Sequence record: NC_031039.1
Length of the DNA stretch: 64,000 nt
Reading direction: 5' to 3' (one strand)
Part shown: positions 1 through 64,000 of the stretch, piece after piece
Layout of the letters: each line of letters starts with the position of its first letter
Numbering within the stretch: the stretch's first letter is position 1
Made by a program: the position numbers and the translations under genes
The notes under the pieces: model-generated
What the model saw: the letters and a program-made list of their open reading frames with translations, nothing else
Database searches by the model: none
Told to the model about the DNA's origin: nothing

Positions 1-46
1 GATTATATTTTTTGATACGGTTAATAATATTATTAATTCATTTTTC

Positions 47-59
47 AATTATATATTAT
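47..59 (+). promoter_or_regulatory. Early-type phage promoter motif (AATTATATATTAT)
   Basis: Variant of AAATWTATATTAT motif seen 11 times upstream of SD sites in this window. Confidence 0.55.
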
Positions 60-98
60 AAAGATGTAAGTAAATTTCTAAATAGGAGGATAATTATA

Positions 99-302
99 AT
101 GTCAGAAAAACAGCCAGTAACTATTACTTTTACTGAATTTAGTGAAGAAGATTCAACAAAAACATTACTAGTGGGTGTAACAAGTGATGGAAAAAGAGAA
201 AGTGAGATTTTTAATAGTCTTATTTTTCCCACATTTAACAGAATGAGAGCTGAAAGGAAAATTATTAATAAATTAAAATTTAGAAGAAAGTTTATGCTAT
301 AA
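99..302 (+). CDS. Hypothetical protein (67 aa)
   Basis: AGGAGG SD at 84-89 favours ATG 99 (MSEKQP) over the ORF-track start at 12. Confidence 0.65.
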   Translation: MSEKQPVTITFTEFSEEDSTKTLLVGVTSDGKRESEIFNSLIFPTFNRMRAERKIINKLKFRRKFML

Positions 303-408
303 TATAAATATTAATTCTCATTAAAATAAAAGAAATCAACTAATAAATAATTAAGGGTAAAAGGAGAGATACTTTTATTAAAAGGAATTATGGAGAGGGG
401 AAAATCTC

Positions 409-1521
409 TTGAAGAATAATGAATTATATGGTTTAGTAATAGCAGATATTCACTTTGGGAAAAAAGATGATGTTAAATTATATGAGGAATTAAAGAAATA
501 TTTCATAAGTAAAATAGATAACGAAAAAGAAGATATTGATTACATCATTATATCTGGGGATTTATTTGATAGGATTCTTAGAATGAATGAAATAGGAAGT
601 ACTTTATGTATCAAATTTATTTTAGAATTAGTTGATTTATCATTAAAATATAATTTTAAATTAAGATTACTAAAAGGAACTAAGACACATGATTTCAACC
701 AATTAAGTAACTTTAAATACATTGAAGCTAAACATTATCCAAGATTCAGAATTATAGAAACAGTTGAAGAGGAAGAAATTTTTCCAGATACATTCTTCTT
801 GTATATGCCTGAAGAATACGTAGAGAACCAAGAAGAATACTATGATAAATATTTTAATCTAGAAGAAGATGCTAAATATGATATGATTTTCTTTCATGGT
901 ACATTTGACTTTGTAGGATTTATCCCAGACATTGAATCTGAAAGACATGTTAAAAATGCACCTGTTTATGATTCAGACAGAATTGCAGATTTAGTATATG
1001 GGAAAGCAATTGGTGGTCATATTCATACTCGTAATATTTACAAAAATAAAATTGAATATACTAGTTCATTTAGTAGATTCTGCTTTGGAGAAGAAAAACC
1101 AAAAGGATTTGTAGAGGTATTTTATAATCAAGAAACATTAGAGTGTAGAACCAAATTTATTGAGAATGAAGATGCTCCTACATACGTCACATTTAATATG
1201 GACGACATTAAGGGAGATAATTTAGAAGATAAATTAAAAATTATTGGGGAACTAAAGAAAGAGTATGACCATGTTAGAATCATAGCAAAAGACATTAATG
1301 ATGAAGATGTATCAGCCATGAAAAGTTTAGTAAGTCAGGATAGTGATGTTAAGCTTGATATTAAGAGAAAAGATATTGAAGATAAAGTTGACGAAGAATA
1401 TATGTTTATTATTAATAGAGAATATGATCTAACAACTACCACTCAAAAATATATTCAGTTAAAATATGGTATTAATCTCACTCTTGATACTATCAATAAA
1501 GCTATTATGGAGGAAAAATAA
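409..1521 (+). CDS. sbcD: SbcD/Mre11-like metallophosphoesterase nuclease
   Basis: Motifs ADIH, GDLFD, GTKTHD (jumbo-phage variant of GNHD), FHG, GHIH; TTG start. Confidence 0.85.
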   Translation: MKNNELYGLVIADIHFGKKDDVKLYEELKKYFISKIDNEKEDIDYIIISGDLFDRILRMNEIGSTLCIKFILELVDLSLKYNFKLRLLKGTKTHDFNQLSNFKYIEAKHYPRFRIIETVEEEEIFPDTFFLYMPEEYVENQEEYYDKYFNLEEDAKYDMIFFHGTFDFVGFIPDIESERHVKNAPVYDSDRIADLVYGKAIGGHIHTRNIYKNKIEYTSSFSRFCFGEEKPKGFVEVFYNQETLECRTKFIENEDAPTYVTFNMDDIKGDNLEDKLKIIGELKKEYDHVRIIAKDINDEDVSAMKSLVSQDSDVKLDIKRKDIEDKVDEEYMFIINREYDLTTTTQKYIQLKYGINLTLDTINKAIMEEK

Positions 1522-2000
1522 TGAAAAAATCTAAAATGAATAAACTGTTAAATGAAATTGAAAAAGAAGGATTATTGATTAAAGGTTTTCATAATGGGAT
1601 TCCAAATGATATTGTAGTAAAAAATAAGCATGCGGAAAAGGTAAAATCTAAACACTTTACAGAATACGATTATATTCTTGGTCATGTGCCTCATTCATTA
1701 GAACACATTGGAAATTTAGATTATGAGATTGTATTTATTGCTATTGAAAGCATTGCATTTAAATTAAACAGTGAGATGCAAAAAAGATTACATGACTATG
1801 CTTCTGAATTATTACTAAATAATGAAGAAATTGACGCTAAAGAATTTATTAAGAATGTTAAGAAGTGGAAAATTCCTAGTTATATTAAAACAGGTCTATT
1901 TAGTGAAATTGATAATTGGAAAAAGAGTATTATTGATGAACTTAGGAATATTGTAACGATTCTCCATAAAGAAAAAAATATGATAAGTGAGCAATTGTAA
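1521..2000 (+). CDS. Hypothetical protein
   Basis: 159-aa ORF coupled to sbcD stop, SD GGAGG. Confidence 0.7.
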   Translation: MKKSKMNKLLNEIEKEGLLIKGFHNGIPNDIVVKNKHAEKVKSKHFTEYDYILGHVPHSLEHIGNLDYEIVFIAIESIAFKLNSEMQKRLHDYASELLLNNEEIDAKEFIKNVKKWKIPSYIKTGLFSEIDNWKKSIIDELRNIVTILHKEKNMISEQL

Positions 2001-2550
2001 AATGAAGATAAATAATGATACAACTGTTTGTTTTACTGCTCATAGACCACATCTATTGTATGGGTATAATAAAAAAACCTCTGGTAATCAAAAGATTATC
2101 AGAGTTTTATATAATGAAATTGTTAGACATATTAAAGAATATGGAATAGATACCTTTATAACAGGAATGGCTCTAGGTGGGGATACTTGGGCGGCAGAGA
2201 TAGTTTTAAAACTTAAAAGTGAATATCCGAATATAAAACTAGTATGTGCAATTCCTTGTTTTCGTCAGGAAATAAAATGGAAAGAATATGATCGAATGTT
2301 TTATCATGCTATATTAGATAGAAGTGATTATGTTCACTATGTGTCTAAAAAGGAATATACTAAAAAATGTATGTGGAATAGAGATAAGTGGATGGTTAAT
2401 AATTCTAAATATGTAATAGCAGTATATAATGGCGAACCTTGGACTGGAACTGGACTTACATATAATTATGCTGTTAAAAAGAATAGAATTATTACTAGAA
2501 TTGATCCTTATAAACTAGGAGGTTTCTTTAATGGATACAAAAATTATTGA
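1987..2550 (+). CDS. SLOG/YspA (DUF1273)-like protein
   Basis: CFTAHRP, ITGMALGGDTWAAE, RDKWMVNNS, GTGLTYNYA motifs. Confidence 0.85.
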   Translation: MSNCKMKINNDTTVCFTAHRPHLLYGYNKKTSGNQKIIRVLYNEIVRHIKEYGIDTFITGMALGGDTWAAEIVLKLKSEYPNIKLVCAIPCFRQEIKWKEYDRMFYHAILDRSDYVHYVSKKEYTKKCMWNRDKWMVNNSKYVIAVYNGEPWTGTGLTYNYAVKKNRIITRIDPYKLGGFFNGYKNY

Positions 2551-3223
2551 TAAAATTAAAAAAGCGCTTGCATTAGCCAATGATGCTCCAAATGACGAAG
2601 AAGCACAAGCTGCAATGCTTGCAGTACAAAGATTAATGGTAAAACATAATATTTCCATGAAAGATGTAGAATTAAAAGATAATTCTGAGAAGAAAGTAGT
2701 ACAAGATGATAAAGTAATTGAACCTACAGGTAGAATTTCTTGGTGGAAAAAACAATTATCTGCTATTATAGCTAAGAATTTTAAGTGTGAAGCATTGATA
2801 TCAAAATATGCAAAAAATAAATCATCTATAACATTTCTAGGTTTAGAGGAAGATGTTATTATTGCTAAAAGTGTATTTCAATATGCAGAAAAAGTTATTG
2901 ATAAATTTGCTAAGAGTTATGTTGGAAAAGTATATAGGTCAGGTAAAAGTACTGTAGGTGTTAGAAATATATTTATCAATGGTTTCTTAGTAGGTTTAAA
3001 TGAAAAATTCGAAGAACAAAAGAATGAAAATAATTGGGGATTAGTTCTAGTAAAAGATTCTCTAGTAGTTCAAACACTTGAGAAGATGAATTTAAGGAAA
3101 CATTCAAGTTCTGGTATTAAACCTAAGTTTGCTAATGATAGCGAAGCATGGGAAGCTGGAAATAAAAAAGGTAAGAGTTTTGCAGATACACAAAAAAGAA
3201 AAGGAATTGAGAGTAATGAGTAA
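2531..3223 (+). CDS. DUF2786-family protein
   Basis: N-terminal KIIDKIKKALALA..NDEEAQAAMLAVQRLMVKHNI; FLGLEEDV and FINGF motifs. Confidence 0.8.
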   Translation: MDTKIIDKIKKALALANDAPNDEEAQAAMLAVQRLMVKHNISMKDVELKDNSEKKVVQDDKVIEPTGRISWWKKQLSAIIAKNFKCEALISKYAKNKSSITFLGLEEDVIIAKSVFQYAEKVIDKFAKSYVGKVYRSGKSTVGVRNIFINGFLVGLNEKFEEQKNENNWGLVLVKDSLVVQTLEKMNLRKHSSSGIKPKFANDSEAWEAGNKKGKSFADTQKRKGIESNE

Positions 3224-3485
3224 AGATGAAATACTTCAACTTGTAGCTAGAGATACATTAGATATCTATAAGGGTAATAATCCTAATTATGCTTTGAAGA
3301 TAGTTACTAAGAATGTCGTAACTCATATTCTATTAATTAATAAAGAAACAGCAGAAATATATAGAGAATTCTTAACGAATTCAGGAATGATCACATCACT
3401 TATTGATCTTAGTGAATATAATTGGGAAGATAATCCGAATAATTATACTATGAGTCAACCAATACAATTAAATAATTTAGGTTAA
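3216..3485 (+). CDS. Hypothetical protein
   Basis: ATG 3216 overlapping upstream stop; ORF track extends it to 3129. Confidence 0.6.
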   Translation: MSKDEILQLVARDTLDIYKGNNPNYALKIVTKNVVTHILLINKETAEIYREFLTNSGMITSLIDLSEYNWEDNPNNYTMSQPIQLNNLG

Positions 3486-3582
3486 TATTCCTATCAAATT
3501 TTATTATCAGAAATAAAAAAGAGAAAATAACAACAGATGAACATACAAGTGTATAACACCGAGCGTAGAGGAGAATGGTAGG

Positions 3583-5268
3583 ATGTATTTCAAGAAGAAA
3601 AGTGGTAAAAAGAAAGATATAGAAGTTGTTGAACTCCCTATTAATATAGAGATGTTTGATTCTATTATTCAATATACATTATCTGATAATCCATTAATTA
3701 CTAAGAAATCTCTTATCAATTTAAGAAAATTAATTAATTTTATTGATATCAGATCCTATAGTGAAGATTTTTCAAGAATGTTAAGAATAGAATTACTTAA
3801 GAAGATTTTAGAAGGGGAATTGGATCAAAATATTTATAGAGATGCACTTCTTAAAGAATATTGCATAAAAGAATTACCTCATTACTCAAAGGATTTACTT
3901 GAATTATTTGAGTCTGGTTATTTTGATGAACCTCTATCTAATGATGATATTACGTTTATTAATAAATTTGTAGAAGAAAATTTAACGTATATCCATCTAA
4001 GAAGACATTCACCTGACTTAGAAATGGCTTTACAGCAATTAAGAGCTAGTGATTCTAGTAATCTTCGGTCGATTAATAATACATTAGAGAGAATTGTTGG
4101 GGAATTAAATAAAGATATTAAATCTGCCAAGGCTGTTAATCAATATGCCGCAATGGATTTTAATATTAATGGAAATACTGCCGATTCAGTAGTAAGAGCA
4201 ACTATTGAAGAATATAAGAAACCAAATAACCATTTGAAATTAGGTATTAAAAATTTTAATAAGATGCTTGATGGTGGAGTTGAGAATGGTCGAGTTTATT
4301 TAATCTTTGGTCTGCCTAAAGGATTTAAGTCCGGGACTTTATTAAACATCGCAATATGGATTTGTAAATATAATAGAGAGATTGTTACAAAAGATAAAAC
4401 TAAAAAACCATGTGTTTTATATGTAACACAAGAAAATAGTATTCGAGAAACTCTTCAAAGAATATTTGTTCATAGCACTGGTAGTAATATTGAGAACTAT
4501 ACTGAAGAAGAAGCTCTACGAATTATTAGAGAAGAAGTGATCGGTGTAGACGAAAATGGTGAAGCACCTATTGATCTCTTTATTAAATACCGTCCTAATA
4601 AATCAATTAGTACTTCTGATTTAGATACTATGTGTGATGATTTAGAATTAGAAGGATATGAAGTAGTTTGTCTTATTCAAGATTATACTAAGCGTATTAG
4701 ATCATCAAGCTATAATCCTTCTGATCTTAGACTTGAACTCGGTTCGGTGGTTGATGATTTTACCGTTATTGCTAAGACTAGAAATATTCCTGTTATTTCA
4801 GCTGGACAATTGAATAGGGAAGCATATCGTATACTAGAAACTTCATTAGAAAAAGGTAAAAGTAATATTGGTAAGAATCTGAATGCATCACATATTGGGG
4901 AATCTGCTTTAATGCAGGAAAATACTGATTATGGCGTAATTGTTAATAAAGAGGAATTTGAAGGCGTTGAGTACCTTACATTTAAATTGATAGCATCTCG
5001 TGCTAAGAAACCATCAATAACTTATTTTGCACATCCATTTGAAAAAGGTAATGGATTACGATTAATGGATGATATTCATTTAGCAAAATCATTATCAGAA
5101 GATAAAATTGGTGGAGATAAATTTAAAGAGTTTAATCCTAATAAGGCAAGGGAAAATAAGGGATCATTCTTTAATAATAACAATAGTAATCAACCAGAAT
5201 TTCCTCCAGTAGATTTAAAAGTTGAAGCAAATAATGGTATTGAAAAAGATAGTGGAATTCCATTCTAA
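3583..5268 (+). CDS. dnaB: DnaB-like replicative helicase, jumbo-phage type
   Basis: GG..GRVYLIFGLPKGFKS (atypical Walker A), YVTQEN, LIQDY (Walker B), ISAGQLNR, IGES motifs. Confidence 0.85.
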   Translation: MYFKKKSGKKKDIEVVELPINIEMFDSIIQYTLSDNPLITKKSLINLRKLINFIDIRSYSEDFSRMLRIELLKKILEGELDQNIYRDALLKEYCIKELPHYSKDLLELFESGYFDEPLSNDDITFINKFVEENLTYIHLRRHSPDLEMALQQLRASDSSNLRSINNTLERIVGELNKDIKSAKAVNQYAAMDFNINGNTADSVVRATIEEYKKPNNHLKLGIKNFNKMLDGGVENGRVYLIFGLPKGFKSGTLLNIAIWICKYNREIVTKDKTKKPCVLYVTQENSIRETLQRIFVHSTGSNIENYTEEEALRIIREEVIGVDENGEAPIDLFIKYRPNKSISTSDLDTMCDDLELEGYEVVCLIQDYTKRIRSSSYNPSDLRLELGSVVDDFTVIAKTRNIPVISAGQLNREAYRILETSLEKGKSNIGKNLNASHIGESALMQENTDYGVIVNKEEFEGVEYLTFKLIASRAKKPSITYFAHPFEKGNGLRLMDDIHLAKSLSEDKIGGDKFKEFNPNKARENKGSFFNNNNSNQPEFPPVDLKVEANNGIEKDSGIPF

Positions 5269-5278
5269 AGGAGAAAAT

Positions 5279-5521
5279 ATGTCACTACTGCCTAAAATAT
5301 TTCTTAAAATATCTATTCTTATACCTCTTTTAACTTCATCAATAGTAAGTACTGAAACTGTGTTAACTAAGTATTTTCCCAATTTGAGTATTAATACTCA
5401 AATTGGGATATTTATAATTAACGTTATATTATCTATGACTGTAAATATTTTAATATTAGAAGAATATGTTAAAAGAAGATTACAGGAGGAAATTAAAAAT
5501 GAATCAGAGAAAAAGAGATAA
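5279..5521 (+). CDS. Small membrane protein
   Basis: Two hydrophobic stretches; SD AAGGAG before ATG 5279. Confidence 0.6.
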   Translation: MSLLPKIFLKISILIPLLTSSIVSTETVLTKYFPNLSINTQIGIFIINVILSMTVNILILEEYVKRRLQEEIKNESEKKR

Positions 5522-5990
5522 AATCCTTGATGATATTAAAGAACTAGTAACAGATGAAAAAATTTTACAAGAAGAAAATGAGACTCTAAGAGATCTAAAA
5601 ACTTTTTCTCAATTTCATAGTGAAATGATGAGTCGTTTTCATAGTGAATATATTGATTTAGATAAACCTCATAGAAAGCATGAGAATGTTATAGATTTTA
5701 TTGAAGAATTTACTAATGATTATTTTAAATATCCATATGAAAGACCAATTATGCCAGAAAAAATATATGTAGAAGTTTTAGAAGATATTTTTGATTATGA
5801 TGATGAAATAGCATTTAAAAAAGGAGAGAAATATACAGCATGGGCTAATACAACTAGTAGGCAATATATACTTAAAGTAGATGACATTCAAATGCCTATA
5901 GGTGAATATGCCTCTGATCAAGAAGTTATTATATATTATAAAGATAAATTGAAGTTAGATGGTATTTCACAAAATGGATTTGCATTTTAA
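5499..5990 (+). CDS. Hypothetical protein
   Basis: AGGAGG SD before ATG 5499 (MNQRKR). Confidence 0.7.
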   Translation: MNQRKRDKILDDIKELVTDEKILQEENETLRDLKTFSQFHSEMMSRFHSEYIDLDKPHRKHENVIDFIEEFTNDYFKYPYERPIMPEKIYVEVLEDIFDYDDEIAFKKGEKYTAWANTTSRQYILKVDDIQMPIGEYASDQEVIIYYKDKLKLDGISQNGFAF

Positions 5991-5991
5991 C

Positions 5992-6036
5992 AAAATAACC
6001 ATAGACATATTTATGTCTATGGTTATTTTTTTTTTT
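5992..6036. terminator. Bidirectional intrinsic terminator
   Basis: 17-bp perfect stem AAAATAACCATAGACAT/ATGTCTATGGTTATTTT between convergent genes. Confidence 0.9.
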
Positions 6037-8582
6037 CAATAAGAAATTTCAATATCTGTATATTCAACATCTGATTGATCAAAGATACTGAATCCAAAAC
6101 TACCTTCCAATAGTGGAGAATCAGTATCAGTAAAATCTACAATTGGATATCCACCAACTCTGTCATAAACTCTAATTCTATTATGGTACATCATAATAAA
6201 AATACAATTATTTTCATCACTTAGATAAGTCTGTTCAGTAGTTGATAATAATTTTCCTCTTACTTTATGCAAGCCATCTGACGAAATATCTATCTCAGAA
6301 TATTTAGGAGAGATTTTATATAAACCAGATAACATAGGATAAACTATTCCTTTGTCTATATTTTTTCTTCTTATAGTATATAGATAATATTCATCCTCAC
6401 CTTGCATTCTAAAGATTACTCCTAAATTTCCTTGATGATATTTACTTCCTTTTACCATAACTTTTAAACGATAATCAGATAAACCTCTATCATCACCAGT
6501 AAAATAATAATTATTTAGACCTGAAGAGTAATCATTTAAAATAACACTATTAGTTGTTCCTTTCCAATCAGTGGAAGAAGGAATTAAAATAGATCCTTTA
6601 TTATCTACTAACCCCCAGTCTGGATTATTATATTTATCTGGTAATGATTTTATATTAAAGAATGCTTTTCCATTTCCATTAAAATGTTTATATACAACTA
6701 ATAAATCTACAATCTCTTCCTTAGTAGCAATAATATCTTTAGTATAAATATCATCAATACCAGATGATTTCTCAAGAATTAGTTCATCGTTCATATAAAT
6801 TTGTATAACATCATCTCTATTTCCCTGAATCATATATTTAGTATTTGGAACTAATTTTAATTTAGAATATTGTCTAATTGTATAATTTATTCCTTGTGGG
6901 ATGAAACCATTAATTGGATTTATATCATCATAAGAAAAATTATTATCATTTAAATATTCTTGAGTAAAAATAAACTCTTCATTAATGTCATAAAAAACAT
7001 TTAAAATGGTATTCTTTTGTTCATTTTTACTTAAATTGCCATCAGGAGAAAATGCAAATGAAGATTCATTAATATTTTTATATTGTGTATCATTTGAGCC
7101 TTTAAATAATAATTGTAGATAAGATGACGGTTGCTCAATCATGTCATATTGAAGTTTAAATTTATGCCATCTATTTCCTGATAACTTAATCTTTGCTGAA
7201 TCATATAAAACAGGTTGGACTTTTAGTTGAGAAATATTCACTTCACCATTCAATAGTTCATTATACATTGGTTTTCTCTCAACTGGAAAATCAATAGTGA
7301 TATTTTTAAGAGTCTTACCTTTAATAAATGTAACAATTATAACAGAGTCTGTAAAATTAGCATTATTATTAAAATAGGCATACTCTTTATTATTTTCAAA
7401 TACAATTTTAGTATTATCCGTATATTCAACTGTTACTGATGCGCCTGAAAATAATAAGTTTCCATTATCAATTGATTTATAAGTTGTTGTAATAGCTAGA
7501 TCTCTATATGTCTTAATTAATGAAACATCAAGATTAACTTTAGCAATATTAGAACCCTTTTCTTGTTTTTCATATACTTTTTTTAGAATATTTTTACCTT
7601 CATTGTCCTTGATTAACTCTCCATCCAATACATCCCAACCATCAGTACTACCAGTTTTGAAATCTGAATTTTTTGTTTGTGTTTCAAAAATATTCTCATT
7701 AATTGTAAAATTTTCACCAAGAGTATTGATTACTTGTTTATCATCAATATTTAATTTACAGTTACCCATTACAATGGGTTTAAACTCATATTCATCTTCA
7801 TTATCAATAAAAATATAACCTTCAAAGAGTTGTCGATAATTTTTTCCAAAACTTATAGGAAAACCTGTATCACAATTATCGTCCAATCTTAATTTATTAG
7901 ACACAATTGTATTGGTTAACATTGCATATTTACCAGTATTATCTGTTATCTTATAGATTTTCTTTAATAATTTACCTCTCATAATTGGAGAATATATATC
8001 TTTAAAATTATTAACAAAGTCTGTAATAGTAGTAAGTTTCTTTGGTTTTTCAGGTGGATTTAATGGGCTAATCTTTTTATCATATCGACTTGATAAAATT
8101 CTTTTACTTGGTTGATTTAAATCTCTGACAGTCTCTCGTTCCAATACTGTTGGATTAGACATATTATTTATTGAATTTTTTTCTTTTTCAATAATATCAT
8201 TAAACACACTTAAATAAGATGGATCAAATATAATAATATTATTTTTATTAAATTCATCAGGACGAGTCATATTATTAATAAATAACAATAAGTACCATAG
8301 ATCAGTTGTTTCATACAATAAATAGCTTATATATTCCGGTCTATAAAAGTATTTATCTTCAATAGTATATGTCATATAATACTGCTTGAAAATATGTTCA
8401 TATTTTCTTAAAAAATTCATTCCAAATTTAATCTTATTATCAAATACATAATAACTGCTGATGTTATCAAGGGTAATTTTATTACCCTTGGAATGTGTAA
8501 TAGAAGTTCTCATGTCGGCGGCAGAACTACTGTTTATTGAATTATCATCCATTAGAATTAGTAAGTCATTATCTACTATCAT
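6036..8582 (-). CDS. Baseplate wedge (T4 gp53-like N-terminus) fused to PA14-like and lectin-like domains
   Basis: YFYRPEYISYLLYETTDLWYLLLFINNM gp53-like motif; two PA14-like segments (FEGYIFID..YEF..; RDDVIQIYMND); C-terminal GNLGVIFRMQ..YYLY..GSFGF lectin-like segment. Confidence 0.65.
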   Translation of the reverse strand: MIVDNDLLILMDDNSINSSSAADMRTSITHSKGNKITLDNISSYYVFDNKIKFGMNFLRKYEHIFKQYYMTYTIEDKYFYRPEYISYLLYETTDLWYLLLFINNMTRPDEFNKNNIIIFDPSYLSVFNDIIEKEKNSINNMSNPTVLERETVRDLNQPSKRILSSRYDKKISPLNPPEKPKKLTTITDFVNNFKDIYSPIMRGKLLKKIYKITDNTGKYAMLTNTIVSNKLRLDDNCDTGFPISFGKNYRQLFEGYIFIDNEDEYEFKPIVMGNCKLNIDDKQVINTLGENFTINENIFETQTKNSDFKTGSTDGWDVLDGELIKDNEGKNILKKVYEKQEKGSNIAKVNLDVSLIKTYRDLAITTTYKSIDNGNLLFSGASVTVEYTDNTKIVFENNKEYAYFNNNANFTDSVIIVTFIKGKTLKNITIDFPVERKPMYNELLNGEVNISQLKVQPVLYDSAKIKLSGNRWHKFKLQYDMIEQPSSYLQLLFKGSNDTQYKNINESSFAFSPDGNLSKNEQKNTILNVFYDINEEFIFTQEYLNDNNFSYDDINPINGFIPQGINYTIRQYSKLKLVPNTKYMIQGNRDDVIQIYMNDELILEKSSGIDDIYTKDIIATKEEIVDLLVVYKHFNGNGKAFFNIKSLPDKYNNPDWGLVDNKGSILIPSSTDWKGTTNSVILNDYSSGLNNYYFTGDDRGLSDYRLKVMVKGSKYHQGNLGVIFRMQGEDEYYLYTIRRKNIDKGIVYPMLSGLYKISPKYSEIDISSDGLHKVRGKLLSTTEQTYLSDENNCIFIMMYHNRIRVYDRVGGYPIVDFTDTDSPLLEGSFGFSIFDQSDVEYTDIEISY

Positions 8583-8593
8583 TAATTACACCT

Positions 8594-9166
8594 CTATTTC
8601 TTTTTGTATTTATCAATATTGCTTTTAATTGTTTGAAAGTCAAAATATTTTGCTTTCACATACTTATATTCAAGTGTTGAATATTTTAAGTTTTCTTCCC
8701 ATGATTCTTCAAGACAATCATCTATATATTTTACTCTAGTAAAATCTAACTCATAAGTCCTTAGAAGAGGTGTAATGACTTTATCACATAGATGTTCAGC
8801 TAGTCTATTTTCAATAGTATTGACTGAAAAATCATCCCCAATAACAATCAATATACTATTTAAATACTTATACTCAATAACTCCTGCTGATACTAAATCC
8901 TCAATAAAATAACTAGGTTGAAAATCTGCAATTCCTTTAAATACTGCATAATCTCTATCTAAATATTCTTCAAAATAATGGCAAGGCAATGCTGGTTTCT
9001 TTAAGTCATCAATAAAATATTTTTGCCAAATTCCCCAAGTATACTTATTAGTACTTTGGATTACAGAGGGATCAATATAAACTTTTTCCATTAAATTTCT
9101 TGCATGAGTTATAATAATATATTCAGTCTTACGTCTAAATCTCCTATAGTTACGAATAATATACAC
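8594..9166 (-). CDS. N-acetylmuramoyl-L-alanine amidase-like fold protein, possibly degenerate
   Basis: YIIITHA and LPCHYF motifs, SILIVIGDDF; in baseplate operon. Confidence 0.45.
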   Translation of the reverse strand: MYIIRNYRRFRRKTEYIIITHARNLMEKVYIDPSVIQSTNKYTWGIWQKYFIDDLKKPALPCHYFEEYLDRDYAVFKGIADFQPSYFIEDLVSAGVIEYKYLNSILIVIGDDFSVNTIENRLAEHLCDKVITPLLRTYELDFTRVKYIDDCLEESWEENLKYSTLEYKYVKAKYFDFQTIKSNIDKYKKK

Positions 9167-9181
9167 TTAAATATCCTCCTA

Positions 9182-11137
9182 TCAAGCAATCGTTCCTGTA
9201 GAATCTCTCCAATTTTTTCCATCATACCATAATGGTTTCTTTAGATTCTTATCATAAATCTGCATACCTATAAATAGATTTTTTGTTGGGCGATTACTTG
9301 TATCATATGAATCATTATTTCTTCCTGAAATTATTAATTTAATTCCATTAACATCTGTGTAAAATAATTTTCTTGTCTGTAAATTAATGAGAAATTTACC
9401 TGCTCCAAAATCTTTTATTGTGCTTCTACTAGTTTGTATGATCCATTTATAATTCACAAATTTCCAAACATCATTATTTCTAATATCATAAATAAGATTA
9501 TTATTAACTGCAAAATATAAATCACTAAATGTTGTTTCATTTTGGGAATAACATGAGAATCCATATTGTTGTGCACCTATAAATTTTTTAAGAATATCCA
9601 ATGATGTTAACTCAATTTCTAAAATAGATTCCTCAAGTAGAGTTTTACTATTAAATAAAGATGTTAATGCCTGAATTTTATTTCCTTCACGTCTAATACT
9701 TATTTTAGTACCATTCGGTATATCTTTCCATGCTCCAGTAGTATCATTGATATTTTTAAAGGCAAGTACCTTTTCATCTGATCTTCCATAATTATAAACT
9801 AATGCCCATTGATAATTTACTCCATTAACTTGGACATGTCCTTGGTCGTTGTTTCTTACTCTTATTGCTGATATTGTATACTCTCTTCCACTAGAATCAG
9901 TTGTAAATGCAGCAATTAAACCAATAGTATCATCATCTCCATTAGTTGATGAGAGTACTGCTTCATGAACAAAGTTATCATATTTTTCATGACTAACAAA
10001 ACCTATATATGTGCTAGAATTTACAGTACATTTAATACTATCACTAGAGTCATTATAACTCCATTTAGTGATTTCATCAGTAGACGCTGGCTGATCCTCT
10101 GATTTCTTAGAATGAGAAAATCTTTGCCATTCATTGTATATTTCTTTAAAAGTAACTTCCTTTCCTTTAGCATCAATTAATTCTTGATCATTTTCAATAA
10201 AATTTCCTTCATGTAATGTATAATCCAAGGTAACATCACTAGAGTTGTTAGATGAAATAAAATAAGATTGACCTTCTTTTCCAATAGGCTTATTTTCTAA
10301 ATCATCCCAAGTTCTAGGATCGCCCTTTTCTCCTTTTTCACCTCGTTCGCCTTGCTCACCCTTCTCCCCTTGTTCACCTTTCTCTCCGGGAATTCCGTCC
10401 ATTCCTGCTGGTCCTGGTTCTCCTCTTGGACCGGGATCACCCCTCTCACCTTTTTCACCACTTTTTCCTTGCTCTCCTTTTTCACCTCGTTCGCCTTGTT
10501 CACCTTTCTCTCCTGTTTCTCCCTTCTCACCTTTCTCCCCCTGTTCTCCTTTTTCACCTCGTTCGCCTTGTTTACCATCTTTTCCTTTCATATCAATTTC
10601 CTCTCCATCCTTAAGAAAAGTTATACCTTCAGGACAGATTCTAATTTGATATGAATCGTTAGTAATATAGAAGCATTTATTGCTCTTATTATATATGAGA
10701 GAAAATTCATCAATAATATTTAAAATATTAAATTTATTGCTTTCTTCTCTGAGAGATTTAGTGAATTTATTATCACTGATATCCCCATAAATATTATAGT
10801 TAAGATAGTATGCTCTTTGAGGATCACCATCTAAAAATACAACAACAACATGTTCTCCTTTTTCTGGTATTATAAGTTGCTGATTTTTAATTAATGGCTT
10901 ACATACAATCCCATTAATAGTTTTAACAGATGTTTTTGTTATATCATTTCCAATTATATTTGTATTCTTTATATTCTCATTTGCAATTAATATATTATCT
11001 TTTTCATTTATACTTATAAATAGTTTAGGTATATATACAATAATTGAGTTATCGTCATTACTTTCCATAACGATTCCATCAAAAACTCCTTCAAAATTTG
11101 CATTTGTTAATAAGTTATTCTCAAATACATCTAGCAT
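9182..11137 (-). CDS. Baseplate hub/spike-like protein (gp5-type OB fold) with collagen stalk and lectin-like tip
   Basis: [33 protein letters not shown]-fold motif; 30 Gly-X-Y triplets; [11 protein letters not shown] lectin-like domain; C-terminal [20 protein letters not shown] motif. Confidence 0.7.
10316..10585 (-). repeat. Collagen-like coding repeat, 30 Gly-X-Y triplets (GEK/GEQ/GER)
   Basis: Counted from translation; DNA unit TTTTCACCTCGTTCGCCTTG recurs three times. Confidence 0.95.
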
Positions 11138-11156
11138 TATTAAATTCCTCCTTCTC

Positions 11157-11168
11157 TAAGTAATTGTT
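11157..11168 (-). promoter_or_regulatory. Late-type promoter AACA-attact-TA for baseplate operon
   Basis: Matches AACA-N6-T(A/G) about 20 nt upstream of the 11137 start. Confidence 0.65.
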
Positions 11169-11188
11169 CAAAGTTTATTTAAAAAATG

Positions 11189-11201
11189 AAATTTATATTA
11201 T
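11189..11201 (+). promoter_or_regulatory. Early-type promoter AAATTTATATTAT
   Basis: Repeated motif upstream of SD of 11242. Confidence 0.7.
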
Positions 11202-11241
11202 AATAAAGATAAAAATATAATAAATAAATGGAGGAAGAACA

Positions 11242-11877
11242 ATGATTTGTGTAATTGACAAGGTTGATAGTGAATGGAGTAAAAAAGCAAAATATGCAAT
11301 CTTTCATTGTTTGAGAACTTTACAAAAAAATAAAATGATAGATTATCTTTATATGAAAAGGGTAGATTCTGTTATTTTAAGAAATAGAATGGATAATGAA
11401 AAAGAAACTTTACAGGGATACTATGAATTTCATAAAAAAAGAATCACAATTATTCTGGATAGTAAATTTTTACTTACAGAAGGTGATATAATATATACAT
11501 TCCTTCATGAATTAGGGCATCATTTTTGTGGTGAACATACTTTCTTTAACCAAGATTACAATCCAAATAAAATGAATATAGAATATTGTGAAGAAGAATT
11601 AAAAGCTGATAGTTTGGCAAGAATATTATTAATTAAGTTCTTTGATAGAAACATTTTTAAGGATATTATTGAAAATGTAGATAATAGAATAAACTTCTTT
11701 AAAAGAAAGTATAAATCGCTTAAGAACCCAAATATATGTAAAAAAGTTATATCAAATGATCCTTGGGTTTCTTTTACAATGAATTATAGTGTTAAGAAAG
11801 AAAATCCAACATATAGTATTAGTTTTGACAATAAGAATATTAATCCAACTTCATTTTCAACGAGACTTATATCTTAA
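11242..11877 (+). CDS. ImmA/IrrE-like zinc metallopeptidase
   Basis: FLHELGHH (HExxH) and EELKADSLA motif. Confidence 0.7.
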   Translation: MICVIDKVDSEWSKKAKYAIFHCLRTLQKNKMIDYLYMKRVDSVILRNRMDNEKETLQGYYEFHKKRITIILDSKFLLTEGDIIYTFLHELGHHFCGEHTFFNQDYNPNKMNIEYCEEELKADSLARILLIKFFDRNIFKDIIENVDNRINFFKRKYKSLKNPNICKKVISNDPWVSFTMNYSVKKENPTYSISFDNKNINPTSFSTRLIS

Positions 11878-11889
11878 AGGAGAAGTATT

Positions 11890-12054
11890 ATGATTAGATT
11901 AACAAAAGGAAAGTTGCAAAAAGTAATCAATCAACATCCTAGTTGGACAATAAATGAAATAGCAGATGAACTAGATGTAAGTGAATCAACTATTAGGAGA
12001 TGTATTAAGAGTTTTAATATCGATTATAAGAATAAGAGAAGAGGTAGTCTATGA
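11890..12054 (+). CDS. Single-domain HTH protein (54 aa), not in ORF track
   Basis: MIRLTKGKLQKVINQHPSWTINEIADELDVSESTIRRCIKSFNIDYKNKRRGSL; SD AAGGAG; stop overlaps next ATG. Confidence 0.8.
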   Translation: MIRLTKGKLQKVINQHPSWTINEIADELDVSESTIRRCIKSFNIDYKNKRRGSL

Positions 12055-12500
12055 CAGAAGAATATTCACATCATACTCTTTATCGGGAATCACATCTTTC
12101 ATTTTCATTACTTAAAGAGATTCTATCAGAAAATGATGAAACATTAGAACTAAAAGATGATAAAATATTTCTTTCAGGAATACCATTAAGAGATAATTAT
12201 GATAAGATGCTCTTAGTATATAGTGACTCTTCTAAAAAGTTAAGAAGAAAAAATAAAAAGAAATATGACTATTTTAATGCTTTTAAAAATCAAGAGCATA
12301 ATGAATGTATTATTCACTTTCTAACCTTAGCAGATAATAATATTGATTTTATCGAAATTGAAGAGATGAATGATAAATTTTCAGTAAAATTTAAAAATAT
12401 TGATAACAAGGTATTGAAAGAAAGGGTATCTGAATGTAATATAAATGATAAAAATAAAATAATAATGGATATGTTACTTAAATATTATAATATTATTTAA
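12051..12500 (+). CDS. Hypothetical protein
   Basis: 149-aa ORF with SD GAGG. Confidence 0.7.
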   Translation: MTEEYSHHTLYRESHLSFSLLKEILSENDETLELKDDKIFLSGIPLRDNYDKMLLVYSDSSKKLRRKNKKKYDYFNAFKNQEHNECIIHFLTLADNNIDFIEIEEMNDKFSVKFKNIDNKVLKERVSECNINDKNKIIMDMLLKYYNII

Positions 12501-12529
12501 GATTAGATAGGGAGAAGAGGAGAGACAAA

Positions 12530-13747
12530 TTGGCTGATATAACTCTTACGGATAAACAGAATAAAGCTAAAAATGAATGTCTTGATTGGTACTTTGGTAG
12601 GGAGACCAACGGTAAAGATCCAGACAGAATATTCACTATTGCAGGATTAGCAGGTACAGGAAAATCAACATTAGTTAAATTTATAATTGAAGAGATAGGT
12701 TTAGATGTTGATGAGGTAGTATTTATTGCTTATACAGGAATGGCGGCAAATGTTCTAACACGAAAGGGAAATGTAGGTGCTAGCACTATTCACAAATTTA
12801 TCTATCATGCTATTCCTGTTAAAGATCCAGAAACAGGCGAAGTTCTTAAATTTATATTCAAATTAAAAGAAAAAGATGAAATGGATGATAAAATTAAATT
12901 AGTTGTAATTGATGAAGTGTCAATGGTAGATACAGGAATGCTTAACGAAGTACACTCTTTTGGTATTAGGACAATGGCTCTTGGAGATCCAGGACAATTG
13001 CCACCTGTCGGCAATAGTGGTAATACTCTATTGAAAAATCCAGATGTTTTTCTTGATGAGATCATGAGACAAGCATTAGATAATCCAATTATCTATCTAT
13101 CAATGTTAGCAAGAGAGGGAAAATTTATATCATATGGAACTCATGGAGATAGAGTACAAGTAATTAGAAGAAATGAGTTATATAAAGACATGTTTTTAGG
13201 TGCAGATCAAATAATTGCTGGCTATAATGAAACAGTGCAGAATATAAATGCTTATCATAGACGATTTATATTGGGAATAGAAAATCCATTTCCTATTGTG
13301 GGAGATAAAATTATTTGTGGGAAAAATCAATGGGAACACACTATTTATGAAGATAATTTAGAAGTTTCATTAGTAAATGGTCTTATAGGTAGAATAGAAT
13401 CTATTGAAAATCAAAAAAGATCTGCTACGTATAAGATAAGTTTTAGACCAGAATTCTTTAAAGAAGAGAAATTCCCTAAATTATATATGAATAAGATTCC
13501 TTTTATGAATGAAAAGGTAAGGGAATCATTTGATGAAAAATCTCTTTATGTATTTAGAAAGAAAATTATTGAAACTTATGGTATTAGTGAATTTAAATTT
13601 GGATATGCCATTAGTTGCCATAAAAGCCAAGGTTCTGAATTTGATAATGTACTATTGTTTGAGGAAAGATTAAATAAGAAATTTCATAAAAATTGGTTAT
13701 ACACAGGAATTACTAGAGCAAAAGAAAAATTAATTTTAGTTAGATAG
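12530..13747 (+). CDS. Dda/RecD-like SF1B helicase
   Basis: GLAGTGKST, AYTGMAANVL, STIH, VIDEVSM, GDPGQLPP, GYAISCHKSQGSEF, YTGITRA. Confidence 0.92.
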   Translation: MADITLTDKQNKAKNECLDWYFGRETNGKDPDRIFTIAGLAGTGKSTLVKFIIEEIGLDVDEVVFIAYTGMAANVLTRKGNVGASTIHKFIYHAIPVKDPETGEVLKFIFKLKEKDEMDDKIKLVVIDEVSMVDTGMLNEVHSFGIRTMALGDPGQLPPVGNSGNTLLKNPDVFLDEIMRQALDNPIIYLSMLAREGKFISYGTHGDRVQVIRRNELYKDMFLGADQIIAGYNETVQNINAYHRRFILGIENPFPIVGDKIICGKNQWEHTIYEDNLEVSLVNGLIGRIESIENQKRSATYKISFRPEFFKEEKFPKLYMNKIPFMNEKVRESFDEKSLYVFRKKIIETYGISEFKFGYAISCHKSQGSEFDNVLLFEERLNKKFHKNWLYTGITRAKEKLILVR

Positions 13748-13794
13748 GTAATTATGAATACTAGAAAATTAGAGAAATAAGGGGAGAATTTATA

Positions 13795-14529
13795 ATGACT
13801 AATTGGGTGATCAGTGATCCACATTTTGGACACAAAGGTATTTTAAAATATGAGGAAATTAGAGATTTCAATAATACTGATGAAATGGATGAAGCTATTA
13901 TCAAAAATTTCAATGATATTGTATCTGAAGGTGATACAGTATTTTGGCTTGGAGATATGTTTTTCTGTAAGACAGAAAGAATGAAATATATTGTAGATAA
14001 GCTTAAGAAGACTAGAAATATTCTTGTTCTTGGTAATCATGATAATGGTGTTTCAAAAACTAAATTTAAACGTTTTGGATTTATGCCTTATAGAATGTAT
14101 CAATATAAAGATCTTATTCTTACTCATGAACCGCTCAGTGAAGTTAATCTTAAGATTCTTTCTGAATATGGTATTACTAAAAATATTCATGGACATGTTC
14201 ATAGTAATATTGAAGGTATGAATCAAGATAAATATAAATGTGTAAGTATTGAATGTACGGATCTGAAGCCAATTAATATTGATAGTCTATCTAGTATTAA
14301 TCCATTCTTTGAATATAATATTAAATTTAATGTCACTAATGCATTTGGAATGATTTGTCTTCCACTTTATAAAATACCTTCGGAAAAAGAATTAAGTATT
14401 GATGAAGTTAAAGAAATGGCAATAAATCTTCTTAATAAACAAGAGAATGACTATGTTATTAATGAGATTAAAATTACGAAGAAAGTACTATTAGATACTG
14501 AAATTACTCTGCTGAGAGGAGCTAGATAA
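13795..14529 (+). CDS. Calcineurin-like phosphoesterase
   Basis: SDPHFGH, LGD, GNHD, THEP, HGHVH. Confidence 0.9.
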   Translation: MTNWVISDPHFGHKGILKYEEIRDFNNTDEMDEAIIKNFNDIVSEGDTVFWLGDMFFCKTERMKYIVDKLKKTRNILVLGNHDNGVSKTKFKRFGFMPYRMYQYKDLILTHEPLSEVNLKILSEYGITKNIHGHVHSNIEGMNQDKYKCVSIECTDLKPINIDSLSSINPFFEYNIKFNVTNAFGMICLPLYKIPSEKELSIDEVKEMAINLLNKQENDYVINEIKITKKVLLDTEITLLRGAR

Positions 14530-14531
14530 AC

Positions 14532-14855
14532 ATGGACAATGATATTATGAAAGTGTATTATGAGGAAAATAAAGAGGAATTATTAGAATGTGCAAAAGAA
14601 TCTCTTCTCACTGCAAATGAAGCTGAAAAATCTCTTAAAGAAAGAGAAAATAATGAATTTTATTGCCCTAATGAAAATGAATTCGATAAGGTAAGTAAAG
14701 AAGAATTTAACAGTTATTTAATGAATAAAGATTATCGAATGCGACCAGTATCAATAGATAGAGAATTATATATTGATAACAATAAGAATACTGTTATAGC
14801 AGTTAGATTTCTCTCAATGTATGATAATCCTGAAAGATATATTGTCTTAAGATAG
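14532..14855 (+). CDS. Hypothetical protein
   Basis: 107-aa ORF, SD GAGG. Confidence 0.65.
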   Translation: MDNDIMKVYYEENKEELLECAKESLLTANEAEKSLKERENNEFYCPNENEFDKVSKEEFNSYLMNKDYRMRPVSIDRELYIDNNKNTVIAVRFLSMYDNPERYIVLR

Positions 14856-14936
14856 GTTAAATAACTATCTTCAAATTAATTATGCTATTAATGATTACAA
14901 AAAAAAGTCTACTATGACACTATAAAATAATAAAGG

Positions 14937-15164
14937 ATGATTAATATGTATAATATAGGTACACAATTTAAGTTAAAAGAAGAAATTCAAATAGGGAAAG
15001 AAAAATTTTCAGAATCAACAATAGTCGAGATTGATTCCTATGTTAATGATAATAGTATACAATATAATCTTTTATTTAAAGATAAAGAGAAAAATAAAAA
15101 TGTTATCCATTTTGCTTTTCCTGAAGTATTTATTGAAAAAAATTTAATAATTCTTAATAAATAA
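14937..15164 (+). CDS. Hypothetical protein
   Basis: 75-aa ORF ending at terminator. Confidence 0.55.
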   Translation: MINMYNIGTQFKLKEEIQIGKEKFSESTIVEIDSYVNDNSIQYNLLFKDKEKNKNVIHFAFPEVFIEKNLIILNK

Positions 15165-15168
15165 TTTT

Positions 15169-15205
15169 AAAAAATAACTCTCTAAAAGAGAGTTATTTTT
15201 TTTTT
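15169..15205. terminator. Bidirectional intrinsic terminator
   Basis: ATAACTCTCT/AGAGAGTTAT stem with A/T tracts between convergent genes. Confidence 0.85.
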
Positions 15206-15857
15206 ATCGTTTAAATACATGATTTCCAATAACTTTAACGGTTGGTCTACTATCCAACCATCTACTTGTTGCTGTTGAAGGATTATAAAAATAAAGTGAA
15301 CCTTGTCCGTTTCCTCCAATATTAAATGCTTCATTTACTGCTCTTACAGACTCAGAATCAGCTGATTTGTAAATAGAGCCATTTGAAACTGGAGAAAATT
15401 GACCACTTTCATAAATAACTCCTTGAATAGAATTCGGGAATTGATCATTATTTACACGATTTAAAACGACTTTAGCAACTTCTACTTTACCAGCATAAGG
15501 TTCACTTTCAGCTTCTGCTCTAACTAATCTAGCTAATAAATCTCTATCACTAGATGGTGCTTTAACTTCCGATGAAGTAGTTTGCTTTGACTGTTTAGTA
15601 TTTTTAACTGTAGGTTTAGAAACAGATTCACCTTTAGCTGGGATAATAATATTTTGACCAATCAAAATTAAATCATCCCATTTATTATTTGCTTTTCTTA
15701 GTTCATAAAGTGTGATACCATTTGTTTGACTTATTCCCCAAAGCGTTTCTCCTTTTTGAACTGTATGATTTGTAGCCGCATATGCTTTATTTGCCAATAA
15801 TACGGGGATGGCTAATAAGAATGCTAAAACTATTAGAGCCTTCTTCATGTATATCAT
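15204..15857 (-). CDS. Secreted LysM + SleB/CwlJ-family (Hydrolase_2) cell-wall hydrolase
   Basis: Signal peptide, HTVQKGETLWGIS LysM, LARLVRAEAESEPYAGKVEVAKVVLNRV, YESGQFSPV, SLYFYNP, IGNHVF. Confidence 0.92.
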   Translation of the reverse strand: MIYMKKALIVLAFLLAIPVLLANKAYAATNHTVQKGETLWGISQTNGITLYELRKANNKWDDLILIGQNIIIPAKGESVSKPTVKNTKQSKQTTSSEVKAPSSDRDLLARLVRAEAESEPYAGKVEVAKVVLNRVNNDQFPNSIQGVIYESGQFSPVSNGSIYKSADSESVRAVNEAFNIGGNGQGSLYFYNPSTATSRWLDSRPTVKVIGNHVFKR

Positions 15858-15883
15858 CTCCTTAATTATTATGATATTTTGTT

Positions 15884-15895
15884 TAATTCAATGTT
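15884..15895 (-). promoter_or_regulatory. Late-type promoter AACA-ttgaat-TA
   Basis: Motif match upstream of SleB-like gene. Confidence 0.55.
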
Positions 15896-15944
15896 ATAAA
15901 AACTGCTCATTTTTTAAGGATCTTAGAAATTTTTAAGAAGGGAT

Positions 15945-16115
15945 ATGAAGAAATTGAATTACTTTTCAAATAGAAATATTGATGATATTATAAATGAAAG
16001 CAACACAAGTAAAAAAATATTTTTAAGTGATAAAGAAAAGATATTAATGAAAGCAGGGAAAAATCCTGTAAAAATTAATTATAGAAAAATTAAGAAGAAA
16101 AAAAGAAAAGGTTAA
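15945..16115 (+). CDS. Small basic hypothetical protein (56 aa), not in ORF track
   Basis: MKKLNYFSNR...KIKKKKRKG; weak SD GAAGGG. Confidence 0.45.
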   Translation: MKKLNYFSNRNIDDIINESNTSKKIFLSDKEKILMKAGKNPVKINYRKIKKKKRKG

Positions 16116-16153
16116 CAGTAAATTAAGATATAAAATTATAAGGAGAAGACATT

Positions 16154-16876
16154 ATGCTTAATTTTATTGGTACTGGAAGTGCATTTAATACTAAACTTGG
16201 AAATAATTCTGCTTTTATTAAAAAGGACAAAACCTTATTTCTAATTGATTGCGGTAGTACAACATTTAGTCGAATGCAAGAAGCTAAATTATTAGATGAT
16301 GTTGAAAAGATAGCTGTACTCTTAACTCATACGCATCCTGATCATGTAGGTTCTCTGGGTGACTTAATCTTATATGGTTACTATTCAATGGGAAAATTAG
16401 GAGAACCAAATGTTACTGTTTATACCCCTAATCTCTTAAGAATTGAAAATCTACTTTGGTCACAGGGAGTTTCAACAAAAACATATAATTTAGTTCAATT
16501 TTTTGATAAACGTTTTATAAGATTCGGTGCTCAAGAAATAGGTTTAATTGCATTAGAAGTTGAACATGTTTTAGAATTGAATTGCTTTAGTTATATTATC
16601 AACTATGATGATAAAACAATATATTATAGTGGAGATTCAAATGAAATTCCTAATCAGATCATTAAAATGCTAGAGAATGGTAAGATTGATATATTCTATC
16701 AAGATACATGTAAAGTAGATTATTCTGGAAATGTTCACCTATCATTAAAGAAATTAGAATCACTTATTAAACCAGAATATAGAGATAAAGTGTATTGTAT
16801 GCATCTTGATAACGATTTTATTGAAGAAGAAGCATGGGATTTAGGTTTTAAGGTAGTTGAATCGATAATTAATTAG
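16154..16876 (+). CDS. MBL-fold metallohydrolase (Apyc1/RNase Z-like)
   Basis: FIGTGSAF..NN, IDCG, THTHPDHVG, YSGDS, YQD..VH, MHLD. Confidence 0.85.
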   Translation: MLNFIGTGSAFNTKLGNNSAFIKKDKTLFLIDCGSTTFSRMQEAKLLDDVEKIAVLLTHTHPDHVGSLGDLILYGYYSMGKLGEPNVTVYTPNLLRIENLLWSQGVSTKTYNLVQFFDKRFIRFGAQEIGLIALEVEHVLELNCFSYIINYDDKTIYYSGDSNEIPNQIIKMLENGKIDIFYQDTCKVDYSGNVHLSLKKLESLIKPEYRDKVYCMHLDNDFIEEEAWDLGFKVVESIIN

Positions 16877-16888
16877 GAGGAATATATT

Positions 16889-17152
16889 ATGACGGTAGAT
16901 GCAATTAATAAATATATTAAACCATATCTTGCAGAAAATATTGAAAAGGATGCAGTATTCCATATTCAAACGACTAGTGTAAACTATTTTTATACATCAC
17001 GAATGGAAGATATTCAATTTGATGATACAACTGAAATTATGTCATTTAGAGATGTTGATAGTCGAGTGCTTTTTCACATAGATTATAGTGATATTAATAT
17101 TGTTGCTAGAAAAGATAAAGCAAATGATTTTAACTTAGCAATTTATTCATAA
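16889..17152 (+). CDS. Hypothetical protein
   Basis: 87-aa ORF, AGGAGG SD. Confidence 0.7.
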   Translation: MTVDAINKYIKPYLAENIEKDAVFHIQTTSVNYFYTSRMEDIQFDDTTEIMSFRDVDSRVLFHIDYSDINIVARKDKANDFNLAIYS

Positions 17153-17154
17153 TT

Positions 17155-17186
17155 ATAATACCATAAGGGAAACCTTATGGTATTAT
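17155..17186 (+). terminator. Intrinsic terminator hairpin
   Basis: ATAATACCATAAGG-GAAA-CCTTATGGTATTAT. Confidence 0.85.
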
Positions 17187-17246
17187 TTATTTAACTAAAA
17201 TTGAAAATGAATAACAAAAATATGATTGAAATTTGACCTATTTTAT

Positions 17247-17259
17247 AAATTTATATTAT
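17247..17259 (+). promoter_or_regulatory. Early-type promoter AAATTTATATTAT
   Basis: Repeated motif upstream of gyrB. Confidence 0.7.
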
Positions 17260-17353
17260 TATATAGATTAAAATATTTAAAATAGGAGATGAAAAATGGT
17301 TAAAATTTTTGTTCCAATAGTTGAAAATAAATAAACTTATATTAATTAATTAG

Positions 17354-19678
17354 ATGAAAATGGGGGAATATTTGATGGTAACGACAAAAGTAAAAAATCA
17401 ATATAGTGATGAATCAATTGATCTTTTGGAAGGTTTAGAAGGTATCAGAACACGTTTTGATATGTATGTGGGTGGAAAAGATTCAGCGGCATTTCATCTT
17501 GTAAAAGAAGTAGTGGACAACTCTATTGATGAAGCGATCAATGGATATTGTACTAATATTAATATTACATATGATGAAAAACTCAATCAAATTTCAATTG
17601 AAGATAATGGTCGTGGTCTTCCTACTGGTATTAATAAGAAGACTAAAAAACCTACAATTGAAGTACTTTTTACTTATATGCATGCAGGTGGAAAATTTAA
17701 TAAGGATAGCTTTAAAGTATCAGGCGGTAAGAATGGTATTGGTTTAAAAGCAGTTAATGCTCTTTCAAGCTTCCTATTGGTTGAATCATTTCATAATGGC
17801 GAACACTATTCAATGGAATTTTCTAAAGGAAAAATCGTCAAATCATTAAATAAACTTGGAAATACTACAAAACGTGGTACAAAAATTACATTTATACCTG
17901 ATGATGAAATTTTAAAACAATTTGCCAAAATTGATCAATCTCTGTTAAAAGAGGAATTAAATAAGAGAGCATATATCAATGCTGGTCTTGAAATTAACTT
18001 AAAAATTGGTAAAGAGAAAACTACTTTTAAACATGATAACGGAATTATTGACTATCTTAATGATATTAATACAGATCAAATTAATGAACCAATCAATTTT
18101 GAATTTACTGATAAAAAGGGAAATATTTATGAAGTAGTATTTAATTATGCTAATGAATCAGGAGAAAATATTAAATCATTTGTTAATGGTATCTCAACAA
18201 GCAAAGGTACTCATGAACAAGGCTTTAAAACAGGACTAACAGTGGCACTACTTGAATTTATTAAAGAAAATAATCTATTACCTAAAAAGTTAGAAAAACT
18301 AGAAATTAAGGGTGATGATATTCGAGAAGGATTATATTCTATTATTAGTCTTAAACTCTTAGAACCAGAATTCCGAGGACAAGTAAAAGATGAATTAAGT
18401 AATAGTGAAGTACTTGGGGAATTGAAAAAGGCTACTCATGAAAAGACAAAAGATTGGCTATCAAAAAATATTGATATTGGTAAAAAGATTGCAAATCGTA
18501 TTATTGCATTTGCAAAGGGTAGAAAAGAAGCTAATGCAATTAAAGACAAAATTGTAAAAGTAAATGGTAATTCTTCTGGTTTATCATTTAAATCTGATTT
18601 CCCTGATTGTGATAGTAGAGATATTACAAAAAACGAAATTATTGTTATTGAGGGAAATTCAGCTGGAGGTAGTGTACGTAATGCTAGAATTTCAGAAATT
18701 CAAGCTGTATTCCCATTACGTGGTAAACCATTAAATGCATATGGGTTAACTCATGCTAGAATTCTAGCAAATAAAGAATTTAAAGAACTAATTAAAGTAA
18801 TTTTTGGAACAACTGATATTAAGAATATTAGTTATGATAATATTAGATATGGTAAAATTATTATTTTGGCAGATGCCGATGATGATGGATACCATATTAC
18901 TATGTTGCTTCTTGCATTTCTATATGAGCATTTTCCTAAATTAATTGAGGATGGAAGAGTATATATTGCACTCTCCCCATTATATCGTGTTAGAAAAAAT
19001 AAATCCGATAAATATCTTTATTTCAAGAATGATAAAGAGTATGATAAATTTGTAATTAAAGAGATTGGAAAGAAATATAAACTTGATCCAATTTCTCTTA
19101 GTAAATTCATTACAAACGGAAAGAAATATACAAGTTTATTTGATAGTATTAGACATAGATATAATATTGACATTGATGTATTAAATATTATTGAAAATCA
19201 TATGAGTGTAAATAATGATATTCGCACTAAAGATATTGTCTCAGATCTAAAAGATATTGATCTAGCAGTTACAAAAGAAGGAAAAGATCTTAAAGTAGAA
19301 GGTTTATACAGAGATACTTGGCATAAACTCATTATTAATGATGAATTTGTTAAACATATTGAAGAACTTTCAGCGGTATTTAATGATTTAGACGTAGTAA
19401 CAATTGAAGATGCAAAAGACGGTCATATTGTAAAAGAAGATGAATATATTTATAATGCATTAAACTTTTTAAATAATTCAATTACTTTTGTCAGAAACCG
19501 TTTTAAAGGATTAGGAGAAGCAGATGCTAATGAGTTATTTGAGACTACTCTTGATCCAAAGAAAAGAGATTTAGTTCAAGTCAATATTAATGATTTTGAA
19601 TCTACAGATGAGATCAATAAGATTCTATTTGGGAATAATGCTGATTTACGTAAAATGTTTATTGATAAATATTTGTAA
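17354..19678 (+). CDS. gyrB: DNA gyrase subunit B (type II topoisomerase)
   Basis: LEGLEGIRTRFDMYVG, EVVDNSIDE, EDNGRG, HAGGKF, EGNSAGGS, PLRGK, ADADDDG, RFKGLGE; true start may be ATG 17375. Confidence 0.95.
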   Translation: MKMGEYLMVTTKVKNQYSDESIDLLEGLEGIRTRFDMYVGGKDSAAFHLVKEVVDNSIDEAINGYCTNINITYDEKLNQISIEDNGRGLPTGINKKTKKPTIEVLFTYMHAGGKFNKDSFKVSGGKNGIGLKAVNALSSFLLVESFHNGEHYSMEFSKGKIVKSLNKLGNTTKRGTKITFIPDDEILKQFAKIDQSLLKEELNKRAYINAGLEINLKIGKEKTTFKHDNGIIDYLNDINTDQINEPINFEFTDKKGNIYEVVFNYANESGENIKSFVNGISTSKGTHEQGFKTGLTVALLEFIKENNLLPKKLEKLEIKGDDIREGLYSIISLKLLEPEFRGQVKDELSNSEVLGELKKATHEKTKDWLSKNIDIGKKIANRIIAFAKGRKEANAIKDKIVKVNGNSSGLSFKSDFPDCDSRDITKNEIIVIEGNSAGGSVRNARISEIQAVFPLRGKPLNAYGLTHARILANKEFKELIKVIFGTTDIKNISYDNIRYGKIIILADADDDGYHITMLLLAFLYEHFPKLIEDGRVYIALSPLYRVRKNKSDKYLYFKNDKEYDKFVIKEIGKKYKLDPISLSKFITNGKKYTSLFDSIRHRYNIDIDVLNIIENHMSVNNDIRTKDIVSDLKDIDLAVTKEGKDLKVEGLYRDTWHKLIINDEFVKHIEELSAVFNDLDVVTIEDAKDGHIVKEDEYIYNALNFLNNSITFVRNRFKGLGEADANELFETTLDPKKRDLVQVNINDFESTDEINKILFGNNADLRKMFIDKYL

Positions 19679-19682
19679 AATG

Positions 19683-19721
19683 ATAACAACCTTACCAATA
19701 ATAGGTAAGGTTGTTATTTTT
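19683..19721 (+). terminator. Intrinsic terminator
   Basis: ATAACAACCTTACC/GGTAAGGTTGTTAT stem plus T tract. Confidence 0.85.
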
Positions 19722-19738
19722 ATTAACAGGAGGTTATT

Positions 19739-20536
19739 ATGAATAATATTAATAAAGCTAAAGTAATTGCCGCAGGTTCATCAATTCTTATTGCTATTAG
19801 TCTTACTACAACAACAGTTACATATAATTATATGAATAAGAAGATTGAAACCAAAGAGAGCGAAGTTACTGAATTAAGAGATAGTTTTAAAAATCTGAAA
19901 AAAGAAAAAATTAATTTAGAAAAAGAAAATAAAGATTTTTCAAGTAATAATAAAAATCTTGATAATAAAGTTAAAGAACTAAAGAAATCAAAAGAAGAAC
20001 TAGATAAAAAGAATACTGAGATTTCAGAAGAAAATAAAGAATTAAAGAAGTTTATTGAACATGTACAAAAATTGCCTCAATGGACTGAACAAGATGTAAC
20101 TCAAACATCTAATACTAGTAAGATTGGATTGAAAATTGCTCTAAAAGATACTGGGTTAGATGGTCTTGAAGAATCATTTATTGAAGCTGAAAATAAGTAT
20201 GGTATTAATGCTATCTTTTTAACATCATTAGTAGCACAAGAGAGTGGTTGGGGAACTTCAGATAGAGCAAAGAGAGATAATAATCTTTCTGGTTATGCAG
20301 TTTATAGTGATTCAAGTAAAGGAAAGTCATTTGCTAGTAAACATGATAGTATTATGAGTACAGCAAAATTATTAAAGGAAAATTATGTAAAAGAAGGAAG
20401 AAAAGACATTTATTCAATAAATGATAAATATACACCCGTAAATGGTCATGATTGGGCGAATAATATAATTAGAATTGCAAATAAATTAGTTAAAAAAGCG
20501 AATGTTAACCAATATATTAAAGGACAAAAAATTTAA
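19739..20536 (+). CDS. Membrane-anchored coiled-coil GH73 glucosaminidase
   Basis: N-terminal TM, coiled coil, YGINAIFLTSLVAQESGWGTS..NNLSGY..W motif. Confidence 0.85.
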   Translation: MNNINKAKVIAAGSSILIAISLTTTTVTYNYMNKKIETKESEVTELRDSFKNLKKEKINLEKENKDFSSNNKNLDNKVKELKKSKEELDKKNTEISEENKELKKFIEHVQKLPQWTEQDVTQTSNTSKIGLKIALKDTGLDGLEESFIEAENKYGINAIFLTSLVAQESGWGTSDRAKRDNNLSGYAVYSDSSKGKSFASKHDSIMSTAKLLKENYVKEGRKDIYSINDKYTPVNGHDWANNIIRIANKLVKKANVNQYIKGQKI

Positions 20537-20550
20537 GGGGGATTTTAATT

Positions 20551-20901
20551 ATGAATAAAAGATATAATAAAAATGAGCAACTTGCAAATGAGTTAAGAGA
20601 CTTTATTATTGAAAATGAGTTTACAAATGTTCGAATCTACTTTAATAATAAAGCATATGACTGGTGCAGTTCTAGTAAAGAACCAATTTTAATTAATAAT
20701 ATTAGACCAACAGAATATTTTCCGACTGCAAATAATAAAACTGTTTCAATGAGTTTTGAAGGAAATCTATATTATCCTATGAACTTCGGTGATAATGATA
20801 ATGACTTTACCACCTATAATACAATTAAAAGTATTTTTAAGAGATATGGTTATTATTTTGAATTTGGAGATGCATGGAATCTAACTGCCTATGATTTATA
20901 A
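20551..20901 (+). CDS. Hypothetical phage protein
   Basis: 116-aa ORF with SD. Confidence 0.7.
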   Translation: MNKRYNKNEQLANELRDFIIENEFTNVRIYFNNKAYDWCSSSKEPILINNIRPTEYFPTANNKTVSMSFEGNLYYPMNFGDNDNDFTTYNTIKSIFKRYGYYFEFGDAWNLTAYDL

Positions 20902-20918
20902 AAGGAGAAAGAATAATA

Positions 20919-21863
20919 ATGGGTAAAAAGATTAATAAAGAAATATTAGAAGAAATAATTAAAGAAAATCCTGATTGGACACAAAAACAAATAGCTGATC
21001 ATCTAAATTTATCTATATCTTATATTGGGCAGTTAATAAAAAAATATAATATTGATTATAAAGATAAAAATATAAATTACACCATAAAAGAAGAATTAAA
21101 AAAAATTATAAATGAACATCCCGATTGGTCGCAAAGAGAAATAGCTGAACACTTAGGGACAGAAAAATCCCATGTGAGTCAATTAATTAAAAAGTATAAT
21201 ATTGATTACACTATAAAAAAGAAGAATAAAAAAATAATTATTTCAAAAGAAAAATTAATTGAAATCATTAATGAACACCCTGATTGGACACAAAAACAAA
21301 TAGCTGATCATTTAGGAGTTGTAGAATCCTATATCAGTAGGCTAATAAGAAAGTATAATATAATATATGTTAAAAAAGGAAATCAAAGCAGGAATAAATT
21401 TATGGAAAAAAATTTAATTTCACAATATTTTATGAATGAAGAAATTATGGTAGATTTATTATTTTCAGTAATTAAGAATAATAATGAATTAAATCAAAAA
21501 GAAATAGCTGATCTATTAGTAAAAAGATTAATTAATGAATATAATCTAAATTATAAATTAAAAACTATAACTAAAGATGATTTATTGGATGTAATTAAAG
21601 AACATCCTGACTGGACACAAAAACAAATAGCTGATCATTTCCTAGCTCTTCCAAATACAATTAATTCTATACTAGTAAGAAATAACATCAATCAAAAAGA
21701 AATTAGAGAAGAATATATGGTTGAAAAATTAAAAGAATTAATTAAAGAGCATCCTGATTGGACTCAAGCTCAATTAGCTGAACCATTAGGAATTACAAAA
21801 ACATATGTAAGGAATTTAATTATTAAATATAAATTAGAATATAATAAGAAGAAATTAAAATAA
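20919..21863 (+). CDS. Tandem-HTH repeat protein (six repeats)
   Basis: Repeat I.EHPDWTQKQIADHL..S.I..LIKKYNI.Y; 33-bp DNA unit at 20970, 21279, 21606. Confidence 0.85.
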   Translation: MGKKINKEILEEIIKENPDWTQKQIADHLNLSISYIGQLIKKYNIDYKDKNINYTIKEELKKIINEHPDWSQREIAEHLGTEKSHVSQLIKKYNIDYTIKKKNKKIIISKEKLIEIINEHPDWTQKQIADHLGVVESYISRLIRKYNIIYVKKGNQSRNKFMEKNLISQYFMNEEIMVDLLFSVIKNNNELNQKEIADLLVKRLINEYNLNYKLKTITKDDLLDVIKEHPDWTQKQIADHFLALPNTINSILVRNNINQKEIREEYMVEKLKELIKEHPDWTQAQLAEPLGITKTYVRNLIIKYKLEYNKKKLK

Positions 21864-21868
21864 CTTTA

Positions 21869-21881
21869 AAGTTTATATTAT
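21869..21881 (+). promoter_or_regulatory. Early-type promoter AAGTTTATATTAT
   Basis: Motif variant upstream of AAA+ gene. Confidence 0.6.
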
Positions 21882-21907
21882 AAAAATGTAATAAACTAGA
21901 TAAATAA

Positions 21908-23137
21908 TTGGGAATAGAAATGGAGAGAGAAATTATTATGAAAATGTCAAATTTAATCAAAGCAATCGATATTACAGTTCAATCAGGTTCAGTACCTATG
22001 GTTATGGGTCACAGTGGTATTGGAAAATCAAGTATTGCAAAAATCTATGCAGACTTAATTCAAGAAAGAGAAAATAAAGATGTAGTATATGTTGAGTTAT
22101 TTGGTTCTGTTCTTAAAGAAGGTGAATTAACTGGTATGCCAATTAATATCACTAAAAACTATAGTGGAGAAGAATTAAATGTAACAACATATACTATTCA
22201 TACTGCAATTAGAAAACTATGGGAAGCAAATGAGGCAGGTAAAATCCCACTATTATTCTTAGATGAATTAAACCGTTCTGATATTGCAGTACAACAAGAG
22301 TTAATGCAATTAATTCTTACGAAGCAAATTAATGGAAATCCATTACCAGAAAATACTATTATGATTGCGGCAGGGAATCCAGATTCTGAAGATGATGATG
22401 GAATTGACTATCAAGTAAATACTATGAACTATGCTTTAAGAGATCGTTTTACTGATCTTCATTTAGAAGTAGACTCTGACGAATGGATTAAATGGGCGTT
22501 GCAACAAGTATCATTTTATGATAACGATGACAATCTAATTAAAACAGATTCTATGATCCACAAGAATATTATTGAGTTTATCACAAATGATCCTCTTCAG
22601 TTACATATCATTAATGCTGAAAATGAAGGTAAAAATCCAACTCCTCGTGCTTGGGAAAGAACTTCTGATGCGTATAGATATTTTGAAGAGAATTATGATA
22701 TGGAAGACAGTGATAATAAGAGAGCTTTCTGGGGAGTAGTAGAAGGAAACCTTGGGAAAAATACCGCTATTGCATTTAGAAGCTTTATTGAAGAAAATTC
22801 TAAACCAATGATTAATCCTAAGACTATTATTAATAATAAAGATTTATCTAAAGATACAAAGCTAATCGAAAAAATTAAAAATGAAACTATGGCAAGACAA
22901 AATCTATTAACTCGCTATGTATATATTCATATTGGTAATAATATCGATAAATTTAAAGAAAAAGAGTTAAATAACTTTATTACTTATCTTGATATTATTC
23001 CTGAAGAATTGTTAATGATGGCGATTAGCGAGATTAAGAGAAATCCTAATGATAACATTAGTTCTATTTTTGAAATTTTAAAAACTAATCAAACTTTTAT
23101 TCAAAAGTTTGTTAATATCATTCAAAATTTAAAATAA
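21908..23137 (+). CDS. MoxR-like AAA+ ATPase
   Basis: GHSGIGKS Walker A, LFLDELNRS Walker B, AAGNP, ALRDRF, TPRAWE. Confidence 0.9.
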   Translation: MGIEMEREIIMKMSNLIKAIDITVQSGSVPMVMGHSGIGKSSIAKIYADLIQERENKDVVYVELFGSVLKEGELTGMPINITKNYSGEELNVTTYTIHTAIRKLWEANEAGKIPLLFLDELNRSDIAVQQELMQLILTKQINGNPLPENTIMIAAGNPDSEDDDGIDYQVNTMNYALRDRFTDLHLEVDSDEWIKWALQQVSFYDNDDNLIKTDSMIHKNIIEFITNDPLQLHIINAENEGKNPTPRAWERTSDAYRYFEENYDMEDSDNKRAFWGVVEGNLGKNTAIAFRSFIEENSKPMINPKTIINNKDLSKDTKLIEKIKNETMARQNLLTRYVYIHIGNNIDKFKEKELNNFITYLDIIPEELLMMAISEIKRNPNDNISSIFEILKTNQTFIQKFVNIIQNLK

Positions 23138-23161
23138 TAGATATAAAAAGGGGAAGTAAAA

Positions 23162-24586
23162 ATGACTATTCTTAATAGTGATAATAAAAATGAAATTTAT
23201 GAGTATCTAAAATCAATATATATTAAAGCAGATGCTCCTTCAGTTCAAGTCTCAGAAAATAATCAAAAGTTAATAGAGAGATATTTCTCTCTATTAACTA
23301 CTTCCCTGATCTTAAATGATCGGGATGGAGATAGTAGATTCTATGCTTATTTTTTGTCTTCTGTTAAAAGAACTATTATTCACGATCAGTATTTTGCTCC
23401 TGCCGCAGTATATTATGATGATAATAGAATGACATTTGTGTTATTATTAAATCCATATAAATTATTCTTATTTGAACAAGATGAGATCGTTGCTGTACTA
23501 ATGCATGAATTGCTTCATGTTGCAAATAGCCATATCTATAGACACAAAGTTTTATCTACTAGATATAATAAACTTGATATGCAAAAAGTTAATATTGCAA
23601 TGGATTGTGCAATTAATCAATTTATTAAAAATTTACCTAATGGTACAATTACACTTAAATCAGTTAGAGAAATGACTGGAATAAAGAATATTAGATCTAA
23701 AGCAAATTTTGAATATTATTTAGAATTATTATTAAAAAGTAAAAAAGTTAATAAAAATAATAAATCTAATGGTCAAAGTTCAAAAAATTCAGAAGACCCT
23801 AATGAATTAAACGATAATGATGTTGATTCTGATGGAAATCTAACTGAAAGTGGTAAAGAAAAAAGATTATCACAATCAAGAAATCATGCTCATGATAAAT
23901 GGGATGAAATTGAATCTAGTAAAACAGTAGAGAAAGAGATGTCAGAGAAATTAAAAGATATTCTTCAAGATATTAAAAATAGAAATAGAGGTAATCTTCC
24001 TAATAATATGGAAGGTATCTTACAATCATTATTAGGTAAACAAGAAATCGCATGGCAAAAAATATTTAAAAATATGATCGGTGGATTAAAGGTTCCATTT
24101 AAAAGAACTCCCATGCGTAGAAGTAGAAGACAACCTGATAGACCTGATGTACTGGGAAGGATCTCGGACAGAGAATGTAAAGTTGCAGTTGCTTTGGATA
24201 TGTCAGGATCAATGACAAATGAAGAATTAGCATGGTCACTTAATGAAGTAATTGGTTTATTAAAAGGGAAGAAATCAACTGTTACTATCATTCATTTTGA
24301 TTCAGAGGTTGGAACTGTCTATGATGTTAGAAAAAAGAATGACATTAAATTTAAAAGGGATAAGCAAGGTGGTACAGAATTTTCTCCTGTAATAAAATAT
24401 GTAAATAAAAATTTACCTAAAACAGATGTTTTAGTAGTCTTTACTGACGGTTATGGTGAATATGAATTAGAGGAAAAACCAAATTGTCAAATGTTGTGGA
24501 TTATCACAAGAGGAAATGAATTATCTGTTCGAAAGCCATATGGTAAGATAAGATACAATAATTATAAGGAGGAAAAAGATGAATAA
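23162..24586 (+). CDS. DUF2201-type metallopeptidase + VWA-domain protein
   Basis: MHELLHV..H, NIAMDCAIN, ALDMSGSM (MIDAS), QGGTEF, VFTDGYG. Confidence 0.9.
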   Translation: MTILNSDNKNEIYEYLKSIYIKADAPSVQVSENNQKLIERYFSLLTTSLILNDRDGDSRFYAYFLSSVKRTIIHDQYFAPAAVYYDDNRMTFVLLLNPYKLFLFEQDEIVAVLMHELLHVANSHIYRHKVLSTRYNKLDMQKVNIAMDCAINQFIKNLPNGTITLKSVREMTGIKNIRSKANFEYYLELLLKSKKVNKNNKSNGQSSKNSEDPNELNDNDVDSDGNLTESGKEKRLSQSRNHAHDKWDEIESSKTVEKEMSEKLKDILQDIKNRNRGNLPNNMEGILQSLLGKQEIAWQKIFKNMIGGLKVPFKRTPMRRSRRQPDRPDVLGRISDRECKVAVALDMSGSMTNEELAWSLNEVIGLLKGKKSTVTIIHFDSEVGTVYDVRKKNDIKFKRDKQGGTEFSPVIKYVNKNLPKTDVLVVFTDGYGEYELEEKPNCQMLWIITRGNELSVRKPYGKIRYNNYKEEKDE

Positions 24587-25259
24587 TTGGTTGCATACTA
24601 GAACGATAAGTGATGATGATACTATCATCACTTATCCTTTCATTTGTATTAGTGATCCTTATAGTGGTTTCGGTAATTCTAGAGAGCTTGAAAATATGTT
24701 TGACCTTTTCAGAGAATTTCTAAAGAGAAAAGGATATGTACTTAAATTTGATGAAGGATATAGTAAAGAATCAATTTCTAAATATTTTGAATTCCGATTA
24801 GAAGACTTTAAAGAAAGATTACCTAAAATTATTGATAGTCTTAAAGGAAGATATTTAATTTTTGAGGAGTTTGGATATTATAGAGAAAACAAGGGGAATT
24901 TTCGTTTAGCATATCTTTTATCAGAATATAAAAATATACATAAAGATTTTTTCAATATTTTAATTCCCACTACCATTTCCCTTAGAAATGATTCAGATAT
25001 TAATAAATTTATTAATAATTTTTTAAGTAAATTTAAGGAATCATTATTTAAGGCTATTCTATATATGATTGAATATTTTGAAAGTAATAATCTGTTGAAT
25101 TACTTAGAATCAATAGAGAAATACATTCTGATTAACGGTTTAAGACAATATGTTGATTATGATAAATATGCATATTTATATGAAAATGATCCTAAATTTA
25201 AAAATAGTTTAGAAAGAGTAAGAAAATATGAAGCTATGAATATATTAAATGAATTATAG
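24579..25259 (+). CDS. Paralog family A member 1 (unknown function)
   Basis: Shares C-terminal KFKESLFKAILYMIEYFE...FKNSLERVRKYEAMNILNEL with downstream genes; start overlaps VWA stop. Confidence 0.8.
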   Translation: MNNWLHTRTISDDDTIITYPFICISDPYSGFGNSRELENMFDLFREFLKRKGYVLKFDEGYSKESISKYFEFRLEDFKERLPKIIDSLKGRYLIFEEFGYYRENKGNFRLAYLLSEYKNIHKDFFNILIPTTISLRNDSDINKFINNFLSKFKESLFKAILYMIEYFESNNLLNYLESIEKYILINGLRQYVDYDKYAYLYENDPKFKNSLERVRKYEAMNILNEL

Positions 25260-25271
25260 GAGGTTATTATA

Positions 25272-26423
25272 TTGAGCATTATTGAATCTCTAAAGGAATT
25301 ATTATTAGACGTTGATGAAGATAATAATATAATTATAATGGAGGACAATGATCTGGTCAGCAATGAATATATAATTAGTATGCTAAATGATATAAATAAA
25401 GAAAGAAAATTTCTTTTTGTAGAAAATGATATAGTATATTTTGATGCATCATTTATAATATTTAATGTTTGGTCTTATAAGAAGAATCAAGCAATTAATA
25501 GCTATTTTCATTTTAGTCATACTGAATTTGCCAACTATGTTATTAGTAGTATTATTAAAAAATTAATAGACAGCGATCACATAACTTTAGATATCATTTC
25601 AGATAAATTAAATCAAATGACCTTATTAAAATCAGGATTAAGAGTATATCCAGATGATGAAGACTATTCAATGTTAAAAACTATTAATAGTGTTGGATAT
25701 GAGTTAGCAAGTTATATTTACGATCATGAATTTATTAAGAGATCTCTTGATAAGTCACCTATAGATGATGTTTATAGATCAGCTGATCAATCAGTATTTA
25801 GTAAACCCACAATACATGAATCTAAGTTAAATTTAACTAGACCAGATTTAGATATTCTCTATTTTCCTTTAATTAAGGATTTTAAGACAAACTCAGTATC
25901 TATAACTTTAATGCAAGATTATAAGTTATTATTTAATGATCTAAAATTAAAAAAAGAAGAATTAATTAATGAATACTTTAAAGATATTCTAGAAGACACT
26001 AAAAAGAGATTAACGGTTGTTAAAGAACAAAGGGTATATAAGCATGAATTAAATTCAAATTATATTCATTTAATTCAATTAGTTAGAGGTAAAGTTACTA
26101 AAACTAGAAAAAATAAAATAAATAAACAATTATCAACTTCTAGAGCAAGATTCTTTGGGAAAAAAGAGAATTATTTTGAGGGAAAATTTAGGGAAACAAT
26201 TTTTAAAATAATACTCTTTATGATTGAATATTTTGAAAAAGAAAATTTGGAGAAACAATTAGAATCAATTGAAAAAGCATTTTCTTTAAAAATATTTAAG
26301 AATTATATTGGTTATTATGAATATGATGATATTCGAATAAGTTATTTGAATGATGATAAATTTGCTAAAAGCAGAGAAAGAATATCTAGATATGAAGCAG
26401 AAGAACTCTTAGAACAACTTTAA
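25272..26423 (+). CDS. Paralog family A member 2
   Basis: RPDLDILYFPLIKDF...KFRETIFKIILFMIEYFE...RISRYEAEELLEQL; TTG start. Confidence 0.8.
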   Translation: MSIIESLKELLLDVDEDNNIIIMEDNDLVSNEYIISMLNDINKERKFLFVENDIVYFDASFIIFNVWSYKKNQAINSYFHFSHTEFANYVISSIIKKLIDSDHITLDIISDKLNQMTLLKSGLRVYPDDEDYSMLKTINSVGYELASYIYDHEFIKRSLDKSPIDDVYRSADQSVFSKPTIHESKLNLTRPDLDILYFPLIKDFKTNSVSITLMQDYKLLFNDLKLKKEELINEYFKDILEDTKKRLTVVKEQRVYKHELNSNYIHLIQLVRGKVTKTRKNKINKQLSTSRARFFGKKENYFEGKFRETIFKIILFMIEYFEKENLEKQLESIEKAFSLKIFKNYIGYYEYDDIRISYLNDDKFAKSRERISRYEAEELLEQL

Positions 26424-26424
26424 T

Positions 26425-26460
26425 TTAGAATGATATCCTTTTTATAGGATATCATTCTAA
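26425..26460. terminator. Hairpin between convergent genes
   Basis: 15-bp stem TTAGAATGATATCCT/AGGATATCATTCTAA. Confidence 0.8.
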
Positions 26461-26467
26461 TAATTTT

Positions 26468-26914
26468 TTATACTGCGTCTTCATCAATAACTACTTCTCT
26501 GTCAGTCTTAGTTACTTTTTGTAATATCCAAGTAGGAAAAGTAAGTTCATGAATACCAGTGAAAGTTTGTCTATGATGTTTTAAACATAATACAATTAAA
26601 TTTCTAATATCATCTACAGTTGTAATAGGTACTTCATTTAATTTTTTTCCATATCCGTAAATATCAAACAACTCTACGAGTTCTTTTAATTTATCATAGT
26701 CACAGACATTTTGCATAGACCAACTACATAGGAAATGATGAACTTCTAAATGTTCAGTGTTTTCACATATCCAACACTTATAATGACCATCTTCTTTTAA
26801 TCTTTTTTTAGATTTTCTAAACGTAGATGATTCTTTTCTTTCTTCATGTTCAGGAATTAAAACACTTTCTTTTAATGTAGTTCTATCAATATGTTCTGCG
26901 ATTATTTTACTCAT
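26468..26914 (-). CDS. HNH-like zinc-binding protein
   Basis: CWIC..EHLEVHH...NLIVLCLKHH..GIH. Confidence 0.7.
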   Translation of the reverse strand: MSKIIAEHIDRTTLKESVLIPEHEERKESSTFRKSKKRLKEDGHYKCWICENTEHLEVHHFLCSWSMQNVCDYDKLKELVELFDIYGYGKKLNEVPITTVDDIRNLIVLCLKHHRQTFTGIHELTFPTWILQKVTKTDREVVIDEDAV

Positions 26915-26934
26915 ATTACCACCCCTTCTAGCTA

Positions 26935-26946
26935 TATTATTATGTT
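26935..26946 (-). promoter_or_regulatory. Late-type promoter AACA-taataa-TA
   Basis: Motif match upstream of HNH gene. Confidence 0.55.
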
Positions 26947-26959
26947 TAAAAAAATTTAA

Positions 26960-26972
26960 AAATATATATTAT
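26960..26972 (+). promoter_or_regulatory. Early-type promoter AAATATATATTAT
   Basis: Exact consensus upstream of 27020. Confidence 0.75.
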
Positions 26973-27019
26973 ACTTTTGATACTAAATAATTTGAGAAAT
27001 AATATTAGGAGGACTATTT

Positions 27020-27190
27020 ATGACAGATACTCAAAAACTAATTGAATTAGGTTTTGACTTTGATTCACAAGGAATATTTATTTTTGATGAATCTAAAGAG
27101 GTCAAAGATATAATTAATAGTAATGAGTTTTCTAGAAGTATGAAGAAAATTAAAGAATATGAGGCAATTAATATAATGGAATCATTATAA
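27020..27190 (+). CDS. Paralog family A mini-member (56 aa), not in ORF track
   Basis: AGGAGG SD; MTDTQKLIELGFDF...FSRSMKKIKEYEAINIMESL carries the family C-terminal tail. Confidence 0.8.
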   Translation: MTDTQKLIELGFDFDSQGIFIFDESKEVKDIINSNEFSRSMKKIKEYEAINIMESL

Positions 27191-27206
27191 ATATGGAGGA
27201 TGAGAA

Positions 27207-28436
27207 ATGGATATAAAAAAAGAATTAGAAAAATTAGGAATTGTATTAAAAAAGGATGAAACTTCTTCAAAAAATAGTTATAATTTATATATGACTAAGG
27301 ATGCAGAAGAAAAACTTATCCCATATCATGAAAGACTTATTATAGAGAGATTAAATACTCCTTTTACCCTTTATCAAACTGATTCAGGGCAACATATATT
27401 TAAGCTACACTTATTTAAGTTAATTGATAATAAAATAATAATAGATATTGAAAAATTATCTATACAAACAGAATATTCTAACTTAGAATATATGGAGATT
27501 CTTATATTTCTCTCTGTAACAGAAAAATTATTAGACTATAATTTTCCTTTGTCATTTGGTAATAATTTATTTCGTAATTATATCTTAAACTCATATTGCA
27601 TGAGTGAGAATCTAATTGAAGAAAATTTAGATAATATCATTAAGTATCAAAGTAATGATTTACTTAATGATAATGATGACGCAACACTAGAATACTATAT
27701 TGACATGCGTGTATCTATAATTAGATCTAAAGTTGTTAGAAGATGTTATAACCTAGATTATTGTACTAAGAATAGATTTATTTCAAATCCAGTTTATAGA
27801 TATTTTAATGATATAAATAATGAAAAAATAAATTTATATCGTCCTGATTTAAATCTTTTTTATGTTCCATTCACTAATGTTAACTTTGGAAATTCTAATA
27901 TTTCAGGTTTATTATTAGATTATATTATTTTAAATAAGGATCAAAAATTTGAATCTAAAGATAAGATTGATAAGTATTTTGATGAGTTAGTAAATGATTT
28001 TTTAAAAAGATTAGAATCAGATCCATCAAAATTATTTGAAAATTTGTCAACTCGTAGTCGTGGTCCATATTATAATATAGCATTTAGTCTTACTTATGAA
28101 GCTAATTTTATTAAAACAAAATTAAATTTTTCTCCCTCTAATCAACATCCTTTAAACAAAAAAAGAAATAAAAAAGGCGTTTATGGTATTGATTATTTTG
28201 ATAGTAAAATGAGGGAATCTTTATTTAAAGTTATTACAATCTTAATAAAACATTTTGAAACTTTAAATCAAAACTCATTTTTAGAGAAAATGGAAAAGAC
28301 ATTAGCTACTAATGAAATACAAAATTATATTGGTTATAATGTTTATCCAGAATTATATTTTAATAATCCACAATTCAAGGATAGCTTAAAAAGAGTTAAA
28401 CAATATGAAGCATTAAGTATATTAGATACTATTTGA
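27207..28436 (+). CDS. Paralog family A member 4
   Basis: RPDLNLFYVPF...KMRESLFKVITILIKHFE...FKDSLKRVKQYEALSILDTI. Confidence 0.8.
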   Translation: MDIKKELEKLGIVLKKDETSSKNSYNLYMTKDAEEKLIPYHERLIIERLNTPFTLYQTDSGQHIFKLHLFKLIDNKIIIDIEKLSIQTEYSNLEYMEILIFLSVTEKLLDYNFPLSFGNNLFRNYILNSYCMSENLIEENLDNIIKYQSNDLLNDNDDATLEYYIDMRVSIIRSKVVRRCYNLDYCTKNRFISNPVYRYFNDINNEKINLYRPDLNLFYVPFTNVNFGNSNISGLLLDYIILNKDQKFESKDKIDKYFDELVNDFLKRLESDPSKLFENLSTRSRGPYYNIAFSLTYEANFIKTKLNFSPSNQHPLNKKRNKKGVYGIDYFDSKMRESLFKVITILIKHFETLNQNSFLEKMEKTLATNEIQNYIGYNVYPELYFNNPQFKDSLKRVKQYEALSILDTI

Positions 28437-29680
28437 GGGGGATAAATATGATTAAAATTGAAGAAAGATTAAAACAGTATAAAATTAATATTAGAAATAA
28501 TCAACTTTATTTGAGTGAAGATAGTGCTAAATATATTTTAGATAGAAAATTATTGGATTATTATAATTATATATTAAATGAATCTAATAAAAGTGAATAT
28601 TTATTTAAATATAGTCTTACTGCCCGTGGAATAAGAATTGATAATGATAATAAAATAATTGTTGAACCTAATCTCATGGTATATCAGAAACACTGGGGAT
28701 GGACAAATCCACCTGAAATTAATACAATAATTAAAGTACTCATTATAAGTGAATTAATAAATAAATTGATGGATGAAGGTTATGAAGTATTTTTAGGTAA
28801 TAATACATCAAAGGAAAGAAATCTTGAATTATTTAGGTGGATGCAAAGTCAATATAATAAAATGCACAAATTATCTGGTATTGATAATTCTTTAAATGCT
28901 AGAGAAGTATTTAAAGACATATCTGAGTATTTACATATTTCAACTAGAATGCTAAGTGATAGAATTCTCAGGAATAGTTATACTAAGGAATATGTAATTA
29001 ATGCGAGACCCTCTAAGGCTTTTAGACCACCATATACATTATTCAATATCTGCTTTCATGATTTGGAACTAGATTCTAAATTGAATAGATTAGATCTTGA
29101 TTTATACTATATACCTTTTATTAAAGATATTGTTAATAATCAATTTGGTATTGCATTAATGAAAGACTATGTTCTTTTAAATAATGATAGCGATCTTGAA
29201 AATTTTGATAAAATAGATAAATATTTTGATGAATTATTACAAGATGCAGAAACAAGATTACCGATAATATCTAATATTGAAATTAAAACTAAATCTACAG
29301 CAAGTGTATATTTTCAGCTAATTGATATTAAAGATATAAGACAAGTTACAATTATTAAAAGAATAAAATCAAAATATAAAGTAACTTCTAGGAACAAACA
29401 TCCATTATCAAAATATAAAACCTTAAAAGGTTCTCAATATTTTAGTGCAAAATTGAGAGAATCACAATTTAAAGCACTATTATTAATGATAAAATACTTT
29501 GAAGAACATTGTAATAAAAATGATTTAGCTAGAGCAGAAAAAATATTATCACTTAAAGAAGTTCAAAATTATCTTGGCTATGAACACTATAAGCATTTAT
29601 ATGAAGATAATCCAAAATTTAAAAATAGTTTTAAAAGAGTAAAAGATTTAGAAGCTATTGAATTATTAGAGAATCTATAA
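28433..29680 (+). CDS. Paralog family A member 5
   Basis: RLDLDLYYIPFIKD...KLRESQFKALLLMIKYFE...FKNSFKRVKDLEAIELLENL; start may be ATG 28448. Confidence 0.8.
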   Translation: MRGINMIKIEERLKQYKINIRNNQLYLSEDSAKYILDRKLLDYYNYILNESNKSEYLFKYSLTARGIRIDNDNKIIVEPNLMVYQKHWGWTNPPEINTIIKVLIISELINKLMDEGYEVFLGNNTSKERNLELFRWMQSQYNKMHKLSGIDNSLNAREVFKDISEYLHISTRMLSDRILRNSYTKEYVINARPSKAFRPPYTLFNICFHDLELDSKLNRLDLDLYYIPFIKDIVNNQFGIALMKDYVLLNNDSDLENFDKIDKYFDELLQDAETRLPIISNIEIKTKSTASVYFQLIDIKDIRQVTIIKRIKSKYKVTSRNKHPLSKYKTLKGSQYFSAKLRESQFKALLLMIKYFEEHCNKNDLARAEKILSLKEVQNYLGYEHYKHLYEDNPKFKNSFKRVKDLEAIELLENL

Positions 29681-29694
29681 TTGGGGGATTTAAA

Positions 29695-30840
29695 ATGCCT
29701 GAATTTAATTTAATGGAAAATGTAATTGAAGTAATAGAGGTTCCAAGTGGTAGTAAATCTGGTTTATTCCCAAGAAAGAGAGAATCTGGTTTTGATAAAA
29801 TATTAAGGCAAGAAATTGTACCAGCTCAAAAGAATCATCTTGATACAATTATAAAACGAATGAAAGCAATAGGCTATGATAAAATTGCTGTACTTAACAC
29901 AAATATTCAATTTTATTGGGAGATAACTACAGTCGAATATCCTTTTAATAATGATAATCAGCTACATATAACATTAGTCAATAAAGAAAATACTATTGAA
30001 TATTTAAGTTTAGTAAATCTTAAATCTGGATTTTTCTCAGATAGAAAATTTAATAACCTAACAAAGAGACTCCAAGATTCAGGAGAAGATATTGGAAAGA
30101 TTATGAGAGCATATATAGAATATAATTTACCATATTACTTTTCAAGAAATTATGAGAAATATGAAAAGGAGAATGAAGAAATGAAAAAAGAAAATAATGA
30201 AGTTAACGATAAAATTAATAATAAAGAGGTAAATATTCTACTAGCCCCATTGGTAAAAGATTTCTTAGGAACAATTGGTAGTATTGCAATATTAAGAAAT
30301 TTTAGTGAGTATTATGAAGACAAGTATATTGAGGATAAAAATAAAGTTGATAAGTATTTTAATGAATTAATTGATGATGTAAAAACGTTATTAAAAACTA
30401 AAAATGATATCACATTAATTGATCCTAATCCAAAAAATAATAAGTATATTAATCTTGTTAAAATTATGAAAGGAGAAGAATTAGTATTTAAGAATATTAA
30501 AAGAAGCCTATCAATTAATAGAAATAGTAAACATCCTTTATTAAGAAGTGAGTTTGAACCACTCCATTCAGAGTATTTTGAAGGAAAATACAGAGAGTAT
30601 ATTTTTAGAACAATGCTTGTATTAATTGAATTCTTTGAGAATAGTTTCAAGGAAAATCCAATGGCAACTAAACATTCTGAATTTCTTAACAATATTGAAA
30701 AAGCTTTATCTAAAGACGAAATAAAAGAATATGTTGGTTATGATTTGTTTAAATCTGATTATGAGAATAATCCTATCTTTGAAGAAAGCTTAAAGCGTGT
30801 TAAAGAACATTCAGCTGTTGATATATTAGAATCCCTATAA
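29695..30840 (+). CDS. Paralog family A member 6
   Basis: ILLAPLVKDF...KYREYIFRTMLVLIEFFE...FEESLKRVKEHSAVDILESL. Confidence 0.8.
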   Translation: MPEFNLMENVIEVIEVPSGSKSGLFPRKRESGFDKILRQEIVPAQKNHLDTIIKRMKAIGYDKIAVLNTNIQFYWEITTVEYPFNNDNQLHITLVNKENTIEYLSLVNLKSGFFSDRKFNNLTKRLQDSGEDIGKIMRAYIEYNLPYYFSRNYEKYEKENEEMKKENNEVNDKINNKEVNILLAPLVKDFLGTIGSIAILRNFSEYYEDKYIEDKNKVDKYFNELIDDVKTLLKTKNDITLIDPNPKNNKYINLVKIMKGEELVFKNIKRSLSINRNSKHPLLRSEFEPLHSEYFEGKYREYIFRTMLVLIEFFENSFKENPMATKHSEFLNNIEKALSKDEIKEYVGYDLFKSDYENNPIFEESLKRVKEHSAVDILESL

Positions 30841-30950
30841 TAAATTCCTCTAAATCTGACAATACTATAGTTTACTATGCCATGGCATTGTCATTACAAA
30901 ATCTAAGAATTAACAACATGAAGATGACATCACTTAAGGAGGAATTTATC

Positions 30951-31400
30951 ATGAAGAAAAGATGTAATAATATTCATTGTATTGATAATAGTATTACAGA
31001 AACTGATTTACAAAAATGTTGGTATTGTAATTCTGATCTAACTATAGTTGGTAAACCTATTGATCTAGATATTGGTCAGAAAATTTATGTTAACGAGCAG
31101 AATCATTTCTTAGGGGTATCAGAGGGCAATTTAATCGAATGTGAAATTACTAAGATTAATAAATCTGTATTTTATGCTAAAGAAAAAAATAAAGATTATG
31201 AATATAGATTTAATCGAAAAACTTTTACAGGAAAAGGTGTTCATGTAGGAAGTAAATTAACTGCTTATTTAACAGTAGATCAATTTAATAAGGAAATGGA
31301 TTACCAAAAAGAAAGAGATGAATTATTGGTTAAAATTAAAAAAAGATTAGATGAATTAAATTTAGAAACATTAAAGGATGTAAATAATTTTATTAAGTAA
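30951..31400 (+). CDS. Hypothetical protein with N-terminal Cys motif
   Basis: AGGAGG SD before ATG 30951; C.NIHC...CWYC. Confidence 0.65.
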   Translation: MKKRCNNIHCIDNSITETDLQKCWYCNSDLTIVGKPIDLDIGQKIYVNEQNHFLGVSEGNLIECEITKINKSVFYAKEKNKDYEYRFNRKTFTGKGVHVGSKLTAYLTVDQFNKEMDYQKERDELLVKIKKRLDELNLETLKDVNNFIK

Positions 31401-31417
31401 AAAGGAGATATATTTGA

Positions 31418-31828
31418 ATGAGTATTAAAGAGTCATATGAAGGAACTGTAAAGAGAAAAGTAGTATTAACAAAAACAATGTCAGATATTCTTCAAGAACA
31501 ATTAAGATATGCATTTAATAAGTATAATGGTGGTACAGAAATGCAAATATCTCGTCTAATTAATATCAGACTAAATATAATGACTATGAGTAATGTAGAT
31601 GAAGCATTCAATAATCATTTTTCACCTTTGTTAGACTTACCAGTACATGATTATATCAGTTGCCTTATTAATGGATACGAAGTTTCTTATTCTCCTGAAG
31701 AAAGATTAATTGAGAAGCTTAAACAGGAAAAATTAGACTGTGAAACAGATGCAGAAAAGGAATCATTTGATGTTGCAATTGAACATGTACAAGAAATATT
31801 TAAAATGTCTCCCTTATATAAGGTTTAA
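31418..31828 (+). CDS. Hypothetical protein
   Basis: 136-aa ORF with SD AAGGAG. Confidence 0.65.
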   Translation: MSIKESYEGTVKRKVVLTKTMSDILQEQLRYAFNKYNGGTEMQISRLINIRLNIMTMSNVDEAFNNHFSPLLDLPVHDYISCLINGYEVSYSPEERLIEKLKQEKLDCETDAEKESFDVAIEHVQEIFKMSPLYKV

Positions 31829-31838
31829 AAAGAAAAAT

Positions 31839-31851
31839 AAATAGATATTAT
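31839..31851 (+). promoter_or_regulatory. Early-type promoter AAATAGATATTAT
   Basis: One-mismatch motif upstream of 31889. Confidence 0.6.
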
Positions 31852-31888
31852 AATAATGAGAAAATAGATATTAAGGGAGAGAGAAACA

Positions 31889-32404
31889 ATGACAATGACA
31901 AAACCACTTAAAGAGAAAACACTAAGTAATATGCTAGGAAAGCTTTTCAATGAAGAATTTGAACTTACTAAAGAGCAACATGCATTATATGAAAGACTTA
32001 AAGAGATTGAAGCACGTAAAGAAGAGATTTTAAATGAGAGAGATATCCTTCAAGGATTAGGGGAAAAAGAAGATTTAGACTTTGTTAGTGTGGATACTGA
32101 AACTACCACTACAACTAGAGTTACATTTGATAGAGATGAGAAAATTCAGTCAGTTGAGATTAAAGAAGAAAAGAAAGAAAAACGTACTAGAATGTCTCAA
32201 TCTGAGAAAATGAAAGCTATTGATACATTAAAAGAGATTATGGAACAATATGGTCGCCCTATGAAGCTAAGTGATATTATTGAAGAATTAGCTAACCATG
32301 GTTATGAATGGAATAAAGTACAATCTGCACGTAAGTTCATTACAGATTCAGGTATTTTAGATTCACCTTGTCGTGGTATGTATCAGTTAATTAGAAAATT
32401 TTAA
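31889..32404 (+). CDS. Coiled-coil protein with probable C-terminal winged-helix domain
   Basis: LKEIMEQYGRPMKLSDIIEEL...RGMYQL resembles wHTH. Confidence 0.55.
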   Translation: MTMTKPLKEKTLSNMLGKLFNEEFELTKEQHALYERLKEIEARKEEILNERDILQGLGEKEDLDFVSVDTETTTTTRVTFDRDEKIQSVEIKEEKKEKRTRMSQSEKMKAIDTLKEIMEQYGRPMKLSDIIEELANHGYEWNKVQSARKFITDSGILDSPCRGMYQLIRKF

Positions 32405-32434
32405 TAAGAGATTAACTATTTGGGAATAAAAAAT

Positions 32435-32470
32435 CAATCAACCATTATTGAATCTAATAATGGTTGATTG
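32435..32470 (+). terminator. Hairpin, probable terminator
   Basis: CAATCAACCATTATT/AATAATGGTTGATTG. Confidence 0.7.
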
Positions 32471-32487
32471 AATCTTAATTTGAGAGG

Positions 32488-32763
32488 TTGATTAAAATGG
32501 ATAAAAATTTATTAAAAACATGCTTAGATGAAATTGAACATCATAAAGGTATGTTAATGGCTGAAAATGAGATTAGTGATGTTGAACTTAAGGAATTAGA
32601 ATACATAAAATATGCTTTAGAGAGAGAAAATGAAGTAGATACTATTATTATATTAAATGCTGTTTGCAGTATTACTAATTCAAGTGATCTGCATGATTAT
32701 GCTATGTATCTTTTAGAATTAATTCATAATGATGATAATATTTCTAAAAGGGAGATAAAGTAG
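32488..32763 (+). CDS. Hypothetical protein
   Basis: 91-aa ORF with SD GAGG. Confidence 0.6.
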   Translation: MIKMDKNLLKTCLDEIEHHKGMLMAENEISDVELKELEYIKYALERENEVDTIIILNAVCSITNSSDLHDYAMYLLELIHNDDNISKREIK

Positions 32764-32811
32764 AAGTTATTGAAATTGGAGGAAGAGGATTTGATATAAT
32801 CGAATAAAACT

Positions 32812-32849
32812 ATATAAGTAGTAGGAAATTAATTTCCTACTACTTATAT
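32812..32849. repeat. Perfect 38-bp palindrome (probable terminator hairpin)
   Basis: ATATAAGTAGTAGGAAATT|AATTTCCTACTACTTATAT. Confidence 0.9.
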
Positions 32850-32881
32850 TAATAATAATAAAAACTAAAATTTTTTATAGG

Positions 32882-33793
32882 GTGATTATTATGCTAATGA
32901 CAAAATCTTTTAAAAATATACACCTAATTAAATGGGATATCTACACAGTTCTTAAAACACATGATAAAATATTAGATATACTATCGAATAGAGTAAATTA
33001 TCAGAAATTACACATTGAAACAATTTATACTGAATCTGGAATCCAAGTAGTACAAAAATTAACTAATGATACATATAATATATCCAAAAACAGTCTCCCT
33101 CTTTTATCTGATAGAGAAGCCAAGTTTAGTAAAGATGCAATGGATATGATAGTAAATAATTTTATGAATAGTTATAATTTAAAAACTCAAGATGAATATA
33201 ATAAATATAAAGAAATGCTTTTAAATAATGGGAATAATGAAGTTACAGTTGTTATAGATGCATCTAATATCGTGTTACAGACAAATCATATTTCTGATGA
33301 AGAAATAGATCGTGCTAAGAAACATCTAATTTCTAATCATGATTTTTATGAATCTAAAAAATTATGTGATGTGTGTGGTAAAAGATCTAATAATGTATCT
33401 GAAAGAAATGAATTTGGTAGATTTAAGATTCATTATTTCTGTGATGATCATAGAGTTAAGGAATTATATAAGAATAAAAGTATAATAAATAACCAAATTA
33501 TATCATATAATGGAAAAAATAAAATTAATCTTGGAGCTAAACCTACCTGTGATGTATGTAAAGGAAGTTTATTCACCTCTATATACACTGATCAATTTTA
33601 TTTATTATATGATGATACAAAAGTATGCAATAATTGTGTTTATAGTTATATAGGAAGAAATTTATTAAATCAACATGGACATAGATGTGAAAACTGTCGT
33701 GGACAAGGATATATTAGAGATTACAAACTCTATAAAGTAGATTGTGCTTATTGTCAAGGAACAGGTTGGATTAAGAAGGAGAATAGTAAATGA
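32882..33793 (+). CDS. Paralog family B member 1, multi-zinc-finger with DnaJ-type CxxCxGxG pair
   Basis: IHLIKWD N-terminus; CDVC..CDDH; CENCRGQG..CAYCQGTGW. Confidence 0.75.
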   Translation: MIIMLMTKSFKNIHLIKWDIYTVLKTHDKILDILSNRVNYQKLHIETIYTESGIQVVQKLTNDTYNISKNSLPLLSDREAKFSKDAMDMIVNNFMNSYNLKTQDEYNKYKEMLLNNGNNEVTVVIDASNIVLQTNHISDEEIDRAKKHLISNHDFYESKKLCDVCGKRSNNVSERNEFGRFKIHYFCDDHRVKELYKNKSIINNQIISYNGKNKINLGAKPTCDVCKGSLFTSIYTDQFYLLYDDTKVCNNCVYSYIGRNLLNQHGHRCENCRGQGYIRDYKLYKVDCAYCQGTGWIKKENSK

Positions 33794-34692
33794 GGGATCT
33801 ACATTTAATTAAATGGTCATTAGCAGGAATGATTAGATTTGAGGATTCATGTCTTCCTCAATTTGATAAAACTTATGAAATTATTTTTACTGATGGTTAT
33901 GTAGAATTAGTTTATAAACGAAAAAATAATTTTATTACATTTAAAGTACCTATTGGAATTAAATATGGGAAACCTTATCTTTCTAATGAATTAAAAAAAG
34001 AAATACAAGAAAGAACTATTACTTATTATTATAAATATGTTAATTGTCTAAAAAGAGATGAATATTTAGATTATAGGAATAAATATCTACAAAATAAAAA
34101 TAACAAAGTAGCTATTTTAAGAGATTCTAAAAAGTTAAAAGTATATGCTAATTACGAAATATCTGAGAAAGAGTTTCTAAATATTAGAAGGGAAAGAGTG
34201 AAGGTTGAGGATTTTCTCAAAGAGAATATATGTGAAGTTTGTGGTTCAAGAAACTCATTAACTAGATTCAATAGACACAATTTATGCACTAAACACTCAA
34301 TACAAGTTGAATTTAAAGAATATCATAGTTTAGAAGATTTAATTAGGGAAAATAATAAATTAAAATGCCATTGCTGTAATGAAGATATTTTAAAAACTGA
34401 TCTTTATATGAAACAAGATAAAGAAGCGAAAGAAAATATCGCATCACCAATATTCACAATATTTCATAATACGGATCCACTGGATAAAGATTTACACTAT
34501 TGTGATCAATGTAAAAGAAAGTTTAATGATAAAATAGTTGAAAATATTGTTAAACGATCAGAAATATGTAAATGTAAAGAATGTAATGGAAAAGGTTACG
34601 AAAGAAATTATTATGTAGAAAAAGAATTCTGTGAAAAATGTAATGGTAGAGGATGGGTTAAGAAGAAGGGAGTAAATAATGAAGTACAATAA
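33790..34692 (+). CDS. Paralog family B member 2, multi-zinc-finger
   Basis: LHLIKWS; CEVC..CTKH; CKECNGKG..CEKCNGRGW. Confidence 0.75.
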   Translation: MRDLHLIKWSLAGMIRFEDSCLPQFDKTYEIIFTDGYVELVYKRKNNFITFKVPIGIKYGKPYLSNELKKEIQERTITYYYKYVNCLKRDEYLDYRNKYLQNKNNKVAILRDSKKLKVYANYEISEKEFLNIRRERVKVEDFLKENICEVCGSRNSLTRFNRHNLCTKHSIQVEFKEYHSLEDLIRENNKLKCHCCNEDILKTDLYMKQDKEAKENIASPIFTIFHNTDPLDKDLHYCDQCKRKFNDKIVENIVKRSEICKCKECNGKGYERNYYVEKEFCEKCNGRGWVKKKGVNNEVQ

Positions 34693-35125
34693 TACCTTAG
34701 ATAGATTAAGGCATTTAATTAATTGGGATTTTGAAGATGTTATGAAATTTGATTCAAAAATACCAAAGAGTATTAAATATAATCATCAAGTCACTGACTT
34801 AATAATTCTGTATGAAGTAGTTCTAGCAGAAGAGTATATTGAGTTTATCTATAAAACCAATGATAAATTTAGATTATCAAAAATTATTCCACCTATTAAG
34901 AATAATAAAATAAAATATACAGAGGATTTCTATGATAGAATGTTAGCATGTACTCATCCTTTTTATACTGTTCCTAATACTAAAATATTGATCAAAGATG
35001 AATATGATAAATATAGATTAGAACTTATGAATAATTTAAAAAATAAAGTTATATTATTATCATATAACTCAGAAAGGATGAAAGTATATACAAATTATAA
35101 ACTATCAGGATTGGAGGAGATTTAA
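34679..35125 (+). CDS. Paralog family B member 3, N-terminal domain only
   Basis: LRHLINWD..DEYDKYR..NNLKNKV..MKVYTNYKLS; lacks all Cys fingers. Confidence 0.7.
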   Translation: MKYNNTLDRLRHLINWDFEDVMKFDSKIPKSIKYNHQVTDLIILYEVVLAEEYIEFIYKTNDKFRLSKIIPPIKNNKIKYTEDFYDRMLACTHPFYTVPNTKILIKDEYDKYRLELMNNLKNKVILLSYNSERMKVYTNYKLSGLEEI

Positions 35126-35272
35126 GATCAGTTAGAAAAATATATAGTTGTAATGAAATATAATATCTTAAAACGAATAGATGATGATAAATTAATCATT
35201 AGTTATGATATTACACAACTAATGATTAGTGAGAATAATCATATTTAAAAATACATGTAAAGGATGATGAAA

Positions 35273-35482
35273 ATGGCAATTATTAAGAAAGATTATGAAA
35301 CTATTCAAACTGAAAATGCTACAGAATATTATGATGAGGTTTTAAAGGAACGTGCTATTCCAGATCCTCGTGATGGATTAAAACCTATTCACCGTAGAAT
35401 TCTATGGGGTATGCATGTACATAAATGGGAATCAAATAAACCGCATGTTAAGTCAGCAAAAATTACGGGGAGCATTATTGGT
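35273..35482 (+). CDS. gyrA: DNA gyrase subunit A, exon 1 (70 codons)
   Basis: RAIPDPRDGLKPIHRRILWGM..KSAKITGSIIG; ends GGT at 5' splice site. Confidence 0.92.
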
Positions 35483-35836
35483 AAACAGTAGTTTCATTGC
35501 CTATCAATTATGATAGAGTATATAACTTAGCAATGAAATTCTTGCCGTCTTAAGTGGTAACATTTAAGATTATTAATGGGGGATTAAGCTGGGAGGGTTT
35601 AGTTATCCTGATCAGAGTCCGAAGGATAAATGTAATAATTTATTCAGGCGCAACGCATAGATTACTGAAACTTCACAAGATGAAGAATATAATGTATCCA
35701 CGAGACCCCATTAACCGTCTATTGTGAAATACATGGTTAAAAAGATATGCTATGCTGAGTTGGAAATGACCAACTGATGAAAATGAGGGAAACCTCCAGA
35801 GCATAGGATAAAAAGCCTATGGTTAATAACTAACAG
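35483..35836 (+). ncRNA. Group I intron 1 of gyrA (354 nt, no ORF)
   Basis: U at 5' splice site, terminal G; IGS TGCCGT; P3 AATGGGG/CCCCATT; P7 GCATA/TATGC; removal restores IIG-EYHPHG. Confidence 0.92.
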
Positions 35837-35932
35837 GAATATCATCCCCACGGAAATGCAAGCGTATATGAAGCACTAGTAAAAATGTATCAACCTTGGT
35901 ATGTCAATAAAAGCCTTATTGATGCTCATGGT
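35837..35932 (+). CDS. gyrA: DNA gyrase subunit A, exon 2 (32 codons, QRDR)
   Basis: EYHPHGNASVYEALVKMYQPWYVNKSLIDAHG; missed by ORF track. Confidence 0.92.
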
Positions 35933-36290
35933 AAGTAAAATCCTTTAATATTATATGAATACCGTCATATAATAGATTAGGCTCGTTAAAGGATATGCCG
36001 TTTTGTATGGTAACATACATCATTATTACTGGGGGATTAAGCTGGAAGGGTATAGCCTATCCTGATCAGAGTCCGAAGGATGGATGTAATAGTCCATTCA
36101 GGCGCAACGCATAGATTGCTGAAACTTCACAAGATGAAGAATATAATGTATCCAAGAGACCCCAGTATCCATCTATTGTGAAATACATGGATAAAAAGAT
36201 ATGCTATACTGGATTGGAAATGACCAATCGATGAAAATGAGGGAAACCTCCAGAGCATAGGATAAAAAGCCTATGGTTAATAACTATTAG
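35933..36290 (+). ncRNA. Group I intron 2 of gyrA (358 nt, no ORF)
   Basis: Core nearly identical to intron 1 with compensatory stem changes; removal restores DAHG-NFGSVYGDPAAAERYSEAR. Confidence 0.92.
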
Positions 36291-38405
36291 AACTTTGGAA
36301 GTGTGTATGGGGATCCAGCCGCCGCTGAACGTTATAGTGAAGCTAGAATCCATAAATTTGCAGAAGAGGTTTTACTTTCAAATATTAATAAAAACATTGT
36401 TGATTTTGTTCCAAACTTTGATAATACTTTAGAAGAGCCAAAAGTATTACCTTCTATTCTTCCAATGATATTAGTTAATGGTAGTCTCGGTATTGCTGCT
36501 GGTTATGCAACCAACCAACATCCACATAATATTAATGAAGTTATTGATGAGACTATTAAGTATATTAAAGATAATAATTATCAGATCAAGTTACTACCAG
36601 ATTACCCAACTGGTGGAGTAATTATTAATAAAAGGCAAGTAGAAGAAGCATATACTACTGGTAAATCAAAGGCTATTATTAGAGCAAGAATTACAAAAAA
36701 TGAAAAGAAACATGAATTAGTTATTAGCGAGATCCCATATCTAAAAACATCTGATAAACTAATTGAATCTATTCAAAATGTAGCTAATGATAGAATTGAG
36801 AAAGGTAATAAAATTCCTAAGAAGATTGAAGGAATTAAAAATATTAAGAACCTTTCAGAAAAAGGTAAAATTAATATTATTATTGAAGTAAAGAAAGGTT
36901 ATGATCTAGATTTAATTGAAAACCAATTATATAAATATACTAATTGTCAATTTACCCTACCAATGGACTTTAATGGAGTAATAGACAAGAAGTTTATTAA
37001 CTTTACTAACGTCAACCAAATTGTTGCAGAATGGTTAAATTTCCGTATTGTTACTCTTAGACGTTTATTTACAAATGATCTTAAAGATGCTAAGAAGAGA
37101 ATTCATATTATTGATGGGTTACTTACTGCGTTAGGTACTAATCTAGATCGTTTGTTAGATATTATCAGAACTAGTAAAAGTAGATCACAAATGGTTGAAA
37201 CTATTGTAAAAGAATTTAAAATTGAAGAAGATCAAGCTGAATATATTGTAAATATGAAATTATATCGTATTAACAATATTGAAATTGATCAATTGAAAAA
37301 AGAAAGAAAAGACTTAGAAAAGAAATATAACGATACGGTATTATACTTTAAAGATGATAATAAGATTAATGAGTATATTATCTCTGAACTTGAAAATGCT
37401 AAGAAAAAGTTTGGTTGTGAACGAAAAACAACTGTTCTAGATTTAAATATAGAAGATATTAATAATAAAGAAAATCTTATTATTGACAGCAACCATACTT
37501 TCATTTGTACTAATCGTTATATTAAGAAATTAAATAATACTATCAAAGTTCAAAAACGTGGTGGTAAAGGAAATAGTATTGGTAAGATTAAATCTGATGA
37601 TAATCCAATTACTATTTTTAATGCAAATAATAAGGATAATATTCTTATTTTTACAAATGCAGGAAAAGTTTATTCAAGAAAAGCTTATGAGATTGAAGGT
37701 TGTGAAATCCAATCATATGGCTATAATCTAAATGGTATTATTAAAGATGAAACTCTAACAAATGTCCTTGCAATGACAGATGATGAGATGAATAATGAAA
37801 ATATCAAAATTGCAATTGGTACTAGATTGAATAAAATTAAACTAGTAGATGTAGCAGAATTTAAGAATATTTATCAATCTGGTATTATTGCAACTAAATT
37901 AAATGATGGTGATAGTGTTATCTTTGCTCAAAAAGTAGATATGAAAGGAAAGAATTCTATTATTGCTTGCACTAATACAGGAGCAACAATTAATATGTCA
38001 CTTGACTCTATCCCAGTAGTTCTTCGCCCTACATTTGGTTCTAACATTTTTGACAATTCTATTATCAATAAAGGAGATTATATTGCTGGTATTGATCTAG
38101 TAACAGAAGAAGTATCACATGCTTTCTTTATTAGTAAAAAGGGATTGGGAAAACGAGTTGAAATCTCTGAGTTCCCTGAACAAATCCGTGGTGGTAAAGG
38201 TCGAATTGGAATTAGAGCAAAAGAAAATGATGAAATTGTGAGAATTGTTTCTGTTAAACCGGATTCTGACTTAACCATTATTAGTAATACTAGTATTATT
38301 GGAATGGACATTGATGAAGTAAGTGTATTACTCCGTCCAGCATTTGGTAACACTATTAAGAAATTAAATAAAGATGAGATTATTTTGGGAGCAACCGCTA
38401 TTTAA
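36291..38405 (+). CDS. gyrA: DNA gyrase subunit A, exon 3 (spliced product about 806 aa)
   Basis: Catalytic ERYSEAR tyrosine, PNFD..EP.VLP, GIAAGYAT, PDYPTGG, GyrA-box QKRGGKG, beta-pinwheel CTD. Confidence 0.95.
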   Translation, partial: NFGSVYGDPAAAERYSEARIHKFAEEVLLSNINKNIVDFVPNFDNTLEEPKVLPSILPMILVNGSLGIAAGYATNQHPHNINEVIDETIKYIKDNNYQIKLLPDYPTGGVIINKRQVEEAYTTGKSKAIIRARITKNEKKHELVISEIPYLKTSDKLIESIQNVANDRIEKGNKIPKKIEGIKNIKNLSEKGKINIIIEVKKGYDLDLIENQLYKYTNCQFTLPMDFNGVIDKKFINFTNVNQIVAEWLNFRIVTLRRLFTNDLKDAKKRIHIIDGLLTALGTNLDRLLDIIRTSKSRSQMVETIVKEFKIEEDQAEYIVNMKLYRINNIEIDQLKKERKDLEKKYNDTVLYFKDDNKINEYIISELENAKKKFGCERKTTVLDLNIEDINNKENLIIDSNHTFICTNRYIKKLNNTIKVQKRGGKGNSIGKIKSDDNPITIFNANNKDNILIFTNAGKVYSRKAYEIEGCEIQSYGYNLNGIIKDETLTNVLAMTDDEMNNENIKIAIGTRLNKIKLVDVAEFKNIYQSGIIATKLNDGDSVIFAQKVDMKGKNSIIACTNTGATINMSLDSIPVVLRPTFGSNIFDNSIINKGDYIAGIDLVTEEVSHAFFISKKGLGKRVEISEFPEQIRGGKGRIGIRAKENDEIVRIVSVKPDSDLTIISNTSIIGMDIDEVSVLLRPAFGNTIKKLNKDEIILGATAI

Positions 38406-38407
38406 TT

Positions 38408-38434
38408 AGAGAAGACTATTAGTCTTCTCTTTTT
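38408..38434 (+). terminator. Intrinsic terminator
   Basis: AGAGAAGACT/AGTCTTCTCT plus T tract. Confidence 0.8.
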
Positions 38435-38458
38435 ATTATATTGGAGGGAAATTAATAT

Positions 38459-38941
38459 ATGTATATAAGTACGCTTAAAAAAGGTCAAACATATTCTAAA
38501 GGTGAAAAATCATGGATAGCTAATTATAACATTGGAACAATCAGTTTTATGAATTTAAGTAATCAAGATATTCGAGAATTAGAAGAAGCAGGTATTTTGA
38601 CTAAAGTTAAAGCAGTACCTCATCAAATAAATATTTGGTATGAAAATGAATTAGTTAAAACGTTTAGTGCTAAGATTTCAAAAGAAAATATAGAGGAATC
38701 TCTTAAGAGAATTTACAAAGAAAATTTATTAAAACTAGGTGTACGATTAAAGGATACAGCTACTTATAATTTCCATAAACAAGATCAACTTGTATCAGTT
38801 AATACTGATCATACACATAATATTGAATTTACTGCTATTCCAATTCGTGATTTTAATTCAGTAAAATTTATTATAGAAAATGAATATGACTCTTATAATA
38901 AAGAACATATGATTTCTCTAGCAACTCATGAAATTGAATAA
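38459..38941 (+). CDS. Hypothetical protein
   Basis: 160-aa ORF with SD GGAGG. Confidence 0.7.
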   Translation: MYISTLKKGQTYSKGEKSWIANYNIGTISFMNLSNQDIRELEEAGILTKVKAVPHQINIWYENELVKTFSAKISKENIEESLKRIYKENLLKLGVRLKDTATYNFHKQDQLVSVNTDHTHNIEFTAIPIRDFNSVKFIIENEYDSYNKEHMISLATHEIE

Positions 38942-38958
38942 TAAATTATAAAGGATAA

Positions 38959-39435
38959 ATGGGGGAAACTAAAATGATTCAAAAATTAATTAGTGGAGAT
39001 TTCTTAAATAAAAAATTGGTATCTATCTCAAATATTCAACCGTATAATGTTCTTAATGAATATCTTGATAGAGAAAGTGTTTATGACGATTATCCTGTGG
39101 TAAGAAATAAAGGTGAAATTGGTTTTACTGTAAAAGAAAGTGTCACATTTAAATTTGAGAATGATGTATGCTTAAATGTATTTGCCTTTTCAAGTGATGA
39201 TCCAAAAATGGATTATAGTGTAACTGACTATAACGAAAATGATATCAGTATTAATTCACTAATTGGTAAGAAAATTAAGACATTTAGACAAATTGGGGAA
39301 CAGGAATTTATTCTTATTTTTGAAGATAAATTAGAGGTTTATGTGGGAATTGATGATGGCATTTTAAATTGGGAAATTACTAAGGATGGTTCTTACTTTA
39401 TAGAAAGAGATAAAAATTTGCTTGTTGCTAATTAA
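38959..39435 (+). CDS. Hypothetical protein
   Basis: 158-aa ORF; start may be ATG 38974. Confidence 0.7.
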   Translation: MGETKMIQKLISGDFLNKKLVSISNIQPYNVLNEYLDRESVYDDYPVVRNKGEIGFTVKESVTFKFENDVCLNVFAFSSDDPKMDYSVTDYNENDISINSLIGKKIKTFRQIGEQEFILIFEDKLEVYVGIDDGILNWEITKDGSYFIERDKNLLVAN

Positions 39436-39455
39436 ACGTATTAAAATGATTAACT

Positions 39456-39468
39456 AAACATATATTAT
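39456..39468 (+). promoter_or_regulatory. Early-type promoter AAACATATATTAT overlapping SD-sequestering hairpin
   Basis: Motif variant; hairpin 39466-39500. Confidence 0.6.
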
Positions 39469-39504
39469 CTTCCTGATATTAACGAAATATTAGGAGGATA
39501 ATAT

Positions 39505-39696
39505 ATGAAAAATTTTGAGAGTTTCTTTGTAAAGATATTACTATTAGTTTCAACATTCTTTTTGTCTATTTTTGCATATTATTATATGGATTCTGGAAAA
39601 GAGCTTATTACAGTATTACTTATATATCTCCCATTTGCTTTTGCAGTTTTATGGTCTGAAATAGTAAATTACTATAAAAATAAAAAACCGTATTAA
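39505..39696 (+). CDS. Small two-TM membrane protein
   Basis: Two hydrophobic helices, AGGAGG SD. Confidence 0.7.
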   Translation: MKNFESFFVKILLLVSTFFLSIFAYYYMDSGKELITVLLIYLPFAFAVLWSEIVNYYKNKKPY

Positions 39697-39707
39697 ACTA
39701 CCTAAGC

Positions 39708-39720
39708 AAATATATATTAT
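39708..39720 (+). promoter_or_regulatory. Early-type promoter AAATATATATTAT
   Basis: Exact consensus. Confidence 0.75.
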
Positions 39721-39757
39721 AATCTTGATATAGTTAAAATAAAGGGAGAGATATATA

Positions 39758-39946
39758 ATGATTGAAAGTTTACAGAGAAAATTTAAATGGTTCAAAATAA
39801 TAATGACTATTAGTACCATTATTGGACTATTTATAGTATTGGGAATTCTATTTAGATTTGTATTGACAATATTATTTTCTAAATTATTTTGGTTGGCTTT
39901 GATTATTGGATTCTTAGTATATGTGATTACTAAAAGTAAAAAATAA
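39758..39946 (+). CDS. Small membrane protein
   Basis: Hydrophobic 62-aa ORF. Confidence 0.7.
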   Translation: MIESLQRKFKWFKIIMTISTIIGLFIVLGILFRFVLTILFSKLFWLALIIGFLVYVITKSKK

Positions 39947-39963
39947 AAGTTATATAAAGGAGA

Positions 39964-40344
39964 ATGAATAAAATGAACTCAAGTAATTATGCAGTAGTAA
40001 GAGATTTAGAAAAAGAAGAGATTTTGATTGAAGAGAGAAAGACAAAAATTGAAAATTTCTTGAGTAACTTATACAATTATACATTCTTATCGTTAATTGT
40101 AATTACAGTTATTATTTGTTCTTGGAAGATGATTGATAACCATAATATCAATGTGCAATTTAATGATGCAAAGAAAGAAGAGATTATAGTTCAAAATGGG
40201 GAAACACTATGGACAATTGTTGATAAAACTAATTTCCAAAATGATTTAGATAAAGAAACTATTATCAGAAAAATTAGGGAAATAAATAATATGTCTACTA
40301 GTGATATTGTTGCTGGGGAAACTTTAGTTATTCCAGTTAAATAA
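39964..40344 (+). CDS. TM + LysM protein, YneA-like architecture
   Basis: TM helix then IVQNGETLWTIVDK..IIRKIREINNM..IVAGETLVIPV. Confidence 0.75.
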   Translation: MNKMNSSNYAVVRDLEKEEILIEERKTKIENFLSNLYNYTFLSLIVITVIICSWKMIDNHNINVQFNDAKKEEIIVQNGETLWTIVDKTNFQNDLDKETIIRKIREINNMSTSDIVAGETLVIPVK

Positions 40345-40370
40345 TAAATAAAATATGGGAGTGTTGTACT

Positions 40371-40745
40371 ATGAAGCAAACAATTTTTAACATTCAGGGG
40401 CATTCAAGTTATATAGATAATGGGGTTAATATTCCTCTTTCCTATGATGGAGATTTTGGAGGAAAGGATTTTAATATTCAGCTATTTGGTACAGCTCTCA
40501 ATATTATATTAAATAAAGATTATAATTTTACACAATACCTAGAATATATTGAACATTTTTCAGATGATATTAGTAAATTCTTTAACTCAAATTTATTAAA
40601 TGATATTAAATCCGTAGAATTTTCTTGGAAGGATAATAAAATTCGATTTGAAGTTTCTTTAGTAGGTGGAAGAATTTATTATTCAATTGGTTTAAATGGT
40701 AAGTCATATGGATTAGAAATAGAAGAAGTAGTAACAAATAATTAG
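40371..40745 (+). CDS. Hypothetical protein
   Basis: 124-aa ORF with SD GGAG. Confidence 0.7.
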   Translation: MKQTIFNIQGHSSYIDNGVNIPLSYDGDFGGKDFNIQLFGTALNIILNKDYNFTQYLEYIEHFSDDISKFFNSNLLNDIKSVEFSWKDNKIRFEVSLVGGRIYYSIGLNGKSYGLEIEEVVTNN

Positions 40746-40747
40746 AT

Positions 40748-40782
40748 AATAATGAGAGCATGGGCTCTCATTATTTTTTTTT
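40748..40782. terminator. Terminator between convergent genes
   Basis: AATAATGAGAGC/GCTCTCATTATT plus T tract. Confidence 0.8.
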
Positions 40783-42060
40783 TTATATTTTTATAATTTC
40801 ATCATCACTTACACTAGACATTGCCTTATCTTTAAGATCACCTAACTTTAAAAATTTATGGACATTTTTAATATTTTTTATATTTAATGTATCACTATTT
40901 AAAAGATTATCTATTTCATTAAGATGTCTCTTTATTTCATCTTTTTGTTGTTTAGATAATTCTTTGTTATTCTTTAATTCACTATCTAATTTTTTATACA
41001 TAAAAATAATTCTCTTATAAATAGTTGGGTGTGGATCAAAAAAATATGCTATTAAACTTGTTTGCATTTCAAATAGATTTAAATAACCAAGTAATACATT
41101 TTCTTTTTTTGATCCATAGGGAATATTAGCTAATGCTGTAGTTAAATTTGTTCCATAACCATAGATTACTGCAAAATTATCTGCAAACTTTTCAGCATCA
41201 TAAGATTTATATCTTACATTATCTGCAAGTAAAAATAGGTTTGTTACGATTTTACTTGGAAAGGAGCTAATATTCGTTCTTATATTATTTACCATGTTCA
41301 CACCAGTCATAATTGGTATTTCATCTATAATAGTTTTATTAATCTTTGATAGTTTTGAATACACTTTATAAGAAATGTCGAAATTATTTACCTTCTTTTC
41401 AATTATAGATGCTTTTTTAGGTGAAAATAATGAAACAGTTGATATAACAACCTGATAAAAAGATTTTAAAAAATAGTTACTAAATGCAATTAAAAATTTA
41501 TTATCCATTTTCTTTTTTTCTTTTTTACTTTTAGAAATATAAGTAACAGACTTAGAGAATTGTTTCATTATTGAATATATTGTACTAATTACTCCAAATG
41601 CCCGACTAATGTATCTAGATGCATCAATAGTTTTAGTTAGATAAAAGAATTCATGTCCTATTTCATGAAGCAAGACTGCAATTATTTCCTCTTCTGTCTT
41701 TTCTCTTATTAAATAAGAACTCATTCGTATAATGACCTCTTTATCTATTTTCCTTTTAAACCTAAAACCAGTATTAGTTTTTATAATACTATAATATTTC
41801 TCATCTTTTTTGAATTCATTAAAACTAAGGAAAGATGTTACACTTGCACTTAATACGCCTTCTTCTGGTGTGATCATTAAATTAATATTTTTAATATTAA
41901 ATAAGTTACCAATTTTTTTCTCAATTAGTTCTATCTCATCACATTTATTCGGATTCATACCTTTTTTCATTTTATTCTTCAATGAAGTTAAATATGTTTC
42001 AACTTCAATTAGAGTTTTATTTTTACCAAAGTAAGACTCCAATAGCAATGTCCTAACCAT
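40783..42060 (-). CDS. Probable virion protein with zinc-metallopeptidase (M48-like) motif
   Basis: LLHEIGHEF and EKFADNFAVIYGYG..L..AL; late promoter upstream. Confidence 0.65.
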   Translation of the reverse strand: MVRTLLLESYFGKNKTLIEVETYLTSLKNKMKKGMNPNKCDEIELIEKKIGNLFNIKNINLMITPEEGVLSASVTSFLSFNEFKKDEKYYSIIKTNTGFRFKRKIDKEVIIRMSSYLIREKTEEEIIAVLLHEIGHEFFYLTKTIDASRYISRAFGVISTIYSIMKQFSKSVTYISKSKKEKKKMDNKFLIAFSNYFLKSFYQVVISTVSLFSPKKASIIEKKVNNFDISYKVYSKLSKINKTIIDEIPIMTGVNMVNNIRTNISSFPSKIVTNLFLLADNVRYKSYDAEKFADNFAVIYGYGTNLTTALANIPYGSKKENVLLGYLNLFEMQTSLIAYFFDPHPTIYKRIIFMYKKLDSELKNNKELSKQQKDEIKRHLNEIDNLLNSDTLNIKNIKNVHKFLKLGDLKDKAMSSVSDDEIIKI

Positions 42061-42088
42061 CTAAAAACCCCCTTAACATTTAATATCT

Positions 42089-42129
42089 TAATAAAATGTT
42101 TCCTAATATACATAGTAAACATTTTATTA
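42089..42129. promoter_or_regulatory. Back-to-back late promoters, identical AAACATTTTATTA on each strand
   Basis: Minus copy 42089-42101, plus copy 42117-42129. Confidence 0.75.
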
Positions 42130-42156
42130 TAAACTGACAGGAGAGGAAGAAGTTTT

Positions 42157-43317
42157 ATGAATCACACTGTGATAAAAGATAACTTAGAAAAAGCTATTCA
42201 TGTTGCTTTATCTGATAAACATAATACTGACAAATTGAATCATATAGTTAAGAAATATATAGATCACAATAACCAAATATTATATGCAAATGCTCCATTA
42301 CAACGACTTTATTTCTCTGATACTGATAGAAATCATATTTTTGAATTAACAGGAGTGAAGAAAAATTATATTGGGGAAATCATAAAGAAAGTTGATATGA
42401 TTAAAAGTTCATGGAAAATTGTTAATAATCCATTCAATATTCTAATGGCAATGATTATCAGACAGTATTCTATTGATAAGAAAGAAGAGTCATTAAATAA
42501 TTCTCTCCTTTACCTAACTCTTTCGCTTTATAGCTCGCTACATTATAAGTACTTTCAGTATATTCCGAATGAGAATGTTATGAATTATACAATTAATAAC
42601 TTAAATAATAAATTTTTATTTAAACAGTATGGTGTAGTAATTAAAGCACTATTTCATACAGCTAATAAAACGTTAGAAAAATATGAAAAAGATTTAAAAA
42701 GAGGTAATGATGAAGATATAGTTAACTTTTTAATGTTTCTTCAGACACGTTTAAATAACTTAATGAAAAATTTTACTAGTGAATATATGAAGAATTATAA
42801 GAGTAAAAAGTATTTGAATACTGAAAAGGATAATACAGATGAAGATAATTTTTATGAAACTGATAATGTTTCATTAATGATATCTCGTCTAACTAGTCAA
42901 ACGACTAATAAGTTTTATTCAGGAGATTTAAATGATAGGCTAATTAGAGTTTCATCTAAATTTAGTGATGTAAGTCCTATCACACTTAAATATGCTTTAG
43001 AAAGTATTAAAAAGAATGAGCGAGAAAAAGTTGAAAGCCTTATTCAATCTATTCTACAGGTATATTTGATTGATGGAAAGAATAGTTATGAAAGTATAGC
43101 TTCTCAGAGATTTATTGCATATTGTATCTCCATATATTCTAAGAGTAATACAAAAGATGTGAATATCCTGAGAATTAAAAAACTTCTTGACTATTTTCTT
43201 AAGAATAATAGTAATAAATACAGTGAAACTGAGAGAGAAGCTACTAGAATCAGTTATAGAAAAGCATTTTATATGTATATTGTATTATTTATCCAGCAAA
43301 ATCAATTAAAACACTAA
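42157..43317 (+). CDS. Hypothetical late protein (probable virion/assembly)
   Basis: 386-aa ORF under late promoter, own terminator. Confidence 0.7.
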   Translation: MNHTVIKDNLEKAIHVALSDKHNTDKLNHIVKKYIDHNNQILYANAPLQRLYFSDTDRNHIFELTGVKKNYIGEIIKKVDMIKSSWKIVNNPFNILMAMIIRQYSIDKKEESLNNSLLYLTLSLYSSLHYKYFQYIPNENVMNYTINNLNNKFLFKQYGVVIKALFHTANKTLEKYEKDLKRGNDEDIVNFLMFLQTRLNNLMKNFTSEYMKNYKSKKYLNTEKDNTDEDNFYETDNVSLMISRLTSQTTNKFYSGDLNDRLIRVSSKFSDVSPITLKYALESIKKNEREKVESLIQSILQVYLIDGKNSYESIASQRFIAYCISIYSKSNTKDVNILRIKKLLDYFLKNNSNKYSETEREATRISYRKAFYMYIVLFIQQNQLKH

Positions 43318-43320
43318 AAG

Positions 43321-43360
43321 GTAATTACTGTCAATCAAATTTGACAGTAATTACTTATTT
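43321..43360 (+). terminator. Intrinsic terminator
   Basis: GTAATTACTGTCAA/TTGACAGTAATTAC. Confidence 0.8.
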
Positions 43361-43366
43361 CTCTTG

Positions 43367-43378
43367 AACATTACTATA
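43367..43378 (+). promoter_or_regulatory. Late-type promoter AACA-ttacta-TA for fibre operon
   Basis: Motif match before 43395-51867 gene run. Confidence 0.7.
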
Positions 43379-43403
43379 TAAATTAATAAAGGAGTTGAGG
43401 AAT

Positions 43404-43745
43404 ATGCCGAGTAATACAGCTAAGGGATGGGAAGACCAATTATCATGGGATGATTCAACAAGTACAGATGGTGGTTCTTCATCTATCACAATTGCACCTG
43501 AAGAACCAGTACAGCTTATCAGAGATCCAGAAACAAATCAGGTTACTAAGGTAGTTTATGGAAATATGTCTCGGATGATGGAAGGAGAACCTGTTGTCAT
43601 GTGGTCAGAAGAAATTCTTCGTGATGAGGAAACTGGTCAAGTAATTGGTATTAGAACTGTTAGACCTAATGGAACCTCTACAGTTGAAACTATTCTTCGT
43701 GATGAGAATGGCATGTTTCTTGGTACAGAATTAAAATATGAATAG
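43404..43745 (+). CDS. Structural protein with three RD-x-x-G beta-hairpin repeats
   Basis: LIRDPETNQV, ILRDEETGQV, ILRDENGMF; ATG 43404 preferred. Confidence 0.65.
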   Translation: MPSNTAKGWEDQLSWDDSTSTDGGSSSITIAPEEPVQLIRDPETNQVTKVVYGNMSRMMEGEPVVMWSEEILRDEETGQVIGIRTVRPNGTSTVETILRDENGMFLGTELKYE

Positions 43746-43757
43746 AGGTGATATAAA

Positions 43758-44459
43758 TTGGGTTTACCAAGTTTAATTATAAACTTTGAAGAGATTAAGG
43801 ATCCAATTATTAGAGCTATTAATGAAGCAGCAATTTCAGTATCAGTTGGTGATGTAACTTTAGATTCTTCCTCTATTACAATTGATACAACTGAAATTGA
43901 AAAGTCTTTAGATGATATTCTATCTAAATTAGGAACTGTTGACAGTAATATTAAATTAGTTCAGGATGCTAGTAAAAATATTCTTAATAGTTTAATTGCT
44001 CATGATAATAATCTTAAAAATTCAATGGATCAATTAGGAACTAAAATTGACAATATATTAAGTACAACTACAAGTATGTTTAATATATTGGAAGAAATTA
44101 AGAAACAATTGGCAACTGAAGGAAATCAAAGAGCCATTGGATACTCACTTGCAGTTCCAAGTGTAGCTGGTAGTTACACAAAAGTTTTTACTAGTGATAA
44201 AGATACTATTTTAACTGGGATAACTATCTCTCAATCAGCATGGAATAACAATGATAAATGGTCTCTAAAAATTGGTGATTTTATTATGTTTGATAGAATT
44301 TATACTAAAAATCGTGGAGAGCATAAAGAATTAAAGAAATTCTTTCCAGTACCAGCTAATACACCAGTAACATTTCAATTTGATAATACTAGTAGTGCCA
44401 ATAGTAAGTATGTATGGTTTGATATCGACTATATTGAAATTGATAAACCTACAGTTTGA
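43758..44459 (+). CDS. Fibre-operon paralog family C member 1
   Basis: MGLPSLIIN, coiled coil, C-terminal beta domain ending NTS..SKYVWFDIDY. Confidence 0.75.
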   Translation: MGLPSLIINFEEIKDPIIRAINEAAISVSVGDVTLDSSSITIDTTEIEKSLDDILSKLGTVDSNIKLVQDASKNILNSLIAHDNNLKNSMDQLGTKIDNILSTTTSMFNILEEIKKQLATEGNQRAIGYSLAVPSVAGSYTKVFTSDKDTILTGITISQSAWNNNDKWSLKIGDFIMFDRIYTKNRGEHKELKKFFPVPANTPVTFQFDNTSSANSKYVWFDIDYIEIDKPTV

Positions 44460-44475
44460 TTAGGAGGTAACTTAA

Positions 44476-45168
44476 ATGGGGCTTCCTTCTTATATAATAA
44501 ACTATAATGACTCTGCAAAATATATTCAGGAGGCTATTAGAGATGCTAGATTATCTTTATCCATAAGTGATGTTAATATGGATAAAGTCACTGAAGCTAT
44601 ATTAAATACTTCAGTAGTTGAAGGCAAATTAAGCTCGATAGTTGATATAAATGATGTTATTAATCAGACTATTTCTAATTTATCATCCGATATTGAAAAT
44701 ATATCTGACTTCATTGTTACAACAAGTGAAGAAAATAAAGAAATAATAAATCAAATTGAAACTAAATTAAAATCTCAGTTAGATGTTACAAAAAGTATTA
44801 AAGATACAGTATCTGGCATAGCTGATAAGCTAAGTCCTCAAGGAGAACAAAGAATTAAAGGTTTTTATGAATATGTTCCTCCTATAAGAGAGGATTTTAT
44901 ATTGGAGTTTATACAGAATAGAGATATTGAACTAACAGCAATTTCTATGTCCCAAATAGGCTGGAAATATGAAGATACCTATGATTTAATGGTTGGTGAA
45001 GATATTATATTTAGTAATATTTCTACAAAAGAAGTTGCCCAAAAAAAGAAATTTAATAAAGGACTAAAAGTACCTGCTAATACTTCTATAAAATTTATTC
45101 TTCATAATAATAGTGGTAATAGTAGACAGATGTGGTTAGATATAGAGTATTTAATAAAACCACAGTAA
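44476..45168 (+). CDS. Fibre-operon paralog family C member 2
   Basis: MGLPSYIIN...NNSGNSRQMWLDIEY. Confidence 0.75.
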   Translation: MGLPSYIINYNDSAKYIQEAIRDARLSLSISDVNMDKVTEAILNTSVVEGKLSSIVDINDVINQTISNLSSDIENISDFIVTTSEENKEIINQIETKLKSQLDVTKSIKDTVSGIADKLSPQGEQRIKGFYEYVPPIREDFILEFIQNRDIELTAISMSQIGWKYEDTYDLMVGEDIIFSNISTKEVAQKKKFNKGLKVPANTSIKFILHNNSGNSRQMWLDIEYLIKPQ

Positions 45169-45185
45169 GGAGGTTTATTCATTAA

Positions 45186-45872
45186 ATGGGAATGCCTTCT
45201 CATATTATTAATCGTGAAGATCTAGAACAAATAATTATTCAGGCTCTTAATTCTAACAGTTTAAAAGTCAATTTAACAGGTTTAAAACTTCCAGAGACAG
45301 TTATTTCAGGAAATACAGAAGGTATTGAAACTGGGATGAAATCAATATTAGATGTATTGAATACACAGTCTCAGAATGCTCAAGACTTATTTATGTCTGT
45401 CAGTAACTTATTAGCAAATACTACCATAGTTGAGGACTTATATATTGACAGATTATATGATTTGTCATTACTAGTTTCAAGATTAATTGCTGAAGAATTA
45501 GAGATAAATGAATTATTAAATAAAATAAAAGATTATTTATCTCTAAAAGGAATTGATAAGTCAGTTAGTATTCGTAAAGATATTCCAAGTGTTAATGGAA
45601 CCTACTATTTGAATTGTAAAGTTTCTGAAGAATCAAATATTACTAAAATTACAAGTTTTCAAAATCAATATGATTTTTCAGACTGTTGGGATTTAAGAGT
45701 TAATGGAGTAACTGTGTTTGAAAATGTTTTTTCTAAGGGAATTGAACAAAGAAAATATTTTTCTTCACCTTTAAAAGTTATTCCTACTGATAGAGTTGAA
45801 TTTTTATTTTATAATAATAGTGGAAAACAAAAAACTATATATTATGATATTGATTTTCTCACTATTAGCTAA
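45186..45872 (+). CDS. Fibre-operon paralog family C member 3
   Basis: MGMPSHIIN...NNSGKQKTIYYDIDF. Confidence 0.75.
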   Translation: MGMPSHIINREDLEQIIIQALNSNSLKVNLTGLKLPETVISGNTEGIETGMKSILDVLNTQSQNAQDLFMSVSNLLANTTIVEDLYIDRLYDLSLLVSRLIAEELEINELLNKIKDYLSLKGIDKSVSIRKDIPSVNGTYYLNCKVSEESNITKITSFQNQYDFSDCWDLRVNGVTVFENVFSKGIEQRKYFSSPLKVIPTDRVEFLFYNNSGKQKTIYYDIDFLTIS

Positions 45873-45946
45873 TTTCCTAGCTAAATAATACCCCATTAAT
45901 GGAAGGAGGAAGTTACTACTATTATAATAGTAGTAGCAAAAATAAT

Positions 45947-46990
45947 ATGGCTTTAGTAGATTACAATCTTAGAAGCAATGATAAGTTCTACTACACAGAG
46001 GGTTCTACTTCTGTCGGTGATCTTATTAAAAATGTAGCCAATGAATTTGTTACAAAAGCTGGAACTGAGTATGCATGGACATTAGAATCACCATCAGCTA
46101 TTTCTAATGTCACAAATAAGGTAATCCTATCTACAACAACTTCATTTGGAAAAACTTTCTATTTAAAAATCTTTAGACCAGAGACTACAGATGCAAATAA
46201 TGTAGTTTCAGTTCCACTTACTTATGTAAATATGGCAATCGGTACTGAATTTAATGCTGAAACTGAGGATTTAGTAGAAGGTAAGGTATCACCAGTAACT
46301 AAATTATCTTGGTACAAAGATGATATTGATCCAAGTATCAAATCATGGCTACCAGTTTCATATTGGATGAATATTACAAAAGATGCAGTTAACCTTGTAT
46401 TCCGTGGAGATCCATCTGCTGATAATTATCCATATAAAAAATTCTTAGTAGGTTATGCATATATTGGTGCAGTTACACCATTAGAAGATGGTCAATCACC
46501 AGATGTAGAATATAACTTTGGTATTACTACTTCTTCTGCAAGCGAACCAGTAATGAGCAATGCTTATGGACCAAGAACTGGTACAGGAATCACTGATATC
46601 TTGATGGTAGCAAACAAAATTGGTATGCCATATCAGCCGCACTATCCATCATTCTATGGTTCTAATCAGTTTATGGATAAGATGAATATTGAGGGTTCAC
46701 GTTGGAACAACCAAAAACATCAATTTTCAGATATTACTGTTACTCACTCTATTGATATGGAACGTGGTAAAATGCAGAATATCCTAGTTGGTGATAATTC
46801 AGCTCTTTATGATAATGATAAACTTGTATACAAAGAAGGTACTACAGAACAATTAACTTATAAGAAATTCCAGATTTCTGCACCTTATAGTTTCCTAAAC
46901 AATAGTTCTAATACACAATATTGTATTGCGATTAGATGCTATAATCCAGATGGTATTTCAAAAGTTGAAGATGGTACTACTACTAGTTAA
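45947..46990 (+). CDS. Probable major virion fibre/structural protein
   Basis: Beta-rich SWYK..WLPVSYW..RGDPSAD..YAYIG..RTGTGITDI family motif; ATG 45947 preferred over SD-less 45899. Confidence 0.6.
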   Translation: MALVDYNLRSNDKFYYTEGSTSVGDLIKNVANEFVTKAGTEYAWTLESPSAISNVTNKVILSTTTSFGKTFYLKIFRPETTDANNVVSVPLTYVNMAIGTEFNAETEDLVEGKVSPVTKLSWYKDDIDPSIKSWLPVSYWMNITKDAVNLVFRGDPSADNYPYKKFLVGYAYIGAVTPLEDGQSPDVEYNFGITTSSASEPVMSNAYGPRTGTGITDILMVANKIGMPYQPHYPSFYGSNQFMDKMNIEGSRWNNQKHQFSDITVTHSIDMERGKMQNILVGDNSALYDNDKLVYKEGTTEQLTYKKFQISAPYSFLNNSSNTQYCIAIRCYNPDGISKVEDGTTTS

Positions 46991-47014
46991 TTAACAAGGG
47001 AGAGGATGTAGACT

Positions 47015-49594
47015 ATGTTTTTGCAAAGATTTTCATTTAAAACTGGTCTACCTCTATTTGCCCATAGATTTCGTTATACATTTAAAGCTTATTTAATTAA
47101 TGGCTCATCAGTTTTTTTAAAAATTGATGAGTCTCCTAAAAAAATAGTTAAAAATAAAAATTTATCTATTCTTAAGTCAATTCATAATCTCTATTTAAAT
47201 AAAAAAGAGGTTTTATTAGATTTTTTTGTTAAGGAATTAGATAAAACAGCAAAGTCTACTAAAAAATTAACCGTACCTAATAAATTAATAGACAAAAAAA
47301 TTGATAAATATACAGTAGAAATTCTTAATAAAAGGATTTATACTGTAGAAAAAAATAACTTAAATGTATATAAGACGAATTCTTTACTGGACTATATAGA
47401 GATGGATAAAAATAAATTAAGAAAAACATCTCATAACATTAGTACCATTAATAGTATAAACATTAATGGTATTACATATGAGATATATATTCCAAATAAT
47501 AATTTAACAGTTTCTTCTGATAAGAGAAAAATAATTTATAATACAATTAGTACTTTATTAGAGACTAAGTATAGATTCGTTAACACAGAGGGAAATTATT
47601 TTCAGATTAGCAATGAATCCATGAAGGAATTAAATCTTGAGAGTGATTTAATTGAATTATATAGAAATAACAAAAATCATATTAATGTATATAATACTAT
47701 TAATACTCTTGTAAAGAATAACTATAAATTAGATTTAGCAACTTTATCTATTAAATTAGGAGATGAAAATGTTAGATCTATTAATATAAATAATATTATA
47801 TATGATATTTATAAAAATTCATTGCATCAAATCAAAAAAGATACTCAAAAAGTTCATCATTTAGATACAATTGTTATAAAGGATATTAATAAGAATTCTG
47901 ATACTCTTGGATTAATTAAGAGAGTTATTAGAAGTGGAAATAATATTAATACTGTTAACACTCTTAGTAAAGATGGAGATAAAAATATCTCTAAATTACT
48001 TAATGGGTGGAAGTTTATTAGAAAGGAACCTACTTGGGAGATAAGTAAACCTAGTAATAGTTTTAATATAAATAAAGATACAATTAAAGATATAACTATA
48101 AATAATGAAAAAGTATATTTTAAAAAGACAACTATGATGGATACATCTTTTAAGTTTCTAGTCTATTCATTGTTAGATATTTCAAAAGTGAATATTGATT
48201 ATAATACTAAGATTTCTTTTTTACAGTCAATCTCAAGAAAGGATTTATCATTAGTTAGGAATGATTATTACTTACATCCAATTAATGAAAAAGATATTTT
48301 TAATTTCACTTTCATTGATTATCTTGAAAAAATAAATAATCAAAATTTATTTATTGATGTAAATGATAATTTCTTAATAAATAATAGTTCCAAATCAGTT
48401 ACAGCGACAAGTAATAATCAATATTTATTTAAATCAGATCTTAAGAATATTATTAATGACTCAAATATATCCAAGTACTATAGTCCTAATACAGTAAGGG
48501 ATATAAATAAAATTAATAAAACTTTTGATTTGGGTAAGCATTATAAATTCATGAGTAATCCTATCCATAAAGATTTTAATTTAAATATAAAACAACCAGA
48601 GGGTTTATTTGAAACACTATCTAATTATTATTTGAATATTGATAATGGAGATAATTTTATTTTTATTCCTAATAGTGAGTTCCTGAGTAATTTTGAAAAT
48701 AAAATTATTAGTGTAAATTATAATAATTATAATTTATTTAAAAGTGAATTACCAAATATTACAAATAATTATAATTACTCATTAGATAAGTTAAACTATA
48801 TTAAGATAGATAAAAGAAAATTTATATCAGTTAAAGATATTTTAAATCCCAATATTGATATAAATATTGTCAAAAAACAACTAAGACTAATCGAAGATAA
48901 AAGATTAGATAAGTTTAAATATGTTGATTCAGTGAATTTTCTTACATTAAATAAACGCTGGTGGTTTATAAAACCAACTAATCCAAAAACAAGAATAAAT
49001 ATTCCATCTATTGACTATCCTTATGAAAATAAACCAGTAATGGATATAAAAGAGCATCCTATTCAAGCATTTAAAGATTTAGGCACTAATGATATTGATG
49101 TCAGTATTGAGATTTTACTTGAATTAGTCAATATTGTTATGCATTGGTGGCATCACTCGTATAATGAACTTTATAGAGGTCTAGGTGATGAGTCTATTAT
49201 TGGTATTATGAATGTATTAAATGAATGGTGGAATCTAGAATCTTCTCAAAATCAAGTTAATGACGATAAGACTAACAAAGAATATGAACGAGTTTTTAGA
49301 TGGATTAGATGGGAAGCTGAAAAGGTATACTTTGATTTCAAGAAAGACTACCAAAACAATTTAATATATAACGGTAATTATTATATGGAGATATTTACCA
49401 AAAATCTTTTAGAATATATTGAATTTCACCACTATATGATTGTACCTATTTATAAATCTTTAGATCGAATGGATATTATGAGGGCAATAATGGATGATGA
49501 TCCACAGGGAGATATTATGATTGAACTTCCTGATAAAAATAAAGGTGAAAGAGATTATATTATTGATTCTGAAGATAGTAATTATCTCTTGTAA
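47015..49594 (+). CDS. Large Asn/Ile/Lys-rich virion structural protein
   Basis: Low-complexity core, C-terminal RWWF..DYPY..RWIRWEAEKVYF domain; in late operon. Confidence 0.6.
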   Translation: MFLQRFSFKTGLPLFAHRFRYTFKAYLINGSSVFLKIDESPKKIVKNKNLSILKSIHNLYLNKKEVLLDFFVKELDKTAKSTKKLTVPNKLIDKKIDKYTVEILNKRIYTVEKNNLNVYKTNSLLDYIEMDKNKLRKTSHNISTINSININGITYEIYIPNNNLTVSSDKRKIIYNTISTLLETKYRFVNTEGNYFQISNESMKELNLESDLIELYRNNKNHINVYNTINTLVKNNYKLDLATLSIKLGDENVRSININNIIYDIYKNSLHQIKKDTQKVHHLDTIVIKDINKNSDTLGLIKRVIRSGNNINTVNTLSKDGDKNISKLLNGWKFIRKEPTWEISKPSNSFNINKDTIKDITINNEKVYFKKTTMMDTSFKFLVYSLLDISKVNIDYNTKISFLQSISRKDLSLVRNDYYLHPINEKDIFNFTFIDYLEKINNQNLFIDVNDNFLINNSSKSVTATSNNQYLFKSDLKNIINDSNISKYYSPNTVRDINKINKTFDLGKHYKFMSNPIHKDFNLNIKQPEGLFETLSNYYLNIDNGDNFIFIPNSEFLSNFENKIISVNYNNYNLFKSELPNITNNYNYSLDKLNYIKIDKRKFISVKDILNPNIDINIVKKQLRLIEDKRLDKFKYVDSVNFLTLNKRWWFIKPTNPKTRINIPSIDYPYENKPVMDIKEHPIQAFKDLGTNDIDVSIEILLELVNIVMHWWHHSYNELYRGLGDESIIGIMNVLNEWWNLESSQNQVNDDKTNKEYERVFRWIRWEAEKVYFDFKKDYQNNLIYNGNYYMEIFTKNLLEYIEFHHYMIVPIYKSLDRMDIMRAIMDDDPQGDIMIELPDKNKGERDYIIDSEDSNYLL

Positions 49595-49611
49595 ATTAGG
49601 GAGGAAAAAAT

Positions 49612-49887
49612 ATGGCAACAACTACTGGTCCAACTTATAATTCTGTAGGAAGTACTAGTTCTTCTTTTAAACAACCAAGACAAAAAATGTGGGGAGTTTT
49701 TAGCCGTCCAAACTCACAGGACGGAGCAAAATATTGGGAATTGACTTTGCTGACCAACAGTCTTCAAGAAGCTAAGGAAAAAGTTAATGATTGGTTAAAA
49801 AATCCACCAACTGGTCAATATGCTCAAGCTGGATTGAATAACATCATTCTTTGCGAAGTTGTTCCTGTTGATATGGAAGTAATTTAA
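49612..49887 (+). CDS. Fibre-operon paralog family D member 1
   Basis: FKQPRQKMWGVF..W.L.LLTNSLQEAKEKVNDWL..AGLNNIILCEVVP. Confidence 0.8.
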   Translation: MATTTGPTYNSVGSTSSSFKQPRQKMWGVFSRPNSQDGAKYWELTLLTNSLQEAKEKVNDWLKNPPTGQYAQAGLNNIILCEVVPVDMEVI

Positions 49888-49908
49888 CTTTAATAGGAGG
49901 AATTTAGT

Positions 49909-50508
49909 ATGGGCAGATTTGATCCAGTTACTTATAAGTCACTGGCTAATGAAGATAATACATTTAATAGATTGCGTCAAAAGACATGGGGAGTCTTTAT
50001 TGTTAGTGAATATAAAGAAACAGATGGAGAACCAGTTCCAGTTAATGCATCTTCAATGAAAGAAGAATATACATTATTTGGAATCGAAAGTTCGAATTTA
50101 GCAAAAAGAGATTATTCTATTAAGGATTATGATCCAAATGCAATTATTCCAAAAACTGGTCCAGAAGGTGAAGAAATTAAAACAATTCTTAATGTTTCTA
50201 TTCTTAAAGATGGAGCAACCAAACTAGGAACTAAAAGAATTCTTGATGGTTCAATTTTTAAAGATAATCAACCCTATTATGCTGATAGTGATCTATTGTA
50301 TGATAATGTTAAAATCTATTACTACTATTCAAAGGTAAAAGATTATTCATGGAATCTCGTATTACTAACAAAAAGTCTTCAAGAAGCTAAAGATAAGGTA
50401 AATGATTGGTTGCGTTTACCTGAGATTGGTAGTAATTATCCATTAGCTGGTATAAACAGCATAATGATTACAGAAATAGTACCTTCTGACAGTATAATTG
50501 AATTATAG
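49909..50508 (+). CDS. Fibre-operon paralog family D member 2 (with about 110-aa insert)
   Basis: FNRLRQKTWGVF..[insert]..WNLVLLTKSLQEAKDKVNDWL..AGINSIMITEIVP. Confidence 0.8.
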   Translation: MGRFDPVTYKSLANEDNTFNRLRQKTWGVFIVSEYKETDGEPVPVNASSMKEEYTLFGIESSNLAKRDYSIKDYDPNAIIPKTGPEGEEIKTILNVSILKDGATKLGTKRILDGSIFKDNQPYYADSDLLYDNVKIYYYYSKVKDYSWNLVLLTKSLQEAKDKVNDWLRLPEIGSNYPLAGINSIMITEIVPSDSIIEL

Positions 50509-50522
50509 GGAGGGATATATAG

Positions 50523-50792
50523 ATGGAATATTCTACAGTTGAATACAATGCTGTTTCAACAAGTAATAGTATTTTTAAACAACCTAGACAAAAAATGTGG
50601 GGAGTTTTTGTTGCAGTCAGTAAGACTGGTAACATTAATAAATGGAAACTAATTTATTTAAATAATGATTTTGATGGTGCAAAAGAAATCTTTAATGATT
50701 GGTTGCAAAATCCGAAAGATCCAAAACTTGCAGGTATGGACAATATTATTATGACAGAAGTTCTTCCTGCTAATAGCTCTACGAGAAACTAA
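50523..50792 (+). CDS. Fibre-operon paralog family D member 3
   Basis: FKQPRQKMWGVF..WKLIYL..GAKEIFNDWL..AGMDNIIMTEVLP. Confidence 0.8.
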   Translation: MEYSTVEYNAVSTSNSIFKQPRQKMWGVFVAVSKTGNINKWKLIYLNNDFDGAKEIFNDWLQNPKDPKLAGMDNIIMTEVLPANSSTRN

Positions 50793-50830
50793 AAATGAAT
50801 GTAATGGGGTATTTCCCATTACATTCATTT
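50793..50830 (+). terminator. Hairpin terminator
   Basis: AAATGAATGTAATGGG/CCCATTACATTCATTT. Confidence 0.8.
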
Positions 50831-50847
50831 AATTAAAGAAAGGAGTA

Positions 50848-51867
50848 TTGTTATTTATGAATCTTTTAAAGGTAAGAGATGGGAGATTAGAATTAGATAA
50901 TTTCTATACTAATAGTGATTTTGCTGATTTTTTAAATAAGGGTGGTACGCATAAGGATTTTGATGATAACTCTCTTTATATTGATACTAATGAAAGAATT
51001 GAGAGAACCCTAAATTATAATAATTTTCTTATTGAAATTAGAAAAGAAAATTGGGAAGAATTAAATGATGATGAGAAATTTACATTTTATGTCGGTGATT
51101 CAGTAAATGAGTATGGAATAAGTGAAGACAAGGATGAACCCATTCAAAAACAATTTCAGAAGATCATTTATTCTGAGGGTTATGTTCAATGTTATGTATC
51201 AGATGATGGTAAATCATGGCAGAATCTAGGAGGTGTCAGTACTTTAGGTGAAAATATTATTAAACAGGGGTTTCAAAAAATAAGTACAAAAAGCGCAAAA
51301 TTAATACATTATGCAGTCTATACTGATCCATTTTTAACTATTCAAAATTTTCCTGAAGGATACAGTGCTAAATTGTTTGATGAAACTAATACTTTAATTA
51401 AGGAAAGATTATTTGATATAAATAATGAAGCTAAAATATTTTTAGATTACAATATCAATGGTTATCTAGTAATATATGACTTAGAAGGTAATGAAGTAAT
51501 AAGAACCGATCAAATGAATTTTTCATATGGAAATACATTTGTAGCTTGTGATTATAAGTTAGAAATGATTTACAAAGATCAAGTACTTCCAAATGAAGAA
51601 GTGACTGAAATTGATACTTACGGCTCTCCTCAATTAGTTACATTAAAGAATATTTCAGATAACCAGACATATAATAATTTAACTCTAACAACTGAAACTC
51701 TTAGTGATGATTTAATTGAATTAAGTCTAGATAATATTAATTTTAGTGAGTCAATTACTATTCCTAATATACTTCCAAATGAAGAAGTAGATATTTATAT
51801 TAATATAAATCGAGGAAAGAAAACACCAACATTTTCATACAGAGAGTTTTTATTTAAAGTTATTTAA
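50848..51867 (+). CDS. Probable structural/adhesion protein (lectin-like N-terminus, Ig-like C-terminus)
   Basis: Beta-rich; YVSDDGKSWQNLGG; last gene of the late run. Confidence 0.5.
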   Translation: MLFMNLLKVRDGRLELDNFYTNSDFADFLNKGGTHKDFDDNSLYIDTNERIERTLNYNNFLIEIRKENWEELNDDEKFTFYVGDSVNEYGISEDKDEPIQKQFQKIIYSEGYVQCYVSDDGKSWQNLGGVSTLGENIIKQGFQKISTKSAKLIHYAVYTDPFLTIQNFPEGYSAKLFDETNTLIKERLFDINNEAKIFLDYNINGYLVIYDLEGNEVIRTDQMNFSYGNTFVACDYKLEMIYKDQVLPNEEVTEIDTYGSPQLVTLKNISDNQTYNNLTLTTETLSDDLIELSLDNINFSESITIPNILPNEEVDIYININRGKKTPTFSYREFLFKVI

Positions 51868-51889
51868 TAATACGACTAATATGTTTTTA

Positions 51890-51902
51890 AAATATATATT
51901 AT
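51890..51902 (+). promoter_or_regulatory. Early-type promoter AAATATATATTAT
   Basis: Exact consensus, inside hairpin 51874-51938. Confidence 0.75.
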
Positions 51903-51963
51903 ATTTTTGATATAATATAATAAAAGCATATTAGTCTTTTAGGAGGTATTTTTTAAAAAAGTT

Positions 51964-52164
51964 ATGAAAAAAGATAACATTTTAAAGGAAAAGTTAAAAA
52001 TTCGATGCCAGAGATGTGGAAATCTAGGAGCTAAAAGGAGGAGAACTAATACAAATTATATGGATGATGGTAAAAACTTTGTTGTAGAATGTAATAATTG
52101 CTTTACATTAACTGAAGAGTATTGGGAAGAACAATGGGAGATTTATCAATCACTTAGAGGATAA
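51964..52164 (+). CDS. Small zinc-ribbon-like protein
   Basis: CQRC and CNNC. Confidence 0.65.
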   Translation: MKKDNILKEKLKIRCQRCGNLGAKRRRTNTNYMDDGKNFVVECNNCFTLTEEYWEEQWEIYQSLRG

Positions 52165-52170
52165 AAGGAG

Positions 52171-52803
52171 ATGTTTCATTTGGGAGCAAGAGCAATTAAA
52201 AAAGAAAAATATAATGAGAGTGTTAGACGATCATTTAGAAGTCATCTAAATAGTTTATTTGAAAGTGGATTTAAAAAAGATCCTAAAAATTTAGAATCGC
52301 TTAAATTTGCGATTCATATTGAGGATTTAATACTAAAGAGTAATTTTTATATTGATTATTATATTCCTAATAAGGGTTCTAATAAAGGTCAAATAATGAG
52401 AGCAGATGATATCTTAAATAAAAAGAAAGGTATGACTCAAGATATTACCATTCTTGAAAAATATGGTCATCTTGTTTCAGATGATTTAAGTTTTAAAAGA
52501 ATCAATAGATATAATTATGGGAAAATTGCTTTTAATACTAATACATACGATATTGGTATTATTAGAGGTTATTATGATGATAACACTAAGACAAGAAAAA
52601 GATATAAAGTTGACTATTGTAGTGTTGGAGATAGTCTAACAATTAAGACAAGTGACTGGAACGAAGAATATTGTAAAGTTTATAATAGTAAAGATAAAAT
52701 GATTCTTGGTGTTGAGGATGAACTATCAATGCATCCAGAAATCAATAAAGTATTGGAACACTTAGATTTTAAAATGGGAATCTTAAAATATAGAGGAAAA
52801 TAA
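52171..52803 (+). CDS. Hypothetical protein
   Basis: 210-aa ORF. Confidence 0.7.
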   Translation: MFHLGARAIKKEKYNESVRRSFRSHLNSLFESGFKKDPKNLESLKFAIHIEDLILKSNFYIDYYIPNKGSNKGQIMRADDILNKKKGMTQDITILEKYGHLVSDDLSFKRINRYNYGKIAFNTNTYDIGIIRGYYDDNTKTRKRYKVDYCSVGDSLTIKTSDWNEEYCKVYNSKDKMILGVEDELSMHPEINKVLEHLDFKMGILKYRGK

Positions 52804-52823
52804 AAATTAGGAGATGAACAACT

Positions 52824-53516
52824 ATGAAAAAACTTCTTATTCTAACAATTCTAGTTACATTATTAATTCCATTTAATACTATTGAAGCAAAATCTAAAAT
52901 TAGTACTCCTTATGCAACTGTTATGGATACAACACTAGTATTTGCTGATCCAAAGGGAAAATCTAGTCAAGGTACTGAATTTGTTTTATATGTAAAAAAT
53001 AAAGGTAAATATGAAGAATATGAATCAATTGAGACTTATAATGGGGAATCTTATAATTTTATTAATGTTAGAAGAAATGGTCAGTACGCTATTTCTATTA
53101 GAAAGAATGGTAAAGAGAGTAGTTTGAAAAAATTTAAGGTTACTAAATCTAAAGAAAAGGTAAAATTAAGTGGAGAAGTATTTGATACAAGAAGAGTTTA
53201 TTCACCTCTACATGTTATTACTGACAGAAAGGGTAACTTTCATGTTGGATTCAATAAAAAGGTATCAAATAAAAATGTAAAAATTAAAATGTATACTCTT
53301 GAGAAAAATGGTAAAAGAAAATATAGAGGAACAAAAAGTATAAAGGGAAATAAACCACATAGAATTGATGCTAAATTTAATAAAACTAAAAAGTCAAGAA
53401 ACTTTATTTTCACTTATACTATCGGTAAGAAAGAAAGTGAGTACACATTCTTAACATACGATAAAGAAGGGAAGTACATCGATGAAGAATTTGTTTCTAA
53501 AAAAGGAAAGAGATAA
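52824..53516 (+). CDS. Secreted basic beta-rich protein
   Basis: Sec-type signal peptide MKKLLILTILVTLLIPFNTIEA. Confidence 0.7.
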   Translation: MKKLLILTILVTLLIPFNTIEAKSKISTPYATVMDTTLVFADPKGKSSQGTEFVLYVKNKGKYEEYESIETYNGESYNFINVRRNGQYAISIRKNGKESSLKKFKVTKSKEKVKLSGEVFDTRRVYSPLHVITDRKGNFHVGFNKKVSNKNVKIKMYTLEKNGKRKYRGTKSIKGNKPHRIDAKFNKTKKSRNFIFTYTIGKKESEYTFLTYDKEGKYIDEEFVSKKGKR

Positions 53517-53726
53517 ATGAGTGCTAAAAATATTGTCAAATTTCTTAATAATATTATGATTATATTATCAGTGATTGGAGGGGTGTTAGCTATAGCACTC
53601 TTTATCGCTAACTTTATTAGTGAGGAAAGTTATTCATTTGTATCTACCCTCCTTATTGATTGGTTAGGTGTAATTTGCTTAGTTGCAGTATCTAATACAA
53701 TCTTTTATTATATCATATTGAGATAA
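53517..53726 (+). CDS. Small two-TM membrane protein
   Basis: Two hydrophobic helices. Confidence 0.7.
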   Translation: MSAKNIVKFLNNIMIILSVIGGVLAIALFIANFISEESYSFVSTLLIDWLGVICLVAVSNTIFYYIILR

Positions 53727-53740
53727 TAAAGGAGAAGTGA

Positions 53741-54373
53741 TTGGTAATGGCAGACAAGTATCCAAGTTTTGAAGTATTAGCAGAGAATGAAAAAAGAGGT
53801 ATTGATTATGATATCTTTGCTAGATTCAGCGCACTTAGAACCACAATTGTTTGCCCTCATGCTGGAGGAATTGAAGTTGGAACTAGTGAATTAGCTAGAA
53901 ATACTGCTTTAACTGATTTCAATATTTATTTATTTGAAGGGTTAAAACCAACTAATAATAAGGATCTTCATATTACTAGTGCAAAATTTGATGAACCAAC
54001 AGCATTAGAGATAATGAGTAAAAGTGAGTTTGCATTATCATATCACGGGTTTAAATCTGATGAAAAATATACGATTGTTGGTGGCTCTAATGAAGAACTA
54101 AATAAAAATTTAGTTAAAAGGCTACAAAATGGAGGTTTTAATGCTGTTATAGCTACTGACCGTTTTGCAGGTGCTGATCCAAACAATATTGTTAATAGAA
54201 CAACAACAGGAATTGGAGTTCAACTCGAACTAAGTACCACTCAGCGAAAAGCATTCTTCCTAAATAATGATTGGAGTAAAAATAATCGTATGAATTTCAC
54301 TAATGAATTTAGACTTTATGTGGCAATTGTAAGAGATTTTCTAAAATATAATGAAAATCAAAATGTTGCATAA
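53741..54373 (+). CDS. Poly-gamma-glutamate hydrolase (PghP/DUF867 family)
   Basis: CPHAGGIEVGTSE, LHITSAKFDEP, LSYHG, NNIVNR..GVQLELST. Confidence 0.92.
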   Translation: MVMADKYPSFEVLAENEKRGIDYDIFARFSALRTTIVCPHAGGIEVGTSELARNTALTDFNIYLFEGLKPTNNKDLHITSAKFDEPTALEIMSKSEFALSYHGFKSDEKYTIVGGSNEELNKNLVKRLQNGGFNAVIATDRFAGADPNNIVNRTTTGIGVQLELSTTQRKAFFLNNDWSKNNRMNFTNEFRLYVAIVRDFLKYNENQNVA

Positions 54374-54375
54374 TT

Positions 54376-54420
54376 AAAATAAGACTATACCATAATTGGT
54401 ATAGTCTTATTTTTTTTTTT
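54376..54420. terminator. Bidirectional terminator
   Basis: AAAATAAGACTATACCA/TGGTATAGTCTTATTTT plus T tract. Confidence 0.9.
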
Positions 54421-56668
54421 AATAATGTACTTTAACCATATCATTTTTAATGATTAATGTTAAGTTATCTTTAGTAAAAGTGTAATTATTTTTCTTATCC
54501 AATTCTAACTTTTCCCACCAACTACCAGTAAGAACTTTAGAGATCTTTTGTGTATTTAAGTCAATTGTTTGAGAAATAATAGATCTCTTAGAAACATCAA
54601 GGACATTATTTAGAGATTCTAATCTATCTTTATCAGTAATACTATCATTGTTCACAATTGCTTCACAGAATCTAATAGTATTTTTCATTGCTTCAGCAGG
54701 AGCATTTTTCTTTTTATCATTTAAAACATCTTCAACTTTTGGAAGAGAAGACCATCCTTTTAAAGTAAATTCTAGTAAACGACTCATATAGAAATCATCA
54801 GGGTGAGATTCAGCAACTTCTCGTCCAATACCTTGATATTCTAATCTAGAATTTAGACCATGTGCTTCTAATACTCGAATTTGATCAGCATTAAATTGTG
54901 CAAAATGTTCTGTCTTTTTCATGTTATATGATTTATTTTTCAATTCGTTGATATAATATTTAACCACTTTTTGTTTTGCTTTAAGAACATTAATGTCATG
55001 AACAATATTTAAAATATTCTCTGGATCATTATTTTTAGCATATAATCTATTGATAATTGGAAGAGATTCTAAATTAAAGGTAACGTCAATGCTATTTACA
55101 GTTTTTTGTCCATCTTCTTCATTCCAATTAGCATCTAGATGCATGAATAATTTATCAAAATCAATAACTCCTTCTTGATGTAATGCCAATAACTTATCAT
55201 ATGTGTCTTTATCAATACGTACAGTAATTTTATTTACATTGAGATTTCCATCTTTAATGATAGTTTGAGTGCGGTAAATACATGAGTCAACTTCTTTAGG
55301 AAGATCCACACGTTTAGCTTCTATTGGGTTAATAGAAACCTTACCATTAATTTTATAACGAATACTAATATTCAGGTGTTTAGCATTAAAAATTAGTTCA
55401 TTCATAGGAGCTAATGGTTTTTCATCACTTTTCCTGAATACATTAAAAGTATCAGTTACCTTCTTACCAATACGATTATATTCACTACTATCTAAAGGAA
55501 TATAATAGTTATTTCCAGTTGTTAAAACTTTAAGCAGATCCATAACACAGAAAGCATCTTCTTTAGGAAGATATTCCTCTTCAGCTCTTCCATCTTTAAA
55601 ACGTGTTTTATTAACAAAAATAGCTTTATTAAGCTCTTTCATATATTCTTGTCTTGCATCAGCAGTAAATGATTCCATATGTTTGTCAATGAAATACTTG
55701 TCACCAATACTCATATGCATAATATCAAGCGATTCATCTGCTTTTCCAGCATAATATAACTCATAAGCTAATGCATATTTAAAGTTAGTCTCAGTAGTAA
55801 CTGGGATTTTAGAATTAATTGAATCAACATCAATAATTTCATCATTTACTTTAATTTCTTTTGCATCAGTAATAATAAAGAATTGATTTTTAATTTTATT
55901 GAGGAAATCTAGATGCATACTTCCTTCAGAATACTTAGTGTTTTTATTACTTAGATACAAAATTCTTGAATTCTCATCAGCATCAATAGTAACCTTCTCA
56001 GATACCATATCACTTAAAATTTGATAGTTATGACTAAAAATATCATCATAATCATTAATCTTACTAGAGTGAATTAATCGTCCAAACATAGTCTGATCTG
56101 ACATTTCTTCTAATAAAGCTCTATTATAATAATTACCATAACCAATTGTATTTAAAGCCATAATATCATCTTTAATGGAATCAATTCTTTCCCAAATTAA
56201 CTCATATTCTTTTTTCTCATTGCTTACTACAGGAACACCGTCAGTAAAGAAAGTCACATTAAAATTAGGACAGAGGGCTTTTAAGTCATCAATAATTTCT
56301 TTAACATGCAATAGTGATTCAGAAAAACAAGTAGCACCAACAGGTGATTTAAGAGTATCTAGTAAAATATTAATATCTTCAGAATCACGTTTTGATTTAC
56401 CTTTAAACACTGTTTTACATTGACCCTCGCTAGAGAACCAGATAACTGAAATTAGATCATTATCACTCATTAATCGTAATGTACCTTTGACATTTTCAAT
56501 TAATTGTGGTAAATCAGTATTCATTGACCAAGACCGATCTAATACATGGATATGATGTAATCTATCAACTTCAATACTACTTTCTTTTACTTCTTCTTTA
56601 GAGTAATTGATAGCAATGACAGTTTTTTCAGTATTTCCCAATTTAATTTGACTTTTATATGTTTTCAT
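54419..56668 (-). CDS. Large VWA-domain protein
   Basis: VLDRSWSM (MIDAS), GATCF, FFTDG, TIGYGNYYN; SD GAGGAGG favours ATG 56668. Confidence 0.8.
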   Translation of the reverse strand: MKTYKSQIKLGNTEKTVIAINYSKEEVKESSIEVDRLHHIHVLDRSWSMNTDLPQLIENVKGTLRLMSDNDLISVIWFSSEGQCKTVFKGKSKRDSEDINILLDTLKSPVGATCFSESLLHVKEIIDDLKALCPNFNVTFFTDGVPVVSNEKKEYELIWERIDSIKDDIMALNTIGYGNYYNRALLEEMSDQTMFGRLIHSSKINDYDDIFSHNYQILSDMVSEKVTIDADENSRILYLSNKNTKYSEGSMHLDFLNKIKNQFFIITDAKEIKVNDEIIDVDSINSKIPVTTETNFKYALAYELYYAGKADESLDIMHMSIGDKYFIDKHMESFTADARQEYMKELNKAIFVNKTRFKDGRAEEEYLPKEDAFCVMDLLKVLTTGNNYYIPLDSSEYNRIGKKVTDTFNVFRKSDEKPLAPMNELIFNAKHLNISIRYKINGKVSINPIEAKRVDLPKEVDSCIYRTQTIIKDGNLNVNKITVRIDKDTYDKLLALHQEGVIDFDKLFMHLDANWNEEDGQKTVNSIDVTFNLESLPIINRLYAKNNDPENILNIVHDINVLKAKQKVVKYYINELKNKSYNMKKTEHFAQFNADQIRVLEAHGLNSRLEYQGIGREVAESHPDDFYMSRLLEFTLKGWSSLPKVEDVLNDKKKNAPAEAMKNTIRFCEAIVNNDSITDKDRLESLNNVLDVSKRSIISQTIDLNTQKISKVLTGSWWEKLELDKKNNYTFTKDNLTLIIKNDMVKVHY

Positions 56669-56697
56669 CATGTTCCTCCTCAAGATTTTCAGTTTTA

Positions 56698-56709
56698 CAA
56701 TTGAGTGTT
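56698..56709 (-). promoter_or_regulatory. Possible late-type promoter AACA-ctcaat-TG
   Basis: Motif match upstream of VWA gene. Confidence 0.45.
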
Positions 56710-56758
56710 TGAACTTCTCATAAAAAGTTAGGAGAAAACCGTATCAAAATTTTTTTAT

Positions 56759-56771
56759 AAATATATATTAT
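56759..56771 (+). promoter_or_regulatory. Early-type promoter AAATATATATTAT
   Basis: Exact consensus. Confidence 0.75.
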
Positions 56772-56817
56772 AATTGGGATAAATGGTACAATTTATTCGA
56801 AAAGGGGAGAAAAAATT

Positions 56818-57567
56818 ATGGGGAGAATTTTTATGGAGAGTGAACAAGGGATTGTGGAAGTGGAAGAAAAAGGAAATATTTATGAATTAACTGAAATTAT
56901 GAAAGAAAAAGGTAGATCAGTGAAACTTAAGAAAACACATTTTATGGAAATAGATGAATTAGTGAAGTCAATGGATTTTAATTTAGTATCTGACAGTGTT
57001 ATTACTAATTTTGAATTACAATTTCTAATTGGAAACAGTGATGTTGTTAATAGAAAAGATAGTGATATAGAATTATTTTTCCACAAAAGATTAAAAGTAT
57101 TCCTAACGGAAATGTTAGTTGAAAAATTATCTAATAATGAAATTAAAGGTGCAACATATTCATTCTTTGGAAATATGGGAAATGAACATTTTGTATCACA
57201 TATTGATAAAGTTCAAATTTTTAAAGATGAAAATAAAGCAAATTTTGTTTTCTCAAGTGTATTAGATGGAAAAATTAACAGCCTAGATGTTGATTTACAT
57301 AAAATGAAAAATGAATTTCATGTTGATAAATTATTCAATATTATGAATAATATTATTGGTGAAGATGTTCATACTATTAATCTAAACTGTAGTTATAACA
57401 CACTTAACAATAGACGATTATTTAATGTAAATATGTTACCTCTACTTATTGGCTATAAAACTAGCACTACACAAACTGAAAATTATCTATGTACCATCAC
57501 AGTATTTGACATAAATCTTTGGAAGGAGCCATTTATGATAGATAAAGAGCTAGGAAGAAATATATAA
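56818..57567 (+). CDS. Paralog family E member 1
   Basis: Shares ..EM..E.., .DLDKL.N..N, LP..., TITVF..NLW with next gene. Confidence 0.7.
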   Translation: MGRIFMESEQGIVEVEEKGNIYELTEIMKEKGRSVKLKKTHFMEIDELVKSMDFNLVSDSVITNFELQFLIGNSDVVNRKDSDIELFFHKRLKVFLTEMLVEKLSNNEIKGATYSFFGNMGNEHFVSHIDKVQIFKDENKANFVFSSVLDGKINSLDVDLHKMKNEFHVDKLFNIMNNIIGEDVHTINLNCSYNTLNNRRLFNVNMLPLLIGYKTSTTQTENYLCTITVFDINLWKEPFMIDKELGRNI

Positions 57568-57585
57568 ATTATTTAAATATGGGAG

Positions 57586-58389
57586 ATGAGTGAAGAAATG
57601 ACACCACCAATGGAGGAATATAGAGGATTATGTAATAGTGAAAGCATTCTAAGTATTTTTGATAGAAACTATAGATTTAGCGTTTCTAGAAATATTAAAG
57701 GTTTTAGCTTCACTGAGTCAATTAGAAATCCCTATGGCAACAATAAGATGAACATCGGATCCCTTTCACAAGATAAAGAAGGCATCATTAATGTTATAGA
57801 TTATAGCAGATTAGATAAAGAATATAAATTGTCTAATCAAGTGGAATATGAATTCTTTATTAAAGATGTAAGAACTATTAATAAAGATTTTAAACTTTAT
57901 AAAATATTCTTCTATAATGTTATTAGAGAAATGATATGGGAGAGAATAAAGGAAACTCAAACATTTGACGGTTACAAAATCCCAGATAGCCTTGAAATTA
58001 ACTTAGTTGATACAGTTAATTTCATGAGTATTGACATTCCTTCAAGAATGGTGAATTTTGATGAGATTCATTATAGTTATGGTAGATTTAATGATTCTAT
58101 TAGTATTGATTTTGAATTTGCTAATAAATATATTGATTTAGATAAATTGATTAATTTAGTTAATTCTGGTATTGAAAATAAAGAGCTAATAGAAATAGAA
58201 ATGTCTCTACATGCACATAGGAACTTTAAAGATAATAGAGATGATTATTTATTTGATCTGCCAATATTTATGAATTGCCACTCAGATCCAATAGACCCTA
58301 GAGATTCTAAGGAGGATTGGATAACAACAATGGCTATATTTAGTAATGAACTATGGGATGGAAATTATGAAAATTTTATAAAAAAATAA
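57586..58389 (+). CDS. Paralog family E member 2
   Basis: IREMIWERI, IDLDKLINLVN, LPIF, TTMAIFSNELW. Confidence 0.7.
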   Translation: MSEEMTPPMEEYRGLCNSESILSIFDRNYRFSVSRNIKGFSFTESIRNPYGNNKMNIGSLSQDKEGIINVIDYSRLDKEYKLSNQVEYEFFIKDVRTINKDFKLYKIFFYNVIREMIWERIKETQTFDGYKIPDSLEINLVDTVNFMSIDIPSRMVNFDEIHYSYGRFNDSISIDFEFANKYIDLDKLINLVNSGIENKELIEIEMSLHAHRNFKDNRDDYLFDLPIFMNCHSDPIDPRDSKEDWITTMAIFSNELWDGNYENFIKK

Positions 58390-58433
58390 AAGGAGGGAGT
58401 GAGTACATACCGTACCCCACTGCCCTTCTTTTT
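58387..58433. terminator. Bulged hairpin between convergent genes
   Basis: AAAAGGAGGGAGTGAGTAC/GTACCCCACTGCCCTTCTTTT. Confidence 0.65.
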
Positions 58434-58709
58434 TTATTCTGATTTTTCAAATTCAAATCCAATTAAATCTGATACTCCTAAGTTACCGTCTTTACAATTA
58501 CATATACTTGTTTTCTTAACTGGAACACCATTCCAAGGCAATGGTTTATCATTTATAAGTTCAATTAATGCTATTAGTCCATTAGGAGCATGAGTACTTT
58601 TATCTTCTTTATTACATCTCCTACATTTATAGACTAAGACACCAGATTTCATAAAATCATTTCCTTCTTTCTCGTTTAATTTAAATCTTTTCCCATTTAT
58701 TAATCTCAT
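58434..58709 (-). CDS. Small Cys-containing hypothetical protein
   Basis: YKCRRC..H..CNC. Confidence 0.65.
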   Translation of the reverse strand: MRLINGKRFKLNEKEGNDFMKSGVLVYKCRRCNKEDKSTHAPNGLIALIELINDKPLPWNGVPVKKTSICNCKDGNLGVSDLIGFEFEKSE

Positions 58710-58756
58710 TTAAACTTCTACCTTAAATATAGTTATTTCTTAAATATTTCCTATAC

Positions 58757-58972
58757 TTAATGTTTCATTCTTTTATTTAGCTCTTCCACAACTTTTTCAA
58801 TATCACTTTCAAACTCATATGCATTTAAAAATGCATTAGGAGTAACTCTAGATTTTTCATTATATTGAATTAATACTTGGAATAAATTAAGAAGATTATT
58901 CTTTTTCATTTCCTCTAGGACAATATTATTCTCTTCAATAAAACTAATTTTTTCAACAATATTAACGCTCAT
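58757..58972 (-). CDS. Hypothetical protein
   Basis: 71-aa ORF overlapping next gene. Confidence 0.55.
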   Translation of the reverse strand: MSVNIVEKISFIEENNIVLEEMKKNNLLNLFQVLIQYNEKSRVTPNAFLNAYEFESDIEKVVEELNKRMKH

Positions 58973-59162
58973 TATTCAAACCTCTCCTTCTGATCTCTTT
59001 ATTTGTTAAATCTAAGATTGAATTTTGACGTTTGATATATTCTTCTACAATATTACCACCAATTGAATGATCAAGAATTCTTCTCTTAGCATCCTCTTGA
59101 CAAGCTAAGAGAGATTCATTATCTAGATTCTTAATACTATTAATATAAAATGTTGTATTCAT
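58962..59162 (-). CDS. Hypothetical protein
   Basis: 66-aa ORF with SD GGGGG. Confidence 0.6.
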   Translation of the reverse strand: MNTTFYINSIKNLDNESLLACQEDAKRRILDHSIGGNIVEEYIKRQNSILDLTNKEIRRRGLNNER

Positions 59163-59171
59163 ATTTTCCCC

Positions 59172-59732
59172 CTAGAGACGATTATATTTAAGTGCCATTA
59201 ATATTGAAGATTTACTAGCTTTATAGATTTTATTATCCACTATTAAATTAAGAGCTTCCTCTTTTGTAAATGCTTTTACTTCTCCAATTTCACCTTTTTG
59301 TGGAATAATATCATCAATAGTTGATCTCTTTAACCTAGTAATAAAAGTAAAATCCCTTTTATACTTAATCTGACCTCTCTTTAAATAAAACTTATCAGTA
59401 TAATCAACAAGTTCAACTGTATAAGTTTGTATACCTGCCTTAATTCCAAATTCTTCTTCTAACTCTCTTAAAGCACATCTCATTGGTGATTCTCCTTTTT
59501 CAAGACCACCTCCGGGAATTGTCCATTTATATTCTTCTTCACCATTTGCAATTTTCTCATGTACAAAATCTGGTAAGTCTGTTCTTGTTCCCAAAATAAT
59601 TCTATCTTTATCATCTAGTAATATAATACCACAACCAATATCTCTAAAACTACTATTGACCTTCTTGTTAACTGTGATATCTTTTACTTTCTCAAAGATT
59701 GAGATATCACTATCTTTTCTTTTTGGAATCAT
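59172..59732 (-). CDS. Nudix hydrolase
   Basis: Nudix box GGGLEKGESPMRCALRELEEEFGI. Confidence 0.92.
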   Translation of the reverse strand: MIPKRKDSDISIFEKVKDITVNKKVNSSFRDIGCGIILLDDKDRIILGTRTDLPDFVHEKIANGEEEYKWTIPGGGLEKGESPMRCALRELEEEFGIKAGIQTYTVELVDYTDKFYLKRGQIKYKRDFTFITRLKRSTIDDIIPQKGEIGEVKAFTKEEALNLIVDNKIYKASKSSILMALKYNRL

Positions 59733-59766
59733 AATTATATTTCTCCTTTTTAAATTATTCTTTTTA

Positions 59767-59779
59767 ATAATATATATTT
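59767..59779 (-). promoter_or_regulatory. Early-type promoter AAATATATATTAT
   Basis: Exact consensus on minus strand upstream of Nudix gene. Confidence 0.75.
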
Positions 59780-59998
59780 AATGACTGATTTAAATAATTT
59801 TTTCTTCACATTAATTGGTTATGTATTTTTTATAAATAATAAAAGATATCATTTTACATAACAACATGTTATATATTTGAATATCCTTTATTATTATTAT
59901 TTTATTAAATAATATTTTTTTTTTATTAATCCTTCCCTAAAAACCCCTATTATTAATTTTGTTTATTTTTTTATTTGCTTAAAAAAATTAGAGAATGG

Positions 59999-60010
59999 AA
60001 CATTATATTA
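59999..60010 (+). promoter_or_regulatory. Late-type promoter AACA-ttatat-TA
   Basis: Motif match upstream of PIN-PhoH gene. Confidence 0.6.
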
Positions 60011-60039
60011 AATTTGATGGGAAGGATTGAGATTAGATC

Positions 60040-61368
60040 ATGAGCAATAAAACTTTTGTCTTAGATACATCAGTACTGTGTCATTACCCTGAATCATTAT
60101 TTTCTTTTGAGGATAATAAGATTGTAATAACAGAAACAGTTATTGAAGAATTAAGTAAGCGTAGAAAATCAAGTGATGAATCAGGAAAAAATGCTCGTGA
60201 TGCTATTAGATATATTAATGAACTGAGTAAGCAAGGCAATATTACTGAAGGTATAGAGATGGATAATGATGGTATTATTGTCATTGAAACTAATTATGCT
60301 GATATTGAAATGCCAGATGGCTGGAATAAAAATGATAATGATAATAAAATGCTTCAAGTCTGTCAATATTTAATAAATCAAGGTGAAGATGTACATTTTG
60401 TAACAAAAAGTCCTTTAAGAAGTCTTAAGGCAACTATTCTTGAGATTCAAAATGAAGATTTTATTACTGATAGAGTCGAAGATGAATATTCAGGTAGACG
60501 AGATATCTTATTAACAGAAGATGATCTAAATTTATTCTTCTCTGAAGGCACTATCGATACATTAACAACTGAAATGTATGATATGGACGGTAATATTATT
60601 GATCCTAGTATCTTAACAGAGAATGAATATATTACCCTAATGTCAAATACAGATTTAAATCAAACGGGTTTAGGTTACTATACAAATGGTTATATTAAAA
60701 AGTTAATTTTTGGGGAATATAACCCTTATCAAGTACAACCTAAGAATGCGGCTCAAAGATTTGCTATTGATGCATTAATGCAAACTCCAAAAGAAACACC
60801 ATTGGTAATACTAAAAGGTCCAGCAGGAACAGCTAAAACTTTTCTATCAATTGCTTCAGCACTAGATACAGTAGTTGATAGACAAGAATATAGACGGATT
60901 TTAGTTTGTAGACCAAATGTTTTAATGGAAGAAACACTTGGATTCCTTCCGGGAGATGAAAATGAAAAAATAGCACCATTAATGCGCCCTATTATGGATA
61001 ATTTAGAAGTATTAATTGATGAACAATCAGTAATAAATAATCTATTTGAAACAGAAACTATCGTTACCCAAGCAGTTGGATACTTACGAGGAAGATCTAT
61101 TCCTAATACTTTTATTATTATAGATGAAGCACAAAATGTTACACCTAAAGCAATGAAAGGTATTCTTTCTCGTGTTGGTTATGGTACAAAAATTGTTATT
61201 TGTGGAGATACTGATCAGATTGATCATCCTTATTTAACTAAAGCTGTTAATGGTTTAGCATATGCTTCTGATAAAATGAAAGGTAGTTCACTTTGTAGAC
61301 AAATCACTTTTAAAACTGAAGAAAATCAAAGATCTCCTTTAGCTCAAGAAGTAACAGAACGATTATAA
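60040..61368 (+). CDS. phoH: PIN-PhoH (PhoH2/YlaK-like) protein
   Basis: FVLDTSVL PIN; GPAGTAKTF, LGFLPGD, YLRGRS, IIDEAQN, GDTDQID. Confidence 0.92.
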   Translation: MSNKTFVLDTSVLCHYPESLFSFEDNKIVITETVIEELSKRRKSSDESGKNARDAIRYINELSKQGNITEGIEMDNDGIIVIETNYADIEMPDGWNKNDNDNKMLQVCQYLINQGEDVHFVTKSPLRSLKATILEIQNEDFITDRVEDEYSGRRDILLTEDDLNLFFSEGTIDTLTTEMYDMDGNIIDPSILTENEYITLMSNTDLNQTGLGYYTNGYIKKLIFGEYNPYQVQPKNAAQRFAIDALMQTPKETPLVILKGPAGTAKTFLSIASALDTVVDRQEYRRILVCRPNVLMEETLGFLPGDENEKIAPLMRPIMDNLEVLIDEQSVINNLFETETIVTQAVGYLRGRSIPNTFIIIDEAQNVTPKAMKGILSRVGYGTKIVICGDTDQIDHPYLTKAVNGLAYASDKMKGSSLCRQITFKTEENQRSPLAQEVTERL

Positions 61369-61369
61369 G

Positions 61370-61416
61370 AAAAACAAGGATTTGGTGGTTAATTATACCA
61401 CCAAATCCTTGTTTTT
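61370..61416 (+). terminator. Intrinsic terminator
   Basis: 20-bp stem AAAAACAAGGATTTGGTGGT/ACCACCAAATCCTTGTTTTT. Confidence 0.9.
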
Positions 61417-61431
61417 CCTATTTTTTAACAA

Positions 61432-61443
61432 AACAATGCATTA
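61432..61443 (+). promoter_or_regulatory. Late-type promoter AACA-atgcat-TA
   Basis: Motif match upstream of 61486. Confidence 0.55.
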
Positions 61444-61485
61444 TAGGAATCTACAAATAGAATGTTGATATAAGGGGGATTAAAC

Positions 61486-61920
61486 TTGAGCAGAGAGAAA
61501 ATTTTAAAGGAGACATTGCTTCTTAATTCATTATTAGAAGCAAAAGTAATATCAAGAGAAAATGTTTTATTAAAAATCGAAAAGATGGTAAATAGTATGA
61601 ACCCGCCACCTAAAAAGGTTATTTTTAGAGCAGTAAAAGATAAACAAGATAACTTAATAGATATAGAAGTTGTTGAACCGCAAAGATATGGAAAAGAGAA
61701 AACACTAATGAGCATTCAAAATGTTTTTACAACTGATTCAATTGAAAATACTCTAAGTGATATTGAGGCATCTTTTAAACTTGCAAATGAGTTTAAACCT
61801 ATATTTAAAAAGGCAACTTTAAGAAAAAAGAAAAATAATACTGAATTCTATTTTTCATTTCATGATAACAGACGTGTTTACAATCTTGAGACAGAAAAGT
61901 GGGAGAAAATGATAATGTAA
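61486..61920 (+). CDS. Hypothetical late protein
   Basis: 144-aa ORF, TTG start, SD GGGGG. Confidence 0.65.
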   Translation: MSREKILKETLLLNSLLEAKVISRENVLLKIEKMVNSMNPPPKKVIFRAVKDKQDNLIDIEVVEPQRYGKEKTLMSIQNVFTTDSIENTLSDIEASFKLANEFKPIFKKATLRKKKNNTEFYFSFHDNRRVYNLETEKWEKMIM

Positions 61921-61923
61921 ATG

Positions 61924-61962
61924 AAATAACAGTTAAGTGATTTAAACACTTAACTGTTATTT
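61924..61962. terminator. Bidirectional terminator
   Basis: AAATAACAGTTAAGTG/CACTTAACTGTTATTT. Confidence 0.85.
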
Positions 61963-61966
61963 ATAA

Positions 61967-62389
61967 TTATTTCATTTTACCCTTCATATTCAAGAGTGGT
62001 TTAAAATTAACTTTAACTGTTTTAATTTTACCATCTCTAGATCTATACAAAGCATATACAGTTCTTATAGAACCTTTAGCTGTTGGACCTTCTTCTGTAA
62101 TAACTACTTGACCATTAAAGGTTTTGAAATTTTGAGTTGAAATCTTAGTGAGTTTTCCTATAGAAAATGTACTTTTCATACTACTTGAGAATACTGCTTT
62201 TAGTTCTTCTGAGTCTTTTAATTCATTAACACTTTTTACTGGTGTTAATCCTTTCTTTTGAGCCTTAGCATTTGTTTCTTTAAGAGCAATTTCAATAGCT
62301 TTTTTAAGATCAGGCGCTCCTTTACTTACACGAATTGCTTCATTAAACATAAATGAAGACTCAACTAATTTTAACTGTTTTTCATTCAT
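61967..62389 (-). CDS. Basic hypothetical late protein (probable head protein)
   Basis: 140-aa Lys-rich ORF under late promoter. Confidence 0.65.
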   Translation of the reverse strand: MNEKQLKLVESSFMFNEAIRVSKGAPDLKKAIEIALKETNAKAQKKGLTPVKSVNELKDSEELKAVFSSSMKSTFSIGKLTKISTQNFKTFNGQVVITEEGPTAKGSIRTVYALYRSRDGKIKTVKVNFKPLLNMKGKMK

Positions 62390-62412
62390 ATGAAAACCTC
62401 CAATATGTGATA

Positions 62413-62449
62413 TAATATATTGTTTATTGAAGAAGACAACAATTAATTA
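62413..62449. promoter_or_regulatory. Divergent late promoters (minus 62413-62424, plus 62438-62449)
   Basis: AACA-atatat-TA and AACA-attaat-TA. Confidence 0.7.
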
Positions 62450-62475
62450 TAGACTAGATAAGTAGGAGGATTATT

Positions 62476-63717
62476 ATGTCATTTTTTAAAGGTATTCGGA
62501 ACATAGAAAGAGTTCAATATGATCTAGTACAATATTGTGACAAGGAATTTGTTCCAAAATTTATAGCAAGTCAAAATATTGATGAAGATAAATTATACGA
62601 TACTATTGATTTTAGTTTACAGTTAGCTGAAAAATTACATTTAGATTACAATATGTGTTTTACAATTGCAGTAATGCATGATTTTGGTTATATTGAAGAA
62701 GATGAAAATAATTTTAATACATTAATGAGCATAAAAGCAGATCAATTTTTGTTAAGATATTTTGATGGAAGTCAAATGGAGATTATTGAATCTGCTTGTA
62801 AAGAACACGATGGTACAAGTAGAGAAACAGGAATATTTACATCTTTATATTCAAAGGTTATTGCAGATGCAGATAGGATGTCAATATTGAGAATTGAAGC
62901 TATGATTCGTCATTATTGGAAATTCTATTCTAATCAAAAGGCATTCTCTAATACAGATGAGCGTCCTAATAAACTAACAGATAAAGAAATTTTTGATAAG
63001 ATGTATAGTTTTCTAAAAAAAGAGTATGGTACAATTGTATCAAAAAATAAATTATTGTTAGAAGCATCAAGAGAAATGATGAAAGATGAAATTGAGAATT
63101 CTAATAAAGTATTAAGCTCTGAAGAAGATACAAAAAGAATGGTTCTACATTTAGCTACTTATGGGGAAATCCAAATAAATAATGATGGAACGCTTACCGT
63201 AGAAAAAATAACTAAAGAGCCAATCAGTGAATCAGATCCTTTTGAATTATTTGAAAAAAATATAAAAGAATCAGTAGATGAACAACTACTAGAAGCCACA
63301 CCAAAGAATCTATCAAAGAGACAAAAGGTAGAAGATTTAATATATAAGGTACTTTCAGTTTTAGATGATACTGGAGCTAACTTGAGAAAATATAAAGAGT
63401 TCTTTGGTAAAATGAACGATGAACAATTTGATAGGTATATGAAAAAATTCCTAAAAGATGAAGATGAAAATTTTTATCTTGAAATTTTACCTAATAAAAG
63501 TGAACCTTCATTAAAGCAAATTAAAAAAGCACTAGATATCTTAAAAGTACCAACTGATGAATATGTATATCTTCGACATGATGGTCATAAAAATGATCCT
63601 ATTAGAACTGCATATAAAGTACCTGTTGGTTATATTACAATTAAGCGAGTACAACAAATTCTAAGTAAAAAGAATACTTATTCTCTTGATATTGCACAAA
63701 GAAACATGAAATCGGGT
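62476..63717 (+). CDS. HD-like domain fused to virion RNA polymerase beta C-terminal subunit (phiKZ gp149-like), exon 1
   Basis: MHDFG/ADADR HD motifs; then KRQKVEDLI..DTGAN..YKEFFGKMNDEQFD..PVGYITIKRVQQILSKK..SG, ending at intron. Confidence 0.75.
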
Positions 63718-64000
63718 TATAATTGGCTCTCCATTATAGCAATATAATGGCAAACACTCTCCTTAATTTCTGGGATATCCTAATTTTTAGGACAATCAGA
63801 AGCGAATTTGAATAAAAACCTAATATTCAAAACGTTCAACGACTATCCGAAAGCAATCATACGATTGTGAGTAGCGGTGAAATTCCGCAATAGGAGTACG
63901 GCTCAAGCTATTGGAGTGGGTGAGAATCCCTTAAATGGAAACAGGAGGTATCCTTAACGGATAAAGATATAGTCTCGTCTCTATGGTAACATAGAGCAGT
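63718..64000 (+). ncRNA. Group I intron (IA-like) in RNA polymerase gene, truncated by window end
   Basis: GGT|TATAATTGGCTC P1; AATCAGAAGCGAA; TTCAACGACTATCC (P7 GACTAT 63841) pairing AAGATATAGTC (63969); P8 TATCC/GGATA; P9 CTCTATG-GTAA-CATAGAG. Confidence 0.92.

Follow-up and report, generated by a model that had tools for sequence, protein, structure and literature searches.

A Takahashivirus-restricted family of early paralogs beside an ATPase and zincin-vWA gene pair in Bacillus jumbo phage AR9

In the early region of the Bacillus jumbo phage AR9, genes for an AAA+ ATPase and for a metallopeptidase with a von Willebrand factor A (vWA) domain are followed by six related genes. The original prediction took the common end of the six products for a docking or targeting tag, possibly for the ATPase/vWA machine. 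The locus raises the question of whether pair and array form one system, and what the array proteins do. The window, i.e. the whole stretch of DNA analyzed (64,000 nucleotides), is 100% identical to bases 1–64000 of AR9 (KU878088.1). The locus under study consists of genes g028–g036 and contains the following features:

21869–21881, + strand: early (virion-RNAP) promoter of operon g028–g031, annotated in KU878088.1
21938–23137, + strand: g028, AAA+ ATPase of the AAA_5 (MoxR/dynein-related) type, 399 aa (Pfam AAA_5)
23162–24586, + strand: g029, zincin-like metallopeptidase (HExxH) with a vWA domain, 474 aa (Pfam DUF2201_N, DUF2201 and VWA_2)
24579–25259, + strand: g030, C-domain only, 226 aa (alignments A1 and A3; core HMM E 3e-68)
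25272–26423, + strand: g031, 383 aa, with an N-terminal part at about residues 1–185 and the core at 186–383 (core HMM; phrog_13583)
26425–26460, no strand: terminator-like hairpin with a 15-bp stem between the convergent g031 and g032, closing operon g028–g031
26468–26914, − strand: g032, HNH nuclease (annotation; weak Pfam HNH_2 match)
26960–26972, + strand: early promoter of operon g033–g038 (KU878088.1 annotation)
27020–27190, + strand: g033, 56-aa remnant (tail HMM E 6e-17)
27207–28436, + strand: g034, 409 aa (alignment, pairwise BLAST, core HMM)
28448–29680, + strand: g035, 410 aa, annotated from the ATG at 28448; a TTG at 28433 is a possible alternative start of the ORF
29695–30840, + strand: g036, 381 aa (N-domain Pfam PF25749; core HMM E 1e-78)

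Early operons and the ATPase/zincin-vWA pair

The early promoter that had been proposed ahead of the ATPase and HExxH-vWA genes is annotated at 21869–21881, and the primary transcription start of the g028–g031 operon was mapped to 21888 (supplement of PMC5312081). The sub-array g033–g036 belongs to a separate operon, g033–g038 (PMC5312081), whose primary start was mapped to 26979. The array is interrupted by g032, which lies on the opposite strand, does not belong to the paralog family, shows a late rise in transcript (14/40/215) and is kept at the equivalent place in PBS1, Internexus and Goe21. By annotation and mapped starts the family genes all belong to the early class, and the annotation lists none of their products as a virion protein, which fits host-directed effectors. 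The neighbourhood of the early array includes gyrase, DNA-binding and other replication-type genes.

The g028 product matches Pfam AAA_5 over profile positions 4–139 of 139 (30.3 bits, cutoff 22; E 4.7e-7) and, over its full length, phrog_1297 'ATPase' (E 1e-76); its translation includes a P-loop (Walker A) and the Walker B acidic pair. Its assignment to MoxR in particular, beyond AAA_5 in general, is suggested by Pfam and by Iyer et al. (PMC7824862); a phmmer search of PDB sequences gave no match to a solved MoxR, RavA or CbbQ structure at E ≤ 0.01. Between AR9 and Goe21 the gene has ten synonymous and no nonsynonymous differences. The start of g029 lies 25 nt beyond the g028 stop, and the gene encodes DUF2201_N (56.3 bits, cutoff 23.2; E 4.9e-15) followed by DUF2201 (64.3 bits, cutoff 26.4; E 1.5e-17), with an overall match to phrog_1314 (E 7e-84). 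Both its HExxH and its DxSxS MIDAS motif are intact, and the vWA domain closes the protein (Pfam stretch 341–463 of 474) with no effector fused C-terminally. Sequence searches returned no relatives of g029 among solved structures. Both proteins match phage-wide PHROG profiles end to end and thus have no lineage-specific extra domain. The pair was found in 281 phage records, where its surroundings can differ from those in AR9; an N4-like phage, for example, has it with replication genes and an rV5-like phage with small ORFs.

[quoted passage not shown] 2021, PMC7824862). Transcription of the AR9 pair, however, is early and starts at a virion-RNAP promoter, and no paralog array such as that of AR9 is described beside the pairs in that work. 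The VMAP/iSTAND MoxR-vWA systems (Kaur et al. 2020, PMC7159879) likewise combine a MoxR-like ATPase, a vWA protein and a fast-diversifying modular third component. Their gene order is VMAP, MoxR, vWA, whereas in AR9 the array comes after the vWA gene; VMAP-C is described as alpha+beta with seven strands and six to seven helices, while for the AR9 proteins the last ~90 residues are predicted to be helical and the remaining core, modelled at low confidence, includes a few short strands in g035; effectors are fused C-terminally to their vWA proteins, whereas g029 has only its N-terminal zincin; and they serve cellular defence, whereas the AR9 locus is in a lytic phage. The FxSxx-COOH zincin systems (PMC7159879) resemble the locus in placing a zincin gene beside variable proteins whose conserved part is C-terminal. 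Their precursors are small and carry the motif at the very C-terminus, whereas AR9 members have 226–410 aa (445 aa in Goe21) with F..S about 17–20 residues from the end, and NCBIfam FxSxx-COOH models gave no match to g030, g035 or g036, the three members scanned.

A shared C-terminal domain with divergent N-terminal parts

What had been read from the letters of the array itself held, each described element lying where it had been placed. The g029 stop and the start of the first paralog overlap by 8 nt (24579–24586). A core of about 200 aa recurs in five members (g030, g031, g034, g035 and g036), as alignments A1 and A3 show, and the likeness clearly exceeds chance, with E-values of 1e-13 to 1e-40 when the C-domains are compared pairwise by BLAST. 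The tail is present on all six genes: a tail HMM run against the 3902 ORFs of the whole AR9 genome matched each of them at E ≤ 2.5e-16, the next best ORF having E 0.26. The N-terminal parts are highly divergent, as stated, with only marginal mutual similarity by pairwise BLAST and leave-one-out HMM. The gene at 27020 does carry the tail; it is, however, no tail-only gene but a deletion remnant, keeping only the extreme N-terminus and the tail after one in-frame internal deletion. Its counterpart in Goe21 is intact (445 aa), with ends that match g033, and the PBS1 annotation includes the same 56-aa form.

Tail-only remnants persist as ORFs, and g033 gives the most abundant transcript within the g033–g038 operon.

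The view of the tail as a portable tag is not supported. Across the AR9 genome the tail was found nowhere but at the end of a core or of a core's deletion remnant, and in alignment A3 it is conserved no better than the helices that precede it: 18 of the 25 invariant columns fall within the last 79 residues of g030, and five of these 18 within the last 20. Judged from these alignments, a conserved C-terminal subdomain of about 80 aa closes with the tail, which is no separately conserved element. AlphaFold2 places it as the terminal helix of a helical bundle in g035 (pLDDT 91–93); the g030 model is all-helical, with pLDDT 95, 90 and 79 in the last helix and pTM 0.64. Overall confidence of both models, built from five-sequence alignments, is low (mean pLDDT 53 and 61), and at this low confidence g030 has no strands while the core region of g035 has three short ones. 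The last ~90 residues are confidently predicted as helical and the rest of the core is of low confidence, including a basic loop that lies between its two conserved halves and is not conserved in all members. The hydrophobic stripe of the tail is conserved in the AR9 group (AR9, Goe21, PBS1 and Internexus) and in the distant relative BpSp, whereas its polar S/R positions are conserved in the AR9 group only. The nearly invariant S, R and E positions of that group could form a binding surface, and the tail as a whole may be a packing or oligomerisation helix.

Among 13 members, no candidate catalytic column is invariant and one is nearly so, which argues against an enzyme. Foldseek found no PDB match with E < 1 for either model, and in BFVD only the family itself. 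A weak PADLOC match to the AbiEii nucleotidyltransferase toxin (E 3.2e-4, 18.5 bits, C-terminal part of the model) was confined to g030; it was discarded, with no PADLOC match on the other four members and none in Pfam.

The N-terminal parts had been proposed to be variable cargo, such as counter-defence or host-takeover effectors. The modular layout agrees with this, g030 being a C-domain alone and g036 carrying a recognizable separate domain, but homology to a host-takeover protein is limited to g036. This protein consists of an N-domain at residues ~3–140 (29695–30114), an acidic, lysine-rich low-complexity linker and the core (30208–30840). [quoted passage not shown] We rejected the idea that all N-terminal parts are gp41-like (hhalign probability ≤ 0.9% for all ten other N-parts). 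Leave-one-out HMM z-scores for the N-parts other than that of g036 were mostly 2–3, with two at 5.6–6.3 and two negative, against 1.9 for the gp41-like control. A full-length family profile aligns end to end with BpSp gp079.

Distribution of the family and its association with the pair

Family members were detected in eight of 50,697 phage records. Among 1.84 billion representatives only ten family proteins were found, all being sequences of Takahashivirus records or close variants. Pattern scans returned AR9 alone from IMG/VR and no family member from JGI metagenomes or GTDB genomes. Word-indexed protein searches gave close orthologues only, since AT-rich low-complexity words saturate the candidate list. 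On these sequence searches the family is an ORFan restricted to Takahashivirus. Two genes downstream of the pair in the Staphylococcus jumbo phage LY01, whose C-termini look vaguely similar by eye, were dismissed as distant members after negative BLAST, HMM and hhalign comparisons (probabilities ≤ 0.5%).

Copy number varies from five to nine among phages that are ~96% identical in DNA. AR9 has five full members and one remnant, Goe21 nine full members, PBS1 five and three remnants, and Internexus five and one remnant; four members are common to all four genomes. BpSp has five members. The members are under purifying selection (dN/dS 0.13–0.35, AR9 versus Goe21).

Co-occurrence of family and pair is one-sided. 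The family was not seen in any genome without the pair, and in every family-bearing genome the array lies within ~3 kb of the pair on the same strand, as the prediction would have it; 273 of the 281 pair-bearing phage records, on the other hand, have no family match. Of the four AR9-group genomes, three have an array whose leading ORF overlaps the vWA stop; this ORF is a full member in AR9 and Goe21 and, in Internexus, a 65-aa ORF unmatched by the core model. Such a stop/start overlap fits translational coupling. In PBS1 the overlap is lost and replaced by a 100-nt gap, and in BpSp three unrelated genes separate pair and array and one member lies upstream of the ATPase gene, from which three genes separate it. 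The neighbourhood is kept in BpSp with a vWA protein of 43.7% identity. As the family occurs in one genus, in which the whole region from gyrB to the array is syntenic, adjacency adds little. The proposed coupling of the array to the ATPase/vWA pair, whose basis is this adjacency, is unproven.

Possible roles of the array

We see about an even chance that g030–g036 is a tandemly amplified, Takahashivirus-restricted family of early accessory proteins whose variable N-modules act on host targets, the pair being separate. The members would be early, non-virion and probably non-enzymatic. The fast-diverging N-module, a gp41 homologue in one member and missing from another, would set target specificity, and N-modules would engage differing host targets in takeover or counter-defence. 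The conserved, mostly helical C-domain of ~200 aa, with the tail as its last amphipathic helix and part of the fold, would provide a function that every member shares, most likely self- or hetero-association or the binding of one shared partner. Recombination among paralogs would let the array grow and shrink, which implies that individual members are dispensable. The ATPase and zincin-vWA genes would form a two-gene module of their own, one that many phages carry and that heads the same early operon by chance.

It is unlikely, in our estimate, that the tail or the whole C-domain docks onto the g028/g029 machine, which would remodel, activate or deliver the N-terminal cargo as part of a three-component phage system. 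Such docking would suit the joint early operon g028–g031 with its 8-nt overlap, the absence of the family from genomes without the pair, the persistence of the neighbourhood in BpSp despite the diverged vWA protein, the intact MIDAS, the conserved acidic/polar tail positions of the AR9 group and the precedent of bacterial MoxR-vWA systems whose third component diversifies (PMC7159879). Against it stand the little informative adjacency in a single, wholly syntenic genus, the lost overlap in PBS1, the intervening genes and upstream member in BpSp, the 273 vWA-bearing records without a family match, the lack of a lineage-specific domain in g028 and g029, the polar tail residues not conserved in BpSp, and the separate operon of g033–g036. 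The further-reaching proposal that the locus is a phage counterpart of MoxR-vWA ternary conflict systems, in which the machine recognises the C-domain or tail and activates, processes or delivers effectors against the host while g033-type remnants act as competitors or regulators, seems to us rather unlikely. The same arguments from distribution weigh on the idea, which we regard as improbable, that the paralogs are substrates of the g029 zincin, held by the vWA domain and cut with g028 power in or before the C-domain so that an N-module or a C-terminal peptide is freed. The HExxH motif is intact, zincin peptidases near MoxR-vWA genes cleave fast-diverging precursors with a conserved C-terminal peptide (Kaur et al., PMC7159879), and the basic low-pLDDT loop parts the two conserved halves of the core; yet that loop is not common to all members, which at 226–445 aa are no small peptides, match no model of FxSxx-COOH-type precursors in Pfam or, for the three scanned, in NCBIfam, and carry F..S ~17–20 residues before the end rather than at the C-terminus.

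The family might instead serve the phage's own early programme, for instance as replication or transcription scaffolds, with paralogs as sub-functionalised structural subunits. This agrees with early expression in a neighbourhood of gyrase, DNA-binding and other replication-type genes, and a C-domain modelled as helical and apparently non-enzymatic would suit assembly. We nevertheless think it improbable too: core machinery would not usually vary from five to nine copies among ~96% identical phages, the host-takeover protein of an unrelated phage shares one N-module, and homologues were found nowhere outside Takahashivirus, including the other pair-bearing phages of the collection. That the array is functionless, decaying duplicated DNA is hardly credible. 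The remnants and fragments in AR9, PBS1 and Internexus are what decay would leave, but full members have open frames, are transcribed, show the low dN/dS given above, and four of them are kept in all four AR9-group genomes.

The array is a new accessory early-gene family, made up of lineage-specific paralogs beside an already described gene pair, and its proteins probably have an accessory role in host takeover. Jumbo phages keep a store of host-takeover and counter-defence functions in their early genes, most of it still unread. The present locus is a natural experiment in compact form: a single conserved domain, predicted to be helical and with no fold match, is joined to several N-modules, one of them shared with the SPO1 host-takeover module, and the copy number shifts among near-identical isolates. 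Coupling to the pair, if true, would make the array a first set of clients for a module of two genes that hundreds of phages carry. Should the C-domain prove to be a shared unit of assembly or targeting, it would account for the way in which this phage lineage diversifies its effectors and would provide a handle on the target of SPO1 gp41.

Gene content and transcription of the locus

The window is identical (100%) to Bacillus phage AR9 (KU878088.1) in the same coordinates. AR9 is classed in Takahashivirus PBS1, whose members are jumbo phages with uracil-DNA that infect B. subtilis, and G+C is ~26% across the whole window. The locus under study comprises AR9 genes g028 to g036, of which g032 is annotated as an 'HNH nuclease' and the remainder as hypothetical; all open reading frames named in the original prediction are present as described. 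The early promoter noted ahead of the ATPase/vWA pair (g028 and g029) is annotated there, the primary transcription start of g028 having been mapped at 21888 and that of g033 at 26979 in the AR9 transcriptome (PMC5312081). Read densities at three time points show that the pair and the array genes are on from the first sample, and g033–g038 were named an early operon in the same study (PMC5312081).

Elements in and around the locus
20919-21863 (+): g027, encoding tandem helix-turn-helix (HTH) repeats
21869-81: annotated early promoter
24605-24636 (+): inverted repeat (14 bp, perfect) with T-rich sequence downstream
26425-26460: 15-bp hairpin followed by a T-run, closing the first operon after g031
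26468-26914 (-): g032, HNH nuclease gene
26960-72: annotated early promoter
32891-34692 (+): g041/g042, another tandem pair of paralogs

As originally noted, the stop of g029 overlaps the start of g030 (24586 versus 24579, 8 nt). The inverted repeat lies just past this stop, within the first 20 codons of g030, and could be a partial attenuator; the transcript density of g030 is 3–6x below that of g029. g032, on the opposite strand between both sub-arrays, has a transcript that goes up late (14/40/215). Directly upstream of the g028 early promoter, the 314-aa product of g027 carries five or six HTH repeats in which the motif 'HPDW.Q..IA' recurs, and it matches dozens of HTH Pfam models. A few genes downstream of the array, g041 and g042 (303 and 300 aa) are annotated 'Zn finger protein of DnaJ family', and g039/g040, just upstream of them, are the highest-transcribed genes of the neighbourhood.

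Membership and distribution of the paralogous family

Multiple alignments bore out a C-terminal region common to six genes (g030, g031 and g033–g036) and a core of ~200 amino acids common to five, with pairwise BLAST E values of 1e-13 to 1e-40 for the C-domain. The status of g033 as a sixth paralog held in part: it shares the tail, but it is not a tail-only gene, since its counterpart in Goe21 (~96% DNA identity to AR9) is full-length. That counterpart has 445 amino acids and both of its ends match the 56-aa g033, which identifies g033 as one gene broken by a single in-frame internal deletion. The same 56-aa form is annotated in PBS1. PBS1, Internexus and Goe21 all carry g032 in this position, so the nuclease gene is not linked to the deletion.

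Family members in the five genomes
AR9: 5 full members; 1 remnant
Goe21: 9 full members; no remnants
PBS1: 5 full members; 3 tail-only remnants
Internexus: 5 full members; 1 remnant and a 65-aa ORF annotated at the array head, unmatched by the core model
BpSp (B. pumilus phage; vWA protein 43.7% identical): 5 full members, gp088-gp091 and gp079

Counterparts of g031, g034, g035 and g036 are present in all four AR9-group genomes. In BpSp, gp088–gp091 are downstream of the pair, while the full-length gp079 (locus L003, 1374-2576) is upstream of the ATPase gene; tblastn overlooked it, HMM and hhalign searches recovered it (hhalign 98%, E 1.9e-13), and its tail is without the F..S..R motif. The short annotated ORFs 216 and 217 of PBS1 (L008, 5021-5369) correspond to the last part of the core; they look like leftovers of former members rather than genes in their own right. 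From its position alone, the short annotated ORF 208 of Internexus (L009, 4204-4401) appears to be another such leftover.

The family is narrowly distributed. Searching 1.84 billion representative proteins with a profile built from the five AR9 sequences gave ten matches, all of them AR9, PBS1, Goe21, Internexus or BpSp sequences or close variants. tblastn against 50,697 phage records hit eight of them, all Takahashivirus; IMG/VR yielded AR9 itself only, and no members turned up when JGI metagenomes and GTDB genomes were scanned with patterns. Pfam, NCBIfam and PADLOC offered no credible family for the core, which PHROGs splits among three families of unknown function, and Foldseek returned no PDB match and, in BFVD, the family itself only. 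In PADLOC, g030 gave a weak match (E 3.2e-4, 18.5 bits) confined to the C-terminal portion of AbiEii; it is absent from the other paralogs and is probably due to chance.

The C-terminal tail

According to the original prediction, the shared tail would be a docking or targeting tag, possibly for the ATPase/vWA machine or for a host or phage complex, borne by variable cargo domains. A tail HMM built from the last 48 residues of 14 members was searched against all 3902 stop-to-stop AR9 ORFs and matched only the six genes (E ≤ 2.5e-16), the next best hit having an E of 0.26. In the alignment of the five paralogs, 18 of the 25 invariant columns fall within the last 79 residues and five of those 18 within the last 20, so that the tail is conserved no better than the helices preceding it. 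Column statistics of the last 22 residues reveal a hydrophobic stripe that is kept in the AR9 group and BpSp, whereas near-invariance of the polar S and R positions is confined to the AR9 group. Over 13 members no column is invariant and only one is nearly so, an argument against a catalytic domain. AlphaFold2 models were weak overall (mean pLDDT 53 for g035; 61 with a pTM of 0.64 for g030), yet both place with confidence a helical subdomain at the C-terminus, in which the tail forms the last helix at pLDDT ~90 (91–93 in g035; 95, 90 and 79 in g030). From the restriction of the tail to the six genes, the conservation pattern and these models, we favour a tail that would serve as a terminal packing or oligomerisation helix rather than as a portable tag.

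The ATPase/vWA pair and possible roles of the family

The pair itself is as predicted: g028 exceeds the Pfam AAA_5 cutoff, its MoxR-like label being based only on this match and a cited paper (PMC7824862), and g029 combines DUF2201_N (metallopeptidase) with DUF2201/VWA_2, its translation containing HExxH and a DxSxS MIDAS motif. Sequence searches gave neither protein a relative of solved structure. Both match phage-wide PHROG profiles end to end and are therefore without a lineage-specific extra domain. Homologues of the vWA protein were found in 281 phage records, including N4-like, rV5-like, Asteriusvirus, Staphylococcus jumbo and Vibrio phages. The ATPase gene is immediately upstream in BpSp, LY01 and an rV5-like phage, one small gene intervenes in the N4-like phage Ka4, and no ATPase is annotated next to the vWA gene of Vibrio phage phiKT1024. 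The genes downstream of the pair vary, being replication genes in an N4-like phage and small ORFs in an rV5-like phage. In the rV5-like Escherichia phage EduardKellenberger, three consecutive 264-bp genes directly follow the pair (L013, 3975-4764) and may represent a further small family of tandem genes next to it. The MoxR/zincin-vWA pair of jumbo phages was already described by Iyer et al., who proposed a role in virion assembly (PMC7824862), which does not fit that well with its early expression in AR9.

Docking of the family to the pair seems unlikely to us. The pair is nearby in every genome carrying the family, but these genomes represent two lineages of one genus, wholly syntenic from gyrB to the array. 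In Goe21 a full member still overlaps the vWA stop, and in Internexus the 65-aa ORF does so by the same 8 nt; PBS1 has a 100-nt gap instead, and in BpSp three unrelated genes separate the pair from gp088–gp091. Still less probable is processing of family members by the zincin domain of g029, an idea prompted by the zincin systems with conserved C-terminal peptides that Kaur et al. linked to MoxR-vWA systems (PMC7159879). That the family is a phage-internal scaffold we consider equally improbable. The remnants notwithstanding, decay of the array is very hard to credit, as the dN/dS of AR9–Goe21 orthologues (0.13–0.35) is that of working genes.

The N-terminal parts proved highly divergent, as had been noted, with only marginal pairwise BLAST matches. 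Residues 3–140 of g036 match Pfam PF25749 (SPO1_gp41; E 4e-77); this part is 37.6% identical to SPO1 gp41 (E 5e-19) and also aligns with homologues in other Okubovirus phages. Profile comparison linked gp41 to none of the family's other N-terminal parts, and SPO1 gp41 is without the AR9 tail. g030 has no N-terminal part. The architecture is genuinely modular for g036 and g030; the remaining members may be modular or merely very divergent. Expressed alone, SPO1 gp41 lowers the growth of B. subtilis by 50% or more (PMC6873191). We give about an even chance to the reading that these are accessory early genes of one family, alike in their helical C-domain and variable in their N-terminal modules, whose products would act on the host.

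Follow-up and report, generated by a model that had tools for sequence, protein, structure and literature searches.

Two related ORF-less group I introns in the gyrA gene of Bacillus phage AR9 and the history of the second insertion site

The analysed window, a stretch of 64,000 nucleotides, is 100% identical to nucleotides 1–64000 of Bacillus phage AR9 (KU878088.1), with unchanged coordinates. It contains the gyrA gene AR9_g044 (35264..38405, on the plus strand, as are all features described here), whose GenBank coding sequence is a join of three pieces. AR9_g044 is an early gene. Exon 1 (35264..35482) starts at 35264 in the annotation, as compared with the in-frame ATG at 35273 chosen in a preliminary description of this DNA. 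It ends with the codons ATT ATT GGT (IIG) and matches positions 1–42 of the Pfam profile DNA_topoisoIV (PF00521). Exon 2 (35837..35932) comprises 96 nt, or 32 codons, is translated as EYHPHGNASVYEALVKMYQPWYVNKSLIDAHG (EYHPHG...DAHG) and covers profile positions 44–75 (E = 1.2e-9). Exon 3 (36291..38405) begins at 36291 with NFGSVYGDPAAAERYSEAR, runs to the stop codon and contains profile positions 76–432 (E = 4.9e-84) and a DNA_gyraseA_C match. The three exon pieces tile PF00521, and removal of the inserts at 35483–35836 and 35933–36290 yields an uninterrupted, conserved gyrA frame, a feature by which group I membership was judged. The frame and the tiling both agree with the earlier proposal that gyrA reads through only without these two inserts. 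Since GenBank already joins AR9_g044 from three pieces, both inserts were known as introns. The two gyrA introns are real and not new, and the added value lies only in their evolutionary history.

Based on the helix map, covariation, P1 fold and P9.0, the first insert is assigned as a 354-nt ORF-less group I intron (intron 1, 35483..35836). Its predicted elements are a P1 extension hairpin (35483–35542), the guide sequence GCCG (35544–35547), P2 (35549–35568), P3 (35575–35581 with 35706–35712), P4–P6a (35589–35648), P7 (35655–35659 with 35746–35750), P7.1 (35660–35698), P8 (35713–35738), P9/P9.1/P9.2 (35755–35821) and the terminal G at 35836. The second insert (intron 2, 35933..36290; 358 nt) is likewise ORF-less and is assigned the same architecture from its alignment to intron 1, compensatory pairs, P1 fold and P9.0, with a P1 extension hairpin at 35933–35995, the guide sequence GCCG at 35997–36000 and the terminal G at 36290. 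As described earlier, both inserts are preceded by TGGT, end in G and contain TGCCGT (35543–35548 and 35996–36001). The inserts align over 359 columns with a mean column identity of 90%, and introns 1 and 2 are 88% identical across the 301-nt core, which begins 7 nt before the guide sequence and runs to the 3' end. A core 21-mer occurs exactly twice in the window, versus zero expected. The near-identity of the cores noted previously is thus real, but the count of about 23 differences in about 270 nt is too low, as 36 columns differ in 301 nt. The 57-nt identical stretch at the 3' end (GATGAAAATG...AATAACTA) and compensatory pairs in all four helices listed before (P3, P6a, P8 and P9) were recovered, along with two P2 pairs. 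In total, the introns are distinguished by eight fully compensatory pairs, four single changes of the G–U type and two broken outer P2 pairs. Since these differences keep the helices intact, both copies are still under selection to fold, as had been proposed. The 60-nt P1-loop insertions are unrelated, also in line with that proposal, their similarity not exceeding that of shuffled sequences (p = 0.63). A bulged T in P7.1 is present in introns 1 and 2 and absent from the phage Goe21 and the aligned relatives. A candidate pairing between the tail TTAATAA and TTATTAA of J2/3 showed no covariation by eye and was discarded.

The assignment of both inserts as group I introns is supported by fold tests on MAFFT alignments with named structures, covering 14 full cores and a family set of 53 members. 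In the full cores, 97.2% of the cells pair, versus 77.7% in shuffles and at most 44.5% with the partner slid. Changes on both sides occur in 38 of the 62 pairs, including pairs in P2, P3, P4, P6, P6a, P8, P9 and P9.2; six of the seven pairs covary in P3, the pseudoknot partner of P7. The core thereby shows the P3–P7 pseudoknot, the P4–P6 domain, P8 and covariation. P7 is invariant in the 14 cores, and its covariation comes from the 53-member set only, in which four complementary variants were found (GCATA/TATGC, GCGTA/TACGC, GACTA/TAGTC and GAGTA/TACTC); GACTA/TAGTC corresponds to the R/S core of the textbooks. Heavy covariation in the same set is also seen in P7.1, P9 and P9.2. P5, the CTG/CAG helix of P9.0 and P9.1 never vary and thus have no support from covariation. 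At the 3' end, the J7/9 dinucleotide is complementary to the two nucleotides preceding the terminal G in 49 of the 53 members (mean of 26.5 and maximum of 34 in 1000 shuffles), with TG/CA followed by G in intron 1 and TA/TA followed by G in intron 2. This covarying P9.0, together with the terminal G, fixes both 3' splice sites. At the 5' end, the GCCG of each intron pairs with the (U)GGU of its upstream exon, placing a U–G pair at the splice site, and P1 forms part of the minimum-energy fold of both AR9 introns (z = −4.1 and −2.6), likewise in the relatives BpSp and L130. Inspection of P10 by eye revealed a plausible GAAT/ATTC pairing for intron 1 and only an offset CUUUGG/UUAAAG pairing for intron 2, which two AR9-specific exon changes would strengthen. 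Introns of subgroup IA2, the phage type, possess extra helices P7.1/P7.2 between P7 and P3' and extensions of P9. In the present family, all four pairs of the helix directly 3' of P7 change on both sides, and this helix carries an optional inner hairpin. BpSp has one further hairpin, and the P9.1 and P9.2 extensions are present.

The preliminary description had named the lack of a covariance-model match as a ground for rejecting the introns, and in formal terms this ground applies: the Rfam model RF00028 (Intron_gpI) gave no match in the whole window at the gathering score, nor at 35400–36400 at E values up to 10 with relaxed filters. The Rfam matches obtained there and in the window, PK-repZ (18 bits) and snoZ40, are at chance level. 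When applied to the loci of 19 relatives, RF00028 found other group I introns (in L012 and L051) and no member of the AR9 intron family. Since every family member in the 19 loci was missed, the silence of RF00028 does not refute the group I identity. The AR9 introns share with RF00028 the P3–P7 pseudoknot, an R/S-like P7 and the terminal G, yet the model gives their sequences no score, and we read the missing match as a gap in the coverage of the model. Subgroup-specific IA2/IA3 models from GISSD detected most Bastillevirinae phage introns (PMC11878797). Together with the annotation of the pieces as separate genes in several phage records, the missing Rfam match could also suggest that the inserts are not introns, and that gyrA is broken or split, or that translational bypassing or protein splicing bridges its gaps. 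Such a reading is scarcely credible, as stop codons occur in the gyrA frame within the inserts, intein domains are absent from them, their lengths of 354 and 358 nt are far too great for a ribosomal hop, and the 32-codon exon 2 has neither a start codon nor a ribosome-binding site of its own. The complete covarying group I fold, the conserved splice-site rules and the exact Pfam tiling instead point to RNA splicing.

We consider it highly probable that two related group I introns split AR9 gyrA, this judgement extending to the account of splicing and origin given below, taken as a whole. Each intron folds into P1–P9 with a P3–P7 pseudoknot, and both would belong to the phage IA type, with P9.1/P9.2 extensions and an additional helix separating P7 from P3'. 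The guide GCCG would pair with the exon end (U)GGU to create a U–G wobble at the 5' splice site, which an external guanosine would attack. The terminal G (35836 or 36290), positioned by the 2-bp P9.0, would enter the G site in P7, and the exons would be ligated. We infer this chemistry from the established group I mechanism. Intact GyrA (IIG-EYHPHG...DAHG-NFGS) would require the splicing of both introns.

The intron family is large, with an exact 23-mer common to more than 109 IMG/VR contigs, and TGCCGT is conserved in family members residing in other genes. Because this motif is family-wide, its common presence is not specific evidence for copying between introns 1 and 2. The survey of related gyrA genes proposed earlier revealed alleles with one and two introns, site 2 being either empty or occupied. 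AR9, PBS1 and Internexus carry two ORF-less gyrA introns. A single intron, with an endonuclease and with site 2 empty, is present in Goe21; BpSp has one ORF-less intron and phiR1-37 one endonuclease-bearing intron, and intron 2 is absent from all three. Environmental phages have gyrA introns at site 2 only. In the records of PBS1, Goe21, BpSp and phiR1-37, host genes are split and ORFs are called inside the ribozymes. The endonuclease-bearing relatives are Goe21, phiR1-37 (g328), L060 and L129; in Goe21 and phiR1-37, a LAGLIDADG ORF lies in the P1 loop of the site-1 intron. In the Goe21 homologue of intron 1, this ORF is a 960-nt insert between ctatca and gataga (LAGLIDADG_3, E = 8e-6), and its product shares 38% identity with phiR1-37 g328 (E = 1e-64) and 34% with the fragment of the L060 site-2 endonuclease. 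On sequence grounds, intron 1 is a deletion derivative of an endonuclease-bearing intron of the Goe21 type. A search for ORFs with a Pfam match found none in either AR9 insert, in agreement with the earlier statement that neither encodes a homing endonuclease. Endonucleases do, however, occur in their lineage, as the LAGLIDADG enzymes of Goe21 and phiR1-37 show. A candidate endonuclease remnant in the P1 loop of intron 2 (LVKGYAVL versus LVKNYAVL in L060) mostly overlaps the conserved guide sequence and was rejected. In local alignments against L129 and the 3' ends of four endonucleases, the intron 2 loop upstream of the guide did not outscore shuffled sequences (p = 0.27–0.81).

Site 2 is an independent and recurrent insertion site, which is also occupied by a family intron in three unrelated gyrA genes (L060, L129 and L130); two of these three introns contain endonuclease ORFs. 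Comparison of AR9 with Goe21 delimits an exon patch at site 2 (35932..36303), made up of the 3'-terminal base of exon 2 plus the first 13 bases of exon 3, in which 8 of the 14 exon bases differ (GGT AAC TTT GGA AGT GTG in AR9 versus GGG AAT TTC GGC TCA ATG in Goe21). The spliced genes differ at 45 of 2421 nt, with eight differences in the 14-nt patch and none in the rest of exon 2. The patch looks like a DNA-level exchange; reverse splicing in situ would leave the exons untouched. The nearest alleles without an intron at site 2 end in GGG (Goe21) or GGC (BpSp), not GGT. In the phylogeny, both AR9 introns form a clade with the Goe21 site-1 intron (AR9_I1 + AR9_I2 + Goe21_I1; support 96/89), and monophyly of the site-2 introns is rejected (AU p = 1.6e-15). 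The core of intron 2 as the closest known relative of intron 1 is supported by sequence comparison. The cores at sites 1 and 2 do not group by site, which suggests that ribozyme cores move between sites.

In the preliminary description, one ribozyme was proposed to have colonized a second site 96 nt away, probably by reverse splicing. Spelled out, a copy of intron 1 would have reverse-spliced into gyrA RNA 96 nt downstream at a guide-matched site, followed by reverse transcription, recombination and divergence. The proximity of the intron 2 core to intron 1 and the non-monophyly of the site-2 introns are consistent with this route, as are the TGGT at the end of both sites, the GCCG used by both introns, the lack of an endonuclease in either and the position of family members after GGT in other genes (L012), as guide-sequence-directed integration would give. 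We nevertheless regard it as unlikely. The changed exon bases relative to Goe21 include a TCA-to-AGT switch of a serine codon, and the intron-less GGG and GGC alleles lack the required U. Furthermore, the first 60 nt and the guide/P2 region of intron 2 do not resemble intron 1, with matches at 25 of 38 positions versus 38 of 38 between intron 1 and Goe21, and endonuclease-bearing relatives use site 2. Colonization of the second site by reverse splicing is therefore opposed by the exon patch, the recurrent use of site 2 and the GGG/GGC alleles. As for the broader claim that one ribozyme colonized a second site matching its guide sequence, the kinship of the cores stands, but the match carries little weight because TGCCGT is family-wide. 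Reverse splicing is neither shown nor favoured, and no evidence points to it specifically.

The sequence of intron 2 is a mosaic. From J2/3 to P8 it is 87–98% identical to intron 1 and Goe21, whereas for its guide/P2 region, J7/9–P9 and tail, other family members are at least as close as intron 1. The end sequences sort with the insertion site: intron 2 has the 5' nonamer AAGTAAAAT, compared with AAATAAAAT in L130 and AAATAAAAA in L060, it carries GCCGTT, and the tails of site-2 introns read ATTAG (as in intron 2) or ATCAG, those of site-1 introns AAC(A/C)G. These observations, as well as the exon patch, would fit a scenario that we put forward tentatively, as a serious possibility. In it, the ancestor of intron 2 would have been a site-2-specific intron of the kind seen in L060, L129 and L130, which was driven by an endonuclease and entered an AR9 ancestor by homing, accompanied by a short co-conversion tract. 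The central core of intron 2 (P3 to P8) would later have been gene-converted from intron 1, and its endonuclease ORF lost. The P7.1 bulged T common to introns 1 and 2 and absent from Goe21 and the aligned relatives is consistent with such conversion, although the P7.1 cluster could equally reflect hairpin evolution specific to Goe21. Cores from the two sites also mix elsewhere (L130–BpSp, 81%; L129–phiR1-37, 80%). Against this scenario, the site-specific end motifs of intron 2 are short and A/T-rich, and its P1 loop has no significant endonuclease remnant. More generally, the clustering of the intron 2 core with intron 1 is what a simple local duplication would predict. Searches for an AR9-like site-2 donor returned only AR9 itself in an IMG/VR pattern scan, two distant site-2 introns (71–73%) in a metagenome scan and nothing new in a blastn search of intron 2 against phages. 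It is also conceivable, though rather doubtful, that the twin introns bear witness to a group I ribozyme that naturally changed its site inside a single gene. A core of the intron-1 type would have taken hold at site 2, either through reverse splicing or through recombination involving a site-2 intron, and the copies, 96 nt apart, would still undergo gene conversion and could cause skipping of exon 2.

Overall, both introns are ORF-less and are probably now immobile descendants of a widespread mobile family whose other members carry LAGLIDADG ORFs in the P1 loop. Intron 1 would be the intron that resides at site 1 in AR9-like uracil-DNA jumbo phages, with its endonuclease deleted. Intron 2 has the central core (P3 to P8) in common with intron 1 and sits at a second site recurrently used by the family; we infer that it most likely came, or was reshaped, through recombination at the DNA level with a different intron-bearing allele, rather than through reverse splicing in situ. 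Occupation of the site may protect AR9 against the endonucleases of co-infecting relatives. The natural gyrA allele series, located in one essential gene of phages that grow on laboratory B. subtilis, is a tractable system for studying how introns are gained and endonucleases lost, as well as co-conversion. As the AR9 and Goe21 alleles differ in intron 2 and in the endonuclease, phage crosses could directly test mobility and endonuclease-mediated competition. Because the family is invisible to RF00028, automated annotation breaks the host genes apart and predicts ORFs within the ribozymes.

The abstract of the AR9 genome paper (Lavysh et al. 2016, Virology 495:185) reportedly describes multiple AR9 genes as interrupted by non-coding and putative endonuclease-encoding sequences, which are said to be group I and group II self-splicing introns, and splicing assays in that paper reportedly revealed guanosine-initiated self-splicing in vitro or spliced junctions in vivo. 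The gyrA introns already annotated for AR9 and PBS1 (KU878088, AR9_g044) and the present pair are the same object, with three exons joined over 35264–38405 in the record; the Goe21 allele was sequenced after the paper. Reviews cite the paper for jumbo phage introns (PMC13282480). The closest precedent is orf142 of Staphylococcus phage Twort, which contains three group I introns (Landthaler and Shub 1999, PNAS 96:7005; PMC10136302). Two of them are IA2 introns of high similarity on either side of a very short exon, and exon skipping between these two was observed (PMC10136302, PMC11878797). Both phages have several introns in one gene, but the three of Twort interrupt a tail-tube gene and its similar pair flanks an exon of 23 nt, while AR9 has two in gyrA, separated by a 96-nt in-frame exon. 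That a single phage gene can hold several similar group I introns without ORFs has thus been known since Twort, and the discovery value is small. The mobile phage group I introns of T4 td (I-TevI) and of the SPO1 and Bastille DNA polymerase genes resemble the AR9 pair in having an IA-type ribozyme in a conserved DNA-metabolism gene, in relatives of the AR9 introns with a free-standing endonuclease ORF in a peripheral loop, and in a co-conversion-like exon patch at the insertion site. The T4 td intron encodes a GIY-YIG enzyme and the SPO1 and Bastille introns HNH enzymes, with the ORFs in other loops. The AR9 copies differ from these introns in being ORF-less, and the enzyme of their family is a LAGLIDADG endonuclease encoded in the P1 loop.

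The gyrA region and the surrounding 12 kb match Bacillus phage AR9 (KU878088.1 / NC_031039.1) with 100% identity at the same coordinates, and PBS1 and Internexus are near-identical. AR9 is a 251-kb B. subtilis phage of the genus Takahashivirus, in whose DNA uracil replaces thymine. The CDS AR9_g044, annotated as "DNA gyrase subunit A", extends from 35264 to 38405 as a three-piece join in the GenBank record, indicating that the depositors already regarded both inserts as introns. The abstract of Lavysh et al. 2016 (Virology 495:185) reportedly describes multiple AR9 genes interrupted by non-coding or endonuclease-encoding sequences, reported there as demonstrated self-splicing introns of groups I and II. 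The existence of the gyrA introns is thus already public record, and the AR9 genome paper is cited for jumbo-phage introns in a 2026 review (PMC13282480). AR9_g078 (a virion RNA polymerase subunit; 62476–64000 and beyond the window) is likewise annotated as a three-piece join; since an Rfam scan of its part inside the window found no intron, its introns are probably located past 64000. Just upstream of gyrA, at 32882–34692, the two adjacent paralogous genes g041 and g042 encode DnaJ-family Zn-finger proteins of ~300 aa, and a third ORF nearby, g043, carries a comparable motif, HLI(K/N)W, at its N terminus.

Exon 1 ends at 35482 with the codons ATT ATT GGT, exon 2 (35837–35932) is an in-frame 96-nt segment translated as EYHPHGNASVYEALVKMYQPWYVNKSLIDAHG, and exon 3 begins at 36291 with NFGSVYGDPAAAERYSEAR. 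Searched separately against Pfam, these pieces matched PF00521 profile positions 1–42, 44–75 and 76–432, respectively. They tile the profile seamlessly, and gyrA is continuous once the inserts are removed. Intron 1 (35483–35836, site 1) and intron 2 (35933–36290, site 2) comprise 354 and 358 nt, and a core 21-mer is present in exactly two copies within the window, where zero would be expected. Their alignment has a mean column identity of 90%, with 36 of 301 positions differing between a point 7 nt before the guide sequence (GCCG inside TGCCGT) and the 3' end, and the 57-nt 3' stretch identical in both inserts is real. The 5' parts of ~60 nt are unrelated, their similarity being not above that of shuffles (p = 0.63). 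The ORFs inside both inserts gave no match in a Pfam search; neither insert encodes an endonuclease. The sequence statements of the preliminary description were all correct.

Comparative analysis yields a full group I architecture for the inserts, as had been proposed. The structure, derived for 14 complete cores, comprises P2, P3, P4, P5, P6, P6a, P7, P8, P9.0, P9, P9.1 and P9.2, with P3 pseudoknotted with P7. In these cores, 97.2% of cells pair, compared with 77.7% in shuffles and ≤44.5% with slid partners, and 38 of the 62 pairs show both-sided changes. Across 53 members of the large family to which the inserts belong, P7 appears as GCATA/TATGC, GCGTA/TACGC, GACTA/TAGTC or GAGTA/TACTC; the GACTA/TAGTC form, embedded in AACGACTAG ... 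ATATAGTC, represents the classical R/S consensus. P7.1 (the helix directly 3' of P7), P9 and P9.2 covary at nearly every pair. The J7/9 dinucleotide is complementary to the two bases preceding the terminal G in 49 of the 53 members (shuffles: mean 26.5, maximum 34), and TG/CA-G in intron 1 versus TA/TA-G in intron 2 constitutes a further compensatory difference. The minimum-energy folds of the two AR9 introns, and those of two relatives, contain P1, formed by exon (U)GGU on GCCG with U-G at the junction. Features typical of phage IA-type introns are the extra helix separating P7 from P3' and the extension formed by P9.1/P9.2. The 3' tail TTAATAA (35822–35830) is complementary to J2/3 TTATTAA (35569–35576), and intron 2 has the same elements; relatives inspected by eye showed no covariation between them, J2/3 varying without matching tail changes. 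Helices hold 23 of the 36 positions at which introns 1 and 2 differ, with eight fully compensatory pairs (two each in P2, P6a and P9, one each in P3 and P8), among which are the pairs listed in the preliminary description. The other helix differences are four G-U-type single changes and two outer pairs of P2 that are broken. These helix-preserving differences argue, as suggested earlier, that both copies are under selection to fold as functional ribozymes.

A covariance-model search, proposed earlier as a check, was run and gave no match to the AR9 introns: Rfam RF00028 was silent in the window at the gathering score and in 35400–36400 at E values up to 10. In 19 relatives' loci it matched 0 family members, although other group I introns were found there. 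Because a large family is missed throughout the scanned loci and comparative analysis yields the full architecture, this miss does not refute group I identity, and the assignment is right. The 23-mer GAAAATGAGGGAAACCTCCAGAG (J9/9.1 plus P9.1) occurs exactly in more than 109 IMG/VR contigs (L011–L119). In Clostridium, Staphylococcus and crAss-like phages, blast located related 3' domains in split genes for terminase, tail proteins and helicase, immediately upstream of the second half of the gene. An ORF intervenes in every case, and that of the crAss-like phage bears the annotation endonuclease / mobile intron protein. In a 240-kb viral contig, an Rfam-detectable group I intron (locus L012, 1967–2217, 104 bits) is followed ~110 nt downstream by an AR9-type member (~2330–2680), an arrangement that suggests a tandem of two distinct introns. 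In the PBS1 record MF360957, ORFs within the ribozyme cores (1572–1745 and 2013–2132 of locus L008) are named genes 233 and 234 and exon 2 has no annotation, while the Goe21, BpSp and phiR1-37 records divide gyrA into separate CDSs. These ORF calls and split CDSs are annotation artefacts of undetected introns.

The survey of gyrA in related phages revealed one-intron and two-intron alleles. PBS1 (two records) and Internexus contain both introns, as AR9 does. Goe21, which shares 97.6% identity with AR9 across the 12-kb gyrA region and differs at 45 of 2421 spliced gyrA positions, has an intron at site 1 only, and its site 2 is empty (GCT CAT GGG AAT TTC GGC TCA ATG). The P1 loop of this intron holds ~960 extra nt, an annotated 335-aa LAGLIDADG ORF with its own ribosome-binding site (Pfam LAGLIDADG_3, E = 8e-6). 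Since the flanks match around this insert (ctatca[...]gataga in Goe21, ctatca-attat-gataga in AR9), AR9 intron 1 is most simply a deletion derivative of the endonuclease-bearing form. BpSp has a single ORF-less intron, at site 1 only, and the site-1 intron of Yersinia phage phiR1-37 carries a 311-aa ORF that shares 38% identity with the Goe21 enzyme (E = 1e-64). Because the Goe21 and phiR1-37 introns carry ORFs, the gyrA intron lineage is endonuclease-driven, although the AR9 copies are ORF-less. AR9 and Goe21 align poorly over the 1.3 kb upstream of gyrA (~33970–35270; 829/1438 columns), their gyrA exons being 98% identical, which places a putative mosaic boundary close to the gyrA start.

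Site 2 is a recurrent insertion site of the family, not a one-off, since three unrelated gyrA genes are occupied exactly there (after the first G of ..GN(F/N)G..). In L060, a 133-kb IMG/VR contig with site 1 empty, the intron has a stop-broken ORF encoding a LAGLIDADG fragment that shares 34% identity with the Goe21 enzyme; in L129, an ORF end (...LDRKY...) precedes the guide sequence; in L130, the site-2 intron is ORF-less and site 1 is empty. The preliminary description had one ribozyme colonizing site 2, probably by reverse splicing. The kinship of the two cores holds: both AR9 introns and the Goe21 site-1 intron form a supported clade (96/89), and a tree constrained to unite the four site-2 introns is worse by 87 log-likelihood units (AU p = 1.6e-15). 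Despite this link, the comparative data do not support the route, and intron 2 is unlikely to be an in-situ reverse-splicing copy of intron 1. Such copying would leave the exons unchanged, yet 8 of the 45 AR9/Goe21 differences fall within a 14-base stretch around site 2 (−1 to +13; ~0.26 expected), including a serine codon switch from TCA to AGT, the remaining 95 nt of exon 2 being identical. Comparison with the outgroups BpSp and phiR1-37 indicates AR9 as the lineage in which most of these changes arose, and the patch looks like a short tract introduced via DNA recombination, or local selection. The empty alleles end in GGG or GGC and so lack the U on which P1 depends. Resemblance to intron 1 also varies along intron 2: J2/3 to P8 is 87–98% identical, whereas the guide sequence/P2 (25/38), J7/9-P9 (21/26) and tail resemble intron 1 no more than they resemble other family members. 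In these same parts, intron 1 and the Goe21 intron are identical. The ends group by site: site-2 introns have ATTAG or ATCAG as their tail and AAGTAAAAT, AAATAAAAT and AAATAAAAA as their 5' nonamers, and site-1 introns have the tail AAC(A/C)G. The shared TGCCGT, offered as evidence of copying, is genuine but not specific, being conserved in family members within other genes. A chimera of site-2-type ends and a core exchanged with intron 1 fits these facts somewhat better than a simple reverse-splicing copy, and a chimera or homing is a plausible, if tentative, origin. Introns 1 and 2 have in common a bulged T in P7.1 that Goe21 and the aligned relatives lack, a hint of conversion between the two copies. 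Against a chimera, the site-specific end motifs are short, the P1 loop of intron 2 holds no significant endonuclease remnant, and searches of phages, IMG/VR and metagenomes gave no AR9-like site-2 donor. Other DNA-level duplications take up the remaining probability.

By the established group I mechanism, an external G would attack after the P1 U-G pair, and the terminal G would dock through P9.0, leading to exon ligation; GyrA production would require removal of both introns. Occupation may also make the sites immune to the site-specific endonucleases that co-infecting relatives, for example Goe21, encode. The residual interest of the AR9 introns lies in the allele series and in core mixing between two sites of one gene. 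The guide sequence common to both introns and the resemblance between their 5' exon ends could allow ligation of exon 1 to exon 3, skipping the in-frame exon 2. Exon skipping between two similar introns is described for Twort orf142 (PMC10136302; PMC11878797), the closest precedent for the AR9 gyrA introns, now 25 years old.

Follow-up and report, generated by a model that had tools for sequence, protein, structure and literature searches.

Why does Bacillus phage AR9 make, late in infection, a protein in which an HD-type domain is joined to a piece of the virion RNA polymerase, and what becomes of that domain? The gene in question, AR9_g078, starts near the end of the 64,000-nt stretch of DNA that we analyzed (the window), which is 100% identical to nt 1-64000 of Bacillus phage AR9 (KU878088) and has the same coordinates. 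A preliminary description, made from the letters of the window, had proposed that the HD part is either a cleavable prodomain packaged with the polymerase or a nucleotide-binding or nucleotide-hydrolyzing module delivered at infection. It had also raised the prospect that such a fusion is already standard in orthologs, and this turned out to be so: the fusion has been described for AR9, PBS1, and BpSp. In the GenBank record of AR9, g078 is a three-piece coding sequence spanning 62476-65571, with the note 'proteolysed protein, contained only RNAP domain is found in virions, virion RNAP subunit; HD family phosphohydrolase'. The proteins of PBS1 (gp269), Internexus, and Goe21 are 99.5% identical to AR9 gp078 and represent the same gene, for which the HD fusion, proteolysis, virion location, and late expression are on record. 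With the HD-beta-C fusion, its cleavage, and its late expression already in GenBank and in three papers, none of these is a discovery as such. A 2020 review lists the virion polymerases of AR9, PBS1, and BpSp as having a unique N-terminal HD domain of unknown role, and to Iyer et al. (2021), the domain joined to the C-terminal beta extension is an 'active HD phosphohydrolase'. What is new here is a clade-wide loss of catalytic residues and a conserved motif at the junction of the two parts, neither of which is noted in the published accounts.

The part of the gene that falls in the window is an open reading frame of 423 aa (62476..63747), made up of exon 1 of AR9_g078 and nine read-through codons into a group I intron. 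The preliminary description had ended the gene at 63717, and exon 1 stops at precisely this position, with G414 as its last residue and U as its last base. In phage Goe21, g078 occurs naturally as an allele without either intron, a continuous 516-aa ORF in DNA that is 98.9% identical. This allele fixes the exon joins and the 516-aa product. In a scan of 600 nt, intron 1 scored 85.4 bits against Rfam RF00028 (gathering score, 50) over 63708-63996 of the window; a scan of 4 kb had missed it. The base before the 5′ splice site is U, and the last base of the intron is G. With a score above gathering, these splice-site bases, and an intron-less allele, intron 1 of g078 is a group I intron. It separates the G414 codon from that of Q415; in an alignment with cellular beta, this site falls in the 'pLGGKaqFG' stretch, immediately ahead of the RFGEME block. 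The intron region of g078 in PBS1 holds an extra homing-endonuclease gene. AR9 g079, which lies inside intron 2 of g078, encodes a homing endonuclease as well; it has its own mapped late start at 64330 and is therefore expressed from within the intron. The coordinates of these and the other features are collected in Table 1.

Table 1. Features of AR9_g078 and its surroundings, and genes of other phages compared with it. Plain numbers are positions in the window; positions preceded by an L number lie outside it.
Feature	Position	Strand	Basis or content
Hairpin right after the g075 (PhoH) stop	61357-61448
Divergent late promoters of g077 and g078, back to back	62413-62449	- and +	both starts published
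Late (nvRNAP) promoter AACA-N6-TA	62438..62449	+	motif match; start A62449, 27-nt leader
Shine-Dalgarno AGGAGG	62464..62469	+	direct sequence reading; 6 nt before ATG 62476
g078 HD-fold region, residues 1-230	62476..63165	+	AlphaFold, Foldseek, profile vs PDB, residue table
g078 acidic linker, residues 231-273	63166..63294	+	composition, site list, junction alignment
beta C-terminal module, first part, residues 274-414	63295..63717	+	PHROG 3233, E. coli beta alignment, intron-less Goe21
Group I intron 1 of g078	63718..64000 in the window; ends at genome position 64045 (last 45 nt outside)	+	Rfam RF00028
AR9 g079	L001 6356-7180		homing endonuclease inside g078 intron 2
P0010, 886 aa	L010 3876-6536		transglutaminase-like + fully intact HD + beta-C
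P0005, 836 aa	L012 629-3139		decayed HD + P-loop kinase-like + GNAT + beta-C
P0056			uncultivated relative; intact HD before beta-C
MarsHill (Staphylococcus jumbo phage)	L007 1220-2533		~440-aa extension on beta-C
LPJP1 (Listeria jumbo phage)	L009 1268-2500		~410-aa extension on beta-C
BpSp gp148 N-terminus	L003 2737-3441		235-aa extension
phiR1-37 g199	L008 4225-5004		record gives mature N-terminus 'Asp56'

An RNA polymerase beta module had been proposed from about residue 274 onward, and a search against PHROG families confirmed it: residues 280-405 match PHROG 3233 ('RNA polymerase beta subunit') at an E value of 3.9e-19, and the full-length relative P0003 matches at 1e-40. The module is 243 aa in full, with the rest of it encoded in exons 2 and 3, beyond the 64-kb window. 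Pfam returned nothing significant for it even at an E value of 10; the match in a protein atlas is to Rpb2 domains 6/7. A profile made from five sequences reached bacterial beta in the PDB at E 0.03 only and did not reach the AR9 and phiKZ nvRNAP structures. Spliced gp078 gave a weak, consistent alignment to residues 1150-1310 of E. coli beta (E 0.03-0.04), including RFGEME...MYKNI. This segment of E. coli beta lies C-terminal to the double-psi barrel. The subunit had been described in advance as a double-psi-barrel beta subunit, and this does not hold: the gp078 piece aligns downstream of the barrel, which is located elsewhere, since virion RNA polymerases have the C-terminal beta extension and the barrel on two different proteins (Iyer et al. 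2021). With tblastn, the module was linked to phiR1-37 g203 and to jumbo phages of Staphylococcus and Listeria and, in a further step, to 173 jumbo-phage records. It is homologous to the stand-alone beta-C subunits (phiR1-37 g203; SPN3US gp218 and phiKZ gp149 type) and aligns with phiR1-37 g203 over nearly its full length. Stand-alone beta-C subunits are virion proteins and form one piece of a beta/beta′ core that is split in five. The 2017 AR9 transcriptome paper places gp078 among the five polypeptides of the virion polymerase, with gp189/gp078 as beta. Judged by homology, the C-terminal part of gp078 is the beta C-terminal subunit of a jumbo-phage virion RNA polymerase.

The gene had been credited with a late promoter, and this is borne out by published data. 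The AACA-N6-TA element in front of g078 leads to position 62449, the one primary start given for the gene in the dRNA-seq tables of the 2017 AR9 transcriptome paper. In that paper, expression of g078 is 0.86, 39.7, and 590 at 5, 20, and 40 min, respectively, and the gene is classed as late. The AACA-N6-TA motif by itself is not enriched in the 64-kb window, with 150 matches vs 179 expected. Two late promoters stand back to back at this site: AACAATATATTA on the minus strand leads to the g077 start at 62413, and its plus-strand partner, AACAATTAATTA, leads to the g078 start. Farther upstream, the stop codon of g075 is followed by a strong hairpin, which most likely terminates transcription between g075 and g076. 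Its Rfam matches, found on both strands (several miRNA-precursor models and the OrzO-P antitoxin RNA model), are sub-threshold and due to chance.

The HD motifs pointed out in the N-terminal domain are present, namely IAVMHDFG at residues 64-71, with H68 and D69, and KEHD at 109-112, with H111. IADADR was likewise found, at 129-134; the ligand-equivalent aspartate in it is D133, however, and not D131. Pfam HD (PF01966) scores the g078 product at 18.8 bits, below the curated cutoff of 22. A word-indexed protein search with this domain recovered one relative only, and an exhaustive profile search was needed. Starting from AR9 and that relative, it gave 271 matches, 43 of them at 1e-10 or better. 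The majority are stand-alone HD proteins of ~205-235 aa; one of the stand-alone proteins is encoded in a Firmicute-like chromosome, and several match PHROG 3921. AlphaFold produced an unusable model of exon 1 from the single sequence (pLDDT 43); given a 77-sequence alignment, it folded residues 1-235 into an all-helical domain with a pLDDT of 91.5 and a pTM of 0.89. The best 11 PDB matches of this model in Foldseek are all YpgQ-like HD proteins (probability 1.0, target TM 0.52-0.67), with 2pjq, 5ihy/5dqv/5dqw (YpgQ), 2pq7, 3djb, 3b57, and 3dto at the top. Furthermore, the best seven PDB matches of a profile of the domain are all of the YpgQ/YedJ type (2pq7 at 1e-13, 3gw7 at 6e-11, 5dqv at 8e-8). 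Because of the 271-match profile search and the AlphaFold model with its YpgQ-like matches, we regard the homology of residues 1-230 to the YpgQ/YedJ-type HD family as secure despite the sub-threshold Pfam score.

Is this domain a working enzyme? B. subtilis YpgQ and the E. coli YedJ family (PDB 5DQV, 3GW7, 2PQ7) have the fold and the sequence family in common with it and provide a map of the active site. In YpgQ, H29, H58, D59, and D124 are the ligands of an essential Mn, and H25 and R136 are substrate contacts. These six residues align with K39, H68, D69, D133, I35, and H146 of AR9. The H...HD...D metal-binding tetrad of the family is thus incomplete in AR9, where H68, D69, and D133 are present and the first histidine is Lys39. 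The preliminary description had suspected that the first His is missing, and this was an understatement. We compared residues in a 77-sequence alignment of 71 outgroup relatives and an AR9 clade of six (AR9 and relatives P0001-P0005). The outgroup has His at column 35 in 70/71 sequences and at column 39 in 71/71; AR9 has Ile and Lys there. In all, AR9 carries I35, K39, N78, D112, and H146 where the family has H, H, H, R, and R, and it retains H68, D69, H111, and D133. The five positions are at least 93% conserved in the 71 relatives and replaced across the AR9 clade, His39 of P0005 excepted. H35, H78, R112, and R146, each present in 66-70 of the 71 outgroup sequences, are replaced in six of six clade members, and H39 is replaced in five of six: the column reads K, N, E, E, R, H, and the His belongs to the N-terminally truncated P0005.

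Losses within the clade go further than these positions. D69 (71/71 in the outgroup) is Q or E in three members, H111 (70/71) is N or F in three, and D133 (69/71) is V in two. The further ligands lost differ from member to member, and the stem of the AR9 clade in the tree is long, at 1.09 changes per site; together, these read as the signature of lost catalytic constraint. Since conserved residues including the first metal ligand are replaced across the clade, the HD domain of AR9 and PBS1 is probably catalytically inactive and no hydrolase, and the published label 'active' is probably wrong for these two phages.

We weighed this interpretation against the opposite one, in which the HD domain is a working phosphohydrolase, as Iyer et al. 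(2021) hold and as the second idea of the preliminary description would have it. Such an enzyme would either work in the cell late in infection or enter with the polymerase, its substrates being nucleotides, alarmones, or defense signals; being joined to beta-C, it would be tied to the virion polymerase in dose or location. The four residues retained in AR9 speak for it. So do the uncultivated relatives P0010 and P0056, which carry an intact HD in the same position in front of beta-C; by their sequences, a catalytic role exists or existed in this architecture. The N-terminal domain of AR9 is also 50% identical to that of P0001, its closest metagenomic relative, which indicates that it is under some constraint. 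Nevertheless, we find an active enzyme unlikely. K39 and I35 stand in place of the first metal ligand and the phosphate-binding His, in columns that are non-His throughout the clade except for column 39 of P0005. The differing further losses (HD to HQ or HE, D133 to V) have the pattern of relaxed catalytic constraint, and in YfbR metal-ligand substitutions abolish activity. According to the GenBank note, moreover, the HD part is not found in virions, and in BpSp an extension occupies this place without any HD signal. The absence from virions and a catalytic set that is incomplete across the clade argue against a hydrolyzing module delivered at infection. In considering substrates, we rejected a role as the dTMP phosphatase of PBS-type phages: the PBS1 dTMP phosphatase belongs to PF06941, a different protein family, and the HD domain of gp078 is thus not needed for that activity.

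A decayed HD domain might still bind a nucleotide or a metal without hydrolysis and serve as a sensor or switch in the precursor, for example by making assembly or cleavage depend on the nucleotide state late in infection, by analogy with the degenerate HDOD-type HD domains of signaling proteins. The domain is well folded and forms a pocket, the patches CKEHDG, TSLYSK, and RHYW are common to AR9 and P0001, and the ligand set is partly retained. The substrate contacts equivalent to YpgQ H25 and R136 are lost, however, and BpSp and the Staphylococcus and Listeria phages manage without a recognizable HD. On balance, a binding role of this kind seems quite unlikely.

We then considered how the HD part is separated from the polymerase. 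The GenBank note, by which only the RNAP domain is found in virions, bears out the cleavable HD part of the preliminary description; the same note contradicts the idea that the prodomain is packaged with the polymerase in the mature virion. Between the two parts lies the linker, which had been called acidic and said to end in LLE273, with ATPK following from A274 onward. This was confirmed: residues 231-273 contain 12 D/E vs 4 K/R (pI 4.2), along with four clustered [LIF]-x-E sites, at E252, E260, E265, and E273. The prohead proteases of T4 and related giant phages all cut after Glu, at short motifs and often at several sites per propeptide. An alignment of junctions that included AR9/Goe21, BpSp, MarsHill, LPJP1, P0001, P0002, P0003, P0005, and P0010 has a hydrophobic-x-Glu 7-11 residues before a conserved K-[RK] motif in 10/10 non-redundant junctions, with AR9 and Goe21 counted as one. 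By inspection, the junction of P0056 also has hydrophobic-x-Glu, for a total of 11 extension-bearing orthologs. The motif is kept even where the upstream sequences are unrelated. Its density in the pro-region is no higher than in shuffled sequence (9 [LIF]-x-E sites observed vs 7.0 expected, p 0.24), so the argument for cleavage rests on positional conservation and not on density.

Stand-alone orthologs place the boundary at the same point. In 33 of 34 IMG/VR orthologs and in phiR1-37 g203, beta-C is a separate protein of ~220-250 aa with its Met at the equivalent of AR9 ~275-278; these proteins start where A274 lies in AR9, which has 273 extra residues in front. The E273/A274 boundary put forward in advance fits both the conserved junction motif and these starts. 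From the alignments, the prohead protease most likely cuts after E273 (codon 63292-63294), at L-L-E273/A274. The record of phiR1-37 g199 places a mature N-terminus at 'Asp56', and the translation gives L-T-E at 53-55 and Glu as residue 56. We set this case aside as support for a hydrophobic-x-Glu cut: the position fits, the residue name is mismatched, and the case is too ambiguous. Neither the UFV_DC4 proteome nor the MarsHill preprint mentions any processing of the beta-C subunit.

A polymerase-only form could in principle be made by internal initiation or separate C-terminal expression and not by proteolysis, in which case the full-length product would be a distinct cytoplasmic protein. AR9 as a whole has 13 internal late promoters, able to yield N-terminally shortened proteins. 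For g078, however, there is the single primary start, the depositors call the protein proteolysed, and no Met occurs between residues 222 and 313, the latter falling inside the conserved module. We consider this origin very improbable; given the Met-free stretch, the RNAP-only form in virions must come from cleavage.

If the HD domain is a pro-piece, how widespread is it? The extension in front of beta-C differs greatly among relatives (Table 1). For those of MarsHill and LPJP1, neither Pfam nor PHROG has a matching family, and profile comparison gave no sign of an HD. AR9 and BpSp are members of one genus, and their RNAP parts are 77% identical. The BpSp extension nevertheless could not be recognized as an HD by BLASTP (E 1.2), by family profile (probability 1.3%), or by Pfam, where it had no match. 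In these comparisons BpSp is without a recognizable HD, against the published accounts, which count it among the HD-fusion phages and call the role of the HD 'unknown' or 'active', with neither the residue loss nor the junction motif described here. The HD fusion may have arisen once or twice: a free tree separates P0010 from the AR9 clade, but under the AU test a single clade was not rejected (p 0.635). The comparisons show an add-on that varies and that is confined to some of the lineages with Gram-positive hosts. Phages that lack the extension still package beta-C, so the pro-piece is no universal packaging requirement.

A broader reading is possible, and we offer it tentatively. In AR9-like jumbo phages whose hosts are Gram-positive, the N-terminus of beta-C may be a slot for interchangeable modules that the protease sets free, filled differently from lineage to lineage: P0010 has an intact YpgQ-like HD and a transglutaminase-like domain, P0005 an HD remnant with P-loop kinase-like and GNAT domains, and the Staphylococcus and Listeria phages unfamiliar modules, all with the same hydrophobic-x-Glu junction. 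The HD of AR9 would then be a decayed former enzyme retained for polymerase assembly, for head targeting, or for silencing of the virion polymerase up to head maturation.

For AR9 itself, we think it probable that gp078 is a late-made precursor whose decayed HD and linker form a pro-piece without catalytic function; the head protease would take it off at E273 or close by, leaving the beta-C subunit. The sequence of events would be as follows. The nvRNAP would transcribe g078 late from the AACA-N6-TA promoter, the two group I introns would be spliced out, and the mRNA would be translated into the 516-aa protein. Residues 1-230, a decayed YpgQ-like HD that has lost the first metal-ligand His and the phosphate-contacting His, would most likely hydrolyze nothing; together with linker 231-273, they would form the removable pro-piece. 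During head maturation, a Glu-specific prohead protease would cut at hydrophobic-x-Glu, most likely at L-L-E273/A274 and possibly at upstream sites too. The product would be a subunit of ~243 aa, co-linear with the stand-alone beta-C of other jumbo phages. We favor a role of the pro-piece in assembly or in targeting to the head, in keeping the virion polymerase silent late in infection, or in both. Against this model stands the fact that AR9 keeps three of the four metal ligands (H68, D69, D133) as well as H111.

Processing of this kind has known counterparts. Substrates of the T4 gp21-type and phiKZ gp175-type proteases (Alt, internal proteins, and head proteins of giant phages) have an N-terminal segment removed, as would be the case in AR9. 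The candidate sites of AR9 are hydrophobic-x-Glu like the ITE and LTE of T4 and are clustered in the pro-region; SPN3US uses A-x-E, whereas the sites in AR9 are L/I-x-E. The pro-pieces differ in size: capsid-targeting peptides of T4 are ~10-20 residues long, but the predicted pro-piece of AR9 is a folded 230-aa domain plus a linker.

This follow-up argues against the published 'active HD phosphohydrolase' label for AR9 and PBS1, and it provides E273/A274 as a concrete predicted cut site. The added detail is of modest value to specialists in jumbo-phage transcription. It bears on a question that the AR9 authors asked in their 2017 paper: what stops a virion polymerase produced late from transcribing early genes ahead of its packaging? 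One testable answer to how the virion polymerase is silenced would be a subunit whose pro-piece can be removed.
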